From positions 1-64,000 of the IMG/VR virus record IMGVR_UViG_3300008108_000181: a stretch of DNA of 64,000 bases; one strand, given 5' to 3'. Under the pieces are notes generated by a model that was not told the DNA's origin, ran no database searches, and worked only from the letters and a program-made list of their open reading frames with translations. Both the position numbers and the translations under genes were made by a program. The DNA is from a virus. Shown here in pieces: positions 1 to 64,000 of the stretch. How positions within the stretch are numbered: position 1 is the stretch's first letter; the number at the start of each line of letters is the position of its first letter.

Positions 1-3000
1 CTCGAAATCGTAGCAGTTACATTTTTTGTACCCGATACACCTTCACTATCGGTAAAGTTGACAGGAATAGTAACCGTTCCACTATCCGATATCATCGAAG
101 ATGCATTACTTGAAAATACAACCGTATTACTAACATCACTTCCGGCTAATCCATTTGTATAAGTAGGTGTACCTAACGAAGTAAATCTAGTTGTACCACC
201 TTCTAATGCAGTTACGGTTAAAGTTTGTGGTGTAGCAGAACCACTACCACGAGAATTTGATTGGATTGATTGAGCAGTTGGAGTTACTGCAACTTCAACA
301 TTTGGTACTCCTCTTTTACTTTTTGAGTAGGTTACAACTTTTGTTACATCGGTTGTATCTCCTGCTCCATCTTTGTATCTTACTAATAAAGTTAAAGAAC
401 CACTATCGGCAGTTAAAGTAGTAATACCATAAGTGGCATCAGATGGGTTAGAACCTTGTCCACCATTCGGAGTACAATTCACACCAGTTGCAGAAATTAC
501 ATCAAATCTATTATTTGTTGTCAATCCTTCCTGTCTTACTATATCTTCTCCACCCACCTTTACACTTACCGAACCACTTGTTACTACAAATGAACCACTG
601 CTTACAAATCCAGTTGAAAGAGCCGGTAAAGTAGCGTTTTCATTTGTTAAGTTTATCGATAAACCATCTAATATTTTTACGGGAGTTATTTTTACTTGGT
701 CATGGTAATCAATACCAAAACTATCCGATGATGTAAATACATAAGTTGTACTTCCAGTTAAAAAGTTATAGGTTGATCCTGATAAAAAGTAAGTTGCTAC
801 ACCAGTTGTTGGGTCATCAAATAACAAATTCAATGCAGGTCCAACACCAACTTGGCTACCTGAATTTATAGTAATAGGTGACCCTACCGAACTTAAATTT
901 TTTCTTCTTACATCAAAAACAATTACTTGACCAGTTGGATTTAATGATAAATCAGTTGCCTTATAAATGAATTGATTCGCAGTTGATGAAGCAAAAAGAC
1001 CAGGTGCATTATCACCATCTTCTAATCTATAAATCGTTTCGTAATCTTCTAAACCATCTGCAGATGCAGTATATGTAATGAAACCAACTCTAACTAAACT
1101 TGTAGTTGATGTATCTAATGAACCACTAAATTCATCAAGTTGAACTACAAATCCAGCAGATGATGATGTATGTAATCGACCAGGATATTCAGTTCCACCC
1201 AAAGATAAATACTGGGCTTCACTTATATAACTTCCGGTTATATCAAACACCGAACGACCATAGGTTACATCTCCTGCAATGTTTTGGCGAGTAGTTGTAA
1301 ATCCAATTTGTTGAAATGGTGGATTTGCTATAGAACCAGTAAAAAATCTAAATGCGTTTCTATCTGATTGAAGATTTAAAATTTTTGTTGATGTTGGAAA
1401 ATCATTACCACCATCAAAAGTTGCAGATGCTACAACATCTACTGGTATATAATTGTTATTTATATCGTAAAACTCAAATCGGAAATCAAAAGTTTCGGAT
1501 TCAAGTTTTCTTGGTATATCTTGAATTAAAACAAACTCATCTGGTGAAAATGAAGTTTCTTGTGCGTTCTTTAATGATATATTTGAAATATACCAATCCG
1601 AACCACTTATTTCAAATACCAACTTTGCGTTTGAAGATGAGATTGGATTTGCAATTATATTTTGAGTAAGTGTTTGACGAGTTTTGTAAATACCCGAACC
1701 ACTTACTGTTAAAAAACTTTGTTGATAATCGGAACCAGATAAATACGCCTTAATATATTCAGAACCATCTAACGAACCACTTAAAATAGTTTTAAATGTT
1801 AATGTATATTCAACATCCTTTGTAATGTTAAAAGATTCTGATGTTATAAGATTTTGAACTCCACCTGCAGAAAAATTATAATCAGTTTTAACTGAAGATT
1901 GTAAAACATCAACATTTATACTGACAGGATGTTGGTTGGATGATGATACCCAGTATCTTGATAAATTGGTTTCAGTAAAATTACCATAAGAAATTTCAGT
2001 ATCGTTTGGTACAGTTATATCTCTTAGTAATTCAGTTGATTCTAATTTTGACTCTTGAACGAATTGAAAATCAGTAACTTCATTTCTTGATTTCCTGAAT
2101 ACTTTTACCCTTGCAACATCACCAACGAAAGTTTTAAGATTTGATATGTTTATTTTAGCAAAAGAACCAGTTAAGGCCGAACTATCTATACTTTGGTTTT
2201 CAAGAAATTCAAATGAAGTTGTATAAGGTGTTGATGAGAAATTAGTTACAACATTTCCAACTAAGTATGGAACATCGACCAAAACTTCCTTAGAATTTAA
2301 AACTTCACGAACCGTTGGCGAATATGAGAGTGATGGTAAGTTTATAATATTTTCATCAACCGAACTTGTCCAACTACTACCATCAGTAATTTTAAGTTTG
2401 TAAATAGTCCCCGCAGTCCAAGTTGAAAGATTTGAACCTGCTGTTGGTTGTAACGCAATACCTTCCAACGAACCACTTTGTGTTACACTTGGTATTGTCT
2501 TTGAAAATATAGGTTTTACGAGTTCGGTAATAGAAACCAATGGTCTTCTATAAAAACGAACAGTGTCTTCATTAGAGAGGTTTCTGTTGATTTTAAAGGT
2601 TCTTTCCCACTTGACGTTATAAACACCCTTCCATTCATTTGGAATCGGTAGGATGGTTCCATTTTCGTTTATATACTCTTTTAATTCACCAAGTACGGTA
2701 ATCTTTCCAATTCCTATCGGAGTATCAGGATAAACATGGACAGAGATGAGAGATGATACACCCTCATAATAATCAGGAATACCTTTACCGGGTTCGAAAT
2801 ATACTGGATTTCCCTCAACATCCAAGATTTCGATTTTAACCTCGGTTGTCTCTTTTAAAAATTCAGAACCCTCAATTAAGAATCCATTTTTACCCCCGCT
2901 AAAAGTTTCCTTGAATTCGGTGATTCTAAAAAAATCCGAATTAGGATTTCTATCAACTAGGAAAGTTGAAAAATTAGAAAGATTTTGAAAAGGTGAAAAT

Positions 3001-3017
3001 GATTTTATTATTGCCAT
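1..3017 (-). CDS. Large virion structural protein (tail/baseplate-associated, Ser/Thr/Gly-rich, beta-rich); 3' end runs off the window
   Basis: Not in the ORF track. ATG at 3017 reads MAIIKSFSPFQNLSNFSTFLVDRNPNSDFFRITEFKETFSGGKNGFLIEGSEFLKETTEVKIEILDVEGNPVYFEPG. The frame appears open toward base 1 (spot-checked). An ATATTTAT late-type motif lies upstream at about 3036-3044. Confidence 0.75.
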   Translation of the reverse strand, partial: MAIIKSFSPFQNLSNFSTFLVDRNPNSDFFRITEFKETFSGGKNGFLIEGSEFLKETTEVKIEILDVEGNPVYFEPGKGIPDYYEGVSSLISVHVYPDTPIGIGKITVLGELKEYINENGTILPIPNEWKGVYNVKWERTFKINRNLSNEDTVRFYRRPLVSITELVKPIFSKTIPSVTQSGSLEGIALQPTAGSNLSTWTAGTIYKLKITDGSSWTSSVDENIINLPSLSYSPTVREVLNSKEVLVDVPYLVGNVVTNFSSTPYTTSFEFLENQSIDSSALTGSFAKINISNLKTFVGDVARVKVFRKSRNEVTDFQFVQESKLESTELLRDITVPNDTEISYGNFTETNLSRYWVSSSNQHPVSINVDVLQSSVKTDYNFSAGGVQNLITSESFNITKDVEYTLTFKTILSGSLDGSEYIKAYLSGSDYQQSFLTVSGSGIYKTRQTLTQNIIANPISSSNAKLVFEISGSDWYISNISLKNAQETSFSPDEFVLIQDIPRKLESETFDFRFEFYDINNNYIPVDVVASATFDGGNDFPTSTKILNLQSDRNAFRFFTGSIANPPFQQIGFTTTRQNIAGDVTYGRSVFDITGSYISEAQYLSLGGTEYPGRLHTSSSAGFVVQLDEFSGSLDTSTTSLVRVGFITYTASADGLEDYETIYRLEDGDNAPGLFASSTANQFIYKATDLSLNPTGQVIVFDVRRKNLSSVGSPITINSGSQVGVGPALNLLFDDPTTGVATYFLSGSTYNFLTGSTTYVFTSSDSFGIDYHDQVKITPVKILDGLSINLTNENATLPALSTGFVSSGSFVVTSGSVSVKVGGEDIVRQEGLTTNNRFDVISATGVNCTPNGGQGSNPSDATYGITTLTADSGSLTLLVRYKDGAGDTTDVTKVVTYSKSKRGVPNVEVAVTPTAQSIQSNSRGSGSATPQTLTVTALEGGTTRFTSLGTPTYTNGLAGSDVSNTVVFSSNASSMISDSGTVTIPVNFTDSEGVSGTKNVTATIS

Positions 3018-3070
3018 AAAAAACTCCTATATGATAATAAATATGAAATTTTTTAATACTTATAATTTTG

Positions 3071-3098
3071 ATATATAGAAATATATAGAAATCTATAA
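3071..3098 (+). repeat. Short tandem direct repeat ATATATAGAA x2 plus a degenerate third copy, possible operator
   Basis: atatatagaa atatatagaa atctataa immediately upstream of the RHH gene, flanked by the imperfect inverted repeat tataattttg...caaaatata. Confidence 0.4.
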
Positions 3099-3111
3099 TC
3101 CAAAATATAAT

Positions 3112-3279
3112 ATGGAAAAGCAAAAATATACTACAATTCAAATAAAAAAAGAAACCCATGAACTCTTACAAGATTATTGCAAGGAACATGGGTTTAAATT
3201 AAGTGGTTTAGTTGAATCTATGATTAAACAAAGAGTCTCACAACCAAAGCCTCAAAATGTGTTAAAGGTTAGAACTTAA
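3112..3279 (+). CDS. Small ribbon-helix-helix-like DNA-binding protein (55 aa)
   Basis: Manual translation MEKQKYTTIQIKKETHELLQDYCKEHGFKLSGLVESMIKQRVSQPKPQNVLKVRT. An alternating beta strand (YTTIQI) followed by two helices is the RHH/CopG pattern. Confidence 0.65.
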   Translation: MEKQKYTTIQIKKETHELLQDYCKEHGFKLSGLVESMIKQRVSQPKPQNVLKVRT

Positions 3280-6200
3280 CCTGAGAGAATCCATTTATCT
3301 TTTTAATCTCTACTAAATTATCTACTACATCTCGCATTGAATCGATGTGAGAAATAATCATCACAAAATCAAATTGTGTCTTTAAGTAGGTAAATAACAT
3401 AAATAAGGATTGTAGATTCTCACTATCCAAAGTACCGAACCCTTCATCGATTACCAAGAAATTTGGACGAGGTAGGTTACAAACATTAATTAGGGCAACT
3501 CGGATTGCAAGTCCACTAATAAATCTCTCCATACCACTACACATCTCCAAAGACCATTTTTGGTCACCATAAACAAGATATGCATTGATATTCTTACCAT
3601 CCATCTCTAACTGCATTCCGAACTCTACAATCTGACCTAAGATGTTATTTACTTCACCTTCAATCATTGGTAGGGCCTTTTCAATCAATTCATAAGAAAC
3701 ACCATCTTTACCAAGTGCATTCAAATAATAGTCAAATAACTTGGATTGGTCTTCCAGTTCTCTAACCTCTTTGATTCGAGTCTCTATTGTTTCTTTTTGA
3801 TTTTGAAGAGCAGAAATCTTACCATTTAGTTTTAGAATCTGAGAATTTAGTTTAGTCAAATTATCTTTAACAACTTTTAACTTATCCCTAACATCGGTGA
3901 TTTCTTCTCTAATTTCTCTATTTTTCTTGATTTGTTCCTCATTCTTGTAATACTCATCAATCAGTTGTTGTTGTTGATTAATTTGAGATTCCAATTTAAC
4001 TTCTTCGGTTTCCTTGGTGGAAAGTTGATTATGTAACTGAGAAAGTTCTCTATCAATCTTATCTTCTTTTTCTTTCGCTTCTTTAAGATTTTCCCAATCT
4101 TGAACCAATCCTTTAGTTTGATTGATAATATCAACCAATCCATTTAATTGAGTAGTAAAATCTTCTACTTGAATTTTTCCTTCCACAATAGAAAAATTTA
4201 CTCGCTTCATTTCTTCAAAAATGGTTTGTGAGTTTTCTATACACACCTCACATTTTTCATTGTATTTATGAGAATCCAAGTGTTCTTTTTGAGAATTTAA
4301 TGATTCTAATTTGATGTTTATTTTTTCAATTGCCGATTCGATTTTGGAAATATTTTGTTTTGTCTCGGTAATTTTATTGATTGCATCTTTTAATTCATCT
4401 TCATCATATCCATCAATGATTTCTTCTAAAGTTACTTGTAATTCTTCACGATGGGTAATTCTTTCCTGAATTGCACCTTTTGATGATTTTACTTCATCTA
4501 TTTTATCTTGAAGAATTTTTAATCTACTTTCTAATTCATCAATCGAGACACCACTATCAGAATTTAATTTTACAATTTTCTCGTTTAACTTAATGATTTG
4601 TTTGTTTAAATTATCTTCTTCATCTTTTAATGAAGTTTGGTATATTTCTAATAATTTAAACTCATTTTTATCAGTTTTAAGAGTTGTATCAATCTCTGCT
4701 AATTTTGTAGTAAAATCATCTGATTTAAATTTTCTGATAAGTGTTGCATTATCTCTATTCTCATCTGATGCCAAATTATACAATTTATCAAATATATCCA
4801 CACCAATAAATTGAGATAAAATCTCCTTTCTTTCTGATTGTGATTTATCAATGAAGAGAGCATTGTTTCCTTGCAGAGAAAGAGTAGTTAGAACAAAATC
4901 CTCAAACTTACCCAAATACTTTTCAATATTTTCGTTGGTTTCTCTTCGTTGTTCTCCATTTAAGGATTCGGCAATCCCATTATCTTCTCTCCAAAAATTC
5001 ACATCTACTTTAACTGCAGTTTGTTTTCGGACATACTTTGCAGTTCGTTCAATAAAATAATCAACACCATCAATTTCAAAGTTAAACTTACAATAAAAAT
5101 TATCTTTTTGATTATTTAGAATGTTTTTAGCAGAAGAAGTTCGTGAAGTTTTATCGTAGATACAAAACGAAAGAGCATCAAAAAGTGATGATTTACCACT
5201 TGCATTTGGTGCAAAGATACCCATGATACCTTGAGCTCTATCAAACCTTACTAAGTTTCCTTCACCATACGAGAACATATTTGAGAACTCTAATGTCTTA
5301 GGAGTCCACAAAATGTTTTCAGGTAGGTTATCTGAATTAATTTTAGTATTCAACTCTTTGTTGATTTCTGCAATCTTGTCCAACTCGGAATCCTCCAAAA
5401 GATATTGTCTTTCCAAGTAATCTCTGATTAGAGAGTTTTGGAAAGTTTCATCTTTAACATTCCCAACAATATTTTTATTTAGTTTGGTATTTGTTTTTAG
5501 TTGCCCAATAGTATCGGTTCTTGTTACGGTCACCTCATCTACCTTAAACATCTTTTTAAGTTCGGCAATACAAACTTTCATTTGAGATGGTTCGGTATTT
5601 GTAAATCGTAATCTTAAACGAGGTTGTCTTGGTAACTTGGTACCAAGTTCATCATATACCCATTGTGGAATCTTTCCATCAACAACATCAACTGTCAAGA
5701 ACCCATAATCGTTATGGAGATGATGTTCGGTAAAAGTTCGAGTTGGGACATCCCATAGGAGGTAACCGTGATTTTCCAACATCTCACCGTGGTTTTGTTG
5801 AACCATCGAACCTGCGTATGCAACCCACTCGTATCCTTCACCAAAAGTTTGTCTCTTGTGAATATCACCAAGAAGGGCTATATCAAATCCATCAAACATA
5901 TCCACTTGGAATGAATTTGAAGAAACGGTATAACCAATATCAGTTTGTGCTTTATTCACTGGACCGTGAAATAAACATATTTTGTTTTCTCCCTGAATAG
6001 TATCTCCCTTTGGCCAATTCGATTTATTATCAAGAATAGAATAAACCACAAAGGTTAAATTATGGATATTATACACTCCAGTATCACGAAGATAATGAAT
6101 ACGAGGGTTATTAAGGTTTTCCACAATTGGAGTAAGGACATCCAATCTATGTGAGTTATTTAAGTTACAATCGTGGTTACCCGTGATTAGAATTGTTTCT

Positions 6201-6427
6201 CTCAAATTAGAACACTCGGTTAGGAACCAAGAAATTTCTTGAATAAGTTCGGGAGACATTTCGGTTTTTGCATGGGCAATATCTCCTGCAATGTAAATTA
6301 CCGAATCTTCGATATTATCCTTTTCAACTTGTTCTAAGAATTGTTTGAATATCAATCGATATTCTTTATGTCTTTGCAAATTACGAATGTGTAAATCTGC
6401 TAAGTGATAGATTTTATTTATAACCAT
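3269..6427 (-). CDS. Fused SbcD/Mre11 nuclease - SbcC/Rad50 ATPase (T4 gp47-gp46-like recombination exonuclease)
   Basis: N-terminal metallophosphoesterase motifs DLH, GDIAH, GNHD, GDIH. Walker A APNASGKSS, long coiled coil with CEVC zinc hook, signature CSGME, Walker B FLVIDEGFGTLD, H-loop ISH. Confidence 0.92.
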   Translation of the reverse strand: MVINKIYHLADLHIRNLQRHKEYRLIFKQFLEQVEKDNIEDSVIYIAGDIAHAKTEMSPELIQEISWFLTECSNLRETILITGNHDCNLNNSHRLDVLTPIVENLNNPRIHYLRDTGVYNIHNLTFVVYSILDNKSNWPKGDTIQGENKICLFHGPVNKAQTDIGYTVSSNSFQVDMFDGFDIALLGDIHKRQTFGEGYEWVAYAGSMVQQNHGEMLENHGYLLWDVPTRTFTEHHLHNDYGFLTVDVVDGKIPQWVYDELGTKLPRQPRLRLRFTNTEPSQMKVCIAELKKMFKVDEVTVTRTDTIGQLKTNTKLNKNIVGNVKDETFQNSLIRDYLERQYLLEDSELDKIAEINKELNTKINSDNLPENILWTPKTLEFSNMFSYGEGNLVRFDRAQGIMGIFAPNASGKSSLFDALSFCIYDKTSRTSSAKNILNNQKDNFYCKFNFEIDGVDYFIERTAKYVRKQTAVKVDVNFWREDNGIAESLNGEQRRETNENIEKYLGKFEDFVLTTLSLQGNNALFIDKSQSERKEILSQFIGVDIFDKLYNLASDENRDNATLIRKFKSDDFTTKLAEIDTTLKTDKNEFKLLEIYQTSLKDEEDNLNKQIIKLNEKIVKLNSDSGVSIDELESRLKILQDKIDEVKSSKGAIQERITHREELQVTLEEIIDGYDEDELKDAINKITETKQNISKIESAIEKINIKLESLNSQKEHLDSHKYNEKCEVCIENSQTIFEEMKRVNFSIVEGKIQVEDFTTQLNGLVDIINQTKGLVQDWENLKEAKEKEDKIDRELSQLHNQLSTKETEEVKLESQINQQQQLIDEYYKNEEQIKKNREIREEITDVRDKLKVVKDNLTKLNSQILKLNGKISALQNQKETIETRIKEVRELEDQSKLFDYYLNALGKDGVSYELIEKALPMIEGEVNNILGQIVEFGMQLEMDGKNINAYLVYGDQKWSLEMCSGMERFISGLAIRVALINVCNLPRPNFLVIDEGFGTLDSENLQSLFMLFTYLKTQFDFVMIISHIDSMRDVVDNLVEIKKINGFSQVKF

Positions 6428-7515
6428 TATTTGTAATTGTTTCTATCGAAAATGAATTTTTGATTTTTTAATAATTTGAAATTAGAATTTATTTTATCTT
6501 TGTTTTGTATATAGTAATTATGTAAATCATCTATTGACATTTTATTAATAATATCTAAATTATTTTTATATTGTTGTAATATAGAATCACGAGTTAATTG
6601 TGGAGATAAATCAAATAAATCATCTGCAAGCCAAAATCCCAATTGTTTTAAGTATTGATTAATATAGGAACTACCCAAAATCAAAGGTATATTTTTTGAT
6701 ATAAAAGGATTCCACGATTTTTCACTTAAATGTATTTGGCCATCTAATAGTATAGCAGTTTCTAATATACAACTAACATATGATGTCATTGTAATTGGTA
6801 ATGGAGGCATTTCAACATTTATATCACCTTGATATGCCATTGTTTGTGTTGAATCCAATATGATAGGAATAGTTTTATTTCTGAATTCAAGTAGTTCTTC
6901 ATCTATGTCTGAATCGTTGTATGAACGAACGAACGAACTATAACCCAACCAAGAATCATTATTTAATCCTATATCATAAACATATTTAAAAATTTTTATT
7001 CTTTCTATTTTATCTACGCCAACTATCATACTTATTTTTTTCTGACGAAAATTTTTAATAAATTGATTTGTGACAAAATCAAACTCATTCCAATAATATT
7101 GAAGAGGTGCTCTATATCTAAAATAATTAAAATTATTTTTATCAGTATTAATATTAAACCTATTTGAAAAATAAGTAAGATTTTTTGTATCGGTAAAATC
7201 AGACCTATTATCATCATCTACTAAAAAAAATTTACATTGATATTTTTCTGCTATAGAATCTATTTTTTTCGTAAGTTTTTCAAATGAATCTAAATTAAAA
7301 TATGAGATATCTATTATTATTGAATCACCTGATTTAATATCTATCTTTGATAAGTGTGTATCAAAAAGTTCAATAAAATTATATCTCCAAGCATTTTGTT
7401 CTAAATCATCTGAATTTTCAATATCAATAAAATTAACTGGTTCTTTAAAATTTAATAAAGAATGCCATGCTGTATAAGACCCTCTTCTAATATGTATTGG
7501 AATTACATGAATCAT
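6427..7515 (-). CDS. Putative glycosyltransferase-like protein (GT10/fucosyltransferase-like EK..P motif)
   Basis: ILETAILLDGQIHLSEKSWNPFISKNIPLILGS resembles the GT10 motif (Y/L)(I/V)TEK..A....PI..G. Paralogous segments occur at 49679, 54689 and 63342. Confidence 0.45.
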   Translation of the reverse strand: MIHVIPIHIRRGSYTAWHSLLNFKEPVNFIDIENSDDLEQNAWRYNFIELFDTHLSKIDIKSGDSIIIDISYFNLDSFEKLTKKIDSIAEKYQCKFFLVDDDNRSDFTDTKNLTYFSNRFNINTDKNNFNYFRYRAPLQYYWNEFDFVTNQFIKNFRQKKISMIVGVDKIERIKIFKYVYDIGLNNDSWLGYSSFVRSYNDSDIDEELLEFRNKTIPIILDSTQTMAYQGDINVEMPPLPITMTSYVSCILETAILLDGQIHLSEKSWNPFISKNIPLILGSSYINQYLKQLGFWLADDLFDLSPQLTRDSILQQYKNNLDIINKMSIDDLHNYYIQNKDKINSNFKLLKNQKFIFDRNNYK

Positions 7516-8453
7516 AAATTGAATAACTTTTGTTTTATCACATCATCAAAGTTAGTTTCTTTGGATTCTTTCAAAATTTGATTCACTTTCGAAAATCCCA
7601 TTTCACTTGCATCTTTATCTGATGGAATTATATTTCTAACTTTTATACCTTGGTTTCCCAATTGAACTACATAATGTAGAGCTTGTTGTTGAGCATCATT
7701 ATCGAGAAGAATGTTGATATGTTTTACACCCTTATCATATATATTTTCCATTAATTTTTTTGGAATAAATTTACCAAGAATCGGAATCACATTTCGTTTT
7801 ACCGAAATTGCATCAAAAACTCCTTCCACGATAGTAATAGGTTCGTTCCAATTTATTTGGTTTTCAAACATTATTACATTTTTGGATACTGGTGGATTTT
7901 TGTATTTGAACTTCTCCTCTTCGAAAACTGATCTTGCGATGAAGTAATTGAGTCGATTATCAACATCATAGGAAGGAATGATAATCCTACCAGAATAAAT
8001 ACCACTATCAACATACCCAATGTTATAACGGATAATATCTTCAGTAGTAATTCCACGAGAATCTGCATAGTGTTTTGCTTTTTTATAGGTTGGATTTAAC
8101 CCCTTTGGTGTATATAGCAATGATTTGAATTCATTTGGTAATCGTAATTCTATTTTTTCCTCATCGGAATCCTTAGAATACACTACATAATCATCACCAT
8201 AGATTTCATATAGTTTTTGTAATTTCTTCGAATCTACATGGAGTTTTCTTAATAAGGAAGTTATTCTCTTACCTTTGGAATCACATACCCAACAATGCCA
8301 TTGTTGAGTTTCTAAATTGATTTGTAGTTTCTTTTTGTGGTGATGACAAAATGGACAATGATGTGCTTGTTCATCTCCTTTCATAGAAGTTCCTGCACCT
8401 AATACTTCATCGAGTATATTAATTACGAGTGATTTATCTCTGATTGAGAGCAT
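7512..8453 (-). CDS. DNA primase (zinc-binding domain + TOPRIM)
   Basis: CPFC...WHCWVC zinc finger, GRIIIP, IVEGVFDA and LDND TOPRIM motifs. Confidence 0.9.
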   Translation of the reverse strand: MLSIRDKSLVINILDEVLGAGTSMKGDEQAHHCPFCHHHKKKLQINLETQQWHCWVCDSKGKRITSLLRKLHVDSKKLQKLYEIYGDDYVVYSKDSDEEKIELRLPNEFKSLLYTPKGLNPTYKKAKHYADSRGITTEDIIRYNIGYVDSGIYSGRIIIPSYDVDNRLNYFIARSVFEEEKFKYKNPPVSKNVIMFENQINWNEPITIVEGVFDAISVKRNVIPILGKFIPKKLMENIYDKGVKHINILLDNDAQQQALHYVVQLGNQGIKVRNIIPSDKDASEMGFSKVNQILKESKETNFDDVIKQKLFNL

Positions 8454-8473
8454 GCATACACAATTTGTTTACA

Positions 8474-8483
8474 CAAATATACG
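8474..8483 (-). promoter_or_regulatory. Bacteroidota-type housekeeping promoter -7 element upstream of primase
   Basis: Minus strand CGTATATTTG matches the TAnnTTTG consensus. Confidence 0.6.
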
Positions 8484-8495
8484 AAAAAGTTTCCA

Positions 8496-8933
8496 CTATA
8501 CCAAATCTTTTCGAAAAAACTTTCCAAGAAGATTATCATTTAATGCTTTTTTATCACCAAGTACATCGTGTGCAAATTGTTCTTGCAATTCGTAATATGT
8601 AAGTGATTTGGTGTTGGGACAAAACCGAAGTATCCTTAATTCTAATTGGTCATTTTCTTTATCTTTAAACCAATCCTGAACTGTTTTGTTTGAAGAACGA
8701 TATGTTTTCCAATCTGATTCTTTGGTAATCATTTCGTATGTCTTTAACCGTTTATCAGTTAATGAAGCAATTTCTTTTTTACCAAACTTTCTTTTTCTAG
8801 TTGATAAAACATTTTTCTTTCCAATATAATACTCACCAGTTTTTCCATTTGTAATTTTATAAATAAAACCAATAGTACCATCTGGCATATCATTTAGTTC
8901 GGTTATAAAACTTCCTTTATATGTCCAACTCAT
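8496..8933 (-). CDS. GIY-YIG-like nuclease, of a type common in T4-like phages
   Basis: GFIYKITN...EYYIGKK...ESDWKTYRSS. Start moved to the ATG of MSWTYKG. Confidence 0.65.
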   Translation of the reverse strand: MSWTYKGSFITELNDMPDGTIGFIYKITNGKTGEYYIGKKNVLSTRKRKFGKKEIASLTDKRLKTYEMITKESDWKTYRSSNKTVQDWFKDKENDQLELRILRFCPNTKSLTYYELQEQFAHDVLGDKKALNDNLLGKFFRKDLV

Positions 8934-9489
8934 AGTTAAAGATGCTAAAATCATTTTTGTATTTTTCCCTTACCCAATCTTTTATCCACTCTTCATTATA
9001 GTATTGTTTATATAATTTATGTGTGTTTAAATTTGGATGTTTTTCCCAATATATATTTCTATTTAAATGTGGAATTTCGGTTAATTGTAATCCAATTTGA
9101 TTTGATATATATTTTAAATCTTTGTTAAAATTTTCATATCTACCAACAAATGAAACTTTTTTATTTTCTCTTTGACCGTGGTGTAAATAATATTCTTGTG
9201 AAAAAAATAAAAAATCCAATGGTTCTATTGATTGTATAAAACTTGAAAATAGTTGAATATTTCCCTCTCGTTTTTTGTGTTCATACCAAGATGCAAGACG
9301 AGTAAAAGGATTTCGGACAAATGAAAAAATAAAATACCCATCAACATGCATCAATTGATTAAGTGTACCATGAACCATGATTTGCTCAGTCTCAGGTACA
9401 CTTAATAAAATTTTTGATATAGAATTACCACCTGTCTTGGGTATGTGAATAAAAGCCCACTTTTGGGTTCGATTGATAATTAACCCCAC
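8917..9489 (-). CDS. Sulfotransferase family protein (Sulfotransfer_2-like)
   Basis: 5'-PSB loop FIHIPKTGGNSI, 3'-PB motif FVRNPFTRLASWY, and GRYENF. GTG start. Confidence 0.8.
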   Translation of the reverse strand: MGLIINRTQKWAFIHIPKTGGNSISKILLSVPETEQIMVHGTLNQLMHVDGYFIFSFVRNPFTRLASWYEHKKREGNIQLFSSFIQSIEPLDFLFFSQEYYLHHGQRENKKVSFVGRYENFNKDLKYISNQIGLQLTEIPHLNRNIYWEKHPNLNTHKLYKQYYNEEWIKDWVREKYKNDFSIFNYELDI

Positions 9490-9505
9490 TTATAACAAAT
9501 TAAAT

Positions 9506-9718
9506 TTATTTTCTATCAGTTATGTCTGAATATTTTTTTGTAGGTGTAAATCCACCTGCAAGATTTCCCAACTTACCACCTCTAGCTTTTTCTAGTTGTT
9601 CTTCACTAACTTGTAGTTCAGAACTATCAAAATCTTTTGCAGTAATTGGTGTTCTATCCTTCTTTAATGGAAGTTTAGCAAACTCAGTTTTTTTATATAA
9701 TTCTTCTATTGATGCCAT
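9506..9718 (-). CDS. Hypothetical protein
   Basis: 70-aa ORF in tight operon spacing. Confidence 0.6.
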   Translation of the reverse strand: MASIEELYKKTEFAKLPLKKDRTPITAKDFDSSELQVSEEQLEKARGGKLGNLAGGFTPTKKYSDITDRK

Positions 9719-9720
9719 AA

Positions 9721-9936
9721 TTATTCTTCTATTAGTTTATAAAGTCTTATAGTTTCTAAATCCAATGTTGGATGTTCTTCTTTGTATTTTCTAATACCTT
9801 CTACAATATGGCTTTCAGGATTATCATCCCATTGGAATATATTTAATTCCAAAACCTCTGTCATTGCATCTAAATCTTCTTGTGATACTGATGGAATTAA
9901 TTCTTCTCCTAAATAATTTAAAATTTGATAGTTCAT
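9721..9936 (-). CDS. Hypothetical acidic protein
   Basis: 71-aa ORF with an AAGGA SD-like sequence and a late motif upstream. Confidence 0.6.
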   Translation of the reverse strand: MNYQILNYLGEELIPSVSQEDLDAMTEVLELNIFQWDDNPESHIVEGIRKYKEEHPTLDLETIRLYKLIEE

Positions 9937-9973
9937 TTTATTTCCTTTTTTAAAATATAAATGTTATAACTTT

Positions 9974-9984
9974 TATATAAATAT
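9974..9984 (-). promoter_or_regulatory. Putative late promoter motif ATATTTATAT
   Basis: The same motif recurs upstream of gene starts at 11109, 13087, 18245, 24966, 33517, 34012, 47518, 58822 and 61301. Confidence 0.6.
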
Positions 9985-9986
9985 CA

Positions 9987-11093
9987 TTAAGTGTCAAAAC
10001 GAATCAAAAAGTTTAAATCGTAATCAGGTAAATTCTTAATTGGGTTTGGTAGTTTTGCAATGGCAACCATATCACCATCATCATCATATAACCCAATTGT
10101 TGTGATATATGGTGCAAGATATGAGCCGGTTGGATCTATTGATGATGAATTATAATAATCATCCCATGTACCAACTTTGGTAGAATCGATAGAACCAGAG
10201 TAAAATCTTCTTTGGTTTATATCTTCTATTTCTTTTATTTTTACTGTCTTTGCAGGAGATACATTTAGGATTGGTGTTGTTTCAAAATAATAAGAACCAC
10301 TTAGAACAACATCAACTGCAGATGGATTTTGAGAGTAATTAAACTCTCCTGCTTTTACCGAAATAAGAACTTCGGTTTCATAAATAGTTTGAGTAGAACG
10401 ATATTCTAATTGATATGAATCTAAATCTTCAGTTGAGCCTGAATTAAACACAATTATACCTTCCGAATAAAATACATTACCATATGATAATGTTACTATA
10501 CCAATATCTTCAAAATCGAGTTGATATGTAAATTTTATAACACCGGTTTCAAAATCTATTGATATTACATAATAAGTTTCGGCATCACCATCATCAAGTA
10601 ATACTATTGCACCATTATTTAAATCAAAAGAAATAACATCTATATCGTATTCGTTACCACCTTGTTCAATTGTTAAAATAGCAAGTTCTGCATCAAATCT
10701 TGTAAAATTATAGGTGGGTATTGGATCAATTATATTACCAAACCCATCATCAACTAATTCAGAACCTTGATTTGTGGTTAACTTAACCGATTTCTTTTTA
10801 ATTTGTTCTCCAAATTTATTTCTATCGATATCAATTATATAAATCGTATCAGAAATATTTCTTTCACTAAGTATATCAGCTAAATTTTTATACGAACCAA
10901 ATGTGTTAAAAATATTACCATCAAGATTATTGTAATATTTGGATTTAACTGATTGATATAAAGATTGACTTACTTCCGATAAAGATGAAGTACTTGCAAG
11001 AGATGTAGGGTATACACTATCATCTACATTCCAAAGTTTGTATACTTGGAATTTTCGTTTAGTAATATTTGATTTTGGTATTGATTTTAACAT
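9987..11093 (-). CDS. Virion structural protein, tail-collar/baseplate-like
   Basis: C-terminal YITTIGLYDDDGDMVAIAKLPNPIKN resembles the I.EIGL....G.L.A.A motif of phage tail-collar fibre domains. Paralog of 11204..12409. Confidence 0.6.
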   Translation of the reverse strand: MLKSIPKSNITKRKFQVYKLWNVDDSVYPTSLASTSSLSEVSQSLYQSVKSKYYNNLDGNIFNTFGSYKNLADILSERNISDTIYIIDIDRNKFGEQIKKKSVKLTTNQGSELVDDGFGNIIDPIPTYNFTRFDAELAILTIEQGGNEYDIDVISFDLNNGAIVLLDDGDAETYYVISIDFETGVIKFTYQLDFEDIGIVTLSYGNVFYSEGIIVFNSGSTEDLDSYQLEYRSTQTIYETEVLISVKAGEFNYSQNPSAVDVVLSGSYYFETTPILNVSPAKTVKIKEIEDINQRRFYSGSIDSTKVGTWDDYYNSSSIDPTGSYLAPYITTIGLYDDDGDMVAIAKLPNPIKNLPDYDLNFLIRFDT

Positions 11094-11108
11094 AATATAT
11101 TCCTACTT

Positions 11109-11119
11109 TATATAAATAT
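11109..11119 (-). promoter_or_regulatory. Putative late promoter motif ATATTTATATA
   Basis: 16 nt upstream of the ATG at 11093. Confidence 0.6.
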
Positions 11120-11127
11120 ACTAAAAG

Positions 11128-11153
11128 AAAAAACCCCATATTACTATGGGGTT
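11128..11153 (-). terminator. Rho-independent terminator
   Basis: Hairpin AACCCCATA-GTAA-TATGGGGTT followed by a T-tract on the minus strand. Confidence 0.7.
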
Positions 11154-11203
11154 GAAACTCGTTAGAGTCAATCCTACGAGACTATCATAGGAGGGGTACT
11201 TTA

Positions 11204-12409
11204 TTAGAAATCAAGTTTTACTTTGATTAGAACTTCTTTATCAAATGATTTTGGAATTGGTTGTGATGTTTTTGCCACCGCAATCATTTCGTTTGCATCA
11301 TTGTATAAACCAACAGTTGTGATGAAAGTTTTTGGGTCTCTTTCAAAAGTTGATTCAGTAAATGAACCATCCGAACCAGTTGCAAATGTTGGGTTATTTG
11401 AGAAGTTAAATTCTCTATTAGTTGCTCTTACAAAGTAATGAGCAGTAGAAACATTTTCAGTTCTTCTAGCATCAAACTCAGCACCAAATTTAATTGCATT
11501 AAATAATTTAACATGATTTTTTTGTTCTGCCGAAGTTGATAGTGTTGGAGTTAAATCAGAACCTACTACTGATGCAATAGCAACTGGATTAAGAATCATT
11601 AAACCTTGGTCAGGATAGAATAATCCAAATCCTCGATTTGATGCATCCGTTGTTGAAACGATAGTTGCTTCTGAATCAGATCCTAAATTCAATGAACCAG
11701 ATGCAACAAAGAATACTCTACCTGCTTTACCAACCGTATCGGAGAATTTTTTACCTGAATCATCAATAAATGTAAATAAACCATTAGAACCGCTTAATGT
11801 CAATTCCCAGTTTCCAGCATCCATTTTTTCTTTGTATCGAGCTCGAGATATGTTGATTACATAAATATCAGATGAATCAACCCCACCGAGGGTAGTTCCA
11901 TCGGTGAATGTGAAAAATTCATCATCTTGTTCTAACAAAATAGAACGATATTGTGCATAAGTTGCTTTGGTAGCTAAAGTAGATAAAGATGATGAATCTA
12001 AACTTATTGAACCACTACCAAATTTATGACCGTACGCTACTGCAAATTGAACTTCTGCAGATGATGTTAGATTGAAATCGGTATTGTATACATTTAGATA
12101 ATAATTCGATGAACTTGCTGCGTTTTGAGTGGATGAAGTGAAAAATGTTTTAATATCACCACTATCTCCACTCCACATACCAGTTGTAACGATTTCAATT
12201 TTACCAGTTACTTGATCAAATTCTCCAAATCTTTTATAGATACCCGTGTTGATGTTTCCACCCTGAGCACCTAATTTATCACCACCGGTTAAGTATTGGT
12301 TGATAATTGTTGATAATTGCTCAGATGTTAAACTACCTTGTTGTGCGTTTAAATACGCAGCTAATTCTTGGGTTAAGTTAACACCGGCTTGTCCTGTAAT
12401 TTGTGCCAT
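11204..12409 (-). CDS. Virion structural protein, tail-collar/baseplate-like
   Basis: C-terminal FITTVGLYNDANEMIAVAKTSQPIPK. Shares EFN(F/Y)S.NP and DD.G...G.VFY motifs with 9987..11093. Confidence 0.6.
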   Translation of the reverse strand: MAQITGQAGVNLTQELAAYLNAQQGSLTSEQLSTIINQYLTGGDKLGAQGGNINTGIYKRFGEFDQVTGKIEIVTTGMWSGDSGDIKTFFTSSTQNAASSSNYYLNVYNTDFNLTSSAEVQFAVAYGHKFGSGSISLDSSSLSTLATKATYAQYRSILLEQDDEFFTFTDGTTLGGVDSSDIYVINISRARYKEKMDAGNWELTLSGSNGLFTFIDDSGKKFSDTVGKAGRVFFVASGSLNLGSDSEATIVSTTDASNRGFGLFYPDQGLMILNPVAIASVVGSDLTPTLSTSAEQKNHVKLFNAIKFGAEFDARRTENVSTAHYFVRATNREFNFSNNPTFATGSDGSFTESTFERDPKTFITTVGLYNDANEMIAVAKTSQPIPKSFDKEVLIKVKLDF

Positions 12410-12431
12410 ATCTTTTTAATTCCTCGTTTTA

Positions 12432-13061
12432 TTATCTTGGTTGTACATAGGATACTGTCACTGGAATTGATTGAGAACCACCAGTTTCGTTACCATATAC
12501 GGTTAAAGTTGTCTTAATTGTTGTAGTGATATTAGGATTTGGAATGAAAGTAAACGCCAATCCTCTTTCCACTGCTGCAGTTGTAGTGATTTCATCACCC
12601 AAGAATACTGGAATAGTTCCACTACCTGCTGCTAATCCAGAACCAACAATAGAACCTGCGTTTTTGTTAGCAAGAACCAAAGTGTATCCGGCTTGTGTAT
12701 TACCACTTGGAGATGTAGTTGGGGTAAGCGAAACCTGACCAGAGTTCTGATTAACAGAAATAGATGGTACACCGAATTCAACTTTAGGTATTTTAGTAGT
12801 ACCTTTAGGTAAGGTTACTAATTTATATCTCAACACTTGAGTTTCATCAGGAGATGCTTCCGTGATAGGAATAGCTCTGATTGCTGAATCATAATAAGCT
12901 GACCCAAGTGGATGATCTGGCGCATATAGAGTGTAATCGATTTCGTCATCACCCAATGCGAATTTTGTAATGTTTAAACCTTCTCCAGTTGCTAATTTCT
13001 CTCTACCCTTTTTTGTTAGGATAGCATCAACGGTAATTTCGGTATTATCTAAATAAGCCAT
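12432..13061 (-). CDS. Virion structural protein with tail-collar-fibre-like N-terminus
   Basis: AILTKKGREKLATGEGLNITKFALGDDEIDY resembles the LT..G...LA....IT..A.GD start of P2 gpH-type domains. Confidence 0.6.
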   Translation of the reverse strand: MAYLDNTEITVDAILTKKGREKLATGEGLNITKFALGDDEIDYTLYAPDHPLGSAYYDSAIRAIPITEASPDETQVLRYKLVTLPKGTTKIPKVEFGVPSISVNQNSGQVSLTPTTSPSGNTQAGYTLVLANKNAGSIVGSGLAAGSGTIPVFLGDEITTTAAVERGLAFTFIPNPNITTTIKTTLTVYGNETGGSQSIPVTVSYVQPR

Positions 13062-13086
13062 AGTTTTATTTCCTTTTTACTTTCAA

Positions 13087-13097
13087 TATATAAATAT
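13087..13097 (-). promoter_or_regulatory. Putative late promoter motif ATATTTATATA
   Basis: Upstream of 13061 and its AAAGGA SD. Confidence 0.6.
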
Positions 13098-13127
13098 AAG
13101 TATTTTTTAATTTTGTAATAATAATTC

Positions 13128-14153
13128 TTATTCAACAATCAATATTGGTTCTCCACTACCTCTACCAGTATCATTTACTCTTAATGTATTAGGGTTAGTT
13201 GTAAATGTCACTATTGGTGAACCACCATCAAGTGTTGTTGCTTGAGTTTGCTTTGAACCTCTAAAATAACTATTCTCTAGACCAGTTGTCAAATCGCCAA
13301 CATTTCGGTAGTGATATGGAAAATAACCATTTAATGGAGTTGCAGATACGATATTACCACCACTTGGTGTTGGAGTTTCTAATCCATCTGAACCAGTAAA
13401 TGGTAAGATTGTTACTTTATTTCTAAATAAAGTTCTTGTTACAAATTCTCTACCAAGTGATTCATCATTTGGATTTATGTTTTGTGGTATATCAACTTGG
13501 TAACTTTCTTTTACATTAAATATCTTTACTCTTTCTTTTATTGTATTTCCAAAGACATCTATATAAGTTCTTATTGAATGAGAACCACTACCAAATACAC
13601 CAAATCCTGCAACTGATATGGAATCTTTATCCATACCAACCTGAGTAAATGCATCTGATTCGTATTCACCAGTTAATGAGGAACCTAATTGGGCATCTAT
13701 GTTAAACACAATACCACCCATATCGGAACCTGAATTTACTGTCATAAATCCATATTGTGCAGAATCATCGGTAGTTCGATATGTACCTTCATAATCAGTT
13801 CGTTCACCACTTAATTGTGATACATCAGTATCAGTAATTGTACCTTCATATTGAGGATTTGTTACATCAAATGCAACATCTTGAACTACTGATAAAGTAA
13901 CTTCTTGTCCTTCACTTGTACCAATTATATTTACATTTTCTTGTGCATCAATAATTGTTTCATAATCACCCTTTTCAGAAGTTGGTTTTCTCCATTTTAC
14001 TTTACTTCTTTCTAAAATATGTGGTTCTATCAATAAACCCGAAGAAACTTTTGCTCTTGCCGGTACCAACGATTCCAAGGTATCGAATAACGATTTATCA
14101 ATAAAACGAACTAGTTGAATATATTCGTTAAAGTTTAACTCAAATCTTTGGAA
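13128..14153 (-). CDS. C-terminal part of a large baseplate wedge-like protein, apparently the frameshifted continuation of 14140..17658
   Basis: The frame is open upstream of the TTG at 14078 (FQRFELNFNEYIQLVRFIDKSLFDTLESLVPARAK) and overlaps the end of the previous ORF in the +1 frame. No ATG start. Confidence 0.6.
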   Translation of the reverse strand, partial: FQRFELNFNEYIQLVRFIDKSLFDTLESLVPARAKVSSGLLIEPHILERSKVKWRKPTSEKGDYETIIDAQENVNIIGTSEGQEVTLSVVQDVAFDVTNPQYEGTITDTDVSQLSGERTDYEGTYRTTDDSAQYGFMTVNSGSDMGGIVFNIDAQLGSSLTGEYESDAFTQVGMDKDSISVAGFGVFGSGSHSIRTYIDVFGNTIKERVKIFNVKESYQVDIPQNINPNDESLGREFVTRTLFRNKVTILPFTGSDGLETPTPSGGNIVSATPLNGYFPYHYRNVGDLTTGLENSYFRGSKQTQATTLDGGSPIVTFTTNPNTLRVNDTGRGSGEPILIVE

Positions 14154-17100
14154 AATTACCCAAAGATTTTAGAATATCCATATTAATCTCTTTTATTGGA
14201 GAGAAAAATAAACCTAATCTATCGGTATCTATTGGTGCAGTATCAAATGATTTTTTAGTGGCACGAGATTTATAATCAAGATTTACACCAAATATTGAAT
14301 CTGAATTTATTTCATTTCCTTCGAAATCATATTGAGTTTCAAATCTAAATTTATTACCAAAGTTAAATCCAGTTTGTGGTACTGTTGCAGTTACATCTCT
14401 ATCATATGGAGTGTAATTATATGGATATGCTGTTATTGATGTAAATCCACTTGCGACTGAAGATGTTTGATATGATTGAATATACGCAACATTCTTAATA
14501 TCAACATCTACACCACGATTTTTCGGATATTCAAAATCATTTCTAAATATCAAATCAATGGTAGATGCCGAAATATGATTACCATCTATACCATCAGCAA
14601 TTAAGGTGTGGTTATCAATTCGAGATTCAGATAATGCAGTTGTCCATAATCTAAATTCATCAATTGAACCAGTAAAGTATGGTTGTATACCACCAATATT
14701 TAGTTCCGAACCACTCTTCCACGAAGTTGAGCCGGTTGATAATAATAAACTAGATGAACCCTCATTTCTGATTCTGCCATTAAATCCTTCTTTTATATAA
14801 ACATCAAATAATTCATTACCATCACTTATAGTTTTATTTAATGTAATGTGATAATAATCATCATAAAATACGGGTACATAGTTAGTATAACTACTTGTTT
14901 CAACACCACTACCACTTATACTAAATTTAAGTCTTCCTAAATAATTTGAACCACTTTCAATTTCAAGTTTCCAACCATCAGTTTGAGCAATTACTTGATT
15001 TTGTTTTTCAGTTGTGTTAATTCTAAATTCTACTGAATTTGGATAATCACCATTAAACTCTTTCCAATCTACCGAAATTTGTGTTGTATCATTTAAATTC
15101 AATGCTGCTGTTCTATCTTCGAATGTGAATTTAGTAGTAGCATTTAATTGTGGATCTTGTGGTCCACCGAATTCCATGACAGTCAATAATGATGCAGGAA
15201 CACCATAACAAGCCATTGCAGCATGTAATGCTCTTTTAGTACCCTTATGTTTGTTTAGATATGGTAAGTTGTTTAGTAATCTTCTCCAAATTTCTTGTTG
15301 TCTATCTTTACCACTCATCGTGGAAATCTGAGTTCCATCTGAATGTTTGCCGAATGCATATTCCCATAGGAATTGTGATTTAACTCCCATATCAGCATCC
15401 CATCCAAGAGATTCTAACATATGGTAAATCAATTCATCCTTAATACCTATTTCGTATTTGTGTTCTAATTTTTTTGATTGTTGTAAACCTTTAGCGTAAG
15501 ACCAAAGGATATCAAAATGTTGACCAACCATATTGAAGAACAAGATAAACTCTTGTCCAGCATCATCATCTTGAATATGTTGTGGTAAATTATTTACAAG
15601 ATTAGATGTGTTGTTGTAATCATAATCTTCTGCAGATGTAATAATAGTATCGTACCAATCCAAAGCAACCGTAGCAGTTGATGAGGATAATTGAGTTCCA
15701 CCTGCACCTGGATATGTTAATCCATCGGTAGAAGAAGAAAAATATAAAAATTTTTCAAATGAATCAAAATCATTTTTTACTTTTGATATTTTATTAACAT
15801 ACGAATTAGCCTCATTTACAACAGTTAAAGAAGCAGTCCAATCGGTACCAATAGTTAAATTTTCATATTTTTCATTATAAAATTCTATGAGTTTTATTTT
15901 GTAAATAAAATTTTCTACTCTTTCCTTTGCGGAAGAATACTTTACAAAATTAGACCATCCCCAAGTATTATCACCATCAATCAAAAGTGAACCAGATTCT
16001 ACTTTAGGTGTAGATACAAATTGTATATTTAAATCAGTTAACGAAAATTCAGATGAAGATACAAACTGACCAATCAAGTCGGTAGATGTACTCGAACCAC
16101 TTGATATTAATTCATCAAGAATTTGATAACCAATATCATCACCCAAATCAACACTAAAGTTTGGAGTTAGTGGAGTACAATTATTTGCTATATCACCAAT
16201 AATAGAAATTTGTTCTATCATTGGTATTGATTGAACCTTGGAAATCCAAACTGTTTGATTTTCTTGTACTGAAGTTGGTAATGGTTCGTATAATTTTAAT
16301 ACTAATGATTTAGGTTGATTTAATTTTCTTCTAAATGCATTTCCTTCCGCATCAAATCCTTCATCATAAACAGAAAAAGTTTCAGTATCAACACCCCAAG
16401 TTGCAATTAATTTATTATCACCACCGCCAAAGTGTACATAATGTGTTAATAAATTTGAAATCTCATCTTTAAAGATGTTGGTATTAAAATTTCTATTAAA
16501 CGCTTCTCTAATATCAGAAACAACATTTCCTCTTTGTAATTTTAAATCACCTTTATCAAAAAGTATTTCAATTTCTTCAACAATACCTTCACTTAATTCA
16601 TCACCTTCAATATTTGTTGGTACTAATAAAAGTTTAAATTGTATTTTATCAGTATCTTCGTTAAAAGTTGATTTGGCCTTTTGTAATACGGTTTGAACAT
16701 TAAAAGTAGTTTTACCATTCGGTGAAAATCTACCCAATACAAATTCGGTATCTTTTTTACTTACATAGATATCAATATAATTCGTATTAATTGATTGCCA
16801 ACTAATATCAAAATCAACATTAAATCCAGCAAAATCCTTACCCTTAATCATTTCAGGGTAAGATATATTTGTAATATCAGGACCAGGTAAGAATGATTTA
16901 CTAATTACATTTATTGATATGGTTTGTAACGGTCCAATTCCACCTCGTATCGAAACTGGTTGTAAATATAAAGTATGTTGACCTATATATTGTAATTCTG
17001 TCTTTGTTAATTTTAACTCACCTGATTTTGGTAATTGTCTTTGTATTTTACCTAAAGACATTTGGACATAATCGGTAGGTGTCCCAAATTGAATAGCAGA

Positions 17101-17658
17101 ATCTAAAGTATCATAAGTCAGTTCATATGGAATACTTAATGGGTTCGAATCATTTATATTCCATTCGAAAGAAGGTTGAGTTACGACTAATTTAGGAGCA
17201 GTAATATTGGGAACATTATTTTTAGTAGTTGTTACTCCAATTAATATACTGCCTCCACCCAAATCGATTTGTAAATCTTGATCAACAAATGGTGTTTGAT
17301 TTGCAAATCGTGGATCAGTTAAATTAGCAGAGCCCTTTAATACTTTGATTTCACTTCTAAATTGTGTACCGATACTTTGTCTTTCGAATTTAATCCATTT
17401 GGAATCAGTTCTAAAGTTTACCGATTCTGAAATCAAACCCGTTTCAAATTCAGTAATATATCGAATAGAATTACCAACAAACACATCTGCATCAATACGA
17501 ATATCAGTCCCTATCACTGGTTGTGATAAATTTTCTTGTTGAGATGAAAAAGTAAATTGTATAGTTACATCAGGAGCATCGGTTGGATTAATAACGCGTA
17601 CCACTCCCTCATTTTCTTTAAAGATAGTTGTTTTATATGAAGTGGTAATTATAGTCAT
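14140..17658 (-). CDS. Large baseplate/tail structural protein with P2 gpI-like segment and LamG/concanavalin-like domain
   Basis: LPYLNKHKGTKRALHAAMACYG (tail protein I-like KGT motif) and FTGSIDEFRLWTTALS (LamG-like). Confidence 0.65.
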   Translation of the reverse strand: MTIITTSYKTTIFKENEGVVRVINPTDAPDVTIQFTFSSQQENLSQPVIGTDIRIDADVFVGNSIRYITEFETGLISESVNFRTDSKWIKFERQSIGTQFRSEIKVLKGSANLTDPRFANQTPFVDQDLQIDLGGGSILIGVTTTKNNVPNITAPKLVVTQPSFEWNINDSNPLSIPYELTYDTLDSAIQFGTPTDYVQMSLGKIQRQLPKSGELKLTKTELQYIGQHTLYLQPVSIRGGIGPLQTISINVISKSFLPGPDITNISYPEMIKGKDFAGFNVDFDISWQSINTNYIDIYVSKKDTEFVLGRFSPNGKTTFNVQTVLQKAKSTFNEDTDKIQFKLLLVPTNIEGDELSEGIVEEIEILFDKGDLKLQRGNVVSDIREAFNRNFNTNIFKDEISNLLTHYVHFGGGDNKLIATWGVDTETFSVYDEGFDAEGNAFRRKLNQPKSLVLKLYEPLPTSVQENQTVWISKVQSIPMIEQISIIGDIANNCTPLTPNFSVDLGDDIGYQILDELISSGSSTSTDLIGQFVSSSEFSLTDLNIQFVSTPKVESGSLLIDGDNTWGWSNFVKYSSAKERVENFIYKIKLIEFYNEKYENLTIGTDWTASLTVVNEANSYVNKISKVKNDFDSFEKFLYFSSSTDGLTYPGAGGTQLSSSTATVALDWYDTIITSAEDYDYNNTSNLVNNLPQHIQDDDAGQEFILFFNMVGQHFDILWSYAKGLQQSKKLEHKYEIGIKDELIYHMLESLGWDADMGVKSQFLWEYAFGKHSDGTQISTMSGKDRQQEIWRRLLNNLPYLNKHKGTKRALHAAMACYGVPASLLTVMEFGGPQDPQLNATTKFTFEDRTAALNLNDTTQISVDWKEFNGDYPNSVEFRINTTEKQNQVIAQTDGWKLEIESGSNYLGRLKFSISGSGVETSSYTNYVPVFYDDYYHITLNKTISDGNELFDVYIKEGFNGRIRNEGSSSLLLSTGSTSWKSGSELNIGGIQPYFTGSIDEFRLWTTALSESRIDNHTLIADGIDGNHISASTIDLIFRNDFEYPKNRGVDVDIKNVAYIQSYQTSSVASGFTSITAYPYNYTPYDRDVTATVPQTGFNFGNKFRFETQYDFEGNEINSDSIFGVNLDYKSRATKKSFDTAPIDTDRLGLFFSPIKEINMDILKSLGNFPKI

Positions 17659-17670
17659 TTATTATCGTAT

Positions 17671-18228
17671 TTATCGTTGTGCATTATTATCTTGTGAAGT
17701 ACCAGCTACAGCAAAAGCAGGTGTTCTAAACTGACCAGGAGTTATTTCAGTATCTCCTGCTCCCCCGGCCGATGTTTGTCCTGCTCCACCTCCTGCAGTT
17801 GCACCAATCACATTAGTCACTACTTCTGATGAAAGAATATATGTTTCTTGTGAATTGTTTGTACCATTAACTACCGTAATAATTTTGGGAGTTAGTAATT
17901 CAGTCTCTTCGAATTTCATAACATGAGGTGTAATAAAATTAGTATTAACCCCACCAAGTAAAATACTTGCACCATTTGGTGATGATGTTATAGTAAAAGA
18001 AATTGTTCTACTTGTAGGTACACTTGTAACCGCACCTGACGTATTAGTAACGGTGGTAGTGGTGGTTTCACCCGGTTGTCCTGACCCACCTCCACCTTCT
18101 TCACTATTCGAAAGACTTGCGGCATCTTGTTGAGTAGCTGTAAGTGGATTACTTGGATTGAATTGTCCTATTCCACCCCCTGCTCTAACATCTCCTACAC
18201 CAATATTTGAAACATCTACTACTGCCAT
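17671..18228 (-). CDS. Gly/Thr-rich virion protein with PEGA-like segment
   Basis: ITSSPNGASILLGGVNTNFITP resembles a PEGA domain. Late motif at 18245-18255. Confidence 0.5.
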   Translation of the reverse strand: MAVVDVSNIGVGDVRAGGGIGQFNPSNPLTATQQDAASLSNSEEGGGGSGQPGETTTTTVTNTSGAVTSVPTSRTISFTITSSPNGASILLGGVNTNFITPHVMKFEETELLTPKIITVVNGTNNSQETYILSSEVVTNVIGATAGGGAGQTSAGGAGDTEITPGQFRTPAFAVAGTSQDNNAQR

Positions 18229-18264
18229 TATCTTAATTTTATTTTATATAAATATTTTAATATT

Positions 18265-19761
18265 TTATTGTTGTGCCCCACGAGGTGCTGTACCCCCATC
18301 AATTCCAAATCCAGGACCTCTATACTGACCAGGATTTACTTCGATGAACCCTTCACCTGTTGCTGTGGTTTGGAATCCACTACCACCGCCACCGGTTGAA
18401 GTTGGTCCAAATGAACTACCATCTCCTCCTTGTTCTTCACGCGGTGGAGGTGGTGGTGGACTACCAGCTGGTTTTTGTGTTTCTCTAATATCACTTCCAT
18501 CTGATGTTTTAAGAGAACCTTCGTAGTATGATAAGGTAAATTTATCATATTCATTAAATTTTTGTAATTGGCCACCTGACGCATTTACATATCTAGCAGA
18601 TGAACCATCTTTCCAACCATACCAAGTTTTTGTTACAAGTTCGGTAGTGGGAGTTGGGTTAGCAGTTATTGTAGTGTTGGTTTCAAATACACAACTACCA
18701 TCATCTTCTTTTGCCAGAGGATTGTAGTTTTTAGCATTAGGATTGGTACAACCCCTTACAACAAATTGAGAATTATCAAATGCATCAGTATCATATTTGG
18801 TACCTGATGTAACTGTTTTTAGAAGTTGTTTTACTTCGTCTAAAGTTATTTGTTCATCTAATGTTAAAATATTCTCTTCTTGATATGTACGCTTCGGTAG
18901 ATATTTATCAATTACTTTTATCAAAATTGAATTTAAAGTTTCAACAATTTTTTCAACTGAAAGTTCTAAATCTCTTGGTGTGGAAAGTGGTTTCCCATAA
19001 TTGTTAGATGAAATGTTCCAGTCTCTATTTTCTACAAAGTATTGAGCACCTTCTACTAATTTTTCTTTAATTTGATTTACAAACAATTCCCAATTTTGTA
19101 CTTTGAATTCCGATTGAATTAATTTAACATAATTTTCACCAGATGTAACTGTACCATTTAATGTTAAAAATGTTTTTAATACATCATCAACTTTAATTGA
19201 TTCTACCATAGATTTTACAAAATAAATGGTATCATCTCTAAAATTTTTACCATTTAATAAAATATCTAATCTTTTTTGTAAATCATCATAAACTATTTCG
19301 TTTTCATCTTCCATTGGGAGAATACGAATTTCAGTACGAGATGGTGATATTTCATGAATCCATAATTTATCTTTATCAACCGTTTCAGAACCAACTCTTC
19401 GGTTTAATAAAGAAACTTGACTTTTAAAAATACCATTAGAATATCCGGCTTCAGTAATAAGTTTTTCTATATCAATAATATACTCATCTGCACCATTCAT
19501 TTTCATGTTTGATGGATTTTGAGTAATTAAAAAGTATTTTCTAATATTTTCTACATCTAAAGGAATGTATCTAACTAATTGTCCTGAATCACCTTGTGGT
19601 AATTGATTATCGTTTGAATCATAAACAATAAATTCAATCATATCAGATATACCAAGACCAAAGTATGATTTACCAATTTCTCTTTCAAAAATGGTTCTAT
19701 CTTTAGCGTTTACTCTAAACCCTTTTTTATCGATTATCTCTTTGAATCCTCTTATTGCCAT
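18265..19761 (-). CDS. Virion structural protein with a GCT(D/N)P..NY...A..DDGSC motif and Pro/Gly-rich tail
   Basis: EISPSRTEIR motif, GCTNPNAKNYNPLAKEDDGSCVF. Lies in the structural operon. Confidence 0.55.
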   Translation of the reverse strand: MAIRGFKEIIDKKGFRVNAKDRTIFEREIGKSYFGLGISDMIEFIVYDSNDNQLPQGDSGQLVRYIPLDVENIRKYFLITQNPSNMKMNGADEYIIDIEKLITEAGYSNGIFKSQVSLLNRRVGSETVDKDKLWIHEISPSRTEIRILPMEDENEIVYDDLQKRLDILLNGKNFRDDTIYFVKSMVESIKVDDVLKTFLTLNGTVTSGENYVKLIQSEFKVQNWELFVNQIKEKLVEGAQYFVENRDWNISSNNYGKPLSTPRDLELSVEKIVETLNSILIKVIDKYLPKRTYQEENILTLDEQITLDEVKQLLKTVTSGTKYDTDAFDNSQFVVRGCTNPNAKNYNPLAKEDDGSCVFETNTTITANPTPTTELVTKTWYGWKDGSSARYVNASGGQLQKFNEYDKFTLSYYEGSLKTSDGSDIRETQKPAGSPPPPPPREEQGGDGSSFGPTSTGGGGSGFQTTATGEGFIEVNPGQYRGPGFGIDGGTAPRGAQQ

Positions 19762-20795
19762 GATACTTGTTTGTTCTTATTTGCAAACACTTTATATACT
19801 AAAATTGAAAACTTCTCACCGAATTTGTGTAAGAATTTTCCCTTATAATTTTGTTTTGGTAAAACACCCATTTCGTATGCCATGTATTCTGACCAATCTT
19901 TAACAAAATAATTGTAAACGAATTTAGAAAAAGATTTAGATGTTTTTAATCTATTGACAATTGGTTGTGCCCAAATCCAATATCCATACATAACTTCAGG
20001 ATTTTTCTGAAGTACAATATCACCGAATTTAGAATCCATGTCGTAAATGAATTGTGGCATAAATCCTTGATTATACATTTCAGTACAAATGATAGTACCT
20101 CTTCCTTCACTATTTCGTTCATTGAGTGCATTAGCAGCATCTGCAAAGTTATTTTGTGCAGCAACTAAATTATCTTGAATTGTTGCAATAGTGTTATTTG
20201 CTCTATCGATTGTACTTTTTGATTCCTCTTGGAGTGCTATAAATGCTTCCTTTTCTGCAAGTAATCCTTGTAACGATGCTTCTCTCGATACTCGTTCTAT
20301 AGCTTCTTTTACACCTTTAGAAAGTGCAGATTGTAAATCTAATGTTACTGATTGTAGTACTTGGTTTGTAGCATCTCTTTCGTTTTCTGCAGATGATTTT
20401 AATAATTTTTGTAAATCTATATCAATTTGTAATTGTTCTATATCAGTTCTAAGTGATTCGTTTTCTACAAGTAATTGATCTACTTGTTCTTGTAAATCTT
20501 GTATATCAAGAAGAGCTCGATTATACAATCTTCGTAAATCATCATAAATTGTTTTTAGTACAACTGCAGGTGCTTCTACTCGTGGAGGACCTATTAATTC
20601 ATCTACAACGGTATCAACTGCTTTTACAAGTTGTTCATTATTGTAAACGGGTCTTTCAACATATCCAAATGTAGAACCATCAGTATCTACTGAAGTATCT
20701 GATAAAATAATACCTTCAGGAGTCACCTCTTGTTTTAATGCAGCCGAACCACTTTTTATAAGTTCTGATAATATAAATTCGTTACTTAATGCCAT
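19752..20795 (-). CDS. Coiled-coil virion protein with a C-terminal 'IICT' (CFI-box-CTERM-like) domain
   Basis: Heptad-rich middle region, then GRGTIICTEMYNQG...YGYWIWAQPIV. Confidence 0.5.
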   Translation of the reverse strand: MALSNEFILSELIKSGSAALKQEVTPEGIILSDTSVDTDGSTFGYVERPVYNNEQLVKAVDTVVDELIGPPRVEAPAVVLKTIYDDLRRLYNRALLDIQDLQEQVDQLLVENESLRTDIEQLQIDIDLQKLLKSSAENERDATNQVLQSVTLDLQSALSKGVKEAIERVSREASLQGLLAEKEAFIALQEESKSTIDRANNTIATIQDNLVAAQNNFADAANALNERNSEGRGTIICTEMYNQGFMPQFIYDMDSKFGDIVLQKNPEVMYGYWIWAQPIVNRLKTSKSFSKFVYNYFVKDWSEYMAYEMGVLPKQNYKGKFLHKFGEKFSILVYKVFANKNKQVSWQ

Positions 20796-21856
20796 TATTT
20801 TTCTACTAAGAATGTTAAATCTCTATCTGAGAAGTATTCTATTACACCATCTCTATCTATTTTTATTTCAATATAGTATTCTCTATTAGTTTGCCAATTT
20901 TGTAAATTTAACTTAAAAAAGTTACCATTGGAATCACAACTAACTTTTGAATAATCACCAAATGGTATAATTACATCATCAGTAACGATATCCTTTATTT
21001 GATAATAGGTTGTTGATGGTAAGTATTTTAAATCAGTATATGTATAAAAATTAGTATAAGTTTTTAATGGATATTTTTCTCTACCAAATACTCTAATTTC
21101 AGGTTTACTACCAATTTTATATTTACTTTTTAATCGTTTAAATGTCACATGGATATCATCAGATGTAAGTTCTGTAAGTGAACCAGTTGTGAAAATAGAA
21201 TCGTCCCATCCAACTCTTAATTTTGGTTGGTATATTGTATTTGTTTCTTTGGAAAAGAATTTTAATTGACCATAATCATTTGCATCATTTTCTAATGAAG
21301 AATCGTATTTTATAATAAATCCATTATTTGGAAGTGAACCACTTAACCATAATTCGATTGTATTTTTTACATCGATTGATAAATCTGCAGTCTGATATTC
21401 AAATGATTGTGTTGCCTGAGATGCAGTATACCAAGTTCCTCCTCTACCATTATAAGAACCAGTTGAATCCAATGATAACGAATCTGCCATTAACCAATTC
21501 GTATTAGTAGATTTGTGATTCCATGTTATACCATCACCCGAAATCTCATCAAAACGAGTTCCAATTCCCATTTCCCAAGATTGAGAAACCGGGTAGGCAT
21601 ATATTGTATATGATAATGGTATTTCAGATGCTTCGGCTTCATGTAAAATAAGGTCAACCGAACTCATTGTTACGTGTCCACTCACTATTGATGATGAAAG
21701 ATTATTCAAATCAAACTGAATGAATGTACGAGCAACATCTTTTAGATTTCCATAATAAGTTTTAGAAACTTCTAATATTTCATCTAATCCAGTATTCTGG
21801 GTTGGTTGTTGTAAATATATTGATGCATCTTTTGATGCTGTTAAAAAATAATACAT
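20795..21856 (-). CDS. Virion structural protein (DNRLRE/CBM96-like domain)
   Basis: ASKDASIY...NTG.DEILEV, R.FIQFDL, W..G..PNNGFIIK and F.SKE.....PKL.V pattern. Confidence 0.5.
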   Translation of the reverse strand: MYYFLTASKDASIYLQQPTQNTGLDEILEVSKTYYGNLKDVARTFIQFDLNNLSSSIVSGHVTMSSVDLILHEAEASEIPLSYTIYAYPVSQSWEMGIGTRFDEISGDGITWNHKSTNTNWLMADSLSLDSTGSYNGRGGTWYTASQATQSFEYQTADLSIDVKNTIELWLSGSLPNNGFIIKYDSSLENDANDYGQLKFFSKETNTIYQPKLRVGWDDSIFTTGSLTELTSDDIHVTFKRLKSKYKIGSKPEIRVFGREKYPLKTYTNFYTYTDLKYLPSTTYYQIKDIVTDDVIIPFGDYSKVSCDSNGNFFKLNLQNWQTNREYYIEIKIDRDGVIEYFSDRDLTFLVEK

Positions 21857-23871
21857 TATATAGCCCTCCCCTTAATGTCTTTATTTGGAAATTTAACTTC
21901 AAATACCGATGGATCTAATGATGGATATACCATCTTACCCTTTGTTGCAGCTCGAATATTATATGAATTTTTAGAATAACTACCCAAACATTTATTTACA
22001 ATTTCACACTTAGGTACTGATTGAACTCCCTCTACACCTGCGATTAATAATTCAACTTCTGAAATATTAATTGGCATATTGAATGTCCAATTATCTATAT
22101 TAAAGTATTGTTGAAGTTCGGTGATACAACGAGTTAAAACTTCTCTCTTGTTATATCCACCATAAACTCTAATTTCAAAATCAACACCAATATTAATTAC
22201 AAACCCATCCAATAGATTTACACCATCAGTTAATAATCTATATTCATTCATGTATGTTTTTAGATTTTCTTTTACTGCTCTATTGAGAGGTGTTAAATTT
22301 TTATTTAGGTTATAGCCTAAAACATATAAATTAATTGCAAATGGATTATTTTTTTCTTGTATATTATTTTTCTTACCAATTAAAAATTTTTGAACTTCTT
22401 GTTTAATTTGGTCTTCAGTTAATTCTCGATTTTTTAAATCAGTAATTAAACCAGTAAATTCATCCAACACATCAGGATTTGCCAAAATAGAAGAAGGTGA
22501 ATTATTATCTAATTCTCCATCGGGTGCACAATATGCTTTAGCAATTCCACCGTATTTTGGAGGAAGTGATAATGCTCTTACTTGATAATCTTTACGAGTT
22601 ACCGCTCTGTTTTGTGAACCAAAGTTAGCAAGTGAATTTTCTCTGATTTCTTCAATAGTTTCTGCACCTCTACCTCCAGTTGCAGGAATTTCATTATCCA
22701 CTGCAACTGATGCCTTCATTGAATTATATAATCGTAATTCATCTGGAGTAAAAGTTGTAGTATCATCATCGAATTCAATTCTATCAATTTTAGTTAAATC
22801 TCCTTTTGGTACATTGGAACTAATACCACCTCCAACTAAATACGAAACCGTAAGTGTCGTATTAGATGGTGCCTGACCGTATGTATTGGTTTTTAAGAAA
22901 TTTGCCGGGTCAAACGATGAACCTAATTTATTAATTGAAGAATTAAGTCCTAATCCTACATTTTTAAAGTTTGGTATTAGAGTTTCATCACTTGAGTTTA
23001 TTCCACCTCCAAATATAAGTGTGGTTGTATTATTTTCGTTTACTTGTTTTACAAATCTACGAGAAGTTTTAATTAACTTTAATATGTTTGGAACTGAATC
23101 TTTAAATTGAACTAAATCTTTATCGGTTTGTTCGGAATTTGGATAATCTATATACACCATTTCTTGTGCAAGATATGGTACCTCATACCATTTATTTCCA
23201 TTAGAATCTCGAACATCGTAAATATCAATTACATTTGTATCTCCTATTTCTATTTTAGAGAATTGTTGTGCAGAACTAAATGATACATTTTGAGATCTTA
23301 AAGTTGCCGAAATAGCATTAACATATTTTTTAACCAAGTATAAATTAGGTTCACCTGTTATGCTGTCATTTCTATATACACTTATTTCTCGTTCATCCTC
23401 AACATTAAAATCTAATAATTCAGTTGTTCTGAATACAACTGAACTTGGGCCGGATACCAACATACCTTCCTTAATTCTTAAAAAATAAGTTTCATCAGGT
23501 TTAATATCACTTCCAGTTCGTGTTGCCGGTACTAATTGATATACTGATAATTTTGTAATTGCAGGAGATGTTACTTTGGGTTTATATCCTAAATAGTTTG
23601 CAAGAGCGATAACATTATTTTTATCCTCTGCATATAACATCATTGATTCTTTTAATGAATCATCAACATAGTATGATAGAACATCACCTATATACGATGC
23701 CATTTCAATAAATAACATACCAGGGGATGCCTCATTGAAATCGGAATAAGTTTTTGGGAAATATGTTTTTGCGTATTCAATTAAATTACGTCTAAATGAT
23801 GCAAAATCTTTATTAAGATATTTTATATCTCTACCCTGATTACTTCTTCTTGTTGTACTATTTAGTGCCAT
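21856..23871 (-). CDS. Baseplate wedge subunit (T4 gp6 / baseplate J-like)
   Basis: DFASFRRNLIEYAKTYFPKTYSDFNEASPGMLFIEMASYIGDVLSYY, ATGGRGAETIEEIR and QNRAVTRKDY. Confidence 0.88.
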   Translation of the reverse strand: MALNSTTRRSNQGRDIKYLNKDFASFRRNLIEYAKTYFPKTYSDFNEASPGMLFIEMASYIGDVLSYYVDDSLKESMMLYAEDKNNVIALANYLGYKPKVTSPAITKLSVYQLVPATRTGSDIKPDETYFLRIKEGMLVSGPSSVVFRTTELLDFNVEDEREISVYRNDSITGEPNLYLVKKYVNAISATLRSQNVSFSSAQQFSKIEIGDTNVIDIYDVRDSNGNKWYEVPYLAQEMVYIDYPNSEQTDKDLVQFKDSVPNILKLIKTSRRFVKQVNENNTTTLIFGGGINSSDETLIPNFKNVGLGLNSSINKLGSSFDPANFLKTNTYGQAPSNTTLTVSYLVGGGISSNVPKGDLTKIDRIEFDDDTTTFTPDELRLYNSMKASVAVDNEIPATGGRGAETIEEIRENSLANFGSQNRAVTRKDYQVRALSLPPKYGGIAKAYCAPDGELDNNSPSSILANPDVLDEFTGLITDLKNRELTEDQIKQEVQKFLIGKKNNIQEKNNPFAINLYVLGYNLNKNLTPLNRAVKENLKTYMNEYRLLTDGVNLLDGFVINIGVDFEIRVYGGYNKREVLTRCITELQQYFNIDNWTFNMPINISEVELLIAGVEGVQSVPKCEIVNKCLGSYSKNSYNIRAATKGKMVYPSLDPSVFEVKFPNKDIKGRAI

Positions 23872-23875
23872 TTAA

Positions 23876-24307
23876 TTAACCTCGTATCGTAAATGTTATT
23901 TCTTCTGTATTTATTTGATTACCAACTGTAAATTGAATATTCATATTTGCGATATTTCTATCTTTCATCTCATCTGTCATTTCAATATCGATTTGTTTGA
24001 TAGTAATATATGGTAACCAATAATTTACATTAGTTGTTATTGTTTCTTCTAATCTAGTTTCAAAATCATCTGTCATTTGTTCAAAAAGTAAAGATTGTAA
24101 TCCAGTACCAAAGTTGGGTTGCATAACTCGTTCACCTTTTTTGGTAAGTAAGAGATTTTTTAAATTAGCTTTTGCTTGTTCAAAGACAGAAAATGCTTGA
24201 TTAAAATATCCAGTATTACCTCGTTGGACAGGTAGAGTAATACCGTAAGCAAAATCATTAAATGCTTCAGTATCTTTTACAATCTTTTTATTTAAAACAT
24301 ATGCCAT
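23876..24307 (-). CDS. Baseplate wedge subunit (T4 gp25/gpW-like)
   Basis: NLKNLLLTKKGERVMQPNFGTGLQSLLFE. Confidence 0.9.
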   Translation of the reverse strand: MAYVLNKKIVKDTEAFNDFAYGITLPVQRGNTGYFNQAFSVFEQAKANLKNLLLTKKGERVMQPNFGTGLQSLLFEQMTDDFETRLEETITTNVNYWLPYITIKQIDIEMTDEMKDRNIANMNIQFTVGNQINTEEITFTIRG

Positions 24308-24309
24308 TA

Positions 24310-24945
24310 TTACTTATTGAACCTCTTAACTAATTGAGAGTAATCTCGGTTTAATGCTTTATCTAATGCTTCGTTTCCAGTTTTGACACCCAAACCACCT
24401 CGTTGAGCACCGCCACCAAAATCACCATAACCCATTTTCTCTGCCATTTGATTTCTCATAGCACCCAAACCTACTTGTGCAGTTACTGGATTATTAAATG
24501 TAAATGTTTCATCAATATCAGGTTCTGCATCCATATAAGAAGGAACATAAGATGCTACTTCTTGAATGGGTTGTTGGTATGTATCTAAAATTGAAGTACC
24601 ACCACCAAGACCACTTCTTTGAGCAGAACTAAATGGTTGTGTTTGATTTAGTATTTCATTCAATACCGGATTTTTTGTAAACTCTTTTGTTGGTTTATTT
24701 TGAGTTTGTTGTCTTTCTTTTTGTAAGACAGATTCTGCAAGAGCAAAAGGGTCTAATTCTTTTGTTTTAGTTGTAGTTTGAATCGGAGTTTTACTTTTTG
24801 TTTCTTTTAAAAGTTTTACCATTTTGGCATTAACTTCTTCTTCCAAAATTTTTGGAAAAATTTTAGTTAGAAAATGTTCTTGTTTTTTAGCAACTTCCGC
24901 TTCTACAATTACTTGAATTAACTTTGCTAATTTTTTACTATCCAT
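24310..24945 (-). CDS. Hypothetical protein (late-expressed)
   Basis: 211-aa ORF with a late motif at 24966-24976. Confidence 0.65.
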   Translation of the reverse strand: MDSKKLAKLIQVIVEAEVAKKQEHFLTKIFPKILEEEVNAKMVKLLKETKSKTPIQTTTKTKELDPFALAESVLQKERQQTQNKPTKEFTKNPVLNEILNQTQPFSSAQRSGLGGGTSILDTYQQPIQEVASYVPSYMDAEPDIDETFTFNNPVTAQVGLGAMRNQMAEKMGYGDFGGGAQRGGLGVKTGNEALDKALNRDYSQLVKRFNK

Positions 24946-25003
24946 TTTTATTCGGTTTTATTCTTTATATAAATATACCTTTTATGGATTTTGTATTCTA
25001 AAT

Positions 25004-25030
25004 AAAAAAAGGGAGTTTTCACTCCCTTTT
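25004..25030 (-). terminator. Rho-independent terminator
   Basis: GGGAGT-GAAA-ACTCCC followed by a T7 tract on the minus strand. Confidence 0.85.
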
Positions 25031-25033
25031 AAT

Positions 25034-26230
25034 TTAATTACCTTTAGATGGGAACCTAGTCCATCCATTACTCCAAATTGGTTTATCTAATTCAGGTATT
25101 ACCACATCTATCTCCTTATTGCTCTTTGAAAGTGCTAGAGTTTTCAATTGGTCATTAGTTAGGATTGTAGTTGCCTTACTGATAAAGTTTAAGGTAGGAT
25201 TAAATGTTCCTACTGAATTGTTTTCAAATACTGAAACTCCATCTTTTACAAATCCTGCAGTTTCATTACTTTCCAAACTCAAACCACCTTTCATCCAACC
25301 CCACACAATACTGTTCTTCATTGTGAATTGAGTTGCTCTCCTAAATCTCAAACCTAAATTGTGATTTGCTAATGCAGTAGATACATTAGGTCCAACTAAA
25401 ATCATATTGTAAAGTTTCGGATGTGTGTATGGTTGTGCAGGTGAACCCGTTCCATCGTTATCACATTCAACACCATTTCCAGCATCACCACTATCTACGA
25501 ATTGTGGGTCTCTCTTTGCTACACCATTTGTAATTGTTCCAGTATATCCAAAATCAAAATCAAAATCATCATCTGCGGTTGCGAATGCGTATAGATTTCT
25601 TGCAGATACTGTTCCACCAAAGAATTCAAATGCATCATCGTTAGCGTAGATAGTTTGAACATTCTCAACGATTGTTCCACTACCAACTCCACCCAATGTT
25701 AGTGCATTGATTTCTGAGTTTGGAAGTGCAGCAATACCTGCGTATTCAATTCTTACAAAACGAAGAACACCACTATTATCTAAATCGTTTGTTCCTCCAT
25801 AAGGTCTACCAATACCACCTTCAATAGTTGGTTCTGATGTTCTATTGGTTTTTGCTCTACCCAATATCACAATACCACCCCAATCTCCAGGTGCTCTTTC
25901 TCCAACTGCTTTACCTGAAGTAAATACGATTGGTTTTGTTGCAGTTCCTTCTGCTACAATTTGTGCTCCTCTTTCAATTACCAATGCACCTTTCTCACTT
26001 ATATCGGATACGATTGTAGTTCCAGGTTGAATAATTAGTTTTGCTCCATCGGTTACATATACATAACCTTTCAATGTCCAAACTTTATCCGCAGTTAAAG
26101 TTGTTGTTGTGTTTATGTTACCGGAAATTGTTGTAGTTGATGGAATGTTAATTGGTCCATCACCTCCACCCAATTCGGTTTCACAACTTAATAATCCGAA
26201 TGCTAAAATAGCTACTAATAGTTTTTTCAT
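25034..26230 (-). CDS. Bacteroidota-type beta-helix surface lipoprotein (TonB-receptor partner)
   Basis: Lipobox MKKLLVAILAFGLLS-C. ALVIERGAQIVAEGT..PIVFTS...PGDWGGIVILG and DDAFEFFGG motifs. Confidence 0.75.
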   Translation of the reverse strand: MKKLLVAILAFGLLSCETELGGGDGPINIPSTTTISGNINTTTTLTADKVWTLKGYVYVTDGAKLIIQPGTTIVSDISEKGALVIERGAQIVAEGTATKPIVFTSGKAVGERAPGDWGGIVILGRAKTNRTSEPTIEGGIGRPYGGTNDLDNSGVLRFVRIEYAGIAALPNSEINALTLGGVGSGTIVENVQTIYANDDAFEFFGGTVSARNLYAFATADDDFDFDFGYTGTITNGVAKRDPQFVDSGDAGNGVECDNDGTGSPAQPYTHPKLYNMILVGPNVSTALANHNLGLRFRRATQFTMKNSIVWGWMKGGLSLESNETAGFVKDGVSVFENNSVGTFNPTLNFISKATTILTNDQLKTLALSKSNKEIDVVIPELDKPIWSNGWTRFPSKGN

Positions 26231-28704
26231 AGTGTTAAATTTAGTGTTAATGAAACTGTTTGTTCGTTGTTTGTTTTAATTAAATCTCTGTTTTGTAACT
26301 TTTGGTAAAAGATTGATGATTGAGCAAATACATCACCTATTGCCAATTTTAATTCTCCCTTTGGAAGTTTGTATAAGAATGTAATATCTAATACATCTCT
26401 ACTATTTTCAAAGATGTCAGGATACCCCTGAAATCCTACTGCTGATATTCTATCTCCAACCCTATTATAGGTTATATTAAGGGTTTCATTCTTTTTGTGT
26501 ATATTCACCCCACCGTTTAACACATAGGTTGACTGTCCTTGTAATTGTCTTTTAACACCATTCACTTCAACTTCGGAATTCATTACCGATGTATTTGCGT
26601 ATATATCAAACCAACCATTTATCTTTTTTCTTGCTTCCAATTCAACACCATATAGGATAGCTGAATTTGGATTGGTGTAGGTTAGAAGGAGGTTAGATGG
26701 AACCGAACCATCTGCTACAATTTGTTCTATTGGATTGATAAAGTTTTTACCAAATAGGGAAATGGAAATGTTCTCACCTGTATTCGGATACCATTCGTAT
26801 TTAAGGTCAGCATTGTATATATCAGTTTTCTCTAAATTAGAGTTACCCAATAGTTGTGCGTTTCTAACAAAATCATAATACGCAAAATTTGCTACTTCTC
26901 TGAACTCTGGTCTTACTAATGTTTTACTTAATGAAAATCTATACTTTGTTTTTTCTTCGTTATATGAAAGGTTTAGGGATGGTAGTATATCCAAATACTC
27001 TCTATCTACATTTACTTTCTGTCCACTAAAATCTGCGGTTTGGACATCAAATAAATTGTACTCACCTCTTAATCCAGTGTTTAGTTTCCACTTACCAAAT
27101 TCGGTATCATACATTGTGTATAACGAACCCAAATCAAAATCTGCCGTGTATCTATCAGTATTGTTTGTTATCTCATCTAACATATCATTTGATACATAAC
27201 GAAATACTCTAGCATTAAATCCTCGCATCTTTTTTAGGTAACCACCACCTACTTTAATCTTACCAAACTCTTTGTTGATATTACCATTCAAAGAGTTCTC
27301 ATCCATCACACTCCAAAAACGATATGTATCTCTCCACGCAGTTTGATATGGTTCATCTACCCCCAATGATTTTGTAATTGGATTAACTCTATAATCGGGT
27401 TGTTCTCTGAAGGTGTATGTGTATCCTAAATTGAAATCCCAAGTCTTAACCTTACCATCTAATTGAGAACTGATTACAACATTGTTAATATGATTTGATG
27501 CCGTAGATAAAACATTCTGCACGTTATCAAAGTTATCACCAGTACGAGTTAGGTATGTATCATCGGTTTGGTAGTTCACTAATGTTTTCCAACTATATCT
27601 ATTCTCACCCAAATAAGTCAAATTGAATAAACCATTTGTTGAAAATCTTTTTGTGAATAGAACATCTTTGTAATCATAAGCCAATTCGGTTGATGATTGG
27701 TAATCCTTTCTATCAATGTTATTTATTGTAAATGAGTTCCTTACGGTAGAACTGAATAAGGAGTTCCATTTTCCGTTTACATATCCGAATGATACACCAC
27801 CATTTAAGTTCTGAATAGATTGGATTGTTTCAGTTGATGGATTACCAAATAGTTTAGTGTAAGCTCTCTTATCACCATTACCACTAATTCGGTATTTGTA
27901 TGTGGATGGGAATGTGGAGGGGAAATCGGTAGCTTGAACTAACTTAAAATCTCTAAAAGTTGAAACCGAACCCCAACCACTTCCCGATGATATATTAAAA
28001 AAGTTATCAGATACTTCTTTAGTTGTTATCTGAACCAATCCACCTGCCCAATCACCTGGTAGATTTGCCGATGCTGATTTAGCAACTATTATGTTATCAA
28101 TTAGTGATGTGGGGATTATATCAAATGAGAATGCTCTCCTATCGGGTTCGGTTGATGGTAGTGGGGTTTTGTTTAGTAGTGCCGAATTATATCTATCTGC
28201 TAATCCTCTTACTAATACAAACTTATCGTTTTGTATTGTTACACCACTTACTCTTTTAAGAGCATCTCCAACATTTCTATCGGGTGTCTTTTTGATAAAT
28301 TCTATGGATAATCCATCTGATACAACATTACTATTTCGTATTGATTTAACAATAGTTATATCATTTACTTTTTGGGATACACCTTGAACAATAACTTCTG
28401 ATAAATCAGTAGCATCATCTGGGAATATAATATCGAATTCAGTATCGGTATCGAATACCACTTCGTTTGTGTATTCTTTGTATCCAACAAATGAAGATTT
28501 TATTTGATACTTTCCGTTTTCTAATTGAATTAAATACTTACCATCGGTATCGGAAAGTGTTGTAAAAATACCACCCTTATCATTTATAAAAGAAATATGA
28601 GAAAAGTAAAGTGTTTCGGATTTTGATTTTGTAGTTCCCTTTATTGTTACTTGCGAAAACAATAAATTGGGTAGTAATAAAAGTATTAGTAAAAACCTTT
28701 TCAT
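26227..28704 (-). CDS. TonB-dependent outer membrane receptor
   Basis: Signal peptide, carboxypeptidase-regulatory-like N-domain, plug (DALKRVSGVT...VRGLADRYN...FDIIP..ID.I.V.KS), and a beta-barrel ending in alternating LTLNLTL. Confidence 0.9.
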   Translation of the reverse strand: MKRFLLILLLLPNLLFSQVTIKGTTKSKSETLYFSHISFINDKGGIFTTLSDTDGKYLIQLENGKYQIKSSFVGYKEYTNEVVFDTDTEFDIIFPDDATDLSEVIVQGVSQKVNDITIVKSIRNSNVVSDGLSIEFIKKTPDRNVGDALKRVSGVTIQNDKFVLVRGLADRYNSALLNKTPLPSTEPDRRAFSFDIIPTSLIDNIIVAKSASANLPGDWAGGLVQITTKEVSDNFFNISSGSGWGSVSTFRDFKLVQATDFPSTFPSTYKYRISGNGDKRAYTKLFGNPSTETIQSIQNLNGGVSFGYVNGKWNSLFSSTVRNSFTINNIDRKDYQSSTELAYDYKDVLFTKRFSTNGLFNLTYLGENRYSWKTLVNYQTDDTYLTRTGDNFDNVQNVLSTASNHINNVVISSQLDGKVKTWDFNLGYTYTFREQPDYRVNPITKSLGVDEPYQTAWRDTYRFWSVMDENSLNGNINKEFGKIKVGGGYLKKMRGFNARVFRYVSNDMLDEITNNTDRYTADFDLGSLYTMYDTEFGKWKLNTGLRGEYNLFDVQTADFSGQKVNVDREYLDILPSLNLSYNEEKTKYRFSLSKTLVRPEFREVANFAYYDFVRNAQLLGNSNLEKTDIYNADLKYEWYPNTGENISISLFGKNFINPIEQIVADGSVPSNLLLTYTNPNSAILYGVELEARKKINGWFDIYANTSVMNSEVEVNGVKRQLQGQSTYVLNGGVNIHKKNETLNITYNRVGDRISAVGFQGYPDIFENSRDVLDITFLYKLPKGELKLAIGDVFAQSSIFYQKLQNRDLIKTNNEQTVSLTLNLTL

Positions 28705-28801
28705 AGTTATAAAGTTAGTTCTCCAATAACTATTATGGGGTTTTTTTAAAATTTTAACTTTTTGATTAACAAATTATTATCAAATTGTTTATAATAATGT
28801 A

Positions 28802-29788
28802 TTATTTGTATCTAAAAAGTGCAGCTTCTTCTCTTCTTCTTCTAATTAATCCTGTATAAACTTTACCATCTTCTGCTCCTTTACTTGGACCATTTTCAAT
28901 ACCTACTGCAGCTTCCTCAAACTTACCAGCTTTTATATTATCGATTATATCTGGATAATAGTAGAAACTTCCACAATTATACGCAAAAGATACTAATCCT
29001 GCTTTTTGTGTTTTAGTTAACGCATCAAAAGTTTCTTTTGGCATCTGATAAATCCTTCCTTGCGGATTTTTAGCATTACCTACTACTTTATAATAAAATG
29101 TATTTCTAACTTGATATTGTAAAACTAACATAGCATCTTCTTTGGTAGTTGTATCACCATATTGTACTGTTCTAGTTGTCCAAGGATTTGCTTTTACTAA
29201 TAGCATCGATGTACCATAGCCTAATCGTGGATTTCCTTGGTCATTTCTAGCAGTATCACGAAATGATTCTTTCCTAGCAATATATTGAGCTGCAATAACA
29301 TCCCATGTTGCACCAAAATCTATTTTGGTTAAACTTGGTTCAGTACCTGCTGGGAAATTAGATGTACCAGTGTTTGTTGGAGTATTGGATTCTTGTTTAA
29401 CTTCAGTTGATTTTACTTTAACCAAATCAGTTGCTGTAGAATTAAAACCGTTTCCACCGAGTCCTGCACTTGTACTACCATCGGTTTCCAATCGAGTTTC
29501 GTTCCATTCTTTATTCACAATCGGGTCAGTTTCTAATTCAACTTGAACCGAAACAATAGTATTATCATATTGTGGCTCAGGTGGTGTTTGCATTGGAACT
29601 TCAGGGCCGCCAGCCCCACTTGGTGGTATAGTATAACCTGTCCAAGTTTTAAATCCCGGCAATGGTAGTGGTGACGGCATTATAGTACCAATGGTGATAT
29701 AAATACCACCTACTGTTTGTAAATGTAATTGCATTTGAGTAATTAACTGGTTTAAAAACACTTCACTATTATCAGTTGGTCTTGCCAT
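28802..29788 (-). CDS. Virion-associated lysozyme (GH24-like C-terminal domain)
   Basis: ESFRDTARNDQGNPRLGYGT (E...D....GYG), LVSFAYNCG and GLIRRRREEAALF. Confidence 0.75.
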   Translation of the reverse strand: MARPTDNSEVFLNQLITQMQLHLQTVGGIYITIGTIMPSPLPLPGFKTWTGYTIPPSGAGGPEVPMQTPPEPQYDNTIVSVQVELETDPIVNKEWNETRLETDGSTSAGLGGNGFNSTATDLVKVKSTEVKQESNTPTNTGTSNFPAGTEPSLTKIDFGATWDVIAAQYIARKESFRDTARNDQGNPRLGYGTSMLLVKANPWTTRTVQYGDTTTKEDAMLVLQYQVRNTFYYKVVGNAKNPQGRIYQMPKETFDALTKTQKAGLVSFAYNCGSFYYYPDIIDNIKAGKFEEAAVGIENGPSKGAEDGKVYTGLIRRRREEAALFRYK

Positions 29789-29794
29789 ATCTTA

Positions 29795-30730
29795 TTATCC
29801 TCCCTTTTGTGATTCAACTGCAGCTATACCATTTTCATTTAATCTCCAAAGAGCAACTGTATTAAAATCAACACCGCTTGTTTGAACCTTACCTTGAGTG
29901 AAATCACTAACCCAAGCAAATCCGGTCCAAACTTGTATGTGACCGTATCTTTTTGATTTATATCCCTGTGCAATCACATCTCCAACTTGCCATTTTGTAG
30001 AGTCTTTAATCCACTCTTCATCTACCTTGACCTTATTGTGATAATATGTGGTACCCCCAACATCAATTGCAAAAGAAGAGGCACCAGTTGAGTTAGTATC
30101 AGTACCGGGACTTTTAAACGAAAACCAATCTGCATGCCCTCGTATTGTACCAAGTTCATTTTTACCAGTCAGTGCAGCAACTACTGCTTGAGTACCTTGT
30201 GGACATAATCCATGTATATCTTGAATATAACCTCTTCTTAAATTTTCATATTTTACTCGTGGATTCTTACCAAGTTTTGGTGCAAGACTCCCTGCAATTT
30301 GTAATAATTTATCTAAAGTACGATATCCACTTTTTACCTCTTTAGAATCAACTATTTCTTTTAATCCTTGTTCTTCAACTGCATCATCAATTATTTGTGT
30401 TTTAACATTATTTAATTGAGTTGCTGCTGATTTTTCCAAATCAGTAACAGCTTTGGCATCAATTATTTTTTGTTGTATTTTTTCAGAATTTGGATTTATA
30501 ATTTCTTGAACCTCTGGATCATTTTTATCTAATGAAACTCTACTCCAATCTAATTTTTGATAAACATCATAATTAATAGGGTCTGGGTCAAGTGGGGTTT
30601 CCAATGTCACATCCGATGGAGTCCATACACCCGAATTTGTTGTAAAGTTAGATATTTGTGAAATGTGCACAAAAACTCCAAGTGGTGTTATTGATGGAAT
30701 TGGTGGTGGAAATAATCGCATTGTTGCCAT
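29795..30730 (-). CDS. Virion-associated NlpC/P60-CHAP-like peptidoglycan amidase/peptidase
   Basis: Catalytic Cys in GLCPQGTQAVVAAL, then QVGDVI and YGHIQVWTGFAWVSDF. Confidence 0.65.
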   Translation of the reverse strand: MATMRLFPPPIPSITPLGVFVHISQISNFTTNSGVWTPSDVTLETPLDPDPINYDVYQKLDWSRVSLDKNDPEVQEIINPNSEKIQQKIIDAKAVTDLEKSAATQLNNVKTQIIDDAVEEQGLKEIVDSKEVKSGYRTLDKLLQIAGSLAPKLGKNPRVKYENLRRGYIQDIHGLCPQGTQAVVAALTGKNELGTIRGHADWFSFKSPGTDTNSTGASSFAIDVGGTTYYHNKVKVDEEWIKDSTKWQVGDVIAQGYKSKRYGHIQVWTGFAWVSDFTQGKVQTSGVDFNTVALWRLNENGIAAVESQKGG

Positions 30731-30742
30731 AATTCTATATCT

Positions 30743-31846
30743 TTATTCGTAAATTGAAACGTGCATAGGGTCATTTCTTTTTAACCATGTCATTCCTACT
30801 GATTGAAAAATGCTGGCTACTTGTAAAAAACCCTTATCAAAATCGTTAAAACTTCTTACTTTAGTGTTTCCTTTGTATATACCATCATCTTTAAATGATA
30901 CTCCATATGGATATCGTACACTATTCATGTCAATAGCAGTTCCCCATGCATGGTTTGATAATCGAGTACCACCAGTAACATTTCTAACTGCTAGACCACC
31001 TGCACAATTTTCTATATATTTTTGTAATTTTTTTTCTCTGATTACTTTTAGAGCAGGTTCAACTATTGCAGCTAAATCTTTATGAATTGTTATTTTTTTA
31101 TCACCACTCGATATCGGAAACAATATTTGTGTACAATTTGTTTTAATATAATCAGGGTTTTGTTTATACCAACGGCGAGTACCTTCAGTACTTGAAACTT
31201 CAAAGTTAGGAGCAGGACCAGGACCAATTGCTGGCCAATAACCATTACCACACTTTTCTAATAATTTGAAATCACCACCAGTACCAGTTGTAGTAGTTGG
31301 TCCAGTTTGAGTAGAACCTCCAGTATCCGAAGATTGTTGTCCTGAATTAGATTGTTGTATTTCTCGTTGATTTGAAAAAACTTGTTCTCTATCCACATTT
31401 TTATTATGAGATAATGCTGCAGATGTACTACTAAATTGACTTTCGTATATTCTTTGAGTTTTTGGATACTCTATTGTTATATCTTTCTGAATTGTTTCAG
31501 CCTCTTCTACTTCTTCAGCAGTGAATAATTCTATAATTTGTTGAAGAAGTGAACCTCCCCCTGAAATCGGAGTCCAATATGCTTGAAAAGCTTTACCCAT
31601 GTTGGTAATGATAGCATGTTCACCGGATGATTGTTGAAATGCAGTATTCAAAACTCCACCCAATACTTGTTCCATTGCTGCAGTATTTCCTTCTTGAAGA
31701 GTTATTCCATTTACAGTATCAAACCCTCTTTTAATTAATGCATCATATTCTTGTACTAATTTTTTAGCAAATTGTTCTTTAAATGCTATATTTGGTTGGT
31801 TTCGCATAAAAACCAACATATTTTGTTTAAAGATTTCGTATGACAT
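30743..31846 (-). CDS. Virion-associated M15-family peptidoglycan peptidase
   Basis: VRNVTGGTRLSNHAWGTAIDMN...W....DPMHVS matches the M15 SxH..G.AxD...H zinc motif. Confidence 0.8.
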   Translation of the reverse strand: MSYEIFKQNMLVFMRNQPNIAFKEQFAKKLVQEYDALIKRGFDTVNGITLQEGNTAAMEQVLGGVLNTAFQQSSGEHAIITNMGKAFQAYWTPISGGGSLLQQIIELFTAEEVEEAETIQKDITIEYPKTQRIYESQFSSTSAALSHNKNVDREQVFSNQREIQQSNSGQQSSDTGGSTQTGPTTTTGTGGDFKLLEKCGNGYWPAIGPGPAPNFEVSSTEGTRRWYKQNPDYIKTNCTQILFPISSGDKKITIHKDLAAIVEPALKVIREKKLQKYIENCAGGLAVRNVTGGTRLSNHAWGTAIDMNSVRYPYGVSFKDDGIYKGNTKVRSFNDFDKGFLQVASIFQSVGMTWLKRNDPMHVSIYE

Positions 31847-31847
31847 T

Positions 31848-33083
31848 TTATTCAGTATAATTTAAAGTAGATAACATTTCTGATAACCTTGCTTTTAAAG
31901 AATTTAATTGTGCCCTATTTTCAGGACCTGTTGCAGTTGGACCAGATGGAGTTCGATATACTTGTGAGTTAATCAAATCAATCATAGTAGATAAAATTTC
32001 TTTTAGAATATTACCCCTAACTAATGGTTGGGACGAACTATTAGTGTTTAACAATATTTTACCACTACCTGTATTTAGTGTAATGTTAGAATTACTTCGG
32101 GATGTGGTTATATTTACATTACCACCAAAATCTAAATCTGCACCAAGACCGTTATCAATTGAAAATTTACCATCAGATATAAATCCATAATCGCCTTTTG
32201 AATGAAACACCATTTGACCTGTCTTTGCAGAAATTATAATTTTACCACTATTGATTAGTAAATGGTCATCACCCTTGAGCGGATTTGGGTATGAGGAAAA
32301 TTTACTTGGAGTGATAGATGTTGTTGCAGTAAATGGTATTTGGTAATCCCCACTTGATAAAACAATAACACTACCATCACTATTCACATTTTCTTCAGTT
32401 ATATCACCTTCTTTTAATGATGATATAGTTTGTGAATCTTGTCTATTACGAATTATTATAGTTGGTGAATATACATTATTTGCATTGTTATATGCACTAA
32501 ATCTGATTGATTGACCAAATCTGGTTTGTATCAATTTATCACCTTCGTATAATTTTAATCTATTTATTGGATTTGACCTAAAATACTTTCCAAAATCACT
32601 TGTTTCAGAAGTTTCATTCGCAGTATTTCCAAGTGGAGTTCCTGTCTGTGCCGATTCTTTTATAGATGCATCAACTGCAATTTTTTCTTTTTTATCGTAA
32701 ATTACATCAGCTCTTTTTTTAATAGCATTTCCAGTATTCAATGAAAATCCTGGTATTCTTCTATAATATTCAATCGAACCGACCATTACCAATTCAACTG
32801 ATTCTCCAATTACTGGTAATTCAGTATCCGATGGATTTAGACATGGATACATATTTAATTGTTCGTTTGGAGTTGTACTATCTGAATATTTTCGTACTAT
32901 AGCATAACCTACAAAAGTTGTATTTTTTTCTGTAAATGCCGTTTGAAAATCTTTTTTGTTTTTTATTCTTGGGTGGGTCTCATCCAAAATTACATCAACA
33001 ACAACACCAGTACTTGTGGATGCAATTGCAGTTTGTTTATTAGTACCACTCGATATATTTGATTGTTGTATTCTAGTACTCAT
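31848..33083 (-). CDS. Baseplate central spike / gp5-gpV-like protein
   Basis: OB-fold-like start (LPVIGESVEL), EGDKLIQTRFGQSIRF, beta-strand repeats, C-terminal PLVRG...TPSGPT. Confidence 0.65.
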   Translation of the reverse strand: MSTRIQQSNISSGTNKQTAIASTSTGVVVDVILDETHPRIKNKKDFQTAFTEKNTTFVGYAIVRKYSDSTTPNEQLNMYPCLNPSDTELPVIGESVELVMVGSIEYYRRIPGFSLNTGNAIKKRADVIYDKKEKIAVDASIKESAQTGTPLGNTANETSETSDFGKYFRSNPINRLKLYEGDKLIQTRFGQSIRFSAYNNANNVYSPTIIIRNRQDSQTISSLKEGDITEENVNSDGSVIVLSSGDYQIPFTATTSITPSKFSSYPNPLKGDDHLLINSGKIIISAKTGQMVFHSKGDYGFISDGKFSIDNGLGADLDFGGNVNITTSRSNSNITLNTGSGKILLNTNSSSQPLVRGNILKEILSTMIDLINSQVYRTPSGPTATGPENRAQLNSLKARLSEMLSTLNYTE

Positions 33084-33496
33084 TACTTTTTATTAATTTT
33101 TTGTTTCAATTCTTCTACTTCGTAAGTTAATTCATCAACTTTTTGGTCTTGGACATCTACTACTTCTTTAGCAGTTAATTCGATTTCTTTTAGTAATTGT
33201 TCCTTTTCCTCATCACTTAGGAATCCAGCATCACCTTCTGATTTATGTTGAGAAGACATGATTCTTTGTGCAATTGCAGCAAGTTTAATTAATGCATCAT
33301 CATTCTTAACTGATGTATCTACTAAATCTTTTATGATTGGACCAATCACCGCCATATCTCCTGCATGTCTGATTACTTTTTTCATCTCTGCAATCAATTC
33401 GGAGATTCGTTGTTTTTTATTTACTTGGTTATCGTAAATATCCTTAAATAGACCAGAAAGGTTCTTACCAGGAAATAATTCAAAATCTGTACTCAT
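33083..33496 (-). CDS. Hypothetical helical protein
   Basis: 137-aa ORF with a late motif at 33517-33527. Confidence 0.7.
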   Translation of the reverse strand: MSTDFELFPGKNLSGLFKDIYDNQVNKKQRISELIAEMKKVIRHAGDMAVIGPIIKDLVDTSVKNDDALIKLAAIAQRIMSSQHKSEGDAGFLSDEEKEQLLKEIELTAKEVVDVQDQKVDELTYEVEELKQKINKK

Positions 33497-33535
33497 GATT
33501 TTACCATATTATGTTGTATATAAATATAGTAAACG

Positions 33536-33562
33536 AAAAAACCTCACCGAAGTGAGGTTTTT
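33536..33562 (-). terminator. Rho-independent terminator with a UUCG tetraloop
   Basis: AAAAACCTCAC-TTCG-GTGAGGTTTTTT on the minus strand. Confidence 0.85.
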
Positions 33563-33569
33563 ATCTAAT

Positions 33570-33989
33570 TTACTTTTTTATATTGACCCTTTTTTTGTTG
33601 GGATTTAATGGTTTGTTTTGCCATTCTTTTTCATCAATACCATCCATTTTACCATCTCCATCTTCATCGACTTCGATACCAATTCTTGGTTCTTGTTTTA
33701 CAATTTCAGGTTCAACAATTTCAACTTCTTTTACGATTGGTTTGATTGGTGTAGAGGGCTCGGGTGAATCATCACCCATCGTATTAGAAAGTGAAACTCC
33801 ATCTTCTTCATCCATTTTTTGAACCAACATCTTATCCTTATCTGTATCACTAAACCAATAATCTATAATCTTACCATACGAACCAATGAAGGCACCCAAC
33901 ATTAATAATAGTAGTTCTTTCCATTCTTGACCTACTATTGTTTCAGTATGATTTAATAAATCCTTAAATCCAGAACTTTGATTTTCCAT
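33570..33989 (-). CDS. Hypothetical membrane protein, possibly internally deleted
   Basis: Hydrophobic WKELLLLMLGAFIGSYGKIIDYWF segment and a DEDGDG Ca-binding-like loop. Late motif at 34012-34022. Confidence 0.55.
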   Translation of the reverse strand: MENQSSGFKDLLNHTETIVGQEWKELLLLMLGAFIGSYGKIIDYWFSDTDKDKMLVQKMDEEDGVSLSNTMGDDSPEPSTPIKPIVKEVEIVEPEIVKQEPRIGIEVDEDGDGKMDGIDEKEWQNKPLNPNKKRVNIKK

Positions 33990-34027
33990 TTATGTAATCT
34001 CCTATTTTTTACATATAAATATAAAAT

Positions 34028-34054
34028 AAAAAACCCAAGTATTAACTTGGGTTT
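34028..34054 (-). terminator. Rho-independent terminator
   Basis: AAACCCAAGT-TAAT-ACTTGGGTTT followed by a T-tract. Confidence 0.75.
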
Positions 34055-34087
34055 AATTTTTTGTTAGTTTTTATACTCTGAGTATAA

Positions 34088-35806
34088 TTATATTATCTTT
34101 TTTCGAACTATATAATTGTGTAATACTAAAGTATCCATTTCACAATTCAAAAATGTTTTAACTGCAGTTTCTGGGTCTAACACCATAGTTTGATCTTTTA
34201 AGTTAAATGAAGTGTTGAGGACAATTGGATAACCATTATCTATTTCCAATTGATTTAACAATCTATACATTCGTGATTGTTGTCTATTATTCAATGTTTG
34301 AATTCTTGCAGAACCATCAATGTGAGTAATTGCTGGTAAATTCTTTCTATGTTCTTCTTTCACTTTCACTACTTGATTCATATATGGAACCAAATGTTTA
34401 TAATCAAAGTACTTTAATCGTTCTTCTTCTTTTATAATTGGTGCAAATGGTCTAAACCCTTCTCTTTTTTTAATTACACGATTTACTCGTGCTTTCATTT
34501 GTGGGTCTCTTGGATTAGCCAAAATAGAACGATTCCCAAGGGCTCGAGAACCAAATTCCATTCTCCCCTCGAACCAACCAATGACATTTCCATCAGTAAT
34601 TTCTCTACTGATGATTGGAATAATTTCTGAATGATTTTTATATTCATACCAAACTTCATTTTCGTGTTTATCTAATACTTCTTTTATTTTTTCATTTGTA
34701 TACGAAGGCCCCAAATAAGGATTTGTATTTACTACTCTATTTTTGTTATTTAATTGATTATACCAATAATAAAGAGCAGAACCAATAGCAGAACCAGCAT
34801 CAGATGGTGCAGGTGGAATCCACAATCCCTTGAATGGTGTCATATCGGTAATCTTCCCATTTGCAGTTCCATTGTATGCACACCCACCACTCAGACAAAC
34901 ATTATTAGCAGGTCTTAATGCAATTGCACGATTTAATAATCTAAAAAAATAATGTTCGTACTCGTGTTGTAATGTTGCAGCTAAATCTTTATGGTCTTGT
35001 GTAATTTCCTCATCGGGTAATCTATTAGGGAATCCAAACAACTCTCCCAATTTCTCGTTAAACATAGATTTATCATCCCAATCATAGGTAAAATAATCCA
35101 TATTGATTTTATATCCACCATCATCGGTAGATGAAATCAAATGAGAAAATTTAGATAAATATTTTTTGTAATCACCATACGGTGCAAGACCCATTACTTT
35201 GTATTCACCTTCATTTGGTTTGAATCCAAGAAATGCGGTAAATACTGAGTATAACATTCCTAAAGAATGTGGGAACTCTACACTTTGAAGTTTAATTATT
35301 CTATTCTCTTCACCATAAGCAATTACGGTAGTTTCCCACTCACCTACCCCATCTACCGAAACAATCATTGCTCTCTCGTAGGGTGATGTATAGAATGAAT
35401 ATGCTAAATGTGAGAGGTGGTGTTCGGTGTGAAACAATTCTGAATTAGGAAATAATTTCTTAATCTTTTTTTCTACCTTTTTGTATTCTTGTTTATTATT
35501 GTAGATAATTTTTTGTCTATTAATTTCATTAACGAACCCACCACGTTTTGTAGATTTTTCAATTCTATCAATTTTCAATTCGGGTAGTTCATAAAAAGTA
35601 ACTACATTAATATCGTTAGGAGTAATTCCTTCGTTTTCTAATAACCAAGTTATAGTATTAATTGGAAATGAAGAATCATGCTTTATACCAGTAAATCTTT
35701 CCTCTTCAACTGCACCTACAACCTCACCATTTTTAATGAGAGCAGCAGCAGAATCATGATAACCAGAACTTATTCCTAAAATATAAAAATTATTCACTTT
35801 CATCAA
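34088..35806 (-). CDS. Carbamoyltransferase (NodU/CmcH/TobZ family)
   Basis: YHDSAAAL...EEERF...KH, EHHLSH, DGVGE, EYKVMGLAPYG, LSGGCAYN, EFGSRALGNRSILA and LNTSFN. Confidence 0.93.
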   Translation of the reverse strand: MMKVNNFYILGISSGYHDSAAALIKNGEVVGAVEEERFTGIKHDSSFPINTITWLLENEGITPNDINVVTFYELPELKIDRIEKSTKRGGFVNEINRQKIIYNNKQEYKKVEKKIKKLFPNSELFHTEHHLSHLAYSFYTSPYERAMIVSVDGVGEWETTVIAYGEENRIIKLQSVEFPHSLGMLYSVFTAFLGFKPNEGEYKVMGLAPYGDYKKYLSKFSHLISSTDDGGYKINMDYFTYDWDDKSMFNEKLGELFGFPNRLPDEEITQDHKDLAATLQHEYEHYFFRLLNRAIALRPANNVCLSGGCAYNGTANGKITDMTPFKGLWIPPAPSDAGSAIGSALYYWYNQLNNKNRVVNTNPYLGPSYTNEKIKEVLDKHENEVWYEYKNHSEIIPIISREITDGNVIGWFEGRMEFGSRALGNRSILANPRDPQMKARVNRVIKKREGFRPFAPIIKEEERLKYFDYKHLVPYMNQVVKVKEEHRKNLPAITHIDGSARIQTLNNRQQSRMYRLLNQLEIDNGYPIVLNTSFNLKDQTMVLDPETAVKTFLNCEMDTLVLHNYIVRKKII

Positions 35807-36554
35807 ATATATCGTCTTCGAATTCTATATTAGATACATCAATCCAAAATGGTTTTTCTTTTACTGAAAATTCTCCATTTTCTAAATACTCATTTAACAT
35901 TTTTTTCTGATGTTGTTTCATTACATTTACCACTTTGGTAATATAATGTGTTTTACAATCAGTCATTTCTCTAATAAGTAGATAAAGATGTTTTTTATTA
36001 AAATTTTCTATATACTGACTTCTACGAAACAATTCTAATACTGCATCTGCTATTTGAATATCTCTTTTCTTATTAAAGACAGTAGCAAGATGTTTATCCC
36101 AATACTCTAACATTATCTCATTAAACTCTCTAAACTCACCTGCCTCTTCAGTTTCATAAAAATCATTTTCGGGATTCCAACTCTCAGGCATTTCTGATAC
36201 AAGAGCGTTTTGTTTCCATCTTTTAAAATTACCATTGTTTTTTAAGATAAGATGATTCTTTGCAATAATACTAAAATAAGAAAATGCCCTACCTTTGTTT
36301 TCTTTATACATATGTATTTTTTCAATCATAGTAGATACAACCTCTGCCTGAATATCTTTTTTAGGTGAATCAAAGTATGAAAACTTAAATGTATTAAGAA
36401 CATTTTCTGCTAACTTTTCAAACGGATATTTAATTCTTTCTTCATAGATTCTTGACCGTTTGATTGGGTCTTTTGTTTTATTGTATTCTACTATTGCATC
36501 TTGTGCAGGAGTACCAAAATAAATTTTATCTTTTGGTTTTCTTTGTTTCATCAT
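35790..36554 (-). CDS. Putative late-transcription sigma factor (T4 gp55-like)
   Basis: Region-2-like KLAENV...F.Y...DIQAEVV....KIHMY...KGRAFSYFSIIAKNHLI. Confidence 0.6.
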   Translation of the reverse strand: MMKQRKPKDKIYFGTPAQDAIVEYNKTKDPIKRSRIYEERIKYPFEKLAENVLNTFKFSYFDSPKKDIQAEVVSTMIEKIHMYKENKGRAFSYFSIIAKNHLILKNNGNFKRWKQNALVSEMPESWNPENDFYETEEAGEFREFNEIMLEYWDKHLATVFNKKRDIQIADAVLELFRRSQYIENFNKKHLYLLIREMTDCKTHYITKVVNVMKQHQKKMLNEYLENGEFSVKEKPFWIDVSNIEFEDDIFDESE

Positions 36555-36555
36555 A

Positions 36556-36819
36556 TTATAATTCTTGATTTAGATCTTCGATAATGTTTTTTAGTTGCTC
36601 GAACGTGGCACCAACCTCATCATCTTTTTCAAAAACTTCTCGGTTATCAATATCTCTCATTTGTTGTAATGTAGTTTCAATTTTAATACGAGTTCCTTCC
36701 ACAACATCGGTTAGAGTATCTTCAAGTTCTTCGTTTTGTTTGATAAGGTTTCTTAAACCAATTCCCAAAACAATATTAAGTATAGCTAATAAAACAAGGA
36801 GTGTATAAACTAATTCCAT
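36556..36819 (-). CDS. Hypothetical membrane-anchored coiled-coil protein
   Basis: N-terminal hydrophobic helix. Confidence 0.65.
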   Translation of the reverse strand: MELVYTLLVLLAILNIVLGIGLRNLIKQNEELEDTLTDVVEGTRIKIETTLQQMRDIDNREVFEKDDEVGATFEQLKNIIEDLNQEL

Positions 36820-36822
36820 AAA

Positions 36823-37200
36823 TTAAATTGTTTTGATAGAAGATTTGATATTTTGAAGTAATTGTAACTCATTCTGAAATACTTTCTTTTCAAATTCTTC
36901 TCTATCTTTTTCAATATAATTCCTCACAACATTAATAACATAATCGTTAAATGGCAGTGGGGATTGCGCAACATAGGTAAATTTGTGATTAGTGATTGTC
37001 ACCGAAGTATCTCCAACTTTTACATAGTATCCCAATCGTTTGTTAGAGATATAATACTTACCACTAATTGGAGCAGTGATACATTCAGTATCTTCATCAT
37101 CAAAAAGTAATCCAATAATATCAATTACTAATTGTTCGTGTTCTTGTGGTTTAAATGATGGGATAATTTTTTCTTTAAATTTGGTAAATAAGGATTTCAT
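36823..37200 (-). CDS. Hypothetical protein
   Basis: 125-aa ORF in operon spacing. Confidence 0.65.
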   Translation of the reverse strand: MKSLFTKFKEKIIPSFKPQEHEQLVIDIIGLLFDDEDTECITAPISGKYYISNKRLGYYVKVGDTSVTITNHKFTYVAQSPLPFNDYVINVVRNYIEKDREEFEKKVFQNELQLLQNIKSSIKTI

Positions 37201-37206
37201 AACTTT

Positions 37207-37767
37207 TTAGAATTTAGATTTAAGATTTTGATTTTGAATAATTTCTTGTAGTTTTAAAATGTAATTAGGGTCTTCTGCATACGAAGATGAGAGATATGAA
37301 AAATAATCACTCTCACTTTTTAATTTATGAAGATATGTTGATGAATACAATGCATAATCATATACCGATTCTGTCCAAGTATCATAATACGCATGACCGT
37401 GTTGTGTTCCACCTGCAGTATTAATTCGTGTCACTGCTTGTTTCATTCCAAAAAGGTTGTTGTTCTCATTAAACATTTTGGATGTAAAATGTGCAGTTTC
37501 CAATTTGGCCTGAGCTAATACGATGTGTGGGAATTTGAAATTTAACTCTTTGATTTTAGAAATCAATTTTTCTTCGGAGAACTCATTTTGTTTTGCAAAA
37601 ATTAATTCAACCTCCCTTTCAGTTAAATCACCATTTTTGTAATTATTGATTTGTGAAATGGCACCGATTGAAACGAGTACCGAAACTACAAATGTAAATT
37701 TAAATAAATGGTTTGAGAATTTAATTTTTCTAAAATCTCTTGTTTTTTTGTCATAAATGTAAATCAT
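37207..37767 (-). CDS. Membrane-anchored GH73-like glucosaminidase (peptidoglycan hydrolase)
   Basis: LAQAKLETA...NNLFGMK...YAEDPNY, with an N-terminal TM helix. Confidence 0.8.
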   Translation of the reverse strand: MIYIYDKKTRDFRKIKFSNHLFKFTFVVSVLVSIGAISQINNYKNGDLTEREVELIFAKQNEFSEEKLISKIKELNFKFPHIVLAQAKLETAHFTSKMFNENNNLFGMKQAVTRINTAGGTQHGHAYYDTWTESVYDYALYSSTYLHKLKSESDYFSYLSSSYAEDPNYILKLQEIIQNQNLKSKF

Positions 37768-37790
37768 AATAGTTTAAATTTGTTACTCTA

Positions 37791-37822
37791 CAAAGATACG
37801 AAAAAAAACCCAAACTACCAAA
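37791..37822 (-). promoter_or_regulatory. Bacteroidota-type promoter (-33 TTTG / -7 TAnnTTTG)
   Basis: Minus strand TTTGGTAGTTTGGG...CGTATCTTTG. Confidence 0.65.
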
Positions 37823-37838
37823 TTCTAAGGTAATTTTT

Positions 37839-38096
37839 TTATGCCTCACCAATATCATTTCCCATAAACATTGTCATGGTATTCATTTTTTTGGAGGCCA
37901 AGTTCAACTCTTGGACTTGTTTATTTAGTATTGTAAGATTATTTTGAATCTTATCATTTACTTTATCTGAATCAATTACATTGGTTTCTACCAATTCATC
38001 AAAAATGGCACTTAAAGTAATTTCTAGTGTTAGAATTCTTTCAAACAAAATAGTAATCTCATCTTTCGATTGAGTTGGTTTACTTTTAGAAGTCAT
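37839..38096 (-). CDS. Hypothetical protein
   Basis: 85-aa ORF overlapping its upstream neighbour. Confidence 0.6.
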   Translation of the reverse strand: MTSKSKPTQSKDEITILFERILTLEITLSAIFDELVETNVIDSDKVNDKIQNNLTILNKQVQELNLASKKMNTMTMFMGNDIGEA

Positions 38097-38346
38097 AAGA
38101 TGATGAATAGTTTAGTGCAGATTTTAAAAAATCTTGAAAATGGATATCGAGATCTGAATCATAAACATTTTCTCCAAATGAGTTTTTTATGGTTGATTCG
38201 GCAAATCCAATTGCTGCAGCCAATCTCGTACAAATGATTTTGTATTCGTGAATATTGAAGTCATCGGGTATGGTTAGTTCAATTTGTGATGCTTCTCTGC
38301 AATCTTTTAACAAATCATCGGTATATTTAAATATAAGTTTTGCCAT
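38086..38346 (-). CDS. Hypothetical protein
   Basis: 86-aa ORF. Confidence 0.6.
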   Translation of the reverse strand: MAKLIFKYTDDLLKDCREASQIELTIPDDFNIHEYKIICTRLAAAIGFAESTIKNSFGENVYDSDLDIHFQDFLKSALNYSSSYDF

Positions 38347-38357
38347 AATAAATACAA

Positions 38358-38969
38358 TTATAGTACTTCTACTCCTTGAATTAGTTGAGCCTTTTTGTAC
38401 TTCATGAACTCGGTTTCACCGTTTGGTAATTTAACCATTACCATTTCATTTCTACCATATTTCTTTGGTGCATAAAAAGTTGGATTGTATCGTCTGATTG
38501 GGTCGGTAATCAACACACCATTCAAGTGGTCAATTTCGTGTTGTGCGCAAACACTTTCCAACAATCCCATATCATTAAAAAATTCATTACCATCTTTCCA
38601 ATTACCAACTACATTATCCGGCCCGAATACAACTCTTCCCAAATTATCACATTCAATTGTGATTGATTTATGTCTAACTGTCTTTATGGGTTTTCTCATA
38701 GTTTTTGGTATGGATAAACATTGTTCTACATACGCAACTGTGTCTTGTGATGCTTCTACTATTCGTGGGTTAATCAATACAAGCGGTTCGATTACATTAA
38801 CCACACATGCCCTAACATCTAATCCGATTTGGGTTGCCGATAAGCCAATACCACCATAAGTTTTTAAACCATCAAGAAGTTTGACTGATATATCATCAAT
38901 TTGTTCTTGTGTGAATGAACTTGGTTCAATTCTTTTTTGTAATTTTGAAGGGTTTTTAATAAGTGTCAT
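38358..38969 (-). CDS. def: Peptide deformylase
   Basis: GIGLSATQIG, EQCLS (EGCLS variant) and QHEIDHLNG. Start moved to MTLIKN. Confidence 0.88.
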   Translation of the reverse strand: MTLIKNPSKLQKRIEPSSFTQEQIDDISVKLLDGLKTYGGIGLSATQIGLDVRACVVNVIEPLVLINPRIVEASQDTVAYVEQCLSIPKTMRKPIKTVRHKSITIECDNLGRVVFGPDNVVGNWKDGNEFFNDMGLLESVCAQHEIDHLNGVLITDPIRRYNPTFYAPKKYGRNEMVMVKLPNGETEFMKYKKAQLIQGVEVL

Positions 38970-38970
38970 A

Positions 38971-39279
38971 TTATTTTGTTTTATGTGGGTGATATGGGTC
39001 AATAAAGGTTGATTTGTAATACTCATCAGTATATTCTACTTCAGGTGGAAAAATTGAAGATTTTGTTTTATCAACAAGAGTTCTTTCTGAAAGTGGTGAA
39101 CCCAACGGCCTTTGATAAATAGTCTCACCCTTATCAGGGGATTCGTAAATAAATTTACCTTCTACTAATTTCATATATTCTTGTATTTTTTCTTGATGTT
39201 CGTAATACAATTTCCTAACTTGTTTACCCAATTCCATATCATTTGAATACTGATTAACTAATTCGATTATTTCTTTCAT
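38971..39279 (-). CDS. Hypothetical protein
   Basis: Start at MKEIIELVNQ overlaps the upstream stop (ATGA). Contains a YESPDKGETIYQR motif. Confidence 0.6.
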   Translation of the reverse strand: MKEIIELVNQYSNDMELGKQVRKLYYEHQEKIQEYMKLVEGKFIYESPDKGETIYQRPLGSPLSERTLVDKTKSSIFPPEVEYTDEYYKSTFIDPYHPHKTK

Positions 39280-39752
39280 TCTGCTAAATTTAAATATTTT
39301 TCTAATAGCCAAGATGATGATTGAACTTTATCACCAAGACCCCATACCGAATCGATTCCTAATGAATCACATACTGCATTTTCAGGAGTTGTGGTTTCAG
39401 TTCTATCTCCACCATTACCAAATGCTACAGCACCTTTTAGTAATTCTCCATTTTCTTTTATATACTTTCGTTTGGATGCGTTAATAAAATCAATCGCTGT
39501 ATTATCCAAATGGTCCTTTGGATTCATAACATAAACCCAATCCACGTTTTTAAGATTACTCATTATGAATGCTCGTTCTTGTTCGTTCATGAATGACCTT
39601 CCTTTTTTTCGTGTCAACCATGCATCGTTATTTAAACCAATCCAAACTTCATCTGCTAGTTCTTTTGCGTTGTTGATACATTCAATGTGGCCTTTATGAA
39701 CAGGGTCAAATCCACCACTAATTAAAATTACTTTATATTTTTTTTGTTCCAT
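39276..39752 (-). CDS. Cytidylyltransferase-family nucleotidyltransferase (TagD/RfaE-II-like)
   Basis: SGGFDPVHKGH (HxGH), NGGDR and KVQSSSW. Confidence 0.85.
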   Translation of the reverse strand: MEQKKYKVILISGGFDPVHKGHIECINNAKELADEVWIGLNNDAWLTRKKGRSFMNEQERAFIMSNLKNVDWVYVMNPKDHLDNTAIDFINASKRKYIKENGELLKGAVAFGNGGDRTETTTPENAVCDSLGIDSVWGLGDKVQSSSWLLEKYLNLAE

Positions 39753-39791
39753 AAGTGTAAAGATACGAAATTATTTTTAATTAAACAAGTT

Positions 39792-40529
39792 TTATGTAAA
39801 ATTACTAATGTGTAATTTATAATTTGGTTGAGCTTCGTTGTGAATTTGTATATATCGTTTGGCATATTTTGAACTTCTATCTTGAGTTATTAATTTGATA
39901 GAATTATCATTTAGTGCAGCTGCAAAATTTCGATGCCATTCACGAATTAAAAATGTTTTAAGTTTTAAAGTTTTCCAATTAAAATTATTTTCTATTATTT
40001 TATTTCCAATAGGAATGTGTGATGCTGGGTCATTATTATCTTTAAATAAATTTACAAATCGTTTTACTGTTTTAAAATCACCACCCATGTAATAATCATT
40101 AATCCAAAATTCATCAATTTTAGCAGGACCACCTGTCTGAACATAAAGAGTATCAGGATTCCACTCTTGAGTTAGTATTGTATGCCAATCACTTACCATA
40201 TCACAACGATGTAAAAATACTTTATCATATTTTTCTTCATCAGTTACGGAGTTAATACCTGTAATCCAATGATGGTACATCTTTTTTGAGTTATGAATAT
40301 GTTTCTCACCAAAATAAATGTAATCATTTAATAATAATTTAATATTTGGTACTAATTTATAAACTAAATCAATTTCTTTTTGAGATAACTGAAAGTTTCT
40401 TCCATGAGTTTTTAAAATTTTCCAAGTTGAAAAAATAACATCAACTTTATCTAAATCAAATAATTGTTGTGGAATTACGGGAAATGTTCTAAATTCCCCA
40501 AAAAAAATAAAAAGATTTTTTTTTTCCAT
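39792..40529 (-). CDS. Hypothetical protein, possibly glycosyltransferase-like
   Basis: FFGEFRTF...DVIFSTW...YDKVFLHRCD...INDYY pattern. Confidence 0.45.
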   Translation of the reverse strand: MEKKNLFIFFGEFRTFPVIPQQLFDLDKVDVIFSTWKILKTHGRNFQLSQKEIDLVYKLVPNIKLLLNDYIYFGEKHIHNSKKMYHHWITGINSVTDEEKYDKVFLHRCDMVSDWHTILTQEWNPDTLYVQTGGPAKIDEFWINDYYMGGDFKTVKRFVNLFKDNNDPASHIPIGNKIIENNFNWKTLKLKTFLIREWHRNFAAALNDNSIKLITQDRSSKYAKRYIQIHNEAQPNYKLHISNFT

Positions 40530-40534
40530 AAATG

Positions 40535-40663
40535 TTATTCCTTATCTAAAATTTGTTGAATATGTTGGATTCTCATCTTATCCTCAACTGATTGAATTTT
40601 TTGAAGTTTTAATTTCATTAATTCTAATCTTAATTGTTCTTTATTGTTTTCGTGTAAGTTCAT
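40535..40663 (-). CDS. Small hypothetical protein (42 aa)
   Basis: MNLHENNKEQLRLELMKLKLQKIQSVEDKMRIQHIQQILDKE fills the gap between its neighbours. Confidence 0.5.
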   Translation of the reverse strand: MNLHENNKEQLRLELMKLKLQKIQSVEDKMRIQHIQQILDKE

Positions 40664-40665
40664 AT

Positions 40666-40899
40666 TTAATTTTCTTTAAAGTATGCATCGATACTATCAT
40701 TAATATCTTTATTTAGGATTTCTAATTCGAATACCAAACTTTTTAAAAACTCCTCTGACCACAATCCCCAACTTTTATTTTTATTTTCCGAATAGTAGTA
40801 GAACCCATGTACCTTTGTAAACTCACCAACAATAATTCCAGTTGATTTTAAACTTATTTCATAAGTTTGATTTTTAATTTTTTCTGTTATCTTAAGCAT
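40666..40899 (-). CDS. Hypothetical protein
   Basis: 77-aa ORF. Confidence 0.6.
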   Translation of the reverse strand: MLKITEKIKNQTYEISLKSTGIIVGEFTKVHGFYYYSENKNKSWGLWSEEFLKSLVFELEILNKDINDSIDAYFKEN

Positions 40900-41134
40900 T
40901 TTTTTTAATGTTTATGGTTATTCCGGCATTTCCAGTTGAAATCTCGTATGAATTATAACGATTATCATTTATCCAACCACACCTTTCAAATTTAAATATA
41001 ATCACATCCCTACCTTGAAATACTCCATGAATAGCATTAGTGGCATAATCTATATGGGGATGTATTATATGACCCATCTTCCAACTATCTACAAATTCTG
41101 ATTCTAATTCTTCAGGTAGGATGTGAATCAACAT
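40892..41134 (-). CDS. Hypothetical protein
   Basis: 80-aa ORF. Confidence 0.6.
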   Translation of the reverse strand: MLIHILPEELESEFVDSWKMGHIIHPHIDYATNAIHGVFQGRDVIIFKFERCGWINDNRYNSYEISTGNAGITINIKKNA

Positions 41135-41137
41135 TTT

Positions 41138-42253
41138 TTAATTACTTAAAGGTGCTTTGATTTTATCATGTGATTGATAACCTATTAACTCAAAACAATC
41201 AGGTCTATAACTCATAATCTTTTGATCGAAAGTTTTTTCACCCAATCTTTCTTTTACCAATTGGTGTTGATACCAATTTCTTTCAGTTATTTGCACCTTT
41301 GGTAATTTAAACGGTTCTCTACTGATTTGTTCTTTCGCTTGTTCAATGTGGTTTGAATATAGATGCACATCTCCCAAATTACCAATCAATTCATCTGGTA
41401 CCATATTTACTTCCTTTGCAATAATCTCCAATAACAAACCATAGGAAGCTATGTTAAATGGTAATCCTAAAAATGTATCTACTGACCTCTGGTTCCACAT
41501 TAAAGAGATTGCTCGTTTAGGAACATTAGCATCATCACATACTTTATGCATTTCTACATCAGTATCTATTGTTTCATAACCACCTTCTTTAAGAGAATCG
41601 TATAATCTTGTACTTCCTTTAGAACCTAACTCTGTTCTTTCTTTAGCACTCAATTCTCTTGTATAAACTTGGAATCCATAATGACAAGGAGGTAAAACCA
41701 TTTCATCCAATTGACCCACATTCCAAGCAGATACCATTAATCTTCTACTATCGGGATTTGTTTTGAGTTCGTTGATTAGATTTGTGATTTGGTCTATTCC
41801 AATGAAGTATTCGTTACTAATTGAGTCGTGTTTTCTTTCACCCCAACTTCTCCATTGCTTACCATAGATTGGTCCTAAATCACCCCACTTCTTTGCAAAC
41901 TCATTATCGGTTTTAATATTATGGATGAATTGTTCTTTAGTGAATTGGTAACCAGAGTCAAGTGAAGTCTTGGAAGCGTAGTTCTTATAAGCATCACCAT
42001 CCCAAATGTGACAATCGTAATCCAATAAAAACTTAATGTTTGTACTACCTCTCAAAAACCATAGGAGTTCTGCCACCATAACATTCCACGCCATTTTCTT
42101 TGTGGTTAATAATGGGAATCCTTGTGACATTCGGTGACGGATTTGTCTACCAAATACTGAAATAGTTCCAGTACCTGTCCTATCCTTTTTCTCCACACCG
42201 TTATCAAGAATATCTTGTAGTAAGTCTTGGTATTTTGTATCTAATCTATTCAT
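41138..42253 (-). CDS. thyA: Thymidylate synthase
   Basis: DRTGTGT, FPLLTTK, ELLWFLRG, LGPIYGKQWR, LPPCH, QRSVDTFLGLPFNIASY and GDVHLY. Confidence 0.97.
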   Translation of the reverse strand: MNRLDTKYQDLLQDILDNGVEKKDRTGTGTISVFGRQIRHRMSQGFPLLTTKKMAWNVMVAELLWFLRGSTNIKFLLDYDCHIWDGDAYKNYASKTSLDSGYQFTKEQFIHNIKTDNEFAKKWGDLGPIYGKQWRSWGERKHDSISNEYFIGIDQITNLINELKTNPDSRRLMVSAWNVGQLDEMVLPPCHYGFQVYTRELSAKERTELGSKGSTRLYDSLKEGGYETIDTDVEMHKVCDDANVPKRAISLMWNQRSVDTFLGLPFNIASYGLLLEIIAKEVNMVPDELIGNLGDVHLYSNHIEQAKEQISREPFKLPKVQITERNWYQHQLVKERLGEKTFDQKIMSYRPDCFELIGYQSHDKIKAPLSN

Positions 42254-42259
42254 ATAATA

Positions 42260-42619
42260 TTAATTTGTAAATCCATGAGAAGTTGGTTTTCCATTTTCAT
42301 CAACCAATACAAATACAATTTTATCTATTCGGATAATACTTTGTTTAGTATCTTTGTTTCGTACTTCACAAGCAATGGTTATTGAAGTTTTACCAAAATT
42401 AACTAATTCACATCCGATTTCGATTATATCACCAAGTTTAGCAGATGCAACAAAGTTCACCTCACTCATTGCTTTGGTGACAATACTTCTACTACCTAAT
42501 TGACAAATGCAAAAGATTGCAGCTTCTTCATCAATCCATTTTAGGAGTTGACCACCAAAGAGTGTACCTCTTGCATTTAAATCTTCGTACTTAACTAATT
42601 TTCGTGTTCTAAAATTCAT
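42260..42619 (-). CDS. Acyl-CoA thioesterase (hotdog fold, YciA-like)
   Basis: DLNARGTLFGGQLLKWIDE...VFVLVDENGKP. TAnnTTTG element at 42624-42632. Confidence 0.85.
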   Translation of the reverse strand: MNFRTRKLVKYEDLNARGTLFGGQLLKWIDEEAAIFCICQLGSRSIVTKAMSEVNFVASAKLGDIIEIGCELVNFGKTSITIACEVRNKDTKQSIIRIDKIVFVLVDENGKPTSHGFTN

Positions 42620-42646
42620 TTTACAAATATACTAAAAAAATTTTAA

Positions 42647-42853
42647 TTATCCAAATGTTGATGTTCTAACATCTGCCATAAAATTTCTTAATTTTTGTAA
42701 TTTGTAAATTAATTGTTCTTGCTCAAGTGAACCTTTTCTAATTTCAAAAATCAAATCATCTATTGAGACAACCCCAATACTTAATCCATCTTCTTTTGAA
42801 TGTAAAAAATTTTCTGATACTTTGTGTTTTCTTGCTACGTCTTGTAAATTCAT
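42647..42853 (-). CDS. Hypothetical protein
   Basis: 68-aa ORF. Confidence 0.6.
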   Translation of the reverse strand: MNLQDVARKHKVSENFLHSKEDGLSIGVVSIDDLIFEIRKGSLEQEQLIYKLQKLRNFMADVRTSTFG

Positions 42854-42858
42854 AATTT

Positions 42859-44244
42859 CTATTTTTTAATTGTTTCTAATCTAATAATTTCTTCTTTAAT
42901 TTTTTGGTTATATGGATTCCAAGTAATATTATCCAACAACCATTTTCTATAATAAGGAGGTATAGATGCAACTGGTTTGTTTTTATATTTACCAAATGTC
43001 ATATATACTTTTTGGATTTCTCCTTCTTCATTTCGTTGTTCGGCAAGATTTATCCCACCTTCCAAGTGTAATCCTATTTCGTGAATTGGTACACCAGTAA
43101 TCTTCTTCTTATTCTCCCCATATAACTCCCATGTACCATCTTCATCCTCTTTATAATACAAATCCTCTACCTTACCAAATCGTTCAACAGAACCCACGAA
43201 ATCAACTACTAAGCAATCCTTCTTCTTTTCATGGATACGAGTTCCTCTACCAACAAACTGATACCACCATGAAATGGATGCGGTAGGTCTTGCGGTAATC
43301 AAACAATCCAATTCAGGATAATCAAATCCAACAGTTAGAACATTGACTTGAACTATAACTCTAATCTTTTGATTTCTAAATTCTTCAATGATTCGATTTC
43401 TATCTTGAGTAGGAGTTTCACCAGTAACAACTGCTGCCATTGGAATTCTTCCTGCAAGTTTGGTTGCTTGTTCAATTGTTGGTACAGCGACAAGAATAGA
43501 TTTTCTATCTTCGATTTCTCGTACCTTCTTTACTATTTTATCTTCTATGTTTTGATTTTCATATGCTCGAGCAATAGAATCATTTGTAAATTCTGCACCT
43601 GATGAATTGAATACCAATGCACCAGTATCAAAATCATAAGATTGATACACAAGTGGTGTCCAAAATCCTAACTTAACGGTATCTTGAATTTGAGCAACAT
43701 GAATGATGTGTTTAAAGAACGCACCTTTACTTGAACGATTGGTCAACATCACTAACTTAGAGTAAGGACCAGTATCACCCATATTCGATTGTAATTTGAG
43801 TGGAGTTGCAGTTAACCCAAGAATATGAGTTGCTTTCATCCCATCCACAAATCTTCTTAACTGACCTGATTTTTCTCTTGGGTATCTATCACACTCATCT
43901 ATAATAATCTTACTAACACCCATTTCTCTGAACTTGTGAGCAATGTTAATAATAGAACCGATGGTTGCGTAAGTAATATCACCTAACTCTTTCTGTCCCA
44001 TAGAAGCAGAATAGATTGATGCAGACCCACCAAAGAAAATAAACTTATTATAATTTTGTTCTAATAATTCTTTTGATGGTTGGAGAACCAAAACCTTTTC
44101 ACCAATACCTTTTGCGATATGGGCAATAACAATTGATTTACCGAATGCAGTAGGTGCAACGATAATGGATGGTGCCATTTTTGGTAGTTTAAAAAATTCA
44201 ACACCGATTGTTACTGGTTCAATTTGGTTCGCTCGTAACTTCAC
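42859..44244 (-). CDS. Superfamily 2 helicase (RadD/UvsW-like) with a C-terminal DUF3820-like domain
   Basis: PTAFGKS, IIDECD, GLTATP, LTVGFDYP and QFVGRGTR. C-terminal MTFGKYKNKPVASIPPYYRKWL. Confidence 0.88.
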   Translation of the reverse strand: MKLRANQIEPVTIGVEFFKLPKMAPSIIVAPTAFGKSIVIAHIAKGIGEKVLVLQPSKELLEQNYNKFIFFGGSASIYSASMGQKELGDITYATIGSIINIAHKFREMGVSKIIIDECDRYPREKSGQLRRFVDGMKATHILGLTATPLKLQSNMGDTGPYSKLVMLTNRSSKGAFFKHIIHVAQIQDTVKLGFWTPLVYQSYDFDTGALVFNSSGAEFTNDSIARAYENQNIEDKIVKKVREIEDRKSILVAVPTIEQATKLAGRIPMAAVVTGETPTQDRNRIIEEFRNQKIRVIVQVNVLTVGFDYPELDCLITARPTASISWWYQFVGRGTRIHEKKKDCLVVDFVGSVERFGKVEDLYYKEDEDGTWELYGENKKKITGVPIHEIGLHLEGGINLAEQRNEEGEIQKVYMTFGKYKNKPVASIPPYYRKWLLDNITWNPYNQKIKEEIIRLETIKK

Positions 44245-44456
44245 ACTTTATATTTACTTTTAAATCTTGCCAAAAACGATTCCCCAATTCCAATTTCTAA
44301 TATTTGGTGTTCGTTTGGAATTATTGGTTTTCGTTTTGTATTATCAATAATATCATCAATTCTTATATTAGTAAATATATCAATATATATTTTTGGGTTT
44401 TTTTCTGGTCCTTTGTGAACTACAACTACTTTTAATAATTCATTTAAATTACCCAT
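44241..44456 (-). CDS. Hypothetical protein
   Basis: 71-aa ORF. Confidence 0.6.
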   Translation of the reverse strand: MGNLNELLKVVVVHKGPEKNPKIYIDIFTNIRIDDIIDNTKRKPIIPNEHQILEIGIGESFLARFKSKYKV

Positions 44457-44457
44457 T

Positions 44458-44601
44458 TTAGAGAGATAAACTTAAATTATGTAAAATTAATGCCAATAAC
44501 ATAATAACAACCGCTGCAAAAGCGTATGTTACTACTTTTTCATTTGTAGATTGTCTATCTTTACTTCTACCTTGTCTATATTTTCTATCATTTTTTTTCA
44601 T
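44458..44601 (-). CDS. Small membrane protein (47 aa)
   Basis: MKKNDRKYRQGRSKDRQSTNEKVVTYAFAAVVIMLLALILHNLSLSL fills the intergenic gap. Confidence 0.5.
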   Translation of the reverse strand: MKKNDRKYRQGRSKDRQSTNEKVVTYAFAAVVIMLLALILHNLSLSL

Positions 44602-44607
44602 ATCACA

Positions 44608-45507
44608 TTAATTTAAAAATGGTAAAATTGCTAATTCTTTTGCTTTTGATTCAACCATAATGTCCAAATCCAACTCGTATGTATTGGGGAGGGCATTAAT
44701 ATAATCCGAATGTGCTTGTGGTTTGATTTTGATGTTGTTTTCATGTAATGATTTTGATTCGGAATAATGAACTTCGGGTGTAATACCTTTTGGCCAAGTT
44801 GATACTGCAAGTTTGAGTGCCTGTTCTTCACTCAATCCACCAGTACAAAACTTGTGGTGATGGTAATCAAACACAATTGGAATACCTGTCTTCTCATGGA
44901 TATACATCAAATCTTTTACCGAATACATAGATTCCTTGTCATCGTTCTCAACTGTCAATCGTGTCTGAACTGATGGTGATAATCGTTGGAAGTTTAAGAT
45001 AAATCTATCCATTGCAGATTTCTTATCACCATACACACCATTACAATGAATGTTGATATTGTTATATGGAGATTTTTCTAATCCCATCAAATCAAATATC
45101 TTACCATGAAGTTCCAAATCAATAATTGTATTTTGAACTACCGATTCTTTAGGAGATGTCAGAACATTAAATGGGCCAGGATGTGAATTGATTCTCATAC
45201 CAACTGATTGTGCGTAATGACCTGCACCCGATAATAAAGTTCGGATACGAAGGAATTGTGGTAAATCCTCAAACTTGTATTCACTTGCCCAAGGAAAGAA
45301 CTCGGATGATAATCGGAATAGTTTGATATTATTCTCATGATTCCATCTGAGAATGTGAATCAAATCACGAGAATTTTCTAACCCCAATTCACCGGCGTAA
45401 TCTAAACCTCGTTCTAAAAAGGTTTTTCTAACCATAGAACGATTAGTAGTAATCTTGGGTTTGCGACTACCAAGTGTCATGTTAATACAAGCATATCCTA
45501 AATTCAT
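44608..45507 (-). CDS. uvsE: UV damage endonuclease
   Basis: LGYACIN, FRLSS, HPGPFNVL, INIH, LTVENDDK, VFDYHHH, HYSE, AHSDY and MVESKAKE. Start moved to MNLGYAC behind the promoter element at 45533-45541. Confidence 0.92.
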   Translation of the reverse strand: MNLGYACINMTLGSRKPKITTNRSMVRKTFLERGLDYAGELGLENSRDLIHILRWNHENNIKLFRLSSEFFPWASEYKFEDLPQFLRIRTLLSGAGHYAQSVGMRINSHPGPFNVLTSPKESVVQNTIIDLELHGKIFDLMGLEKSPYNNINIHCNGVYGDKKSAMDRFILNFQRLSPSVQTRLTVENDDKESMYSVKDLMYIHEKTGIPIVFDYHHHKFCTGGLSEEQALKLAVSTWPKGITPEVHYSESKSLHENNIKIKPQAHSDYINALPNTYELDLDIMVESKAKELAILPFLN

Positions 45508-45566
45508 AAGTGTAGTTTTAAATGTTATTCTACAAATATACAAAAAATAAATGAATTATCCTACTA

Positions 45567-45890
45567 CTATATCGAAAAACTTTCACCGCACCCACAAGTT
45601 CGTGATGCGTTTGGATTTACAAAGTGGAATCCTTTTCCATTCAAACCCGAAGTATAACTCAATTCAGTTCCAACCAAATATAGTAATGATTTTTTATCTA
45701 TCAGAACTTTTACACCATTATCTTCACAAATAGTATCACTATCAGTTTTAGTTCCATCAAATTGTAAATCATACATCAACCCACTACAACCACCCCCCTT
45801 TACTGAAACCCGAATGAATTGTTCGGTTTGGTTTTCAGTATCTATTAATCGTTGTATCTCATTAGATGCATCGTTAGAAACTGTAATCAT
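45567..45890 (-). CDS. A-type Fe-S cluster carrier (IscA/SufA/ErpA, HesB family)
   Basis: VKGGGCSG and NPNASRTCGCGESF. Confidence 0.93.
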   Translation of the reverse strand: MITVSNDASNEIQRLIDTENQTEQFIRVSVKGGGCSGLMYDLQFDGTKTDSDTICEDNGVKVLIDKKSLLYLVGTELSYTSGLNGKGFHFVNPNASRTCGCGESFSI

Positions 45891-45892
45891 AA

Positions 45893-47311
45893 TTAATAAG
45901 TTTTACTTGTAAAATCAGTTGGATAAATTTCTTTTTTATATTGTTCTACTGCATTTTGATTACCCCCTTGGTAATTAATCCAAAACTCAATAGCTTTTCT
46001 ATCGTTAATCCATCTATCTCTTTTACTCCAATCAAATCGTGGGTTAGTATAATATGGACCATCTTTATATGGTGTCTTCCAACCACCACCTTCATACCAT
46101 TCCATATATTCTTCGTCAGATATTACTCCATCACCATCTTTATCTGCAGATAATTCATCATCCGAAACAACACCATCACCATTTAAATCTAATCCTTTTT
46201 TGGATTTTTTTTCAAGATAGTTGTCAAATGCTTCTTTTAATACTTCGTTTGGGTCTGAATCTTCTTTTATTGTTTCAAAAAATACTTCTCCATCAATTGA
46301 CGATAGTATGTATGGTTTATCTTCTAATCCATCCATTAAAGTGACATCCCAATCATCATACAAACCATCTTTCTCATCTGCTTCTATGATTTCTTTAATA
46401 AGTTCTCTTTGTTTTTCTTTATCATTGGCTATACCAGCATCATCTATAATAACATCCATTCCTTTTTCTGATAAATCATCACCATATAATTCTCTTTTCT
46501 GAATCACTTTCTTTTTATCTTCTTCACCTTTATCAACTTTCATAGCGTTATTGAAAGCAACTACTAATGCAATTGCAAGTGGGTCAAATACAAATATGAT
46601 GATTAAAATAAACCAGTTAATAATAACATCCATAGGTTTTCCTAATAAACCACTCAAGTATTCCAAAGGTCCTAATTCAGAACCCACTTCAACATTAGTA
46701 TCAATTTCTAATATTTGTAATTGGATTGATTGTAGTGAATCTGCTGCAACTTGTCTTTTAGATTGAACTTCTTTTCGGTTTTGTTCTTCAATTACTATAC
46801 GAGATTGTGCTGCTCTTAATTCGGTTGTAGATACTGAACTTTGTGTTTTACCATTTTTATCAGTATACTGAATTTGTTGTGTCTTTGCAGATGATAGTGT
46901 AGAAATGTTTTCAGAAATTCTTTCTAACTCTTTATCATATCGAATAACATCATCTTCCCAAAACTTTTCTTTTTGTTGTAAGAATGTTTTTTCTTTTGAT
47001 GTTACTGAATATAGTTTGAATGTATCTTGGAATGCAGCAGTTAGGAATCCATAAATACCAAGAGAGGTAATAAGAACCAATACTAAAGTTGCACCTAACA
47101 AATAGATTCGGAATCCTTTGTTAATCTTCTCCCAATAGTTGTAAAGGTAACCTGCAACAATTAGTTTAGCAAGTTCCAATGAGGATGCCATTAAAATTAC
47201 CGAGAGGGATGCACCGGCAAACAATTTCGCTAAACCAGTTACCGAAAAGAATGCTGCGTTAAATGCTATGAATAGTGCGGATAACCCTAATAATAGAGTT
47301 CTTAATTTCAT
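45893..47311 (-). CDS. Multi-pass membrane protein with coiled coil and EF-hand-like DxxGDG loops
   Basis: Three N-terminal TM helices, ELGPL.YL..., IIFVFDPLAI TM, then DLNGDGVVSDDEL and DKDGDGVISDEE. Confidence 0.65.
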   Translation of the reverse strand: MKLRTLLLGLSALFIAFNAAFFSVTGLAKLFAGASLSVILMASSLELAKLIVAGYLYNYWEKINKGFRIYLLGATLVLVLITSLGIYGFLTAAFQDTFKLYSVTSKEKTFLQQKEKFWEDDVIRYDKELERISENISTLSSAKTQQIQYTDKNGKTQSSVSTTELRAAQSRIVIEEQNRKEVQSKRQVAADSLQSIQLQILEIDTNVEVGSELGPLEYLSGLLGKPMDVIINWFILIIIFVFDPLAIALVVAFNNAMKVDKGEEDKKKVIQKRELYGDDLSEKGMDVIIDDAGIANDKEKQRELIKEIIEADEKDGLYDDWDVTLMDGLEDKPYILSSIDGEVFFETIKEDSDPNEVLKEAFDNYLEKKSKKGLDLNGDGVVSDDELSADKDGDGVISDEEYMEWYEGGGWKTPYKDGPYYTNPRFDWSKRDRWINDRKAIEFWINYQGGNQNAVEQYKKEIYPTDFTSKTY

Positions 47312-47317
47312 GTTGTA

Positions 47318-47497
47318 TTATCCTAAATGAACGATTTCTTGTAACTTCTCTAACCCATAGAGAATTTCTTTAAGATAAATTTCTGCTTGTTTTTGGTCTG
47401 CTGCTCTGTCACCAGAAACCATTTCTTTAACAATTTTGGTTCTTGATATCAAAGATTCGATAGTATCATCTGCTCTTTGTTTGTAAATATCTTTCAT
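47318..47497 (-). CDS. Small hypothetical protein (59 aa)
   Basis: MKDIYKQRADDTIESLISRTKIVKEMVSGDRAADQKQAEIYLKEILYGLEKLQEIVHLG, with a late motif at 47518-47528. Confidence 0.6.
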   Translation of the reverse strand: MKDIYKQRADDTIESLISRTKIVKEMVSGDRAADQKQAEIYLKEILYGLEKLQEIVHLG

Positions 47498-47536
47498 AGT
47501 TATGTTTTTAGTACTACTTTATAAATATTGTGAGGT

Positions 47537-47564
47537 AAAAAAAGGGGAGTTTTCACTCCCCTTT
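47537..47564 (-). terminator. Rho-independent terminator
   Basis: GGGGAGT-GAAA-ACTCCCC followed by a T7 tract after hsp20. Confidence 0.85.
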
Positions 47565-47584
47565 CAAAAATCAAGTTAAAAAAA

Positions 47585-47950
47585 TTAATAAGAGATTTTA
47601 AGAGTTCTACTCTTTCTTTCGTTCTTCTTATCAATTAATAAAACCAATAATCCATTTTCGAATTTAGCTTCTGATTTAGTACCATCGTAATCAGTACCGA
47701 CCGTAAGTTTCAAATCAATATCCTTTACAAACCGAGAAGTACCTTCTTCTTTTTTTGCAATGATATGAACGAATTCTTCGGTTACATCAACTTGGATATT
47801 TTTTGGTGAATGACCGAGTGTGTTGATGATTACTTGTTGTTTTCCACTTTCCAATACTTCAACTTCAAATTGAGAAGTTTTGTAATTGTAAGTTGGTTCT
47901 TTTGCCAATTCTTTAAATAGTTTGTCAAATGTGTCAAGTGTGTAGAACAT
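47585..47950 (-). CDS. Small heat shock protein (Hsp20/alpha-crystallin)
   Basis: G.....I.V.V....V.I.A and AKFENGLLVLLIDK...LKI. Confidence 0.8.
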   Translation of the reverse strand: MFYTLDTFDKLFKELAKEPTYNYKTSQFEVEVLESGKQQVIINTLGHSPKNIQVDVTEEFVHIIAKKEEGTSRFVKDIDLKLTVGTDYDGTKSEAKFENGLLVLLIDKKNERKSRTLKISY

Positions 47951-47993
47951 AGTTTTTTTCCTTTTTTTTAGTTAAACATTTATATCTTATTTT

Positions 47994-48055
47994 ACAATTT
48001 ATATACCATAGGAGTTTTTATGACACAATGTCAGTTTGTATGTGACAACTTGTCA
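47994..48055 (-). promoter_or_regulatory. Putative sigma54-like promoter with two TGACAnnnTGTCA palindromes upstream of hsp20
   Basis: Palindromes at 48021-48033 and 48043-48055. Minus strand TGGTAT-ATAAA-TTGT at 48008-47994. Confidence 0.5.
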
Positions 48056-48715
48056 TTAGAATACTTTAGAATCTTCCCACTGTTTGTTTTCTTGTCTACA
48101 ACTCATGTGGTCTGCCCAATGTAGAACATAAGGTAAATCTGTCTTCAATCTCATTTCTGGTCTGAACGAAATAAAGTATCCTTTTGTTGCTTCGTTATAC
48201 AATCCATCGGCCAACATAATACCAATCATTTCTTTTTCGTTGTACTGAATACCATATTGATTTAACAACCATAAGGCACGATGGGTGACATCCATATAAT
48301 GATTCTCACCATTAATCTTAAACATCATACCTTGATTCTTACGATGCCAATCAGAAGTTTCTTCAATATAGTGTGGTTGACCGGGAACCCCTAACTTACC
48401 TAAATCGTGATGGAATGCAGCAAAGAATAATTCTTCATCAGTAAAATCAACCTTAACTCCACCTTCCTCATACACCTTTTTAAGTTTGTATGAGTTTCTG
48501 GCAACATTCATAACATGGTCGATATATCCACCTACATACGCAGAGTGATAATGTTCTTTACCACTTGCAGGTGCAATTGCTAGTTCGGTCCCTAATTCTG
48601 ATTCCGAATACATATGAAGTAACTTTTCTAATCGTTCTCCACTAAATACTTTTTTCAGAGCCTCTATGAATCTATCATAGTTCCCTTGTAGTTGTTCTGC
48701 TGTATAATTTTTCAT
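48056..48715 (-). CDS. HD-domain phosphohydrolase
   Basis: APAS....HSAYVGGYIDHV...AFHHDLGK...LHWAD. Confidence 0.85.
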   Translation of the reverse strand: MKNYTAEQLQGNYDRFIEALKKVFSGERLEKLLHMYSESELGTELAIAPASGKEHYHSAYVGGYIDHVMNVARNSYKLKKVYEEGGVKVDFTDEELFFAAFHHDLGKLGVPGQPHYIEETSDWHRKNQGMMFKINGENHYMDVTHRALWLLNQYGIQYNEKEMIGIMLADGLYNEATKGYFISFRPEMRLKTDLPYVLHWADHMSCRQENKQWEDSKVF

Positions 48716-48751
48716 TTTGCTAAGTTACAAAATTATTTTCATTTATCAAAA

Positions 48752-49096
48752 TTAATCCTCATAAATCTCCCTACCTGTCAGGGCTCGATATAGTATTTCA
48801 ATTTCTTCTTCTGATTTACAAAAACCAAGACCATTCAAATCTTCTAACTCTACATAATAGTGACCTTTTGGTAATCCAAGTTCTTTATTCTCATCATTAC
48901 AACTTGATATCATAACCAAACAATCTTCATCGGGATTATCTTTGGGTAAGGGTAGAACATAATAATAATAGACATAAGTACCACCTTCTTCATCCTCATC
49001 TTCTTCAATCTCCTCTATTTTCAACCAACCTTGTCTTTCAAAGGTTTCTTCAGTTATAGGAGTTTCTGGAAATTCAATAATATCTTCGTTTATCAT
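48752..49096 (-). CDS. Hypothetical acidic protein
   Basis: 114-aa ORF. Confidence 0.65.
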   Translation of the reverse strand: MINEDIIEFPETPITEETFERQGWLKIEEIEEDEDEEGGTYVYYYYVLPLPKDNPDEDCLVMISSCNDENKELGLPKGHYYVELEDLNGLGFCKSEEEIEILYRALTGREIYED

Positions 49097-49108
49097 TTGG
49101 ATAATTTA

Positions 49109-49594
49109 TTATAGTAATCGTTCCAAAATACTATCCCAAGTTGGAAATTCATTTACAGTGTTGGTTTCCCAATTAGTACCGAACTGAAGAAGAGTACCTC
49201 GAAACTCCCCAGCACCATTCTTGGTTCTATCATCGATTAGGTAATCACCCATCAACAAATCCTTTCGGTGAGTAATAAACATTTTCTTGTGGAATAGGTT
49301 ACCAAAGTAATCCTCAATCCAAAATCTCTTATCCATTCCTGCCATTGGGTTTCCCCAAGGTGCGGTAGTTGCGATAAACAATTCGTACTTACCACACTCT
49401 GCCAGTTTCTTCACCGCCTCGATAGCACCTTCCATAGGTGGAGCGTTTCGGAATAACCCTTGAATGTGGTCGGGATGTGTTTTGTATCGTTCTCTTAGAT
49501 GTGGATGAAGGGTGAAGAAGTTTTCTATTGCCTTTCCAAAATCAACAAGGACACCGTCCATGTCAATGTAGATGATTTGTTTTCTCTCGTTCAT
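49109..49594 (-). CDS. 5'(3')-deoxyribonucleotidase (NT5C, HAD superfamily)
   Basis: IYIDMDGVLVDF, K..WI..YF and GDYLIDDR. Confidence 0.9.
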   Translation of the reverse strand: MNERKQIIYIDMDGVLVDFGKAIENFFTLHPHLRERYKTHPDHIQGLFRNAPPMEGAIEAVKKLAECGKYELFIATTAPWGNPMAGMDKRFWIEDYFGNLFHKKMFITHRKDLLMGDYLIDDRTKNGAGEFRGTLLQFGTNWETNTVNEFPTWDSILERLL

Positions 49595-49626
49595 ATTGTT
49601 TTTTATTATCTCTTAATCTTACATAA

Positions 49627-49658
49627 CAAATATACAAAAAAAGTTTCGTATTTCCAAA
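49627..49658 (-). promoter_or_regulatory. Bacteroidota-type promoter
   Basis: Minus strand TTTGGAAA...GTATATTTG upstream of 49594. Confidence 0.6.
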
Positions 49659-49678
49659 TCCTAGTCAATGTTTTTTAA

Positions 49679-50830
49679 TTAAATCAATGCTTTTTTGTTA
49701 AAATCACATTGAAGTAATTTAAATAAATCTCTAATCTCATTGTTTTTAAAAAAGTTTAAATAATTGTGAACTATTACATCTTGCATTTCATTCTTTAATT
49801 CTTTCAATTCATCCAAATTTAATTCGGATATAGTTTCCATCACCTTTACTATTTTATTAAATCGTTTTTTTAAATCAGTTTCAGTATCATAACTCTCATC
49901 CCACCAATTACTAAATGTTTTATAACCCAATTCATGTAATTTATTTAAAGTAAAAGGATTTCCAAATACAATAAAAGGTTGGCATAGGTAAATGGGTTTG
50001 TATGTTTTTTCGGATATAAAAAGTGAATCATTATCATATAGAGTTTCAGTAACGATATTTAAAAAAGATTTTAAATGAGCATCTACATTTAATCTTGCAC
50101 CTCCACCTATTTTTTGATTATCCCAACGAGGGACATCATAATAATAGTTTTTATCAACACCTCGTAATGTTGTAATAGATTTATTTTTAAACTTTGAATT
50201 AGTAGTTAATTCATTAAACATTAATAATCTATTTTCTCTAGCTATACCGTTGAAACATAAAAAATGAAATTCAAAATTGGTATTCAAAAATTTAGTATAT
50301 TCAGTTTGATGTGAATTTACTTTTATTGAATCCAATTTAGATATTGATAGAAAGTTTATATGGTTACCAAAATAGTTGTAATTGATTATAGTAAAATTAT
50401 TATTTGAAAATTGAATTAGGTTTGAGGTAATTACAATAACATCATCCTTTGAAAAATTATATTTTTGACATAAGTCATTTATCCAATTCACACACGAAGT
50501 ATTGAAATATCCTTCAAGTAAATAAGCAAAAACAATTTTACATTTTTTGAGTTTAATTGATGCTATTAAATTTTCATCTAAATCAATAGTTTTATGATTG
50601 TCAAATAACTTATTATCAAATAGTATTATGGGATATATAAAATTTAAATTATTTTTAATAAAAAAATGAATACTACTTTCTTTAAAATTACCTAAAGTAT
50701 TATCTAATAAATTTGAAATACTTGTTTTGCCACTGATAATCCAATCAGGTTCGATATCATAGTTGTGTAAGTTTAAATAAGATGTATTATCATAACCAAC
50801 ATTTATTAATAAGTTTTTTAAATCACTCAT
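49679..50830 (-). CDS. Putative glycosyltransferase-like protein (GT10-like motif)
   Basis: FLCFNG..R.NR...SFLNIVTET...FISEKTYKPIYLCQPFIVFG...GYKTF..WWDESYD. Confidence 0.55.
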   Translation of the reverse strand: MSDLKNLLINVGYDNTSYLNLHNYDIEPDWIISGKTSISNLLDNTLGNFKESSIHFFIKNNLNFIYPIILFDNKLFDNHKTIDLDENLIASIKLKKCKIVFAYLLEGYFNTSCVNWINDLCQKYNFSKDDVIVITSNLIQFSNNNFTIINYNYFGNHINFLSISKLDSIKVNSHQTEYTKFLNTNFEFHFLCFNGIARENRLLMFNELTTNSKFKNKSITTLRGVDKNYYYDVPRWDNQKIGGGARLNVDAHLKSFLNIVTETLYDNDSLFISEKTYKPIYLCQPFIVFGNPFTLNKLHELGYKTFSNWWDESYDTETDLKKRFNKIVKVMETISELNLDELKELKNEMQDVIVHNYLNFFKNNEIRDLFKLLQCDFNKKALI

Positions 50831-51447
50831 ATCAAATCAGGTTCAAAGTACTTTTTATAAAAAATTTCAGATAATGATTTATGTGATTTAAATGAAAGAT
50901 GATAATCTACTATTTGTCCTTCAGTTGCATCTTTTATAGTTTCAAGACCTTTTAAATCAGTCTGAACATTCCATAAAATTACTTTTTCACATCCCTTTTG
51001 TATGAGGAGTTTTTTAATCCATTCAAATCTTTTTATCTGTCTATTCTTATATAAAATGTTATCTGCAAAGTAATACTGGAAATTTATGATGGTTTCAAAT
51101 TCATCATTCGTTAATCCATTTTCGGTTTTACTTTTTGAAAAATCGTGAACTATGGACTCAAAATGATTATTAATTGGTACATCAAATCGGTGGGCGTGTG
51201 TCATTCCAATAAACACATAATCATCTTTACTTATCTCTTTCCACGTATCAATTATAGTATCTATGATTGTATCGTTTGAACTTCCATTCTTTCCAAGATT
51301 TTTTAGTTCAACATTTAATTTATCACTTAACCATACTGGCCAAACCCCATCTCCTGATTTGTAATAACTTTCATAATACTCATCATTTGGATGACACCCA
51401 TGTCCTGCAGTATTACTATCACCAAATGTCCATAGTGTAGATTTCAT
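50827..51447 (-). CDS. SGNH/GDSL hydrolase-like protein
   Basis: FGDSNTAG, NLGKNGSSN and DYHLS. Confidence 0.65.
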   Translation of the reverse strand: MKSTLWTFGDSNTAGHGCHPNDEYYESYYKSGDGVWPVWLSDKLNVELKNLGKNGSSNDTIIDTIIDTWKEISKDDYVFIGMTHAHRFDVPINNHFESIVHDFSKSKTENGLTNDEFETIINFQYYFADNILYKNRQIKRFEWIKKLLIQKGCEKVILWNVQTDLKGLETIKDATEGQIVDYHLSFKSHKSLSEIFYKKYFEPDLI

Positions 51448-51884
51448 AATTTAGAAGTATAACCAATACTTTCAACTAACTCAAACACAACATTATTCCA
51501 ATCTTCTATTTCAACATGGATTGAATTATATTTTTCTAACATAACACCACTAACTTTTCTGTAAAACCAAGTTGGTGAATACTTTGGTCTTGGTATTTGT
51601 TTGGTGACATATAAGTTATAACCAAAACAAGTATCTGAAGTAAGTTCTTTAAACCAGACATATCCAATTGGTGTATTGTTTAATTTTAATAAAAATAAAT
51701 AATGTTTTGATTCTAATCTTAATTTGCAATCATCTATATCAAACATCCCATCCCACTTATATTCTGAATTAAATGAATCTATAAGTGATTGAATATCGGA
51801 AATATAATTTTCTATATCCACTACAAGATGAGTGGTTAGTTCTTCTTTTATAAAATTATCTTTATGTAAAATATATTTTCTCAT
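51444..51884 (-). CDS. Putative GNAT-fold protein
   Basis: PIGYVWF...YNLYV...V...N....L.ESIGY pattern. Confidence 0.45.
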   Translation of the reverse strand: MRKYILHKDNFIKEELTTHLVVDIENYISDIQSLIDSFNSEYKWDGMFDIDDCKLRLESKHYLFLLKLNNTPIGYVWFKELTSDTCFGYNLYVTKQIPRPKYSPTWFYRKVSGVMLEKYNSIHVEIEDWNNVVFELVESIGYTSKL

Positions 51885-52621
51885 CAGAATAATGTTTTTA
51901 CATTTTTTACTTTATCATAAGGTAAATAAATAGAATCATATTTTTCTTTAAATTCATCATTAAGTTTTAGTTTTGTATCAAAGTGTTGGCTAGTATTTAT
52001 ATTCATTAATTTAAAATCCATATTTAATTTATTTGATACCCACTCTTCTAATTTATACAACTCATTAAAATCAAACCATATTATATTAGGGTCATGGTTG
52101 TGCCACTTTGAATACGGAAATAATAAAATTTTTAACCAGTTTATACCATGTTGATTAACATTTAATTTATATTTTTTTATAAAAACTTGAACAATTACTT
52201 CTACACTTTCTGCTGATTGTAAGTCATATTTTTTATACCATAATAATTCATCAATAGTAAGATTTGATAATTTATTAAATGTATCTAAATGATTATATCT
52301 ATGAAACATTTTTAATATATGTTTCCATAAGGATATAAATCTTTCATACTTATTTCTCTTAACAGATATAACATCATAATGATATCCAAATTTTTCTTTT
52401 AAAATACGTATTTGCTCATGACCATGTACAAAGTCTATATCAAACTCTTGAAAATTTATTTGATTTATATTATCATATTGAGTGTGAATTAATTGATTTT
52501 CTATATTAAACTCGGTATGATAGTGTTTAATTTCTAAATTTTGTTTTACACATGATGCCATAAATGCAGTAGATGCACATCTTGGTAATGATAAATAAAT
52601 AAATTTATTTTCTACTAACAT
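51884..52621 (-). CDS. Sulfotransferase-like protein
   Basis: FIYLSLPRCASTAF (PSB-loop variant) and SVKRNKYERFISLW. Confidence 0.6.
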   Translation of the reverse strand: MLVENKFIYLSLPRCASTAFMASCVKQNLEIKHYHTEFNIENQLIHTQYDNINQINFQEFDIDFVHGHEQIRILKEKFGYHYDVISVKRNKYERFISLWKHILKMFHRYNHLDTFNKLSNLTIDELLWYKKYDLQSAESVEVIVQVFIKKYKLNVNQHGINWLKILLFPYSKWHNHDPNIIWFDFNELYKLEEWVSNKLNMDFKLMNINTSQHFDTKLKLNDEFKEKYDSIYLPYDKVKNVKTLF

Positions 52622-53269
52622 TTAAATTATTGATTTTAAGTCTGTTTGTATTATACTAACATTACCAGAAACTGAAATTCTCTCAACTCCTTGTGTGTAA
52701 AATGGTGATACATAATGAATCAAATATGATGGAAATATAATTACCTCTCCCTTTTTAGGAGTGTGTTGAATCAAAGCTGATGGGGATAACAAATTATTTA
52801 CCAATTGAGTGTAAGGGGTTACATCGAGTTGTGTATTATTTCCATAAAAAAAAGATATTGTACCTGGTCGATATGATGCTTCACTAAATGGTTGTTCATT
52901 TATTATTTCTTGTGGGAAATCTAAATAAATTACAAATGATATTTCTCCATTATGATGTCTGTGTGGTGGATTATGTTCACCTGATTTTTGTCTATTAATC
53001 CATAAACTATTTAATGTTGTTTTATAGTTCGAATGGATAATACCTCTTTCAATTCGAATCCATTCGATATATTCTTTAATTTTTATTAATATATCTGATT
53101 CAAATTTCTTTTTTAATAATTCAGAATACGTTTTTTCGTTTTCAATATGACCAGCTAGGCTTGATTTAGCATCATCTCTTTGTTGTACACCGTCTAATAA
53201 CAAATCTGCCCTTAATTTTTCAGAGATAGTACTAATTAATACAGGTGGTCCAAATTTTAATTCTTTCAT
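52622..53269 (-). CDS. 2OG-Fe(II) oxygenase-like protein
   Basis: WINRQ..GEHNPPHRH...ISFVIYL...IIFPSYLIHYV...RISVSGN. Confidence 0.8.
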   Translation of the reverse strand: MKELKFGPPVLISTISEKLRADLLLDGVQQRDDAKSSLAGHIENEKTYSELLKKKFESDILIKIKEYIEWIRIERGIIHSNYKTTLNSLWINRQKSGEHNPPHRHHNGEISFVIYLDFPQEIINEQPFSEASYRPGTISFFYGNNTQLDVTPYTQLVNNLLSPSALIQHTPKKGEVIIFPSYLIHYVSPFYTQGVERISVSGNVSIIQTDLKSII

Positions 53270-53298
53270 ATCAACTTATATGTTTTTTTTTTAGAAAA

Positions 53299-54042
53299 TT
53301 ATATTAGTGTTTTATTATTTTTTTGAATATCATAATAATCATAAATGTCATTATATCTTTTTATAAACTCATCATTTAATTTTAATTCACATTCAAAATG
53401 CTGACTTCCATTTGATTTTTCCATTTTAAATGGTTTATTGGTTTTATTAGATACCCAATCCTCCAATTCTGTAAAATTTCCAAAATCAAAGTATTTTATT
53501 TTTGGATTATTATTATGCCAATACGATGTTGGTCTAAATGCAATTTGTAACATATTGATAAAATAATCATCAACGTATTTTTCAATACCATTTCTTTTAC
53601 AAAACTCAATAAATACTAATTTTTCAGATTCATGTGAAATTAAATCGAAAGTTTTAAAAAATAATATATCATCTAAATTTAATTTTTTAAGTATATTTAC
53701 CAGTTCAATTGGATACCGATACCGTAATCGTTCCATTTCTACCATATCAATTGTGTGCTTCCATACCGAAATAAATCTTTCATATCTATTTCGTTTAATT
53801 GATATTATATCATATTTGTTTCCAAATTTATCAATTAACTCACTTGATTTTTCGTGAACATGAAATATATGGTCAGCTAATTCTTCATTATTCATAGATA
53901 AATCTATAAAATGTGCCGATTCATCATACCGTTTTTGATTAAAATGATTTATTTCAAATCCATGTCGAATACATGATATATAAAAAGAAAAAGATGCACA
54001 TCTTGGTAAAGACACAAATAAAAATTTATTTTCTACTAACAT
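53299..54042 (-). CDS. Sulfotransferase-like protein (paralog of 51884..52621)
   Basis: MLVENKFLFVSLPRCASFSF...IKRNRYERFISVWKH, clearly similar to 51884..52621 along its length. Confidence 0.6.
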   Translation of the reverse strand: MLVENKFLFVSLPRCASFSFYISCIRHGFEINHFNQKRYDESAHFIDLSMNNEELADHIFHVHEKSSELIDKFGNKYDIISIKRNRYERFISVWKHTIDMVEMERLRYRYPIELVNILKKLNLDDILFFKTFDLISHESEKLVFIEFCKRNGIEKYVDDYFINMLQIAFRPTSYWHNNNPKIKYFDFGNFTELEDWVSNKTNKPFKMEKSNGSQHFECELKLNDEFIKRYNDIYDYYDIQKNNKTLI

Positions 54043-54687
54043 TTATATCAATGATTTTTGTTTTTTTATATATTCAAATCCAGTATTTCCAGCAAATACT
54101 ATTCTATCTATGTTAGATTTTGGTGCATTATTAGCAGCATGGGGAAGTGATGCCTCCATTATTATTAAATCATCTTCTTCTGGTCTAATCCAATAATCTT
54201 CTCCAGTTTTTCCTTTTATATATAAAACACTATCATCTCCTTCTACAATATCAGGCATTTGTATATAATATACCCATGTGTAATGTGGAAAAAAACCTTT
54301 TTGTTTTTTTTTAATTTCAATATGAGTATGGTATCTAGTATCATCTTTTGTTATGTGATACACATCATTATCTCCTTTTACAAATTCGCGTTGTACTGGT
54401 TTTTTTGAACGAGTTACATTTATCCACGCATCTGCATTAAATTTATTGTATATATTATAATTTTTAATGTATAGTGATTTACACATCTTCCAACTTTTAT
54501 TCATAATTTCATCAAATATAGCATCCATACCATCATAGTATGGATATGCATCGACCTCTTTAAATGGACTAAAAAAATCTTCCATTTCCATTTTATAAAA
54601 CCATTTTAATAAATGTTGTTTATTATCTAACATATTTAATTTTGTTTTCCAAATATAGGTAGAATTATCAAAATATATCTTTTCCAT
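54043..54687 (-). CDS. 2OG-Fe(II) oxygenase-like protein
   Basis: WINV...YHTH...YTWVYYIQMP...P.EDDLIIM...LPH......RIVFAGN. Confidence 0.65.
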   Translation of the reverse strand: MEKIYFDNSTYIWKTKLNMLDNKQHLLKWFYKMEMEDFFSPFKEVDAYPYYDGMDAIFDEIMNKSWKMCKSLYIKNYNIYNKFNADAWINVTRSKKPVQREFVKGDNDVYHITKDDTRYHTHIEIKKKQKGFFPHYTWVYYIQMPDIVEGDDSVLYIKGKTGEDYWIRPEEDDLIIMEASLPHAANNAPKSNIDRIVFAGNTGFEYIKKQKSLI

Positions 54688-54688
54688 A

Positions 54689-55969
54689 TTATATAATATT
54701 TTTGTATATAGTATTTCTTTCTATAATAAAGTTATTATGAATTATACTTTTTAAAAATGAATTTTCATTGTTAATAAAACTCATTAATTTACTATGTGTG
54801 GTATTACTCCAATCAATACATAGCTGTCTATTAGTTTCATAATTTTTCATAAATTCTTCTACGAATAAAACAAATTTTTCAGGATTACCGTTTACCCTTT
54901 TTATTTCATTATAAAATGGATGTGAATGTGTATCTAATATTTCAGATACTACATCTAATGGATATTGATGAGTAGATATAAAAGGAATGTTAGCCAGTAA
55001 GAATCCATATGTTTTTTCAGATAAATAGTTTGATGTAAAATCACCTTCTTTCCAATCCCAAGTTTCGGATAGTATATGCATTTTAGACATAGGAAGAATT
55101 CTCATCAAATAATCCAAATAATGCTCTATGTTTTCAATCCAAGATATATCATCAAAATCATCTCCTTTATTAATATTGTAGTTGATATTTTTTTCTAATT
55201 GTTTAGAATACATAGTAAATTCTTTATTAATACAATTATCTACTCTCGAAAGATATATTCTTTCATCATTTAGTTTTGCTAATCCATTTATGATACTAGT
55301 TCTATTTCTCTTATGATACCTCATAGAAAAACATAAATCATACGGTTGATTTAATTTACTAAATATGTTTTTAAATTCATAATACCAACGAATTGATAGG
55401 AGTTCATTCCATTGATGTATTGTATTTGTCAAACAAAAAAAATGATTTGGATATTTGGTTTTCACGAACTCGTTAAAGATTACATTATCTGTTATGATAA
55501 AATGATTTTTTAATCTATCTATCTGAACCTCCAAATCCATCACATTTGGATAGTTAATCCCATCATATTTAATGATAGATTTTTCAGTTCGTAATAAAAA
55601 AATAAACCAATTACTTTTATTTTCCAAAGTATCGGCTATCCATTTCATTATTGGAATATCATTAATACCAAATTCTGCTCCCCATTTTCCACGATGAGAA
55701 GTATCACCTTCTTTACGATTTACACAATCAATAATTTTTAACTTATCATCTTGGTTTATTTGTTCTAAACAAGTTAAAAAATCTAATATATGATATCCAT
55801 CGGTATTATCATTTATAAAAGGATTGAATACTAATTCCAAATCTTGCTTTTCATATCTGCAAAAAATAGAACCAATATTATTAGTTAGTTCATATCTCCT
55901 ATTAGTTGTTTTATGAAACAACTTATAAAAAAGAGAAATGGAATAAAAATGATGAATGTAAAATTTCAT
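54689..55969 (-). CDS. Putative glycosyltransferase-like protein (GT10-like motif)
   Basis: HILSETW...YLSEKTYGFLLANIPFIS. Confidence 0.45.
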   Translation of the reverse strand: MKFYIHHFYSISLFYKLFHKTTNRRYELTNNIGSIFCRYEKQDLELVFNPFINDNTDGYHILDFLTCLEQINQDDKLKIIDCVNRKEGDTSHRGKWGAEFGINDIPIMKWIADTLENKSNWFIFLLRTEKSIIKYDGINYPNVMDLEVQIDRLKNHFIITDNVIFNEFVKTKYPNHFFCLTNTIHQWNELLSIRWYYEFKNIFSKLNQPYDLCFSMRYHKRNRTSIINGLAKLNDERIYLSRVDNCINKEFTMYSKQLEKNINYNINKGDDFDDISWIENIEHYLDYLMRILPMSKMHILSETWDWKEGDFTSNYLSEKTYGFLLANIPFISTHQYPLDVVSEILDTHSHPFYNEIKRVNGNPEKFVLFVEEFMKNYETNRQLCIDWSNTTHSKLMSFINNENSFLKSIIHNNFIIERNTIYKNII

Positions 55970-55993
55970 TAAAAATAATAACCAATTTTAATA

Positions 55994-56377
55994 CTAAATT
56001 ATTTTATTTTTTCTGATATCCCAGTATGTTTGCCAATATTTAGTTCCATAATCATGACACAATTCATCATCTGGTTCAATTTCCTTTAATGAATAAAATT
56101 CAATAAATTTATCATCTTTTACTTTCCAATTGATATTAGGAGAATCTGAATGATTATAAATAGCACCATACCCTAATGGAAAGATTCGTTTGGTGGTGTG
56201 TTCATCAATTTGAAACAAATAATCTAGTAATGGATTGATATTAGAATTATAAATTGGTAAAAAATAACAAGTTTCAACTATCTCACCTATATTAATTTTT
56301 TCCAAAGTAAATACACCAAAACCCTTTACTTCGTCTATATACCTTATTTCTAATTTAATTTTATTAAAAATTTTCAT
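55994..56377 (-). CDS. SET-domain methyltransferase
   Basis: KGFGVF....I..GE, YNHSDSPN and EI.PDDELCHDYG. Confidence 0.85.
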   Translation of the reverse strand: MKIFNKIKLEIRYIDEVKGFGVFTLEKINIGEIVETCYFLPIYNSNINPLLDYLFQIDEHTTKRIFPLGYGAIYNHSDSPNINWKVKDDKFIEFYSLKEIEPDDELCHDYGTKYWQTYWDIRKNKII

Positions 56378-56405
56378 TTATTAAAAAAATAAGCACAACC
56401 CTTAT

Positions 56406-56687
56406 CTATATTAAACTATTTTTTTGTTTTCGTGTATTTCCAAAGACATCGGAATCTTCAACATCTAACCATTTATGAAGAGGACACGCATCGTATCTTG
56501 GTGAGAATATTTTTTTACTAATAGGACACCCACACTCATCACATTTCAGATACCCACCAATCCCAGTAACCTTCTTATCACATCCGTTGCATATCTCTAA
56601 TCGTCCTTCTGCTAATTTTAATTGAGATTCGGTGGGATTGTTAGCTATAATCCAAGACTCTGCTATCTCCTTTACTTTATCAAACAT
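56406..56687 (-). CDS. Small Cys-rich metal-binding protein (DUF6171-like)
   Basis: RLEICNGC...CDECGC...CPLHKW. Confidence 0.65.
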   Translation of the reverse strand: MFDKVKEIAESWIIANNPTESQLKLAEGRLEICNGCDKKVTGIGGYLKCDECGCPISKKIFSPRYDACPLHKWLDVEDSDVFGNTRKQKNSLI

Positions 56688-56705
56688 ATAACTAATTATT
56701 AATTA

Positions 56706-56855
56706 TTATAAATGGTTTTCCTTTACGGCATTTACAAATAAATTAATTTTATCTGAAATAGCCGATTTTACAGCAGAGTTTGTATTTATTCTCTGTCTTT
56801 TAAATAATTCAGTATAATCTGAATATGTTATATTTTTGTTAATTTCGGTTGCCAT
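56706..56855 (-). CDS. Small hypothetical protein (49 aa)
   Basis: MATEINKNITYSDYTELFKRQRINTNSAVKSAISDKINLFVNAVKENHL starts 2 nt after the stop of the 645-aa gene. Confidence 0.55.
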   Translation of the reverse strand: MATEINKNITYSDYTELFKRQRINTNSAVKSAISDKINLFVNAVKENHL

Positions 56856-56856
56856 A

Positions 56857-58794
56857 TTAATTTAGTTTTTTAAATTCTACATCTATTTTATTGTAATCAA
56901 CTACATATAATCCATTTTCATTTAAAGATAATGAATCTTCATAATTAGTTCCAATCAACTCTTGAGCAATAACTCCTTGATATAATCCTTCTTCGTTTTT
57001 GTAATTAAATTGATAAACATTTAACCCAAAATCAGATACACCAATTAAAGTCAAATTTTCTTTATATTGAATATCTGATTTTTGGTCATTACAATAAGCA
57101 GTATTTGATATATACCCACTATGCGGTAAGTAGGTAAATACCGCGGCATTTTTTCCATATACGACTCTTGAACATCCTCCGTAGTAATTCGACCCCCAAT
57201 AACCCGGACATGCAGTATTGTATGCATTATCAATGCAAGTATACCAAGCAACACAAAATGCTCCTCCGGCACCTCCGTGTGTATTTACAGCAGTCCAATA
57301 TCTACAATCATAACCAAAGTTATGTGTAACTAACCCATATCTACTTTGATTTTCAGTTTCTTCCAAAGTAAGGAATAAATCCAATTCTTCAAAATCCAAA
57401 GTGTATCCAGTAAATTTATCAAATCTAAAATTTACATTGGTTATAGTAGTAATAATTAATTGATTAGTAGTGGTATCGAAGGTAAGAATTTCATCACCGA
57501 CTTTTAACTCTGAATATGTTTGAAATTTAACATAATCACCATCTTTTACCATTATTTCGGCATGGACAACATCACTAAATGTAGAATTAGTATCAGTTTC
57601 AAATGTAACTAATACTCCATAAAAATCAGTAGTTGATTTGTTTTCTAAAAATGATGATGATACTTGATAATCTGTAATTATTGAATCATATGAAGAGGAC
57701 CACGCTACCAAACTAGGTGTATCACTTTCATCAGGTAATTCTGCAAATAAAATAGATTTTACTTCATCACCTATTTGTAAATTGGGTGCCAATTCAATAC
57801 TACCATCTGGTAATAGGACTTTAGTATTTTGGGTAGCACTTAACTTTATTGCAACTTGATTAGCTGTTGTATAAAATTTTTGAAGATATCTCATTCTATC
57901 CCAAGGTTGAACTTGATTGGTATCATCAAAATCTGCTGAAGATAGAAGTGGTAAAATTGTTGTTTTTTCTATAACTTGTAAGTTAATAATATCCAAATTC
58001 GAACCATATAATAAATCTATGCTTCTATATGTATTTAATCTACCATCAAATAAATCGGTATCATTGAAAATATATTCTTGGATATATTCATCAACTTCCA
58101 AATTAGATTTTAAACTATTTAATTCTTCAAGTGTACTAATCTTATATAATTTTGGATAGATTTTATTATCAGAAGGAGTTACTCTTTTTTTAATACAATA
58201 GTTAGGATGGTTTCCATTATCTCTTAATGTAGTACCAATACTATCTATACCAAATTCATTATCATCAATATAACATTTTGGAATAGAATTATTATCTGCA
58301 TCATACATTAACTTTAAAAATCCCCAATTATCTCTAGCGTAATTATCATCAATTAATGCAGTAGTATCAAATGATAATCGTATGATTAGTTTATCTTCTG
58401 TATCTTCTACAAAAGGAATGGTAGTAGAAGTGGCATCTGTGCTTATTGTTACTAATTCTATATTACTTCCAGATAAAAATGATTTTAAATACTGATTAAA
58501 AGTAAAATTAAAAGGTATGTTTGGTAATGAGTTAGCAGTACGATTTGAATTTATACTACGAAGTTCATTAAGTTCATAATTAAGTGTGTTAGCTGTTTCC
58601 GCGGACCTATTGGTTTCATTTGAAATTAATACAACTTCTGTAAAATTATTTGAAATTACAAAATTTTCAAATGATGCTGAATCAAAATTAAGAGACCATT
58701 GGGTATCTAATTGAATATTTGTATTTGTTTCTAATGCTTTGAAGGTACCATCGGTATCTTTCATAAAATCAGTACCTATAATAACTGCTCTCAT
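56857..58794 (-). CDS. Multidomain self-processing protein: ATP-grasp-like domain, Hint domain, Cys-rich peptide, peptidase S74 domain
   Basis: GTDFMKDTDGTFKALETNTN and YCIKK...EYIQEYI (ATP-grasp-like). SATQNTKVLLPDG...LQIGDEV...ELKVGDEI...LVTHN (Hint). SDIQYKENL...VYQFNY...YQGVIAQEL...VDYNKI (S74). Confidence 0.75.
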   Translation of the reverse strand: MRAVIIGTDFMKDTDGTFKALETNTNIQLDTQWSLNFDSASFENFVISNNFTEVVLISNETNRSAETANTLNYELNELRSINSNRTANSLPNIPFNFTFNQYLKSFLSGSNIELVTISTDATSTTIPFVEDTEDKLIIRLSFDTTALIDDNYARDNWGFLKLMYDADNNSIPKCYIDDNEFGIDSIGTTLRDNGNHPNYCIKKRVTPSDNKIYPKLYKISTLEELNSLKSNLEVDEYIQEYIFNDTDLFDGRLNTYRSIDLLYGSNLDIINLQVIEKTTILPLLSSADFDDTNQVQPWDRMRYLQKFYTTANQVAIKLSATQNTKVLLPDGSIELAPNLQIGDEVKSILFAELPDESDTPSLVAWSSSYDSIITDYQVSSSFLENKSTTDFYGVLVTFETDTNSTFSDVVHAEIMVKDGDYVKFQTYSELKVGDEILTFDTTTNQLIITTITNVNFRFDKFTGYTLDFEELDLFLTLEETENQSRYGLVTHNFGYDCRYWTAVNTHGGAGGAFCVAWYTCIDNAYNTACPGYWGSNYYGGCSRVVYGKNAAVFTYLPHSGYISNTAYCNDQKSDIQYKENLTLIGVSDFGLNVYQFNYKNEEGLYQGVIAQELIGTNYEDSLSLNENGLYVVDYNKIDVEFKKLN

Positions 58795-58821
58795 AATTGA
58801 TTTTTTTGTTTAAATTCATTT

Positions 58822-58832
58822 TATATAAATAT
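58822..58832 (-). promoter_or_regulatory. Putative late promoter motif ATATTTATATA heading the 58794-49679 cluster
   Basis: Same motif as seen before the structural genes. Confidence 0.6.
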
Positions 58833-58854
58833 ACCAAACCCCTAAAATAGGTAT

Positions 58855-59595
58855 TTATTTACCATTCTTAAACGATCCTGATATATTTGGTAACATAGAA
58901 TAGAACTCGTCATACGCTTCCAATAGGGAATCCACAACTGGGTGTCTATGGTTAGTAAGTAGAGTATGAGAATCCATATCTTTGATTTTTTTAGACGCAG
59001 ATACCAAGAACTTAAACCCACTTTCTCCTTTTGATTTTAAATCTACTTGTTGTGTATCACCACATACTACCATCTTACTTCTAATACCCAAACGAGATGT
59101 AATCATTTCCATTTGTTCGTTAGTACAATTCTGTGCTTCATCAACAATAATAAATGAATCCAAGAAAGTTCTTCCTCTCATGAATGCAAGTGGTACAATT
59201 TCAACTGTCCCATTTTCTAAAATCTCATCAATTTTTTGTTTGTTGTAAAGTTGGTAGAAGTTTGCATAGACTGGTTGCATCCAAGGTTCCATCTTTTCTC
59301 TAAGGTCTCCTGGTAAGAATCCAATTTCTTCCTTACTAACGGTTGGTCTTGTGATGATGATTTGTTTTACTTCTTTCTTAAACAACATATCCAATGCAAC
59401 CTGACATGCTAGAAGTGTTTTACCACTACCTGCTTTACCACTCAGGATGGTAATTGCATTACTTAAAATCTTTTCTTTGGCTTGTTTTTGTTCTTCATTT
59501 AACTGAAGTTGGAATTTAATAGAACCTTTTGGTCTTTTTTGTTCTGCGATTTGTTCGGTTAATTCTTTATGTTTTGGTGATATATTTGGAGCCAT
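58855..59595 (-). CDS. phoH: PhoH-family ATPase
   Basis: GKAGSGKT, ITRP, IGFLPGDLREKMEPW, PLAFMRGRTF, DEAQN and GDTQQVDL. Confidence 0.95.
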   Translation of the reverse strand: MAPNISPKHKELTEQIAEQKRPKGSIKFQLQLNEEQKQAKEKILSNAITILSGKAGSGKTLLACQVALDMLFKKEVKQIIITRPTVSKEEIGFLPGDLREKMEPWMQPVYANFYQLYNKQKIDEILENGTVEIVPLAFMRGRTFLDSFIIVDEAQNCTNEQMEMITSRLGIRSKMVVCGDTQQVDLKSKGESGFKFLVSASKKIKDMDSHTLLTNHRHPVVDSLLEAYDEFYSMLPNISGSFKNGK

Positions 59596-59609
59596 AAATT
59601 TTGATTTAA

Positions 59610-59972
59610 TTAAATAACATTTTTTTGTTTTTTGGAATCATCTAATTTTTTTCTTGATGATTTGTTTTTAAAATCTGATTTGTACGTTTGTATTAATGCA
59701 CATTTTTCGTATATTTCTTTTTTCACAAACCAATCATTACAATAATCCAAGACGATTAAGTAATCTTTTTGTTCAATCATTACTACTGAAGGAGCATTGA
59801 CATGAACTACAAAACCCACATTTTCTTTCCCATCTAAAATTGCATTGTGTATATTTTGTGCAACTTGCCAGAGAACATCATCTCCATTCTTATTCAAAAA
59901 GTTTTGAACGAATGGGTTGGTTGGAACTAAATATTTTTCCCACCCCACGGTTGTAAAAGCTCTTGTTCTCAT
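59610..59972 (-). CDS. Hypothetical protein
   Basis: 120-aa ORF with a UVR-like E.YEKCA.I segment. Confidence 0.6.
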   Translation of the reverse strand: MRTRAFTTVGWEKYLVPTNPFVQNFLNKNGDDVLWQVAQNIHNAILDGKENVGFVVHVNAPSVVMIEQKDYLIVLDYCNDWFVKKEIYEKCALIQTYKSDFKNKSSRKKLDDSKKQKNVI

Positions 59973-59980
59973 ATCTTATT

Positions 59981-61297
59981 CTATTTTAGTATAAGGTCTA
60001 CATTTCTATCTGATTTTGGTACAACTTGTAATCTTTTTATTTGATTACCAACTTCTATTGGATATGATAAATCATTCGGTTTTACATTTGGACCAAATTG
60101 TGCAAAGATTATTTTTAATGCTTCTTTAACTTGAAGTTCGGTATATTTTGTAACACCCATTTGTCCTTTTGCAGCTAATAATAAGTTTCTCCATTCTTTC
60201 TCATCATCTTCTCGTTCTTTATTGAAAACAACATTTTTACTTTGAAGTGGAGAACGAGTAGTTGATCTTTTCAAGATATATTCTACCCAAGAACCACTTG
60301 CCTTTCTAACTGCTTTATCTAAAATTTCCAATCCCTTTGGAGTTAACGATGCTGCAGTTGCAACTGCTGCTCCACCCACTGCGGTTCCAACCGCCGTACC
60401 CACTGCAGCAACTACTGGAGCTAGAGCACCAAAGGTTGCTAGGGTTGCTGCAACAGCAATTACTGCTCCTAATACTTGAAATCCAACTGGTCCAAATTGT
60501 TTATATTCTTGCTTACCCGGTGGTACTCTTTCACTTAAAATAGCATCTACTAATTTTGGTACAACATCTTCTTCGGGTATAGGTTGTAAGAATCCACTAA
60601 CTTCTAATACTGATGGCAATTCTAAACTATACTCTTCTCGGATTATTTGTGCACCAATTGCTTCGGGGTCTGGTTCTTTATTCTTAATCATTGAATCGTA
60701 TAAAGTTTTTAACCCGATTCCTAAATCTTCATCAGGTACATATTCCCATGAACCCAATTCATCAATTGGTTTTAATTCAATATCACCTACATCTTTACTT
60801 ACCAACCAATCTACATATGTAAGAATATCTTCTTGGGTATCTAATGTTGTTCGTATTTCGGTTTCAGAATATGCCTCAGTAACTTTAAATTTATTTTTTT
60901 TGTGATATTCAGTAAGGAAAAATAAATCCAAATTTATATTTGGTACAGTTCGTATAGAAAACCAAGGATTTCGCTCATTGTATGCTTTGATTAAATCATC
61001 GTACATACCTTGTGATGTGTATGCAGTAGGTGACCCTAAATTTATTATAAATCTAAAATTGGTTTCTGGTATCGGTACAACATTAGCCTTGATAGGATCT
61101 AAAAGTGGGTATGTTACTTCGTTTTCTTCATACACACCTCGTAATATAATATTATCCAATCTCGTAGAAACAAAGTTGGATTTTGGAATACCAGTTTCAT
61201 TAGCAGGGTAATTATTTCCCGGCTCAATTATATTGGTCAAGTTTCCATCCGAATCTCTTTTTGGTAATCCTATATTATCTAATGGTATATACTTCAT
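59981..61297 (-). CDS. Hypothetical late protein with a long Ala/Val/Gly hydrophobic hairpin
   Basis: VLGAVIAVAATLATFGALAPVVAAVGTAVGTAVGGAAVATAASL. Start moved to MKYIPLD, just after the late motif at 61301-61309. Confidence 0.6.
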   Translation of the reverse strand: MKYIPLDNIGLPKRDSDGNLTNIIEPGNNYPANETGIPKSNFVSTRLDNIILRGVYEENEVTYPLLDPIKANVVPIPETNFRFIINLGSPTAYTSQGMYDDLIKAYNERNPWFSIRTVPNINLDLFFLTEYHKKNKFKVTEAYSETEIRTTLDTQEDILTYVDWLVSKDVGDIELKPIDELGSWEYVPDEDLGIGLKTLYDSMIKNKEPDPEAIGAQIIREEYSLELPSVLEVSGFLQPIPEEDVVPKLVDAILSERVPPGKQEYKQFGPVGFQVLGAVIAVAATLATFGALAPVVAAVGTAVGTAVGGAAVATAASLTPKGLEILDKAVRKASGSWVEYILKRSTTRSPLQSKNVVFNKEREDDEKEWRNLLLAAKGQMGVTKYTELQVKEALKIIFAQFGPNVKPNDLSYPIEVGNQIKRLQVVPKSDRNVDLILK

Positions 61298-61338
61298 ACC
61301 TATAAATATCAAATAAGTAGAATTACTTATTCAATAAC

Positions 61339-61791
61339 TTAAATGAGGTGGTCATCGTAAAAACAAACCTTCACTCCTGTCTCCATAAACATATCCCAAC
61401 TTCTTTCTTGGGATTCTTTCCACAACTCTCCCTTTGTCACATCTACTTTTTCACAAAAAATTCGTTTCACACCTGAATTGATAATACCCCTAGCACAATC
61501 TGCACAAGGTAGACCACAACTCAAATACATCGTAGTTCCTTTGGTAGATACACCAATACGAGCTGCATTATAGATTGCATTTCTTTCGGCATGTTCAAAC
61601 CAATAATACTTCTCAGGTCTATCTTGTCTATAATCAAGTCCATCATCCAAACCTCGTGGAAATGAATTATAACCAGTAGATACTATCTCACCATCTTTAC
61701 CAACAATAACTGCACCTATTTGAGTGTATTTATCTTTTGATTTTAGTTTGACAGTATTTGCCAACTGTCTATAATAACTTACCCAATTCAT
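61339..61791 (-). CDS. dCMP deaminase
   Basis: GAVIV...STGYN, HAERNAI and PCADCARGII. Confidence 0.92.
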   Translation of the reverse strand: MNWVSYYRQLANTVKLKSKDKYTQIGAVIVGKDGEIVSTGYNSFPRGLDDGLDYRQDRPEKYYWFEHAERNAIYNAARIGVSTKGTTMYLSCGLPCADCARGIINSGVKRIFCEKVDVTKGELWKESQERSWDMFMETGVKVCFYDDHLI

Positions 61792-61988
61792 CCTACTATA
61801 TTAGCTTCTTCAATCTTTTTACAAAAAATATATGTTCCATTTTGATTACTTTTAAATGCAACATCACACCCTAACCAATCTTTTAATCCTTGTGTATCTT
61901 TGACTCTATCGATTGGATATTCAGCGTGGATTTGATATAGGTTATCATTTATACTTTGAATAGGCCGTTTATATGATGGGTGTCTCAT
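61788..61988 (-). CDS. Hypothetical protein
   Basis: 66-aa ORF, translationally coupled to its neighbours. Confidence 0.6.
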   Translation of the reverse strand: MRHPSYKRPIQSINDNLYQIHAEYPIDRVKDTQGLKDWLGCDVAFKSNQNGTYIFCKKIEEANIVG

Positions 61989-62174
61989 TTAATCTCGTTC
62001 GTTATATGAATCAATTCCTGTTTTTATCATTATCACAAACATAACAATTCCAAACCACTCTAAGAAATTATAGTAGTTAACTGGAAATATAAATCGATTA
62101 AATGAGTATGCGGTAAAGGTAATTAAAAAAAGTACAAATATACCCATCAACCATTCTTTAAATTCGTTATTCAT
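61989..62174 (-). CDS. Small two-TM membrane protein
   Basis: Start moved to MNNEFKEWLMGIFVLF, which overlaps the stop of the upstream ORF. Confidence 0.55.
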   Translation of the reverse strand: MNNEFKEWLMGIFVLFLITFTAYSFNRFIFPVNYYNFLEWFGIVMFVIMIKTGIDSYNERD

Positions 62175-62343
62175 CTTCATCTTCAAATGTTTCCCAAGTT
62201 TTATATTTGGGTTTTCGTTTATAATCAATTTTATTCTTATGGGTTTTTTCGGTCATCTTCTTCCCAACTTGATGGGATACTTCACCAAAACTCATATCAT
62301 CCCACTCAACCTTATCTTGATAGAGATTTTTCTTCTTTGCCAT
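62167..62343 (-). CDS. Small hypothetical protein (58 aa)
   Basis: MAKKKNLYQDKVEWDDMSFGEVSHQVGKKMTEKTHKNKIDYKRKPKYKTWETFEDEDE (manual translation). Confidence 0.55.
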   Translation of the reverse strand: MAKKKNLYQDKVEWDDMSFGEVSHQVGKKMTEKTHKNKIDYKRKPKYKTWETFEDEDE

Positions 62344-62491
62344 TTTCTTTTAACTCAATATTAAGCCCTTCAAATAGTTTTCTATTTCTAACGAATTGGT
62401 CTAAACTCCATATAATATCGTTGGTAGTTAAAGTGGTACTTTCAACTTGACCATCCAAATATTTAATTGTTATTTCGTAAGTCTTATTCAT
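62312..62491 (-). CDS. Small hypothetical protein (59 aa)
   Basis: MNKTYEITIKYLDGQVESTTLTTNDIIWSLDQFVRNRKLFEGLNIELKENGKEEKSLSR (manual translation). Confidence 0.5.
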   Translation of the reverse strand: MNKTYEITIKYLDGQVESTTLTTNDIIWSLDQFVRNRKLFEGLNIELKENGKEEKSLSR

Positions 62492-63086
62492 ACTCTTGTG
62501 GATTTTCTTCTCTATCTTTTAAGTATTCAATATATGCAATTTCTAAATTGGTTGCCATTTCATTTAATTCAGCATACCAATTTTCTGTATAAAAATCATC
62601 TTCATTGTGCATATCCCAATCATATACTTCATCAGTATCTTCCATATCATCGTAATCATACTTACCAACGATAAAGGCACCACTTGGGTCATACGATTCA
62701 TCTTCATATGTTCCTTTCAAATAACAATCTCCATCAATCATTTGTAATTCATCTCTCAATCGTAATAAGAAAGGAATAGGTACTGACCATGCTGATGATA
62801 AAATAATATGGCAATCTTCGGGTAGTTCTGAATAATCAAATTCAACATTCATCCATTTCGGCCCGATTATACTTTCCCATAAATCATTTGATGGAAAATC
62901 AACATCTACATCAAAGTTTTCTTTTTCATTTTTGTAACAATAAGAAGTACCTTCAAGGTTGTTGATGATATCAATTGCATCAACTTCGTAAGTTCCTCTT
63001 CTTGATTTAAAAATTTCTTGTAATCGTTTTGCTACACGTGGTTCATTTGATTTAACGGTAACAAAGGTTTGCATTTCGTTTGCCAT
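62484..63086 (-). CDS. Hypothetical protein (DUF1281/YubB ferredoxin-like fold?)
   Basis: W...IGPKW...SAWSVP...YED pattern resembles the WGTKW...TAWSPP family. Confidence 0.5.
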   Translation of the reverse strand: MANEMQTFVTVKSNEPRVAKRLQEIFKSRRGTYEVDAIDIINNLEGTSYCYKNEKENFDVDVDFPSNDLWESIIGPKWMNVEFDYSELPEDCHIILSSAWSVPIPFLLRLRDELQMIDGDCYLKGTYEDESYDPSGAFIVGKYDYDDMEDTDEVYDWDMHNEDDFYTENWYAELNEMATNLEIAYIEYLKDREENPQEYE

Positions 63087-63097
63087 TTGTTTTTTGT

Positions 63098-63280
63098 TTA
63101 TAATTTATGTCCTAATTTTTCGTTTATTGATTTCATGTGTTTACATGGTTGGAATCTTCGAAACATTCTTGCCTCGCAAGTACAATCGGTAATCTTCCAA
63201 TCTTTTACTGTTACTTTGTAGTATTTCAATTTACCTGTCTTTTTATCACGAGAACCCATCTCATTATAAAACCATTCCAT
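63098..63280 (-). CDS. SWIM zinc-finger protein
   Basis: CTCEARMFRRFQPCKH (CxC...CKH). Confidence 0.7.
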   Translation of the reverse strand: MEWFYNEMGSRDKKTGKLKYYKVTVKDWKITDCTCEARMFRRFQPCKHMKSINEKLGHKL

Positions 63281-63306
63281 ATCTTTAGAGTTTATATCTT
63301 ATGTAA

Positions 63307-63338
63307 CAAAGATAGTAAAAATTTGTTACAATTCCAAA
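63307..63338 (-). promoter_or_regulatory. Bacteroidota-type promoter
   Basis: Minus strand TTTGGAAT...CTATCTTTG upstream of 63280. Confidence 0.55.
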
Positions 63339-63341
63339 TCA

Positions 63342-63998
63342 TTAGATATAAATTTTTTCTATTAAATCTTTATTAGCTTCATATACCTTAATTGTATCAC
63401 CAAATATAAATTTTCCCAAATCTCTATGGATATGATTTTCAATAATTGTTTTATTAAAAAGATTTTCCTGATTGTATATGAATCTTTCTTTGTTTTTAAG
63501 GTATAATGAATGTATATCTATTTTTGATAATTTTATTATTTGTTGTGTAATTATCAATACTTTTTTTGATAAATCACTGCCTTCAAATCCACGATATGTA
63601 ATTGGTTCGATTAAATCATATGAATGGTCTATAATGTCATCAAACATATCAAAATCCATTTTTCGTAAATCATTTACGATTCCGTAGTGGCCTAGTATTA
63701 TTGGAAATTGTAAATTATAAAAAGGCTTGATACATTTTTCAGTTTTAAAAGGTAATAAATCATGTCTTGATTCGGTTACAACTTCCACATAAGAATTGCT
63801 ACTTAACAGTGGATGTAATCCAAAAAAATTATTACTAAATAATGTATCATCAAGAGTTATTTGTGGAATATTATATGTGATGGTTTTGTTTGAATCTATA
63901 TTAAAGTATTGATAAATGTTTTGATTTGATTTAAAGGTTACATATCCTATATTCAATAAATTATTACTAATCAAAGAATCAACCATTTTAACTCGATG
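63342..63998 (-). CDS. Putative glycosyltransferase-like protein (GT10-like motif); 5' end lies outside the window
   Basis: EVVTES...KTEKCIKPFYNLQFPIILG...FDMFDDIIDHSYD. The frame is open to the window edge (HRVKMVDSL). Confidence 0.55.
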   Translation of the reverse strand, partial: HRVKMVDSLISNNLLNIGYVTFKSNQNIYQYFNIDSNKTITYNIPQITLDDTLFSNNFFGLHPLLSSNSYVEVVTESRHDLLPFKTEKCIKPFYNLQFPIILGHYGIVNDLRKMDFDMFDDIIDHSYDLIEPITYRGFEGSDLSKKVLIITQQIIKLSKIDIHSLYLKNKERFIYNQENLFNKTIIENHIHRDLGKFIFGDTIKVYEANKDLIEKIYI

Positions 63999-64000
63999 TA

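Follow-up and report, generated by a model that had tools for sequence, protein, structure and literature searches.

Why should a row of phage enzymes with different folds end in nearly the same few residues? This question is raised by ten consecutive genes on the minus strand of the window, i.e., of the 64,000 nucleotides of viral DNA analysed here. For nine of these genes (49679-56687) a first-pass annotation had quoted similar C-terminal endings, all of which are present in the sequence as claimed.

The gene cluster and its shared ending

The block starts with a 383-aa protein without Pfam match (49679..50830; tail FNKKALI, tag codons 49682-49693), in whose family nine out of ten distinct sequences are tagged. 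It is followed by a GDSL/SGNH-hydrolase-like protein of 206 aa (50827..51447; weak Pfam match, E 0.003), whose tail YFEPDLI has the two hydrophobic residues without a Lys nearby, and by a GNAT-like protein of 146 aa (51444..51884; weak Pfam match, E 0.027). The latter had been singled out as the lone clear deviant and indeed ends in YTSKL; as its family shows a two-hydrophobic end in only 2 of 17 distinct sequences, it is consistently untagged though it lies inside the block. Two sulfotransferase-like proteins of 245 aa (51884..52621; tail KNVKTLF) and 247 aa (53299..54042; tail KNNKTLI) are paralogues with 44% identity. The family of the former is tagged in 79 of 81 distinct sequences, and 118 of the 120 homologues listed for the latter, down to 44% identity, end in two hydrophobic residues, mostly KTLI, the two exceptions being fragments of 168 and 181 aa. 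A 2OG-Fe(II) oxygenase of the PF13759 type with 215 aa (52622..53269; Pfam E 5e-16; tail DLKSII) lies between the two paralogues, and a 2OG-Fe(II) oxygenase-like protein of 214 aa (54043..54687; weak Pfam match; tail KKQKSLI; family tagged in 54/54 distinct sequences) adjoins the second one. The remaining genes encode a 426-aa protein without Pfam match (54689..55969; tail IYKNII; 19/19 tagged), a SET-domain protein of 127 aa (55994..56377; Pfam E 2.8e-12; tail RKNKII; 12/12 tagged) and a Cys-rich protein of 93 aa (56406..56687; tail KQKNSLI), which always adjoins the precursor gene described below and whose family is tagged in 67 of 71 distinct sequences. Because of the paralogue pair and the two 2OG-Fe(II) oxygenases, the proteins represent about seven or eight independent families and not nine, and their description as mostly unrelated is to be corrected accordingly.

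The similar endings reported outside the block are likewise present. They belong to a 120-aa protein encoded upstream of the cluster (59610..59972, minus strand; tail KKQKNVI), whose family counts six members in the first locus set, five of them tagged, and to a NodU-like carbamoyltransferase of 571 aa (34088..35803, minus strand; PHROG E 1.6e-114; tail IVRKKII), which is encoded 14 kb away from the cluster. A second copy of the carbamoyltransferase gene, located beyond the window (contig 65322-67097), encodes a protein ending in SKKII.

The consensus of the tag comprises a basic/polar linker, K/N, K/T/S/N, L/I and finally I/L-COOH, with Lys enriched at positions -4 to -7 ahead of the two hydrophobic residues. 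In diverse families the last two positions hold about 3 bits and most positions from -5 to -16 about 1 bit, i.e., the tag sits on a variable linker. For the 247-aa enzyme AF2 predicts (mean pLDDT 92) a helix at 224-238 and, after it, a last block (241-247) which is coil with a pLDDT of 54, so that in the one family modelled the tail is predicted to be disordered.

For the enrichment statistics a greedy set of 115 ATG-started ORFs of at least 45 aa was taken from the minus strand of the 81,196-base contig. An [LI][IF] end was found in 9 of the 10 consecutive cluster genes and in 5 of the 105 other ORFs (Fisher 2.7e-9); with a Lys demanded within the four preceding residues the numbers are 8/10 and 4/105 (3.5e-8). 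As a control for composition, the same dipeptide was counted inside the same ten proteins, where it occupies 55 of 2152 positions (2.6%; binomial p 4.5e-14). The p-values are optimistic, since the patterns were set after inspection of the data, but the effect is still very large. The tightly coupled structural genes of the contig do not carry the tag, as had been stated before. In a complete relative of 288,673 bases a strict tag pattern occurs on 9 of 23 ORFs at 38-55 kb and on 5 of 347 elsewhere (Fisher 4e-9). The shared C-terminal tag is thus confirmed as real: also with the AT bias controlled for, it is concentrated in the cluster and far above chance.

Distribution in related loci and origin of the tag

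Related phage clusters had been named as a place to look for the same ending, and it was found there. In a survey of 73 related viral loci, in which family counts refer to distinct sequences, 15 enzyme families with at least five distinct sequences each were at least 85% tagged, and 87-100% of their distinct sequences stop exactly at the two hydrophobic residues. According to Pfam these families include 2OG oxygenases, sulfotransferase-like proteins, a Trp halogenase (E 1.5e-89), radical SAM and SET proteins, a class I methyltransferase and DUF6734. The clients of the tag, the GDSL-like protein included, thus have unrelated folds. A 5'-nucleotidase-like family ends in NKLL or ERLL (5/5), which may be unrelated to the tag.

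The tagged fraction depends on the distance from the gene of the untagged precursor. It amounts to 64/69 at gene rank +1, 63/68 at +2 and 51/68 at -1, and to only 2/16 at rank +15 and 3/17 at rank -15. Untagged neighbours are APS kinase (1/20 with the ending), DUF2061 (0/28), Hsp20 (1/27) and the precursor itself, which shows a two-hydrophobic end in a single one of its 73 distinct sequences. In an independent set of 20 loci, collected with the 247-aa enzyme as seed, the precursor gene was present in 18, the other two being cut by contig ends. The tag is restricted to enzymes around this one precursor gene, and it is absent from a cofactor-supply enzyme and from the same families in other phages. 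Accordance of tag variants between families of one genome is only modest and is inflated by the relatedness of the loci: 1109 of 2005 pairs were concordant compared to 1051.5 (sd 19.7) after shuffling, and 4 of 1000 shuffles reached 1109.

Comparison with homologues indicates how the tag arose. In the carbamoyltransferase family the usual end is ..YK, ..YKK or ..YKN, which is lengthened by II here and, separately, by IL in two other loci (L026 and L031). Among PF13759 oxygenases 51 of the 53 closest homologues are tagged, and 26 more distant ones stop just past the final ..SGN.. strand, with only two of them ending in two hydrophobic residues; the extension beyond this strand comprises roughly 8 to 12 residues. 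For the SET-domain protein the two-hydrophobic end occurs in 21 of the 40 nearest representatives and in 12 of the 110 next ones. The halogenase and 2OG genes of the cultured phages HTVC008M, P-SSM2 and Syn9 lack the tag. In at least three families the tag is thus an add-on that lengthens the C-terminus; several enzyme families gained it independently, and gain by extension makes it appear portable.

The ATP-grasp/Hint precursor as candidate partner

The only untagged protein present in every tagged cluster uncut by a contig end is the 645-aa precursor (56857..58794, minus strand). From Foldseek and PHROG comparisons it is predicted to consist of a permuted ATP-grasp domain, a Hint domain, a Cys-rich segment and an S74-like end, the latter indicated by PHROG matches only. 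With the model of a 495-aa relative, Foldseek returned Hedgehog/intein/BIL structures (E 2e-8), E. coli YjfC (2.3e-5) and human glutathione synthetase (5.2e-5). The putative catalytic residues of the ATP-grasp domain (E21, N23, R112, D116, K173 and R228 in the numbering of the first alignment sequence) are invariant in 73 sequences. Within 50,697 phage records no match to this ATP-grasp/Hint precursor was obtained.

The first-pass annotation had proposed a common docking or targeting signal. Two objections which it raised itself, an equal frequency of the motif across the genome and an origin from AT-rich stop/start overlaps, did not hold. All features that can be tested in the sequence agree with a shared C-terminal recognition signal, whereas the recruitment mechanism, including the binding itself and the partner, is what we infer from them. 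We assign a probability of about 0.5 to the reading that the tail is a docking tag, recognised as a free C-terminus, which would bring the tailoring enzymes to one shared partner, the ligase/Hint domain of the precursor being the most probable one. The tail would then be a short linear motif that marks enzymes acting on one macromolecular substrate and brings these otherwise unrelated proteins together. The substrate would be the hypervariable Cys-rich peptide, the C-terminal part of the ATP-grasp/Hint protein, and the likeliest partner the large ATP-grasp/Hint part of the same protein, about 460 residues of folded domains. The 645-aa protein is therefore proposed as a candidate both for the tag reader and for the carrier of the substrate. 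Glutathione synthetase takes a short peptide as substrate and works on its C-terminal carboxylate, and a tag pocket in the N-domain of the precursor, which in the structural comparison matches this enzyme and YjfC, is plausible.

Several observations count against docking. The information content of the motif is low, amounting to one Lys and two hydrophobic residues. Untagged enzymes occur inside the block, namely the GNAT-like protein, and the GDSL-like family is tagged in only 39 of 52 distinct sequences; moreover, some tagged genes are remote, e.g., those encoding carbamoyltransferases, at a distance of 14-15 kb. A reader encoded by the host would account for most of the same facts. The tag does not fit the PDZ class I ligands ([ST]-x-hydrophobic-COOH), which demand T or S at the residue two before the last, where the tag has T and S in only 45%, K in 28% and N in 14% (family-weighted). 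A search for PDZ_2 (PF13180) was negative in all of three records, of which two have a completeness of at least 93%, and a TPR reader was not found either. The peroxisomal signal PTS1, whose form -SKL is read by Pex5, has the consensus [SAC]-[KRH]-[LM]-COOH, which the tag does not fit; only the untagged GNAT-like protein ends in SKL.

Alternative readings and known systems

As the main rival to a docking tag, the tail could be a degron or mark the enzymes for remodelling by an AAA+ machine of the host, e.g., ClpX, which would remove or unfold them at a fixed stage of infection. Tails such as ..FNKKALI, ..VRKKII and ..RKNKII, in which a basic run precedes non-polar residues at the C-terminus, resemble the ClpX degron C-motif-2 of the phage Mu protein MuA (CILEQNRRKKAI, ending in ..RRKKAI; PMC12723719). 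Both are unstructured (the phage tail in its one model, as is expected of degrons) and reside on phage proteins; the likeness is one of composition. One near-complete relative encodes ClpP (E 3.7e-57), but ClpP was not found in the complete 288.7-kb relative. In contrast to C-motif-2, the phage tag strictly keeps two hydrophobic residues and is pathway-specific, and a degron offers no obvious reason for this pattern: the tag is confined to enzymes around one precursor, is missing from APS kinase, Hsp20 and the GNAT-like protein as well as elsewhere in the genome, and was gained by its families only in lineages with this cluster. Taken together, we consider a degron unlikely.

Less probable still is a weak localisation signal, in which the Lys residues at -4 to -7 and the following hydrophobic pair would hold the enzymes at the inner membrane or another site. 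The frequent presence of a small membrane protein (DUF2061) nearby speaks for it. Yet nothing follows the hydrophobic pair in the fully tagged families, which suggests that the free carboxylate is what is recognised. The charge of this carboxylate next to a hydrophobic pair disfavours membrane insertion, and known membrane-targeting helices are longer than this tail.

RimK and tubulin-tyrosine ligase act on protein C-termini, and the tails could in the same manner be substrates of the ATP-grasp ligase, which would activate the terminal carboxylate of each enzyme and join it to an amine or extend it. The invariant catalytic residues, the proximity to YjfC and glutathione synthetase as nearest solved folds, and the strictly terminal hydrophobic residue on all tails would fit. 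Covalent joining of each enzyme has no evident use in a multi-enzyme pathway, though, and the substrate of the ligase could just as well be the core peptide, which in the CW-type clade itself ends in K-hydrophobic-COOH (27 of 33 sequences). We regard this reading as very improbable.

That the ending is a by-product of DNA or translation constraints (AT-rich stop/start overlaps, the initiation context of the next gene or cassette recombination sites) is largely refuted, although the cluster has the lowest GC content of the window (0.245-0.249 at 50-56 kb, 0.27-0.34 elsewhere), is tightly packed with ATGA and TAATG junctions, and has a last tag codon biased to A in the third position (ATA 69%, compared to 47% in the body of the genes; p 2e-4). 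Synonymous codon choice at the tag, compared for 129 distinct tagged genes, matches that in the body of the genes (p 0.16 for Leu at -2, 0.13 for Thr at -3 and 0.38 for Ser at -3). The tag occurs in every junction class, including genes with terminator-like hairpins at their 3' side and 102 of 398 distinct proteins with a gap of more than 60 nt, irrespective of the distance to the next gene. The dipeptide is rare inside the same proteins, and the tightly coupled structural genes as well as AT-rich HTVC008M lack the tag. Selection thus acts on the protein residues and not on the DNA.

Known recognition systems allow the proposed docking tag to be placed. Like PTS1 and the tripeptide [LIM]-[DES]-[WF]-COO- read by the CIA targeting complex (PMC10245660), it consists of 3-4 residues at the extreme C-terminus, is common to clients of unrelated fold and would address them to one machinery. 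It differs in being K-x-hydrophobic-hydrophobic and in belonging to a bacteriophage biosynthetic cluster, and its reader is only a candidate. NRPS/PKS megasynthases carry docking domains and short linear motifs at their subunit ends, which (review: PMC9113145) are likewise short, portable terminal parts with moderate-affinity contacts assembling the enzymes of one pathway. They pair successive subunits one to one and set an order, whereas the phage tag is common to 10-15 free-standing tailoring enzymes, so that a single reader for all of them, without any order, is implied. In RiPP pathways a leader peptide on the precursor is bound by a reader domain (RRE) on the enzymes, and there, too, one recognition element guides unrelated tailoring enzymes to a single ribosomal precursor. 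In the phage cluster this polarity would be reversed, with the peptide on the enzymes and the receptor on the precursor; Pfam revealed no RRE/PqqD-type domain in 23 tagged-family proteins (10 at E<=0.1, 13 at E<=0.01), a search which divergent RREs could escape.

Tandem arrays of dioxygenases and tryptophan halogenases in cyanophages, predicted to modify peptides (Iyer et al., 2010; PMC2938197), have the same repertoire of several unrelated 2OG oxygenases, halogenases, sulfotransferases and ATP-grasp enzymes. The accessible part of that paper does not mention a shared tail, and none of the 21 genes examined in cyanophage Syn9 ends in [LI][IF]. A literature search retrieved no description of such a tag. 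It is found in an uncultured phage and in hundreds of its relatives, on peptide-modifying enzymes encoded beside one precursor, and it looks like an undescribed docking or address tag of phage enzymes.

C-terminal endings in the tailoring cluster and in related loci

Nearly all genes of the window lie on the minus strand and the DNA is AT-rich. For the ten consecutive genes at 49679-56687 (minus strand) the first-pass annotation had reported a C-terminal tail on nearly every product, basic and then hydrophobic (K-x-[LIV]-[IF]), and the ORF list of the window reproduced every quoted ending exactly. In order, the products end in FNKKALI, YFEPDLI, YTSKL, KNVKTLF, DLKSII, KNNKTLI, KKQKSLI, IYKNII, RKNKII and KQKNSLI. 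Within a set of 115 non-overlapping minus-strand ORFs from the whole 81,196-base contig, an [LI][IF] ending was present in nine of the ten cluster proteins compared with five of the 105 others, and an [LI][IF] ending with Lys among the preceding four residues in eight of ten compared with four of 105. No other stretch of the window is as rich in AT as the cluster (GC about 0.25), and composition was therefore controlled for. The tagged block at 50001-56000 forms a low-GC island (0.245-0.249 vs. 0.27-0.34 in the remaining window), and [LI][IF] accounts for 55 of the 2152 internal positions (2.6%) of these ten proteins. The resulting p-values (Fisher 2.7e-9 against the other ORFs; binomial 4.5e-14 for nine of ten endings against the internal frequency) are flattered since the ending patterns were picked after inspection of the data, but the effect is still large. 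The description of the proteins as mostly unrelated holds in so far as several folds are represented; full independence does not, as the 245-aa protein and the sulfotransferase-like 247-aa enzyme (53299-54042, minus strand) are paralogues with 44% identity and two members are 2OG-Fe(II) oxygenases. Apart from these two oxygenases, Pfam recognized one SET domain and gave weak GDSL and GNAT matches in the cluster, with no match for the 383-aa, 426-aa, 245-aa and 247-aa proteins. An ORF of 49 aa (56706-56855) is located between the 93-aa Cys-rich gene (56406-56687, minus strand) and the gene of the 645-aa ATP-grasp/Hint/Cys-rich protein (56857-58794, minus strand), termed precursor in the following.

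Scanning IMG/VR with the 247-aa enzyme as query yielded 19 loci, and with the precursor 253 relatives, from which 80 loci were kept, 77 of them new. After clustering of the 1664 distinct ORF products of all loci, the families were sharply two-sided, tagged or untagged. Among families of five or more distinct sequences, fifteen carried the tag in at least 85% of their members. These comprise three families of 2OG oxygenases (153/155, 54/54 and 11/11), the sulfotransferase-like family (79/81), whose assignment is weak (Pfam E 6e-4, non-significant Foldseek matches), a second P-loop family (54/55), a 95-aa Cys-rich protein family (67/71), Trp halogenases (25/25), radical SAM enzymes (20/22), SET proteins (12/12), class I methyltransferases (9/9), DUF6734 (5/5) and unnamed families of about 426, 383, 231 and 218 aa. 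The untagged families include the ATP-grasp/Hint protein itself (1/73 tagged), APS kinase (1/20), DUF2061 (0/28), Hsp20 (1/27) and the GNAT-like protein (2/17), and carbamoyltransferases are mostly untagged (3/20). The family-weighted consensus has Lys (60%) or Asn (18%) at position -4, Lys, Thr, Ser or Asn at -3, Leu (65%) or Ile (25%) at -2 and Ile (69%) or Leu (20%) at -1, and the enrichment of Lys extends back to -7.

The tag is concentrated around the precursor gene. In 73 loci with distinct precursors, which were found via this gene and thus contain it by construction, 64/69 products at rank +1, 63/68 at +2 and 51/68 at -1 were tagged, compared with 2/16 at +15 and 3/17 at -15. Of the 20 loci in the set that was seeded independently, with the 247-aa enzyme, 18 contained the precursor gene, and in the two remaining loci the contig ends cut exactly where it should lie. 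A complete relative of 288,673 bases (terminal repeats, CheckV completeness 100%) showed the strict tag pattern in 14 of 370 ORFs, nine of them among the 23 ORFs at 38-55 kb vs. five among the 347 elsewhere (Fisher 4e-9); one of these outliers is a carbamoyltransferase. The system is essentially viral: the single precursor match among 185,579 species genomes of bacteria and archaea was a 3.7-kb contig (L100) of a Pelagibacterales MAG, possibly a phage fragment that was binned wrongly or else a clue to the host. Neither tblastn of the 645-aa, 247-aa and 498-aa proteins nor blastn of the cluster gave a match among 50,697 GenBank phage records.

Several neighbors of the tagged block have endings of their own. 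An APS kinase (e.g., 5293-5727 of the related locus L003, Pfam E 3.8e-17), with homologs in many loci, and a small DUF2061 membrane protein often adjoin the block and are untagged; the kinase ends in a conserved K-L-x-[LI], which differs from the tag. The Hsp20 near the cluster (window 47585-47950) has its own C-terminal motif of the I/V-K-I/V type (..LKISY; ..IKVG and ..IKIG in relatives). A 161-aa 5'-nucleotidase-like protein adjoining the cluster (window 49109-49594) ends in ..ILERLL and its relatives in the loci L001, L002, L012 and L013 in ..ILNKLL (5/5 distinct sequences); this ending is perhaps due to chance, a tag or a plain helix end.

Selection on the residues and origin of the tag

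For the 247-aa protein, 182 homologs were detected in a collection of 5.8 billion proteins. A terminal pair of hydrophobic residues, mostly within KTLI, is present in 118 of the 120 homologs listed, down to 44% identity, and both exceptions are truncated fragments. Codon usage was analyzed in 129 distinct tagged genes, taken from the window together with the 19 related viral loci collected first. Leu at -2 is encoded by TTA in 66% of the tags and 67% of the gene bodies (p 0.16), and the synonymous codons at -3 match the gene bodies as well (Thr p 0.13, Ser p 0.38). The last codon is shifted toward A in the third position (ATA 69% vs. 47%, p 2e-4), a shift compatible with ATGA overlaps or with the context of the stop codon. 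The tag was seen in every junction class, with 102 distinct tagged proteins preceding a spacer of more than 60 nt, and some tagged genes are directly followed by a terminator-like hairpin. As codon usage matches the gene bodies and the tag occurs in all junction classes, selection acts on the residues. AT-rich overlaps of stop and start codons, which the first-pass annotation had named among the explanations that could overturn its proposal, thus fail as the cause.

Judged from comparison with homologs, the tag is an add-on to enzyme families. The PF13759 oxygenase (52622-53269) carries it in 51 of its 53 closest homologs, and 26 more distant homologs stop right past the conserved ..SGN.. strand, with two hydrophobic residues at the end in two of them. 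For the SET protein a two-hydrophobic ending, usually after Lys or Arg, was found in 21 of the 40 nearest cluster representatives vs. 12 of the next 110. Carbamoyltransferases usually end in ..YK, ..YKK or ..YKN; the window copy ends in ..VRKKII and those of two related loci in ..HKIL, so that carbamoyltransferases have gained two different extensions. The halogenase family has homologs in 85 phage records, and the alignments stop short of the tail. No tag was present on the halogenase or 2OG genes of HTVC008M and P-SSM2. An [LI][IF] ending occurred in 0 of 25 genes read in HTVC008M, where one 2OG gene ends in YKIV, in one of 36 genes of P-SSM2, annotated as tail-fibre assembly, and in 0 of 21 genes read in the dioxygenase and halogenase array of Syn9, which Iyer et al. 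(2010; PMC2938197) discussed as a system for modifying peptides.

The tail as a proposed docking tag and its possible readers

An AlphaFold2 model of the 247-aa enzyme (53 aligned sequences, mean pLDDT 92, pTM 0.88) ends with a helix at residues 224-238 followed by coil, and the residues 241-247 (KNNKTLI) have a mean pLDDT of 54. Foldseek gave no significant match for this model; the weak ones were mostly sulfotransferases. Across diverse families the last two positions hold about 3 bits, and positions -5 to -16 mostly about 1 bit. Such a profile is that of a short motif, conserved in sequence and carried by a variable linker; the tail was modelled for one fold.

The tagged enzymes are of the kinds that modify peptide side chains, and the untagged neighbors include ones not expected to act on a peptide, such as APS kinase, which helps to make the sulfate donor PAPS. 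These enzyme kinds, the strict placement of the tail at the C-terminus, its disorder and its origin as an add-on lead us to consider the ending a putative recognition tag, whose free C-terminus would be read by a single common partner. To a docking tag for a pathway partner, as predicted from sequences and models, we assign a probability of about 0.5. The motif is short, and inside the block it is missing from the GNAT-like protein and from one in four GDSL-like proteins; the tagged carbamoyltransferases lie 14-15 kb away from the cluster. These observations count against docking, as do the NKLL/ERLL ending of the 5'-nucleotidase-like family and the agreement of tag variants across families within one genome, which is modest and confounded by relatedness. 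This agreement gives a weak signal of what may be concerted switching of the variants.

Among the untagged proteins, the precursor with its ATP-grasp/Hint domain is the only one that every cluster contains. A 495-aa relative, modelled with 73 sequences (mean pLDDT 86), resembles ATP-grasp proteins in its N-terminal half (Foldseek: E. coli YjfC 2.3e-5, human glutathione synthetase 5.2e-5) and Hint domains of Hedgehog, intein and BIL type in its C-terminal half (E 2e-8). The last residues of the Hint domain are His-Asn. Behind them lies a hypervariable stretch of about 25-60 residues, rich in Cys, Trp and Tyr and disordered in the model. The precursor of the window has a longer Cys-rich segment and then an end matching PHROG virion-protein families (residues 573-640). 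In a clade of 'CW' type the core itself ends in K-hydrophobic-COOH in 27 of 33 distinct sequences (e.g., ..PPKL, ..FEKA), an ending that loosely seems to echo the enzyme tails.

That the precursor itself reads the tail is a tentative part of the docking proposal. Equally speculative is the idea that the tail might be a universal plug, by which tailoring enzymes of any fold dock on an ATP-grasp/Hint 'leader protein' fused to a Cys-rich core. Some members of the ATP-grasp class act on short peptides at their C-terminal carboxylate, and the plug site would be the pocket that glutathione-synthetase-type ligases use for this carboxylate. RiPP logic would thereby be inverted, with the receptor borne by the substrate and the peptide by the enzymes, and phages could swap modifying enzymes in and out via two to four added C-terminal residues.

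Other readers of the tail were considered. A PDZ reader encoded by the phage was sought with PF13180, which gave no matches in three phage records. Phage ClpP was rejected as the universal partner, since one of three records encodes it and the complete 288.7-kb genome does not; the 310-kb relative L101 encodes a ClpP-family protease (G001:176944-180471, E 3.7e-57). The neighboring Hsp20 was considered as a candidate reader as well. Its own tail motif is of the I-x-I type (IKVG, IKIG); the hydrophobic residues of the enzyme tails are adjacent and not alternating. Hsp20 is also common in cyanophages without the tag. Methylation of the tag Lys by the SET protein was set aside, because SET genes occur in some loci only (12 distinct sequences) and the tag is universal.

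The most serious competitor of docking is a degron of the ClpX type. The tails resemble the C-motif-2 degron of MuA, ..RRKKAI, as given in PMC12723719; a degron, however, leaves the pathway-specific pattern of the tag unexplained, and we regard it as unlikely. A signal for the membrane or another location, in line with the targeting role that the first-pass annotation had offered beside docking, is clearly less probable still, and covalent use of the tails by a ligase even more doubtful. Least credible is an artefact at the DNA level: overlapping stop and start codons, the context of initiation and recombination sites of cassettes were rejected as the cause on account of codon usage of the tag, junction classes and tail DNA, and plain AT or composition bias on account of the internal dipeptide frequency and the AT-rich controls HTVC008M, P-SSM2 and Syn9.

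Relation to known short tags and significance for the phage lineage

PTS1 is a short C-terminal tag common to unrelated clients and recognized by one receptor, and ClpX degrons are a further example of a short C-terminal tag read by one receptor. The targeting tripeptide of the CIA system likewise is a very short C-terminal tag on unrelated clients of one receptor (PMC10245660), and the docking elements of NRPS and PKS subunits exemplify the same principle (PMC9113145). A shared C-terminal tail on phage tailoring enzymes was not found described in full-text literature searches or in the passages of PMC2938197 consulted. The principle of the short C-terminal tag is hence known; no description turned up there of this tag, of its setting in phage peptide tailoring or of the reversed leader-peptide logic that it implies.

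The pattern is widespread and clean, and it can be tested directly by means of peptides and a small number of recombinant proteins. It provides a simple sequence rule for pathway members anywhere in these genomes, e.g., the distant tagged carbamoyltransferases, and suggests a minimal tag with which engineered pathways could steer foreign enzymes to a peptide substrate of choice. Should the tail prove to be a docking tag, it would rank with the shortest portable signals by which a biosynthetic pathway is known to recruit proteins. It would then explain how, around a hypervariable Cys-rich peptide, a phage lineage builds large and fast-changing banks of enzymes that modify peptides, among them hydroxylases, a halogenase, sulfotransferase-like proteins, methyltransferases and a radical SAM enzyme.

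Follow-up and report, generated by a model that had tools for sequence, protein, structure and literature searches.

Several described systems release small proteins or peptides by means of domains encoded on the same polypeptide, or tether a modifying enzyme to its substrate. In the Tetrahymena BUBL locus, the cargo lies between two BIL domains and both of its ends are self-processed. Borosins are enzyme-fused RiPP precursors and graspetides are made by ATP-grasp enzymes; among the ATP-grasp ligases, eukaryotic glutathione synthetase is itself circularly permuted. According to excerpts of the respective papers, type A BIL domains end in a C-terminal His-Asn pair without a +1 nucleophile and therefore cleave rather than splice (PMC4031507), and PT-HINT domains directly precede a variable C-terminal cargo that is thought to be released (PMC3482391). 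Peptidase S74 domains are located terminally on phage fibres and spikes and, in those studied, trimerisation is needed for cleavage (PMC8326128). Their Ser-Lys dyads are S911/K916 in endoNF and S587/K592 in MyRF; in the latter, cleavage requires a trimer, the formation of which is driven mainly by a C-terminal coiled coil (PMC8326128).

The window analyzed here is a stretch of 64,000 nucleotides from a lake phage, and it contains a gene on the minus strand (ORF 56857-58794) that codes for a 645-aa protein. The following features were assigned to it, with the kind of evidence used given in parentheses:

57865..58794, minus strand: putative circularly permuted ATP-grasp-like (amide ligase-like) domain, residues 1-310 (model, structural matches and invariant residues)
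57841..57864, minus strand: linker between the ligase-like and Hint domains, residues 311-318 (alignment A1; mean pairwise identity 0.40)
57319..57840, minus strand: Hint domain ending in Thr-His-Asn, residues 319-492 (fold matches and conservation)
57079..57318, minus strand: hypervariable Cys/Tyr/Gly-rich 80-aa module, residues 493-572 (composition, conservation and model)
56860..57078, minus strand: short Peptidase_S74-like domain with Ser573 and Lys578, residues 573-645 (profile matches, BLASTP and conservation)
56857-56859, minus strand: stop codon of the precursor gene

A first-pass annotation had placed a Hint-like domain at 57840-57319, whose boundary residues were as quoted there (residues 319-492), and an 80-aa peptide at 57318-57079, in which recounting gave the same 6 Cys, 11 Tyr and 11 Gly (residues 493-572). 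Its view of a peptide between a Hint and an S74 domain held, and it left out the N-terminal ATP-grasp-like domain. Residues 493-572 are the predicted released product, with a mass of 8798.6 Da if unmodified. Comparison of the whole protein with Pfam and NCBIfam gave no match above threshold, and PDB sequence and profile searches with the precursor gave nothing significant. Two contigs from RNA libraries, which can contain DNA, matched the gene without differences at 56959-57143 and 57541-57700, and a promoter and terminator scan of positions 56300-59000 was uninformative (16 promoter-like sites versus 19.6 expected; 0 terminators).

An AlphaFold2 model of residues 309-645 was obtained (pLDDT 85.2) and compared with known structures. 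For the Hint region, 44 Foldseek matches in the PDB had E<=1e-3, those listed being inteins, hedgehog and BIL domains. VIA-align gave 29 chains with Z>=8; among the matches listed all were of the Hint fold, and nearly all inteins, hedgehog or BIL domains. The TvoVMA intein (4o1s) was aligned with Z 17.1 and an rmsd of 1.9 Å over 146 residues, and Ser319 and Asn492 occupied the first and the last Hint positions in the VIA-align superposition. The Hint fold that had been read from the letters was thus borne out by structure comparison; no Hint family model matched the window protein and the PT-HINT model matched one of 24 members, with an E of 0.02.

The two ends of the Hint domain were analyzed in 108 homologues. 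No conserved Cys, Ser or Thr nucleophile was found at Hint position 1: residue 319 is Ser in 70 of these homologues and Asp in the other 38 and, across the best 150 cluster representatives of the family (see below), any residue occurs at this position and Cys never does. At the C-terminal end, T490 is present in 105/108, H491 in 106/108 and N492 in 108/108. The His-Asn pair is also invariant in an alignment with relatives at 26-37% identity, and it was found in most of the best 150 cluster representatives. The following residue (493) is Tyr in 96 homologues and Phe in 12, and never Cys, Ser or Thr, so the earlier proposal of a His-Asn end followed by a residue that is not a splicing nucleophile applies to the homologues as well. 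A block-B-like His411 is replaced by Gln in seven of the 108, which counts against an active Hint domain. Since the N-terminal nucleophile has been lost, the Hint domain would act only at its own C-terminal end, and with Phe or Tyr at the +1 position it would be unable to splice.

The relationship of residues 573-645 to Peptidase S74 was assessed in the window protein and in its homologues. The window protein scored 17 bits against PF13884, below the cut-off of 22, and this family was matched at E<=0.1 by 18 of 24 homologues (best E 2.1e-5) and appears in the precomputed annotation of at least four. A match to PHROG 6121 was obtained (E 3.6e-6), and a BLASTP alignment with an annotated S74 phage protein (E 2e-9) paired the K-S-D-x3-K residues of both; these results upheld the S74 assignment made in the first-pass annotation. 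In a protein atlas, residues 493-645 were placed with Peptidase_S74 clusters at 0.81-0.82, values below 0.9 being a lead only. No S74 chain was among the VIA-align matches listed for residues 309-645, which were filled by Hint chains, and this says nothing against an S74 domain. Residues S573, D574 and K578, which make up the proposed SD...K motif, and the preceding K572 are each present in 108/108 homologues. After residue 573 the monomer model shows only short helices, without a long C-terminal helix. This, the small size of the domain (73 aa) and its score below the Pfam cut-off count against cleavage by it, as the S74 domains studied cleave as trimers. One relative that falls inside the S74 clade of the family tree (L026) ends precisely at the predicted Lys|Ser cut, and the tree indicates that the S74 domain has been acquired or lost several times.

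Hypervariability of the region between both domains, with conserved flanks, had been proposed as a check, and this was the case: mean pairwise identity is 0.23 in the module versus 0.43-0.56 in the flanks. In ten pairs of proteins with N-terminal domains at least 95% identical, the modules are 81% identical and the flanks 96-97%. Module length ranges from 69 to 108 aa. Apart from K572, its last residue, C497, C520, C541 and C568 are conserved in 108/108 homologues, and the number of Cys is even in 116 out of 118 members of the S74 clade. In the AlphaFold2 model the module consists of beta strands (pLDDT about 72-91), with weak VIA-align matches to known structures (Z<=4.1), among them viral turret and C1q-like beta-sandwich domains (Z 3.7-4.1). 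The model and the Cys content point to a folded mini-domain with disulfide bonds as a likelier product than a loose peptide. All computational checks proposed in the first-pass annotation came out in favor of its claim of a small self-excised peptide, which is supported in part. In the cytoplasm, the Cys residues of a phage protein would not be oxidised before lysis, which counts against a disulfide-bonded product. A diversity-generating retroelement (DGR) as the source of variability was rejected: the module DNA is single-copy in the window, no RVT_1 match was found in the 81-kb record (46% complete), and module length varies.

The N-terminal part was modeled separately (residues 1-315; pLDDT 84.2). 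Its best structural matches were all ATP-grasp ligases of the glutathione-synthetase, GspS and YgiC type, with moderate scores: 3k1t (Z 7.9, rmsd 4.8 Å, 230 aa), 7uka (Z 7.2) and 2io7 (Z 7.1) by VIA, and 1m0w by Foldseek (E 4.7e-5, TM 0.34). No variation was seen at E22, N24, R139, D149, P197, K202 and R257 among 73 diverse members, and the conserved residues of this domain may correspond to the Mg and ATP ligands of known ATP-grasp motifs. In alignment A1 the E-x-N pair is N-terminal and a Q-E-Y-I-like stretch comes later, an order of motifs that suggests a permuted ATP-grasp domain. No Pfam family was recognized in this domain among the 73 members, RimK being matched by two of them at an E of 0.055; in the protein atlas it was placed with ATP-grasp clusters at 0.93, again a lead only.

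Clustered at 50% identity, the proteins retrieved by a profile search amount to 181 clusters at E<=1e-30 and to 964 at E<=1e-10. This is apparently a large, unnamed and phage-only family with a ligase-Hint-cargo layout; it has no name in Pfam, NCBIfam or PHROGs and, in the searches made, it was found only in uncultured aquatic phages. In tblastn searches of 50,697 deposited phage records, a set that may lack those close to the genome of the window, neither P0001 nor its short-tailed relative P0181 had a match, and P0292 gave matches only through its second Hint domain, to inteins in phage terminase and helicase genes. A scan of a genome collection with a single peptide pattern detected a single locus, the contig of which is 3.7 kb long and had been placed in a bin with a Pelagibacterales MAG; a scan with a single pattern is weak evidence for the absence of the family from cells. 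Of the best 150 cluster representatives, 70 carry a short Cys-rich tail of 21-84 aa straight after the His-Asn pair, and the Cys count is even in all 70 (in shuffled tails, in 35 on average and in 50 at most). Other members (P0187, P0192, P0208, P0220 and P0226) show a Hint-peptide-Hint arrangement. The end of the cargo is set in three ways, by a stop codon, an S74 domain or a second Hint domain, and the last two are optional end-pieces of the family. The first-pass annotation was right in placing S74 in the precursor and missed the wider family, in which this domain is only an add-on. It had also regarded the architecture as undescribed and, in the literature searched, no description of a Hint/ATP-grasp/Cys-rich or Hint/S74 architecture, or of a RiPP precursor with a Hint domain, was found; in the excerpt of PMC12220804, 'hint' is the ordinary word and not the domain.

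The genes that follow the precursor gene are also conserved:

56706..56855, minus strand: 49-aa ORF, conserved partner gene (ATG one base past the precursor stop codon; no PHROG family)
56406..56687, minus strand: 93-aa zinc-ribbon-like protein, DUF6171-like, conserved partner gene (invariant Cys and family matches)
51444..55969, minus strand: frequent downstream neighbours of 426, 214, 247, 245 and 146 aa (recurrence in related loci)

An ORF of 37-50 aa homologous to the first of them lies directly after the precursor gene in 36/36 viral loci. A homologue of the 93-aa protein adjoins the precursor gene in the same 36/36 loci and is 36-82% identical to that of the window. Cys33, 36, 49, 52, 54 and 68 of this protein are invariant; PF19668 was matched by 18 of 27 members, below the cut-off (best E 8.7e-5), and phrog_13558 with an E of 7.2e-8, and nothing on DUF6171 was found in the literature searched. 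The genes further downstream recur in 27 (426 aa), 27 (247 aa), 26 (146 aa), 23 (245 aa) and 17 (214 aa) of the 36 loci. The 247-aa and 245-aa proteins are paralogues; the sole Pfam matches in this region are weak ones to 2OG-Fe(II), and the 214-aa protein is 2OG-oxygenase-like. A role of the 247-aa protein as a sulfotransferase, based on what we took to be a motif resemblance, was rejected, since no family match was found. The precursor gene sits among enzyme-like genes and outside the baseplate block.

We consider it fairly probable that the protein is a single-chain self-processing ligase-Hint-cargo precursor, from which the Hint and S74 domains cut free an 80-residue disulfide-bonded mini-domain; the cleavages, the disulfide bonds and any ligase step are what we infer here. 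Asn492 would cyclise with the help of His491, breaking the Asn492|Phe493 bond. Ser573/Lys578 of the S74-like domain would then cut between Lys572 and Ser573, in the manner of endosialidase-type chaperones. The product would be a free, beta-sandwich-like mini-domain of 80 residues with the conserved Lys as its last residue and a surface that evolves very fast. Together with both small partner proteins (the 49-aa one and the 93-aa zinc-ribbon-like one), the ATP-grasp-like domain would form one system, in which the probable substrate of the ligase is the cargo or one of its newly made ends.

Whether covalent joining is the purpose of the whole system was considered in the light of the Lys residues and of the ligase-like domain. 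The ligase would either cyclise the module (head to tail or by a Lys isopeptide bond) or link it to another protein of the phage, possibly the 49-aa partner, or of the host; the Hint cut would provide an alpha-amine near the ligase and the S74 cut would bare Lys572 with its carboxylate. In favor of this purpose, the ligase-like domain is the best-conserved part of the protein (E22, N24, K202, R139 and R257 being invariant in the 73 members) and the structures that it resembles are those of carboxylate-amine ligases (GspS, YgiC, glutathione synthetase and Cp1B). Likewise, K572 is invariant in the 108 homologues, the cargo end is defined in three ways, and every short tail (70/70) contains Lys (5000 shuffles left a mean of 16.1 tails without it, and never fewer than 6), with exactly one Lys in 47 (shuffle maximum 38) and Lys as the final residue in 23. 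Asp and Glu are absent from 17/70 tails, in which the sole carboxylate is the C-terminal one. However, frequent terminal Lys may be due in part to A-rich DNA before the coupled next gene, which favors Lys codons, and the conserved Lys is internal in one subgroup; for both reasons, a C-terminal Lys can no longer be taken as firm evidence for use of the C-terminus by the ligase. Moreover, a second Hint domain could already activate the C-terminus, making the ligase redundant for that step. On balance we regard covalent joining as a doubtful purpose, and a protease-free, ligase-coupled maturation on one polypeptide, leading to a cyclised disulfide-knotted or covalently attached mini-protein, as a tentative proposal.

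Two other readings of the precursor assign its domains no release of cargo. In one of them, the protein would be a trimeric virion fibre or decoration protein, with S74 as the chaperone of a knob, Hint as an uncleaved spacer and the module staying attached. The terminal position of S74 domains on phage fibres and spikes (PMC8326128) agrees with it, as do the names carried by the PHROG matches (virion structural protein, DNA ejection protein and tail fiber protein) and a module as hypervariable as receptor-binding tips, with its weak turret and C1q-like matches. It appears nevertheless improbable: the N-terminal domain is enzyme-like and not a fibre shaft, conservation of His-Asn at 26-37% identity would be unexpected if Hint were just a spacer, S74 is absent from most relatives, which end in tails of 21-84 aa, the repeated gain or loss of S74 in the tree speaks against it, and the gene lies amid enzyme-like genes and not in the baseplate block. 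The other reading, a full-length ligase with a variable C-terminal binding domain in which both self-cleaving domains are inactive relics, could account for both domains scoring below the Pfam cut-offs in the window protein and for the loss of the N-terminal nucleophile of Hint. This is very unlikely, as N492, H491, S573 and K578 show little or no variation next to a module that changes freely, and as one relative stops at the exact S74 cut.

If both cuts occur, the precursor, while tethered to a ligase-like enzyme, would excise an internal domain by two unrelated chemistries, Asn cyclisation by Hint and the Ser-Lys pair of S74. The precursor would then represent a new peptide maturation route in viruses and a new source of fast-evolving disulfide-rich mini-proteins, and it might yield parts for protein engineering (a cleavage-only Hint, a minimal S74 domain and a compact ligase). 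Were the ligase-coupled reading also true, these products, modified peptides or proteins encoded by viruses and hypervariable at their surface, would form a new class. Host recognition, competition and virion decoration are candidate uses of the product.

The precursor can be compared with the systems described above as follows. Glutathione synthetase, glutathionylspermidine synthetase and the YgiC/YjfC ligases are the proteins to which residues 1-315 are structurally most similar, but the domain of the precursor has no sequence-family match, is about 310 aa long versus 370-600, and is fused to a Hint domain and a cargo. With borosins and graspetides it shares a modifying-enzyme-like domain and a probable peptide substrate on one chain, as well as enzyme-like neighbours; in contrast, its release is predicted to depend on built-in Hint and S74 domains instead of a separate protease, and its cargo is 80 aa long and predicted to fold. 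The S74-like domain resembles the chaperones of endoNF and MyRF (ICA) in its C-terminal place, its Ser-Asp and a Lys five residues past the Ser. It differs in being only 73 aa long, with a monomer model that lacks the long C-terminal helix, in following a Cys-rich beta-sandwich-like module and not a triple beta-helix, and in having a Hint domain on the other side of the cargo.

The resemblance to type A BIL and PT-HINT domains includes the Hint fold (2lwy BIL, Z 16.2; 6tmm BIL2, Z 15.7), the His-Asn end of the former without a +1 nucleophile, and the place of the latter directly before a variable C-terminal cargo. Unlike both, the Hint domain of the precursor lacks an N-terminal Cys or Ser nucleophile, is phage-encoded, and is preceded by an ATP-grasp-like enzyme and not by a secretion or filament domain; unlike PT-HINT toxins, its cargo is a small Cys-rich module and not an enzyme toxin. 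In polymorphic toxins the downstream genes vary with the cargo; no downstream immunity gene covarying with the cargo was found here, both following genes being conserved in the 36 loci while the cargo is hypervariable. As in BUBL, a small cargo is flanked by self-processing domains that need no external protease, the cuts being predicted in the case of the precursor; its downstream processor, however, is an S74 domain, its cargo is not ubiquitin-like, and a ligase-like domain is fused upstream.

The record that holds the window is viral, comprises 81,196 bases and has a completeness of 46% (CheckV). Phage genes in the window code for a baseplate wedge protein, an SbcC-like nuclease, a helicase, a carbamoyltransferase, PhoH and a dCMP deaminase. 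Near-identical DNA was present in lake and freshwater metagenomes: 18 rows contained half or more of the sampled words and 20 rows contained some part, the 20 coming from 14 studies. The feature under study lies in the first of the three genes listed here:

56857-58794, minus strand: proposed precursor, 645 aa, with a predicted ATP-grasp-like N-domain (residues 1-310), Hint (319-492), cargo module (493-572) and S74-like domain (573-645)
56706-56855, minus strand: 49-aa ORF
56406-56687, minus strand: 93-aa zinc-ribbon-like protein

The first-pass annotation had described a peptide between Hint and peptidase S74 domains, proposed to be excised without an external protease, and its sequences, coordinates and module composition (6 Cys, 11 Tyr and 11 Gly per 80 aa) were correct. 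Its Hint, module and S74 parts were retained, but it had omitted residues 1-310, the best-conserved part of the precursor.

Pfam did not recognise the Hint domain in the window protein, and PT-HINT matched one of 24 members (E 0.02). An AlphaFold2 model of residues 309-645, obtained from 108 sequences (mean pLDDT 85.2), was searched with Foldseek: 44 PDB structures matched at E<=1e-3, and those listed comprised inteins, BIL domains and the autoprocessing domain of hedgehog (1at0, TM 0.81 on the target). VIA-align against 48,161 chains recovered the proposed Hint fold, with Z 17.1 to the TvoVMA intein (rmsd 1.9 A, 146 aa), 16.4 to hedgehog and 16.2 to a Clostridium BIL, and in the aligned ranges Ser319 is the first Hint residue and Asn492 the final one. 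Of 108 homologues, 70 have Ser at position 319 and 38 have Asp, while T490, H491 and N492 were kept in 105, 106 and 108, respectively; therefore, the N-terminal nucleophile is not conserved and the C-terminal His-Asn is. The latter was also invariant in an alignment including relatives of 26-37% identity, themselves without any N-terminal nucleophile. The residue following Asn492 was Tyr in 96 homologues and Phe in 12. According to PMC4031507, BILs have no +1 nucleophile, and in type A, which ends in His-Asn, cleavage products dominate. This account and the conserved His-Asn predict that the Hint domain would cleave after Asn492 without splicing.

Regarding the S74-like domain, the window protein scored 17 bits against PF13884, under the cut-off of 22, and other lines of evidence were stronger. 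PF13884 was detected at E<=0.1 in 18 of 24 homologues (best 2.1e-5), and PHROG 6121 was also matched (E 3.6e-6). A tblastn search retrieved a "peptidase_S74 domain-containing structural protein" of Rhizobium phage RHph_Y1_10, whose S74 domain also forms its final ~70 residues and to which the K-S-D-x3-K motif aligned (BLASTP, E 2e-9). K572, S573, D574 and K578 were each present in 108 of 108 homologues. The Ser-to-Lys spacing equals that of S911/K916 in endoNF and S587/K592 in MyRF, as given in PMC8326128, which also states that S74 cleavage requires a trimer and that MyRF trimerisation is mainly driven by a C-terminal coiled coil. The monomer model of the 73-aa domain contains no long helix, and this is the chief weakness of the S74 reading.

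Between these flanks the module is hypervariable, as the first-pass annotation had proposed to check: mean pairwise identity among 118 full-length homologues was 0.23 in the module versus 0.56 in the N-domain, 0.43 in Hint and 0.51 in S74. When N-domains were at least 95% identical (n=10 pairs), modules were 81% identical versus 96-97% for Hint and S74; at 85-95% (n=155 pairs), the values were 57% versus 81% (Hint) and 85% (S74). Modules ranged from 69 to 108 aa and from 4 to 12 Cys, with an even count in 116 of 118 and four Cys invariant in 108 homologues. A single Lys occurred in 65 of the 118, and since K572 is invariant it must be that residue. The AlphaFold2 model predicted beta strands (pLDDT ~72-91), with weak beta-sandwich matches (VIA-align, Z<=4.1). 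A diversity-generating retroelement was considered as the source of variability and rejected, as neither a template copy nor a reverse transcriptase was found in the partial (46% complete) record. A lake-metagenome contig (run X18) matched both flanks and skipped 225 bases (57094-57320), very nearly the exact module; its shorter matching side is 36 bases, which makes it weak evidence, a slight hint of a strain with a replaced module in the population.

Among 1.84 billion cluster representatives, 4,412 matched a family profile at E<=1e-3; the number fell to 964 at <=1e-10 and to 181 at <=1e-30. The best 150 were sorted by the region after the Hint Asn.

Region after the Hint Asn in the best 150 matches
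Short Cys-rich tails: 70 (21-84 aa, median 43)
Second Hint: 18
S74-bearing: 14 (the S74 pattern overlooked a few more)
Other: 24 (tiny Lys-containing tails, large non-Cys tails, some S74 forms missed by the pattern)
Fragments or without the Asn: 24

All 70 short tails had an even Cys count (shuffles: mean 35, maximum 50) and none was without Lys (5000 shuffles: mean 16.1, minimum 6); 47 had exactly one Lys (shuffle maximum 38), and in 23 Lys was the final residue. Second Hints scored above Pfam cut-offs, with Cys first and His-Asn last, followed by K, KK or KKF, and that of P0292 was similar to inteins in phage terminase and helicase genes. Some family members (metagenome representatives P0282, P0289 and P0260) carried three consecutive Hints behind the ligase-like domain; in several three-Hint members the His-Asn of the first Hint abuts Cys1 of the next, and in several the "cargo" past the last Hint is one Lys. 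Among proteins of 36 viral loci, S74 was present in 27 and absent in nine; the L026 protein terminates exactly after the module's ...Q-K, and that of L031 has a short Pro-rich end in place of S74. In a FastTree tree built from the N-domain and Hint of 82 sequences (rooted at the midpoint, supports not read), L026, L031 and P0165 were nested within the main S74 clade and a second small S74 group (P0174, P0177) sat among short-tailed members, positions which suggest that S74 was repeatedly gained and lost.

The large non-Cys tail of P0300 (1129 aa) bears a BACON domain slightly below the cut-off (E 4.5e-5). BACON domains are typical of Bacteroidota surface proteins, and this one would fit a Bacteroidota host. 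The PhoH of the window is nearest to a Flavobacterium phage PhoH (58.7% identity). The family was not found among the deposited phage genomes searched, and one search pattern found one locus among 185,579 species genomes: L037 (VHCC01000082.1; 3,697 bases), binned in a Pelagibacterales MAG and probably a mis-binned phage contig.

No Pfam family matched the N-domain in the window protein or in 73 diverse members. Its model (pLDDT 84.2, pTM 0.80) resembled ATP-grasp ligases of the glutathione synthetase, glutathionylspermidine synthetase and YgiC kinds, with VIA scores all under Z 8 (3k1t 7.9, 7uka 7.2, 5oeu 7.2, 2io7 7.1, Cp1B 6.6) and a Foldseek match to yeast glutathione synthetase (E 4.7e-5, TM 0.34). 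Biochemical work has established Cp1B as an ATP-grasp amide ligase, and its sequence shows no detectable identity with those of other characterised ATP-grasp enzymes (PMC12568646). The structural scores of the N-domain are moderate. E22, N24, R139, D149, P197, K202 and R257 were invariant in the 73 members. The motif order (E-x-N first, a Q-E-Y-I-like stretch later) would fit a permuted ATP-grasp.

Both partner genes accompany the precursor gene in 36 of 36 loci: the 49-aa ORF directly follows it (in the window, its ATG lies one base past the precursor stop), and the gene for the 93-aa protein, with six invariant Cys and weakly DUF6171-like, adjoins it. Several enzyme-like neighbours recur in 17-27 loci, and the upstream PhoH gene in just three. 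Further downstream genes were:

55994-56377, minus strand: SET-domain protein, 127 aa (Pfam SET E 2.8e-12, exceeding the cut-off), encoded two genes past the 93-aa partner; just 5 of the 36 related loci have a homologue
53299-54042 and 51884-52621, minus strand: two paralogues of ~245 aa, recurring in 27 and 23, respectively, of the 36 related loci

Both paralogues share a conserved L-P-R-C-A-S/T-x-S-F start, which may resemble a sulfotransferase motif, and match no family. Many otherwise unrelated proteins of 49679-56687 have a basic stretch and then a hydrophobic end at the C-terminus (...NKTLI, ...QKSLI, ...KNKII, ...KNSLI), as do downstream ORFs of L029, L031, L032 and L034; the cause may be a tag or a DNA motif that gene ends have in common.

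A self-processing precursor with two predicted cuts is the mechanism with the best support. Hint would cleave behind Asn492 and S74 ahead of Ser573, which would release a hypervariable, disulfide-bonded 80-aa domain with the conserved Lys of the family as its C-terminal residue. This system also includes the ligase-like domain and both small proteins, and the ligase may cyclise, tag or attach the cargo. The precursor might instead be a fibre-like protein that stays uncleaved, or its self-cleaving domains might be inactive relics; the conserved catalytic residues and the shapes of the relatives make both less likely than self-processing.

In polymorphic toxins, a Hint domain is known to release a variable C-terminal cargo (PMC3482391), and fibres are known to undergo S74 autocleavage. 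The literature searched held no account of Hint and S74 around one cargo, nor of the ligase fusion, the small cargoes rich in Cys or the conserved partner genes.
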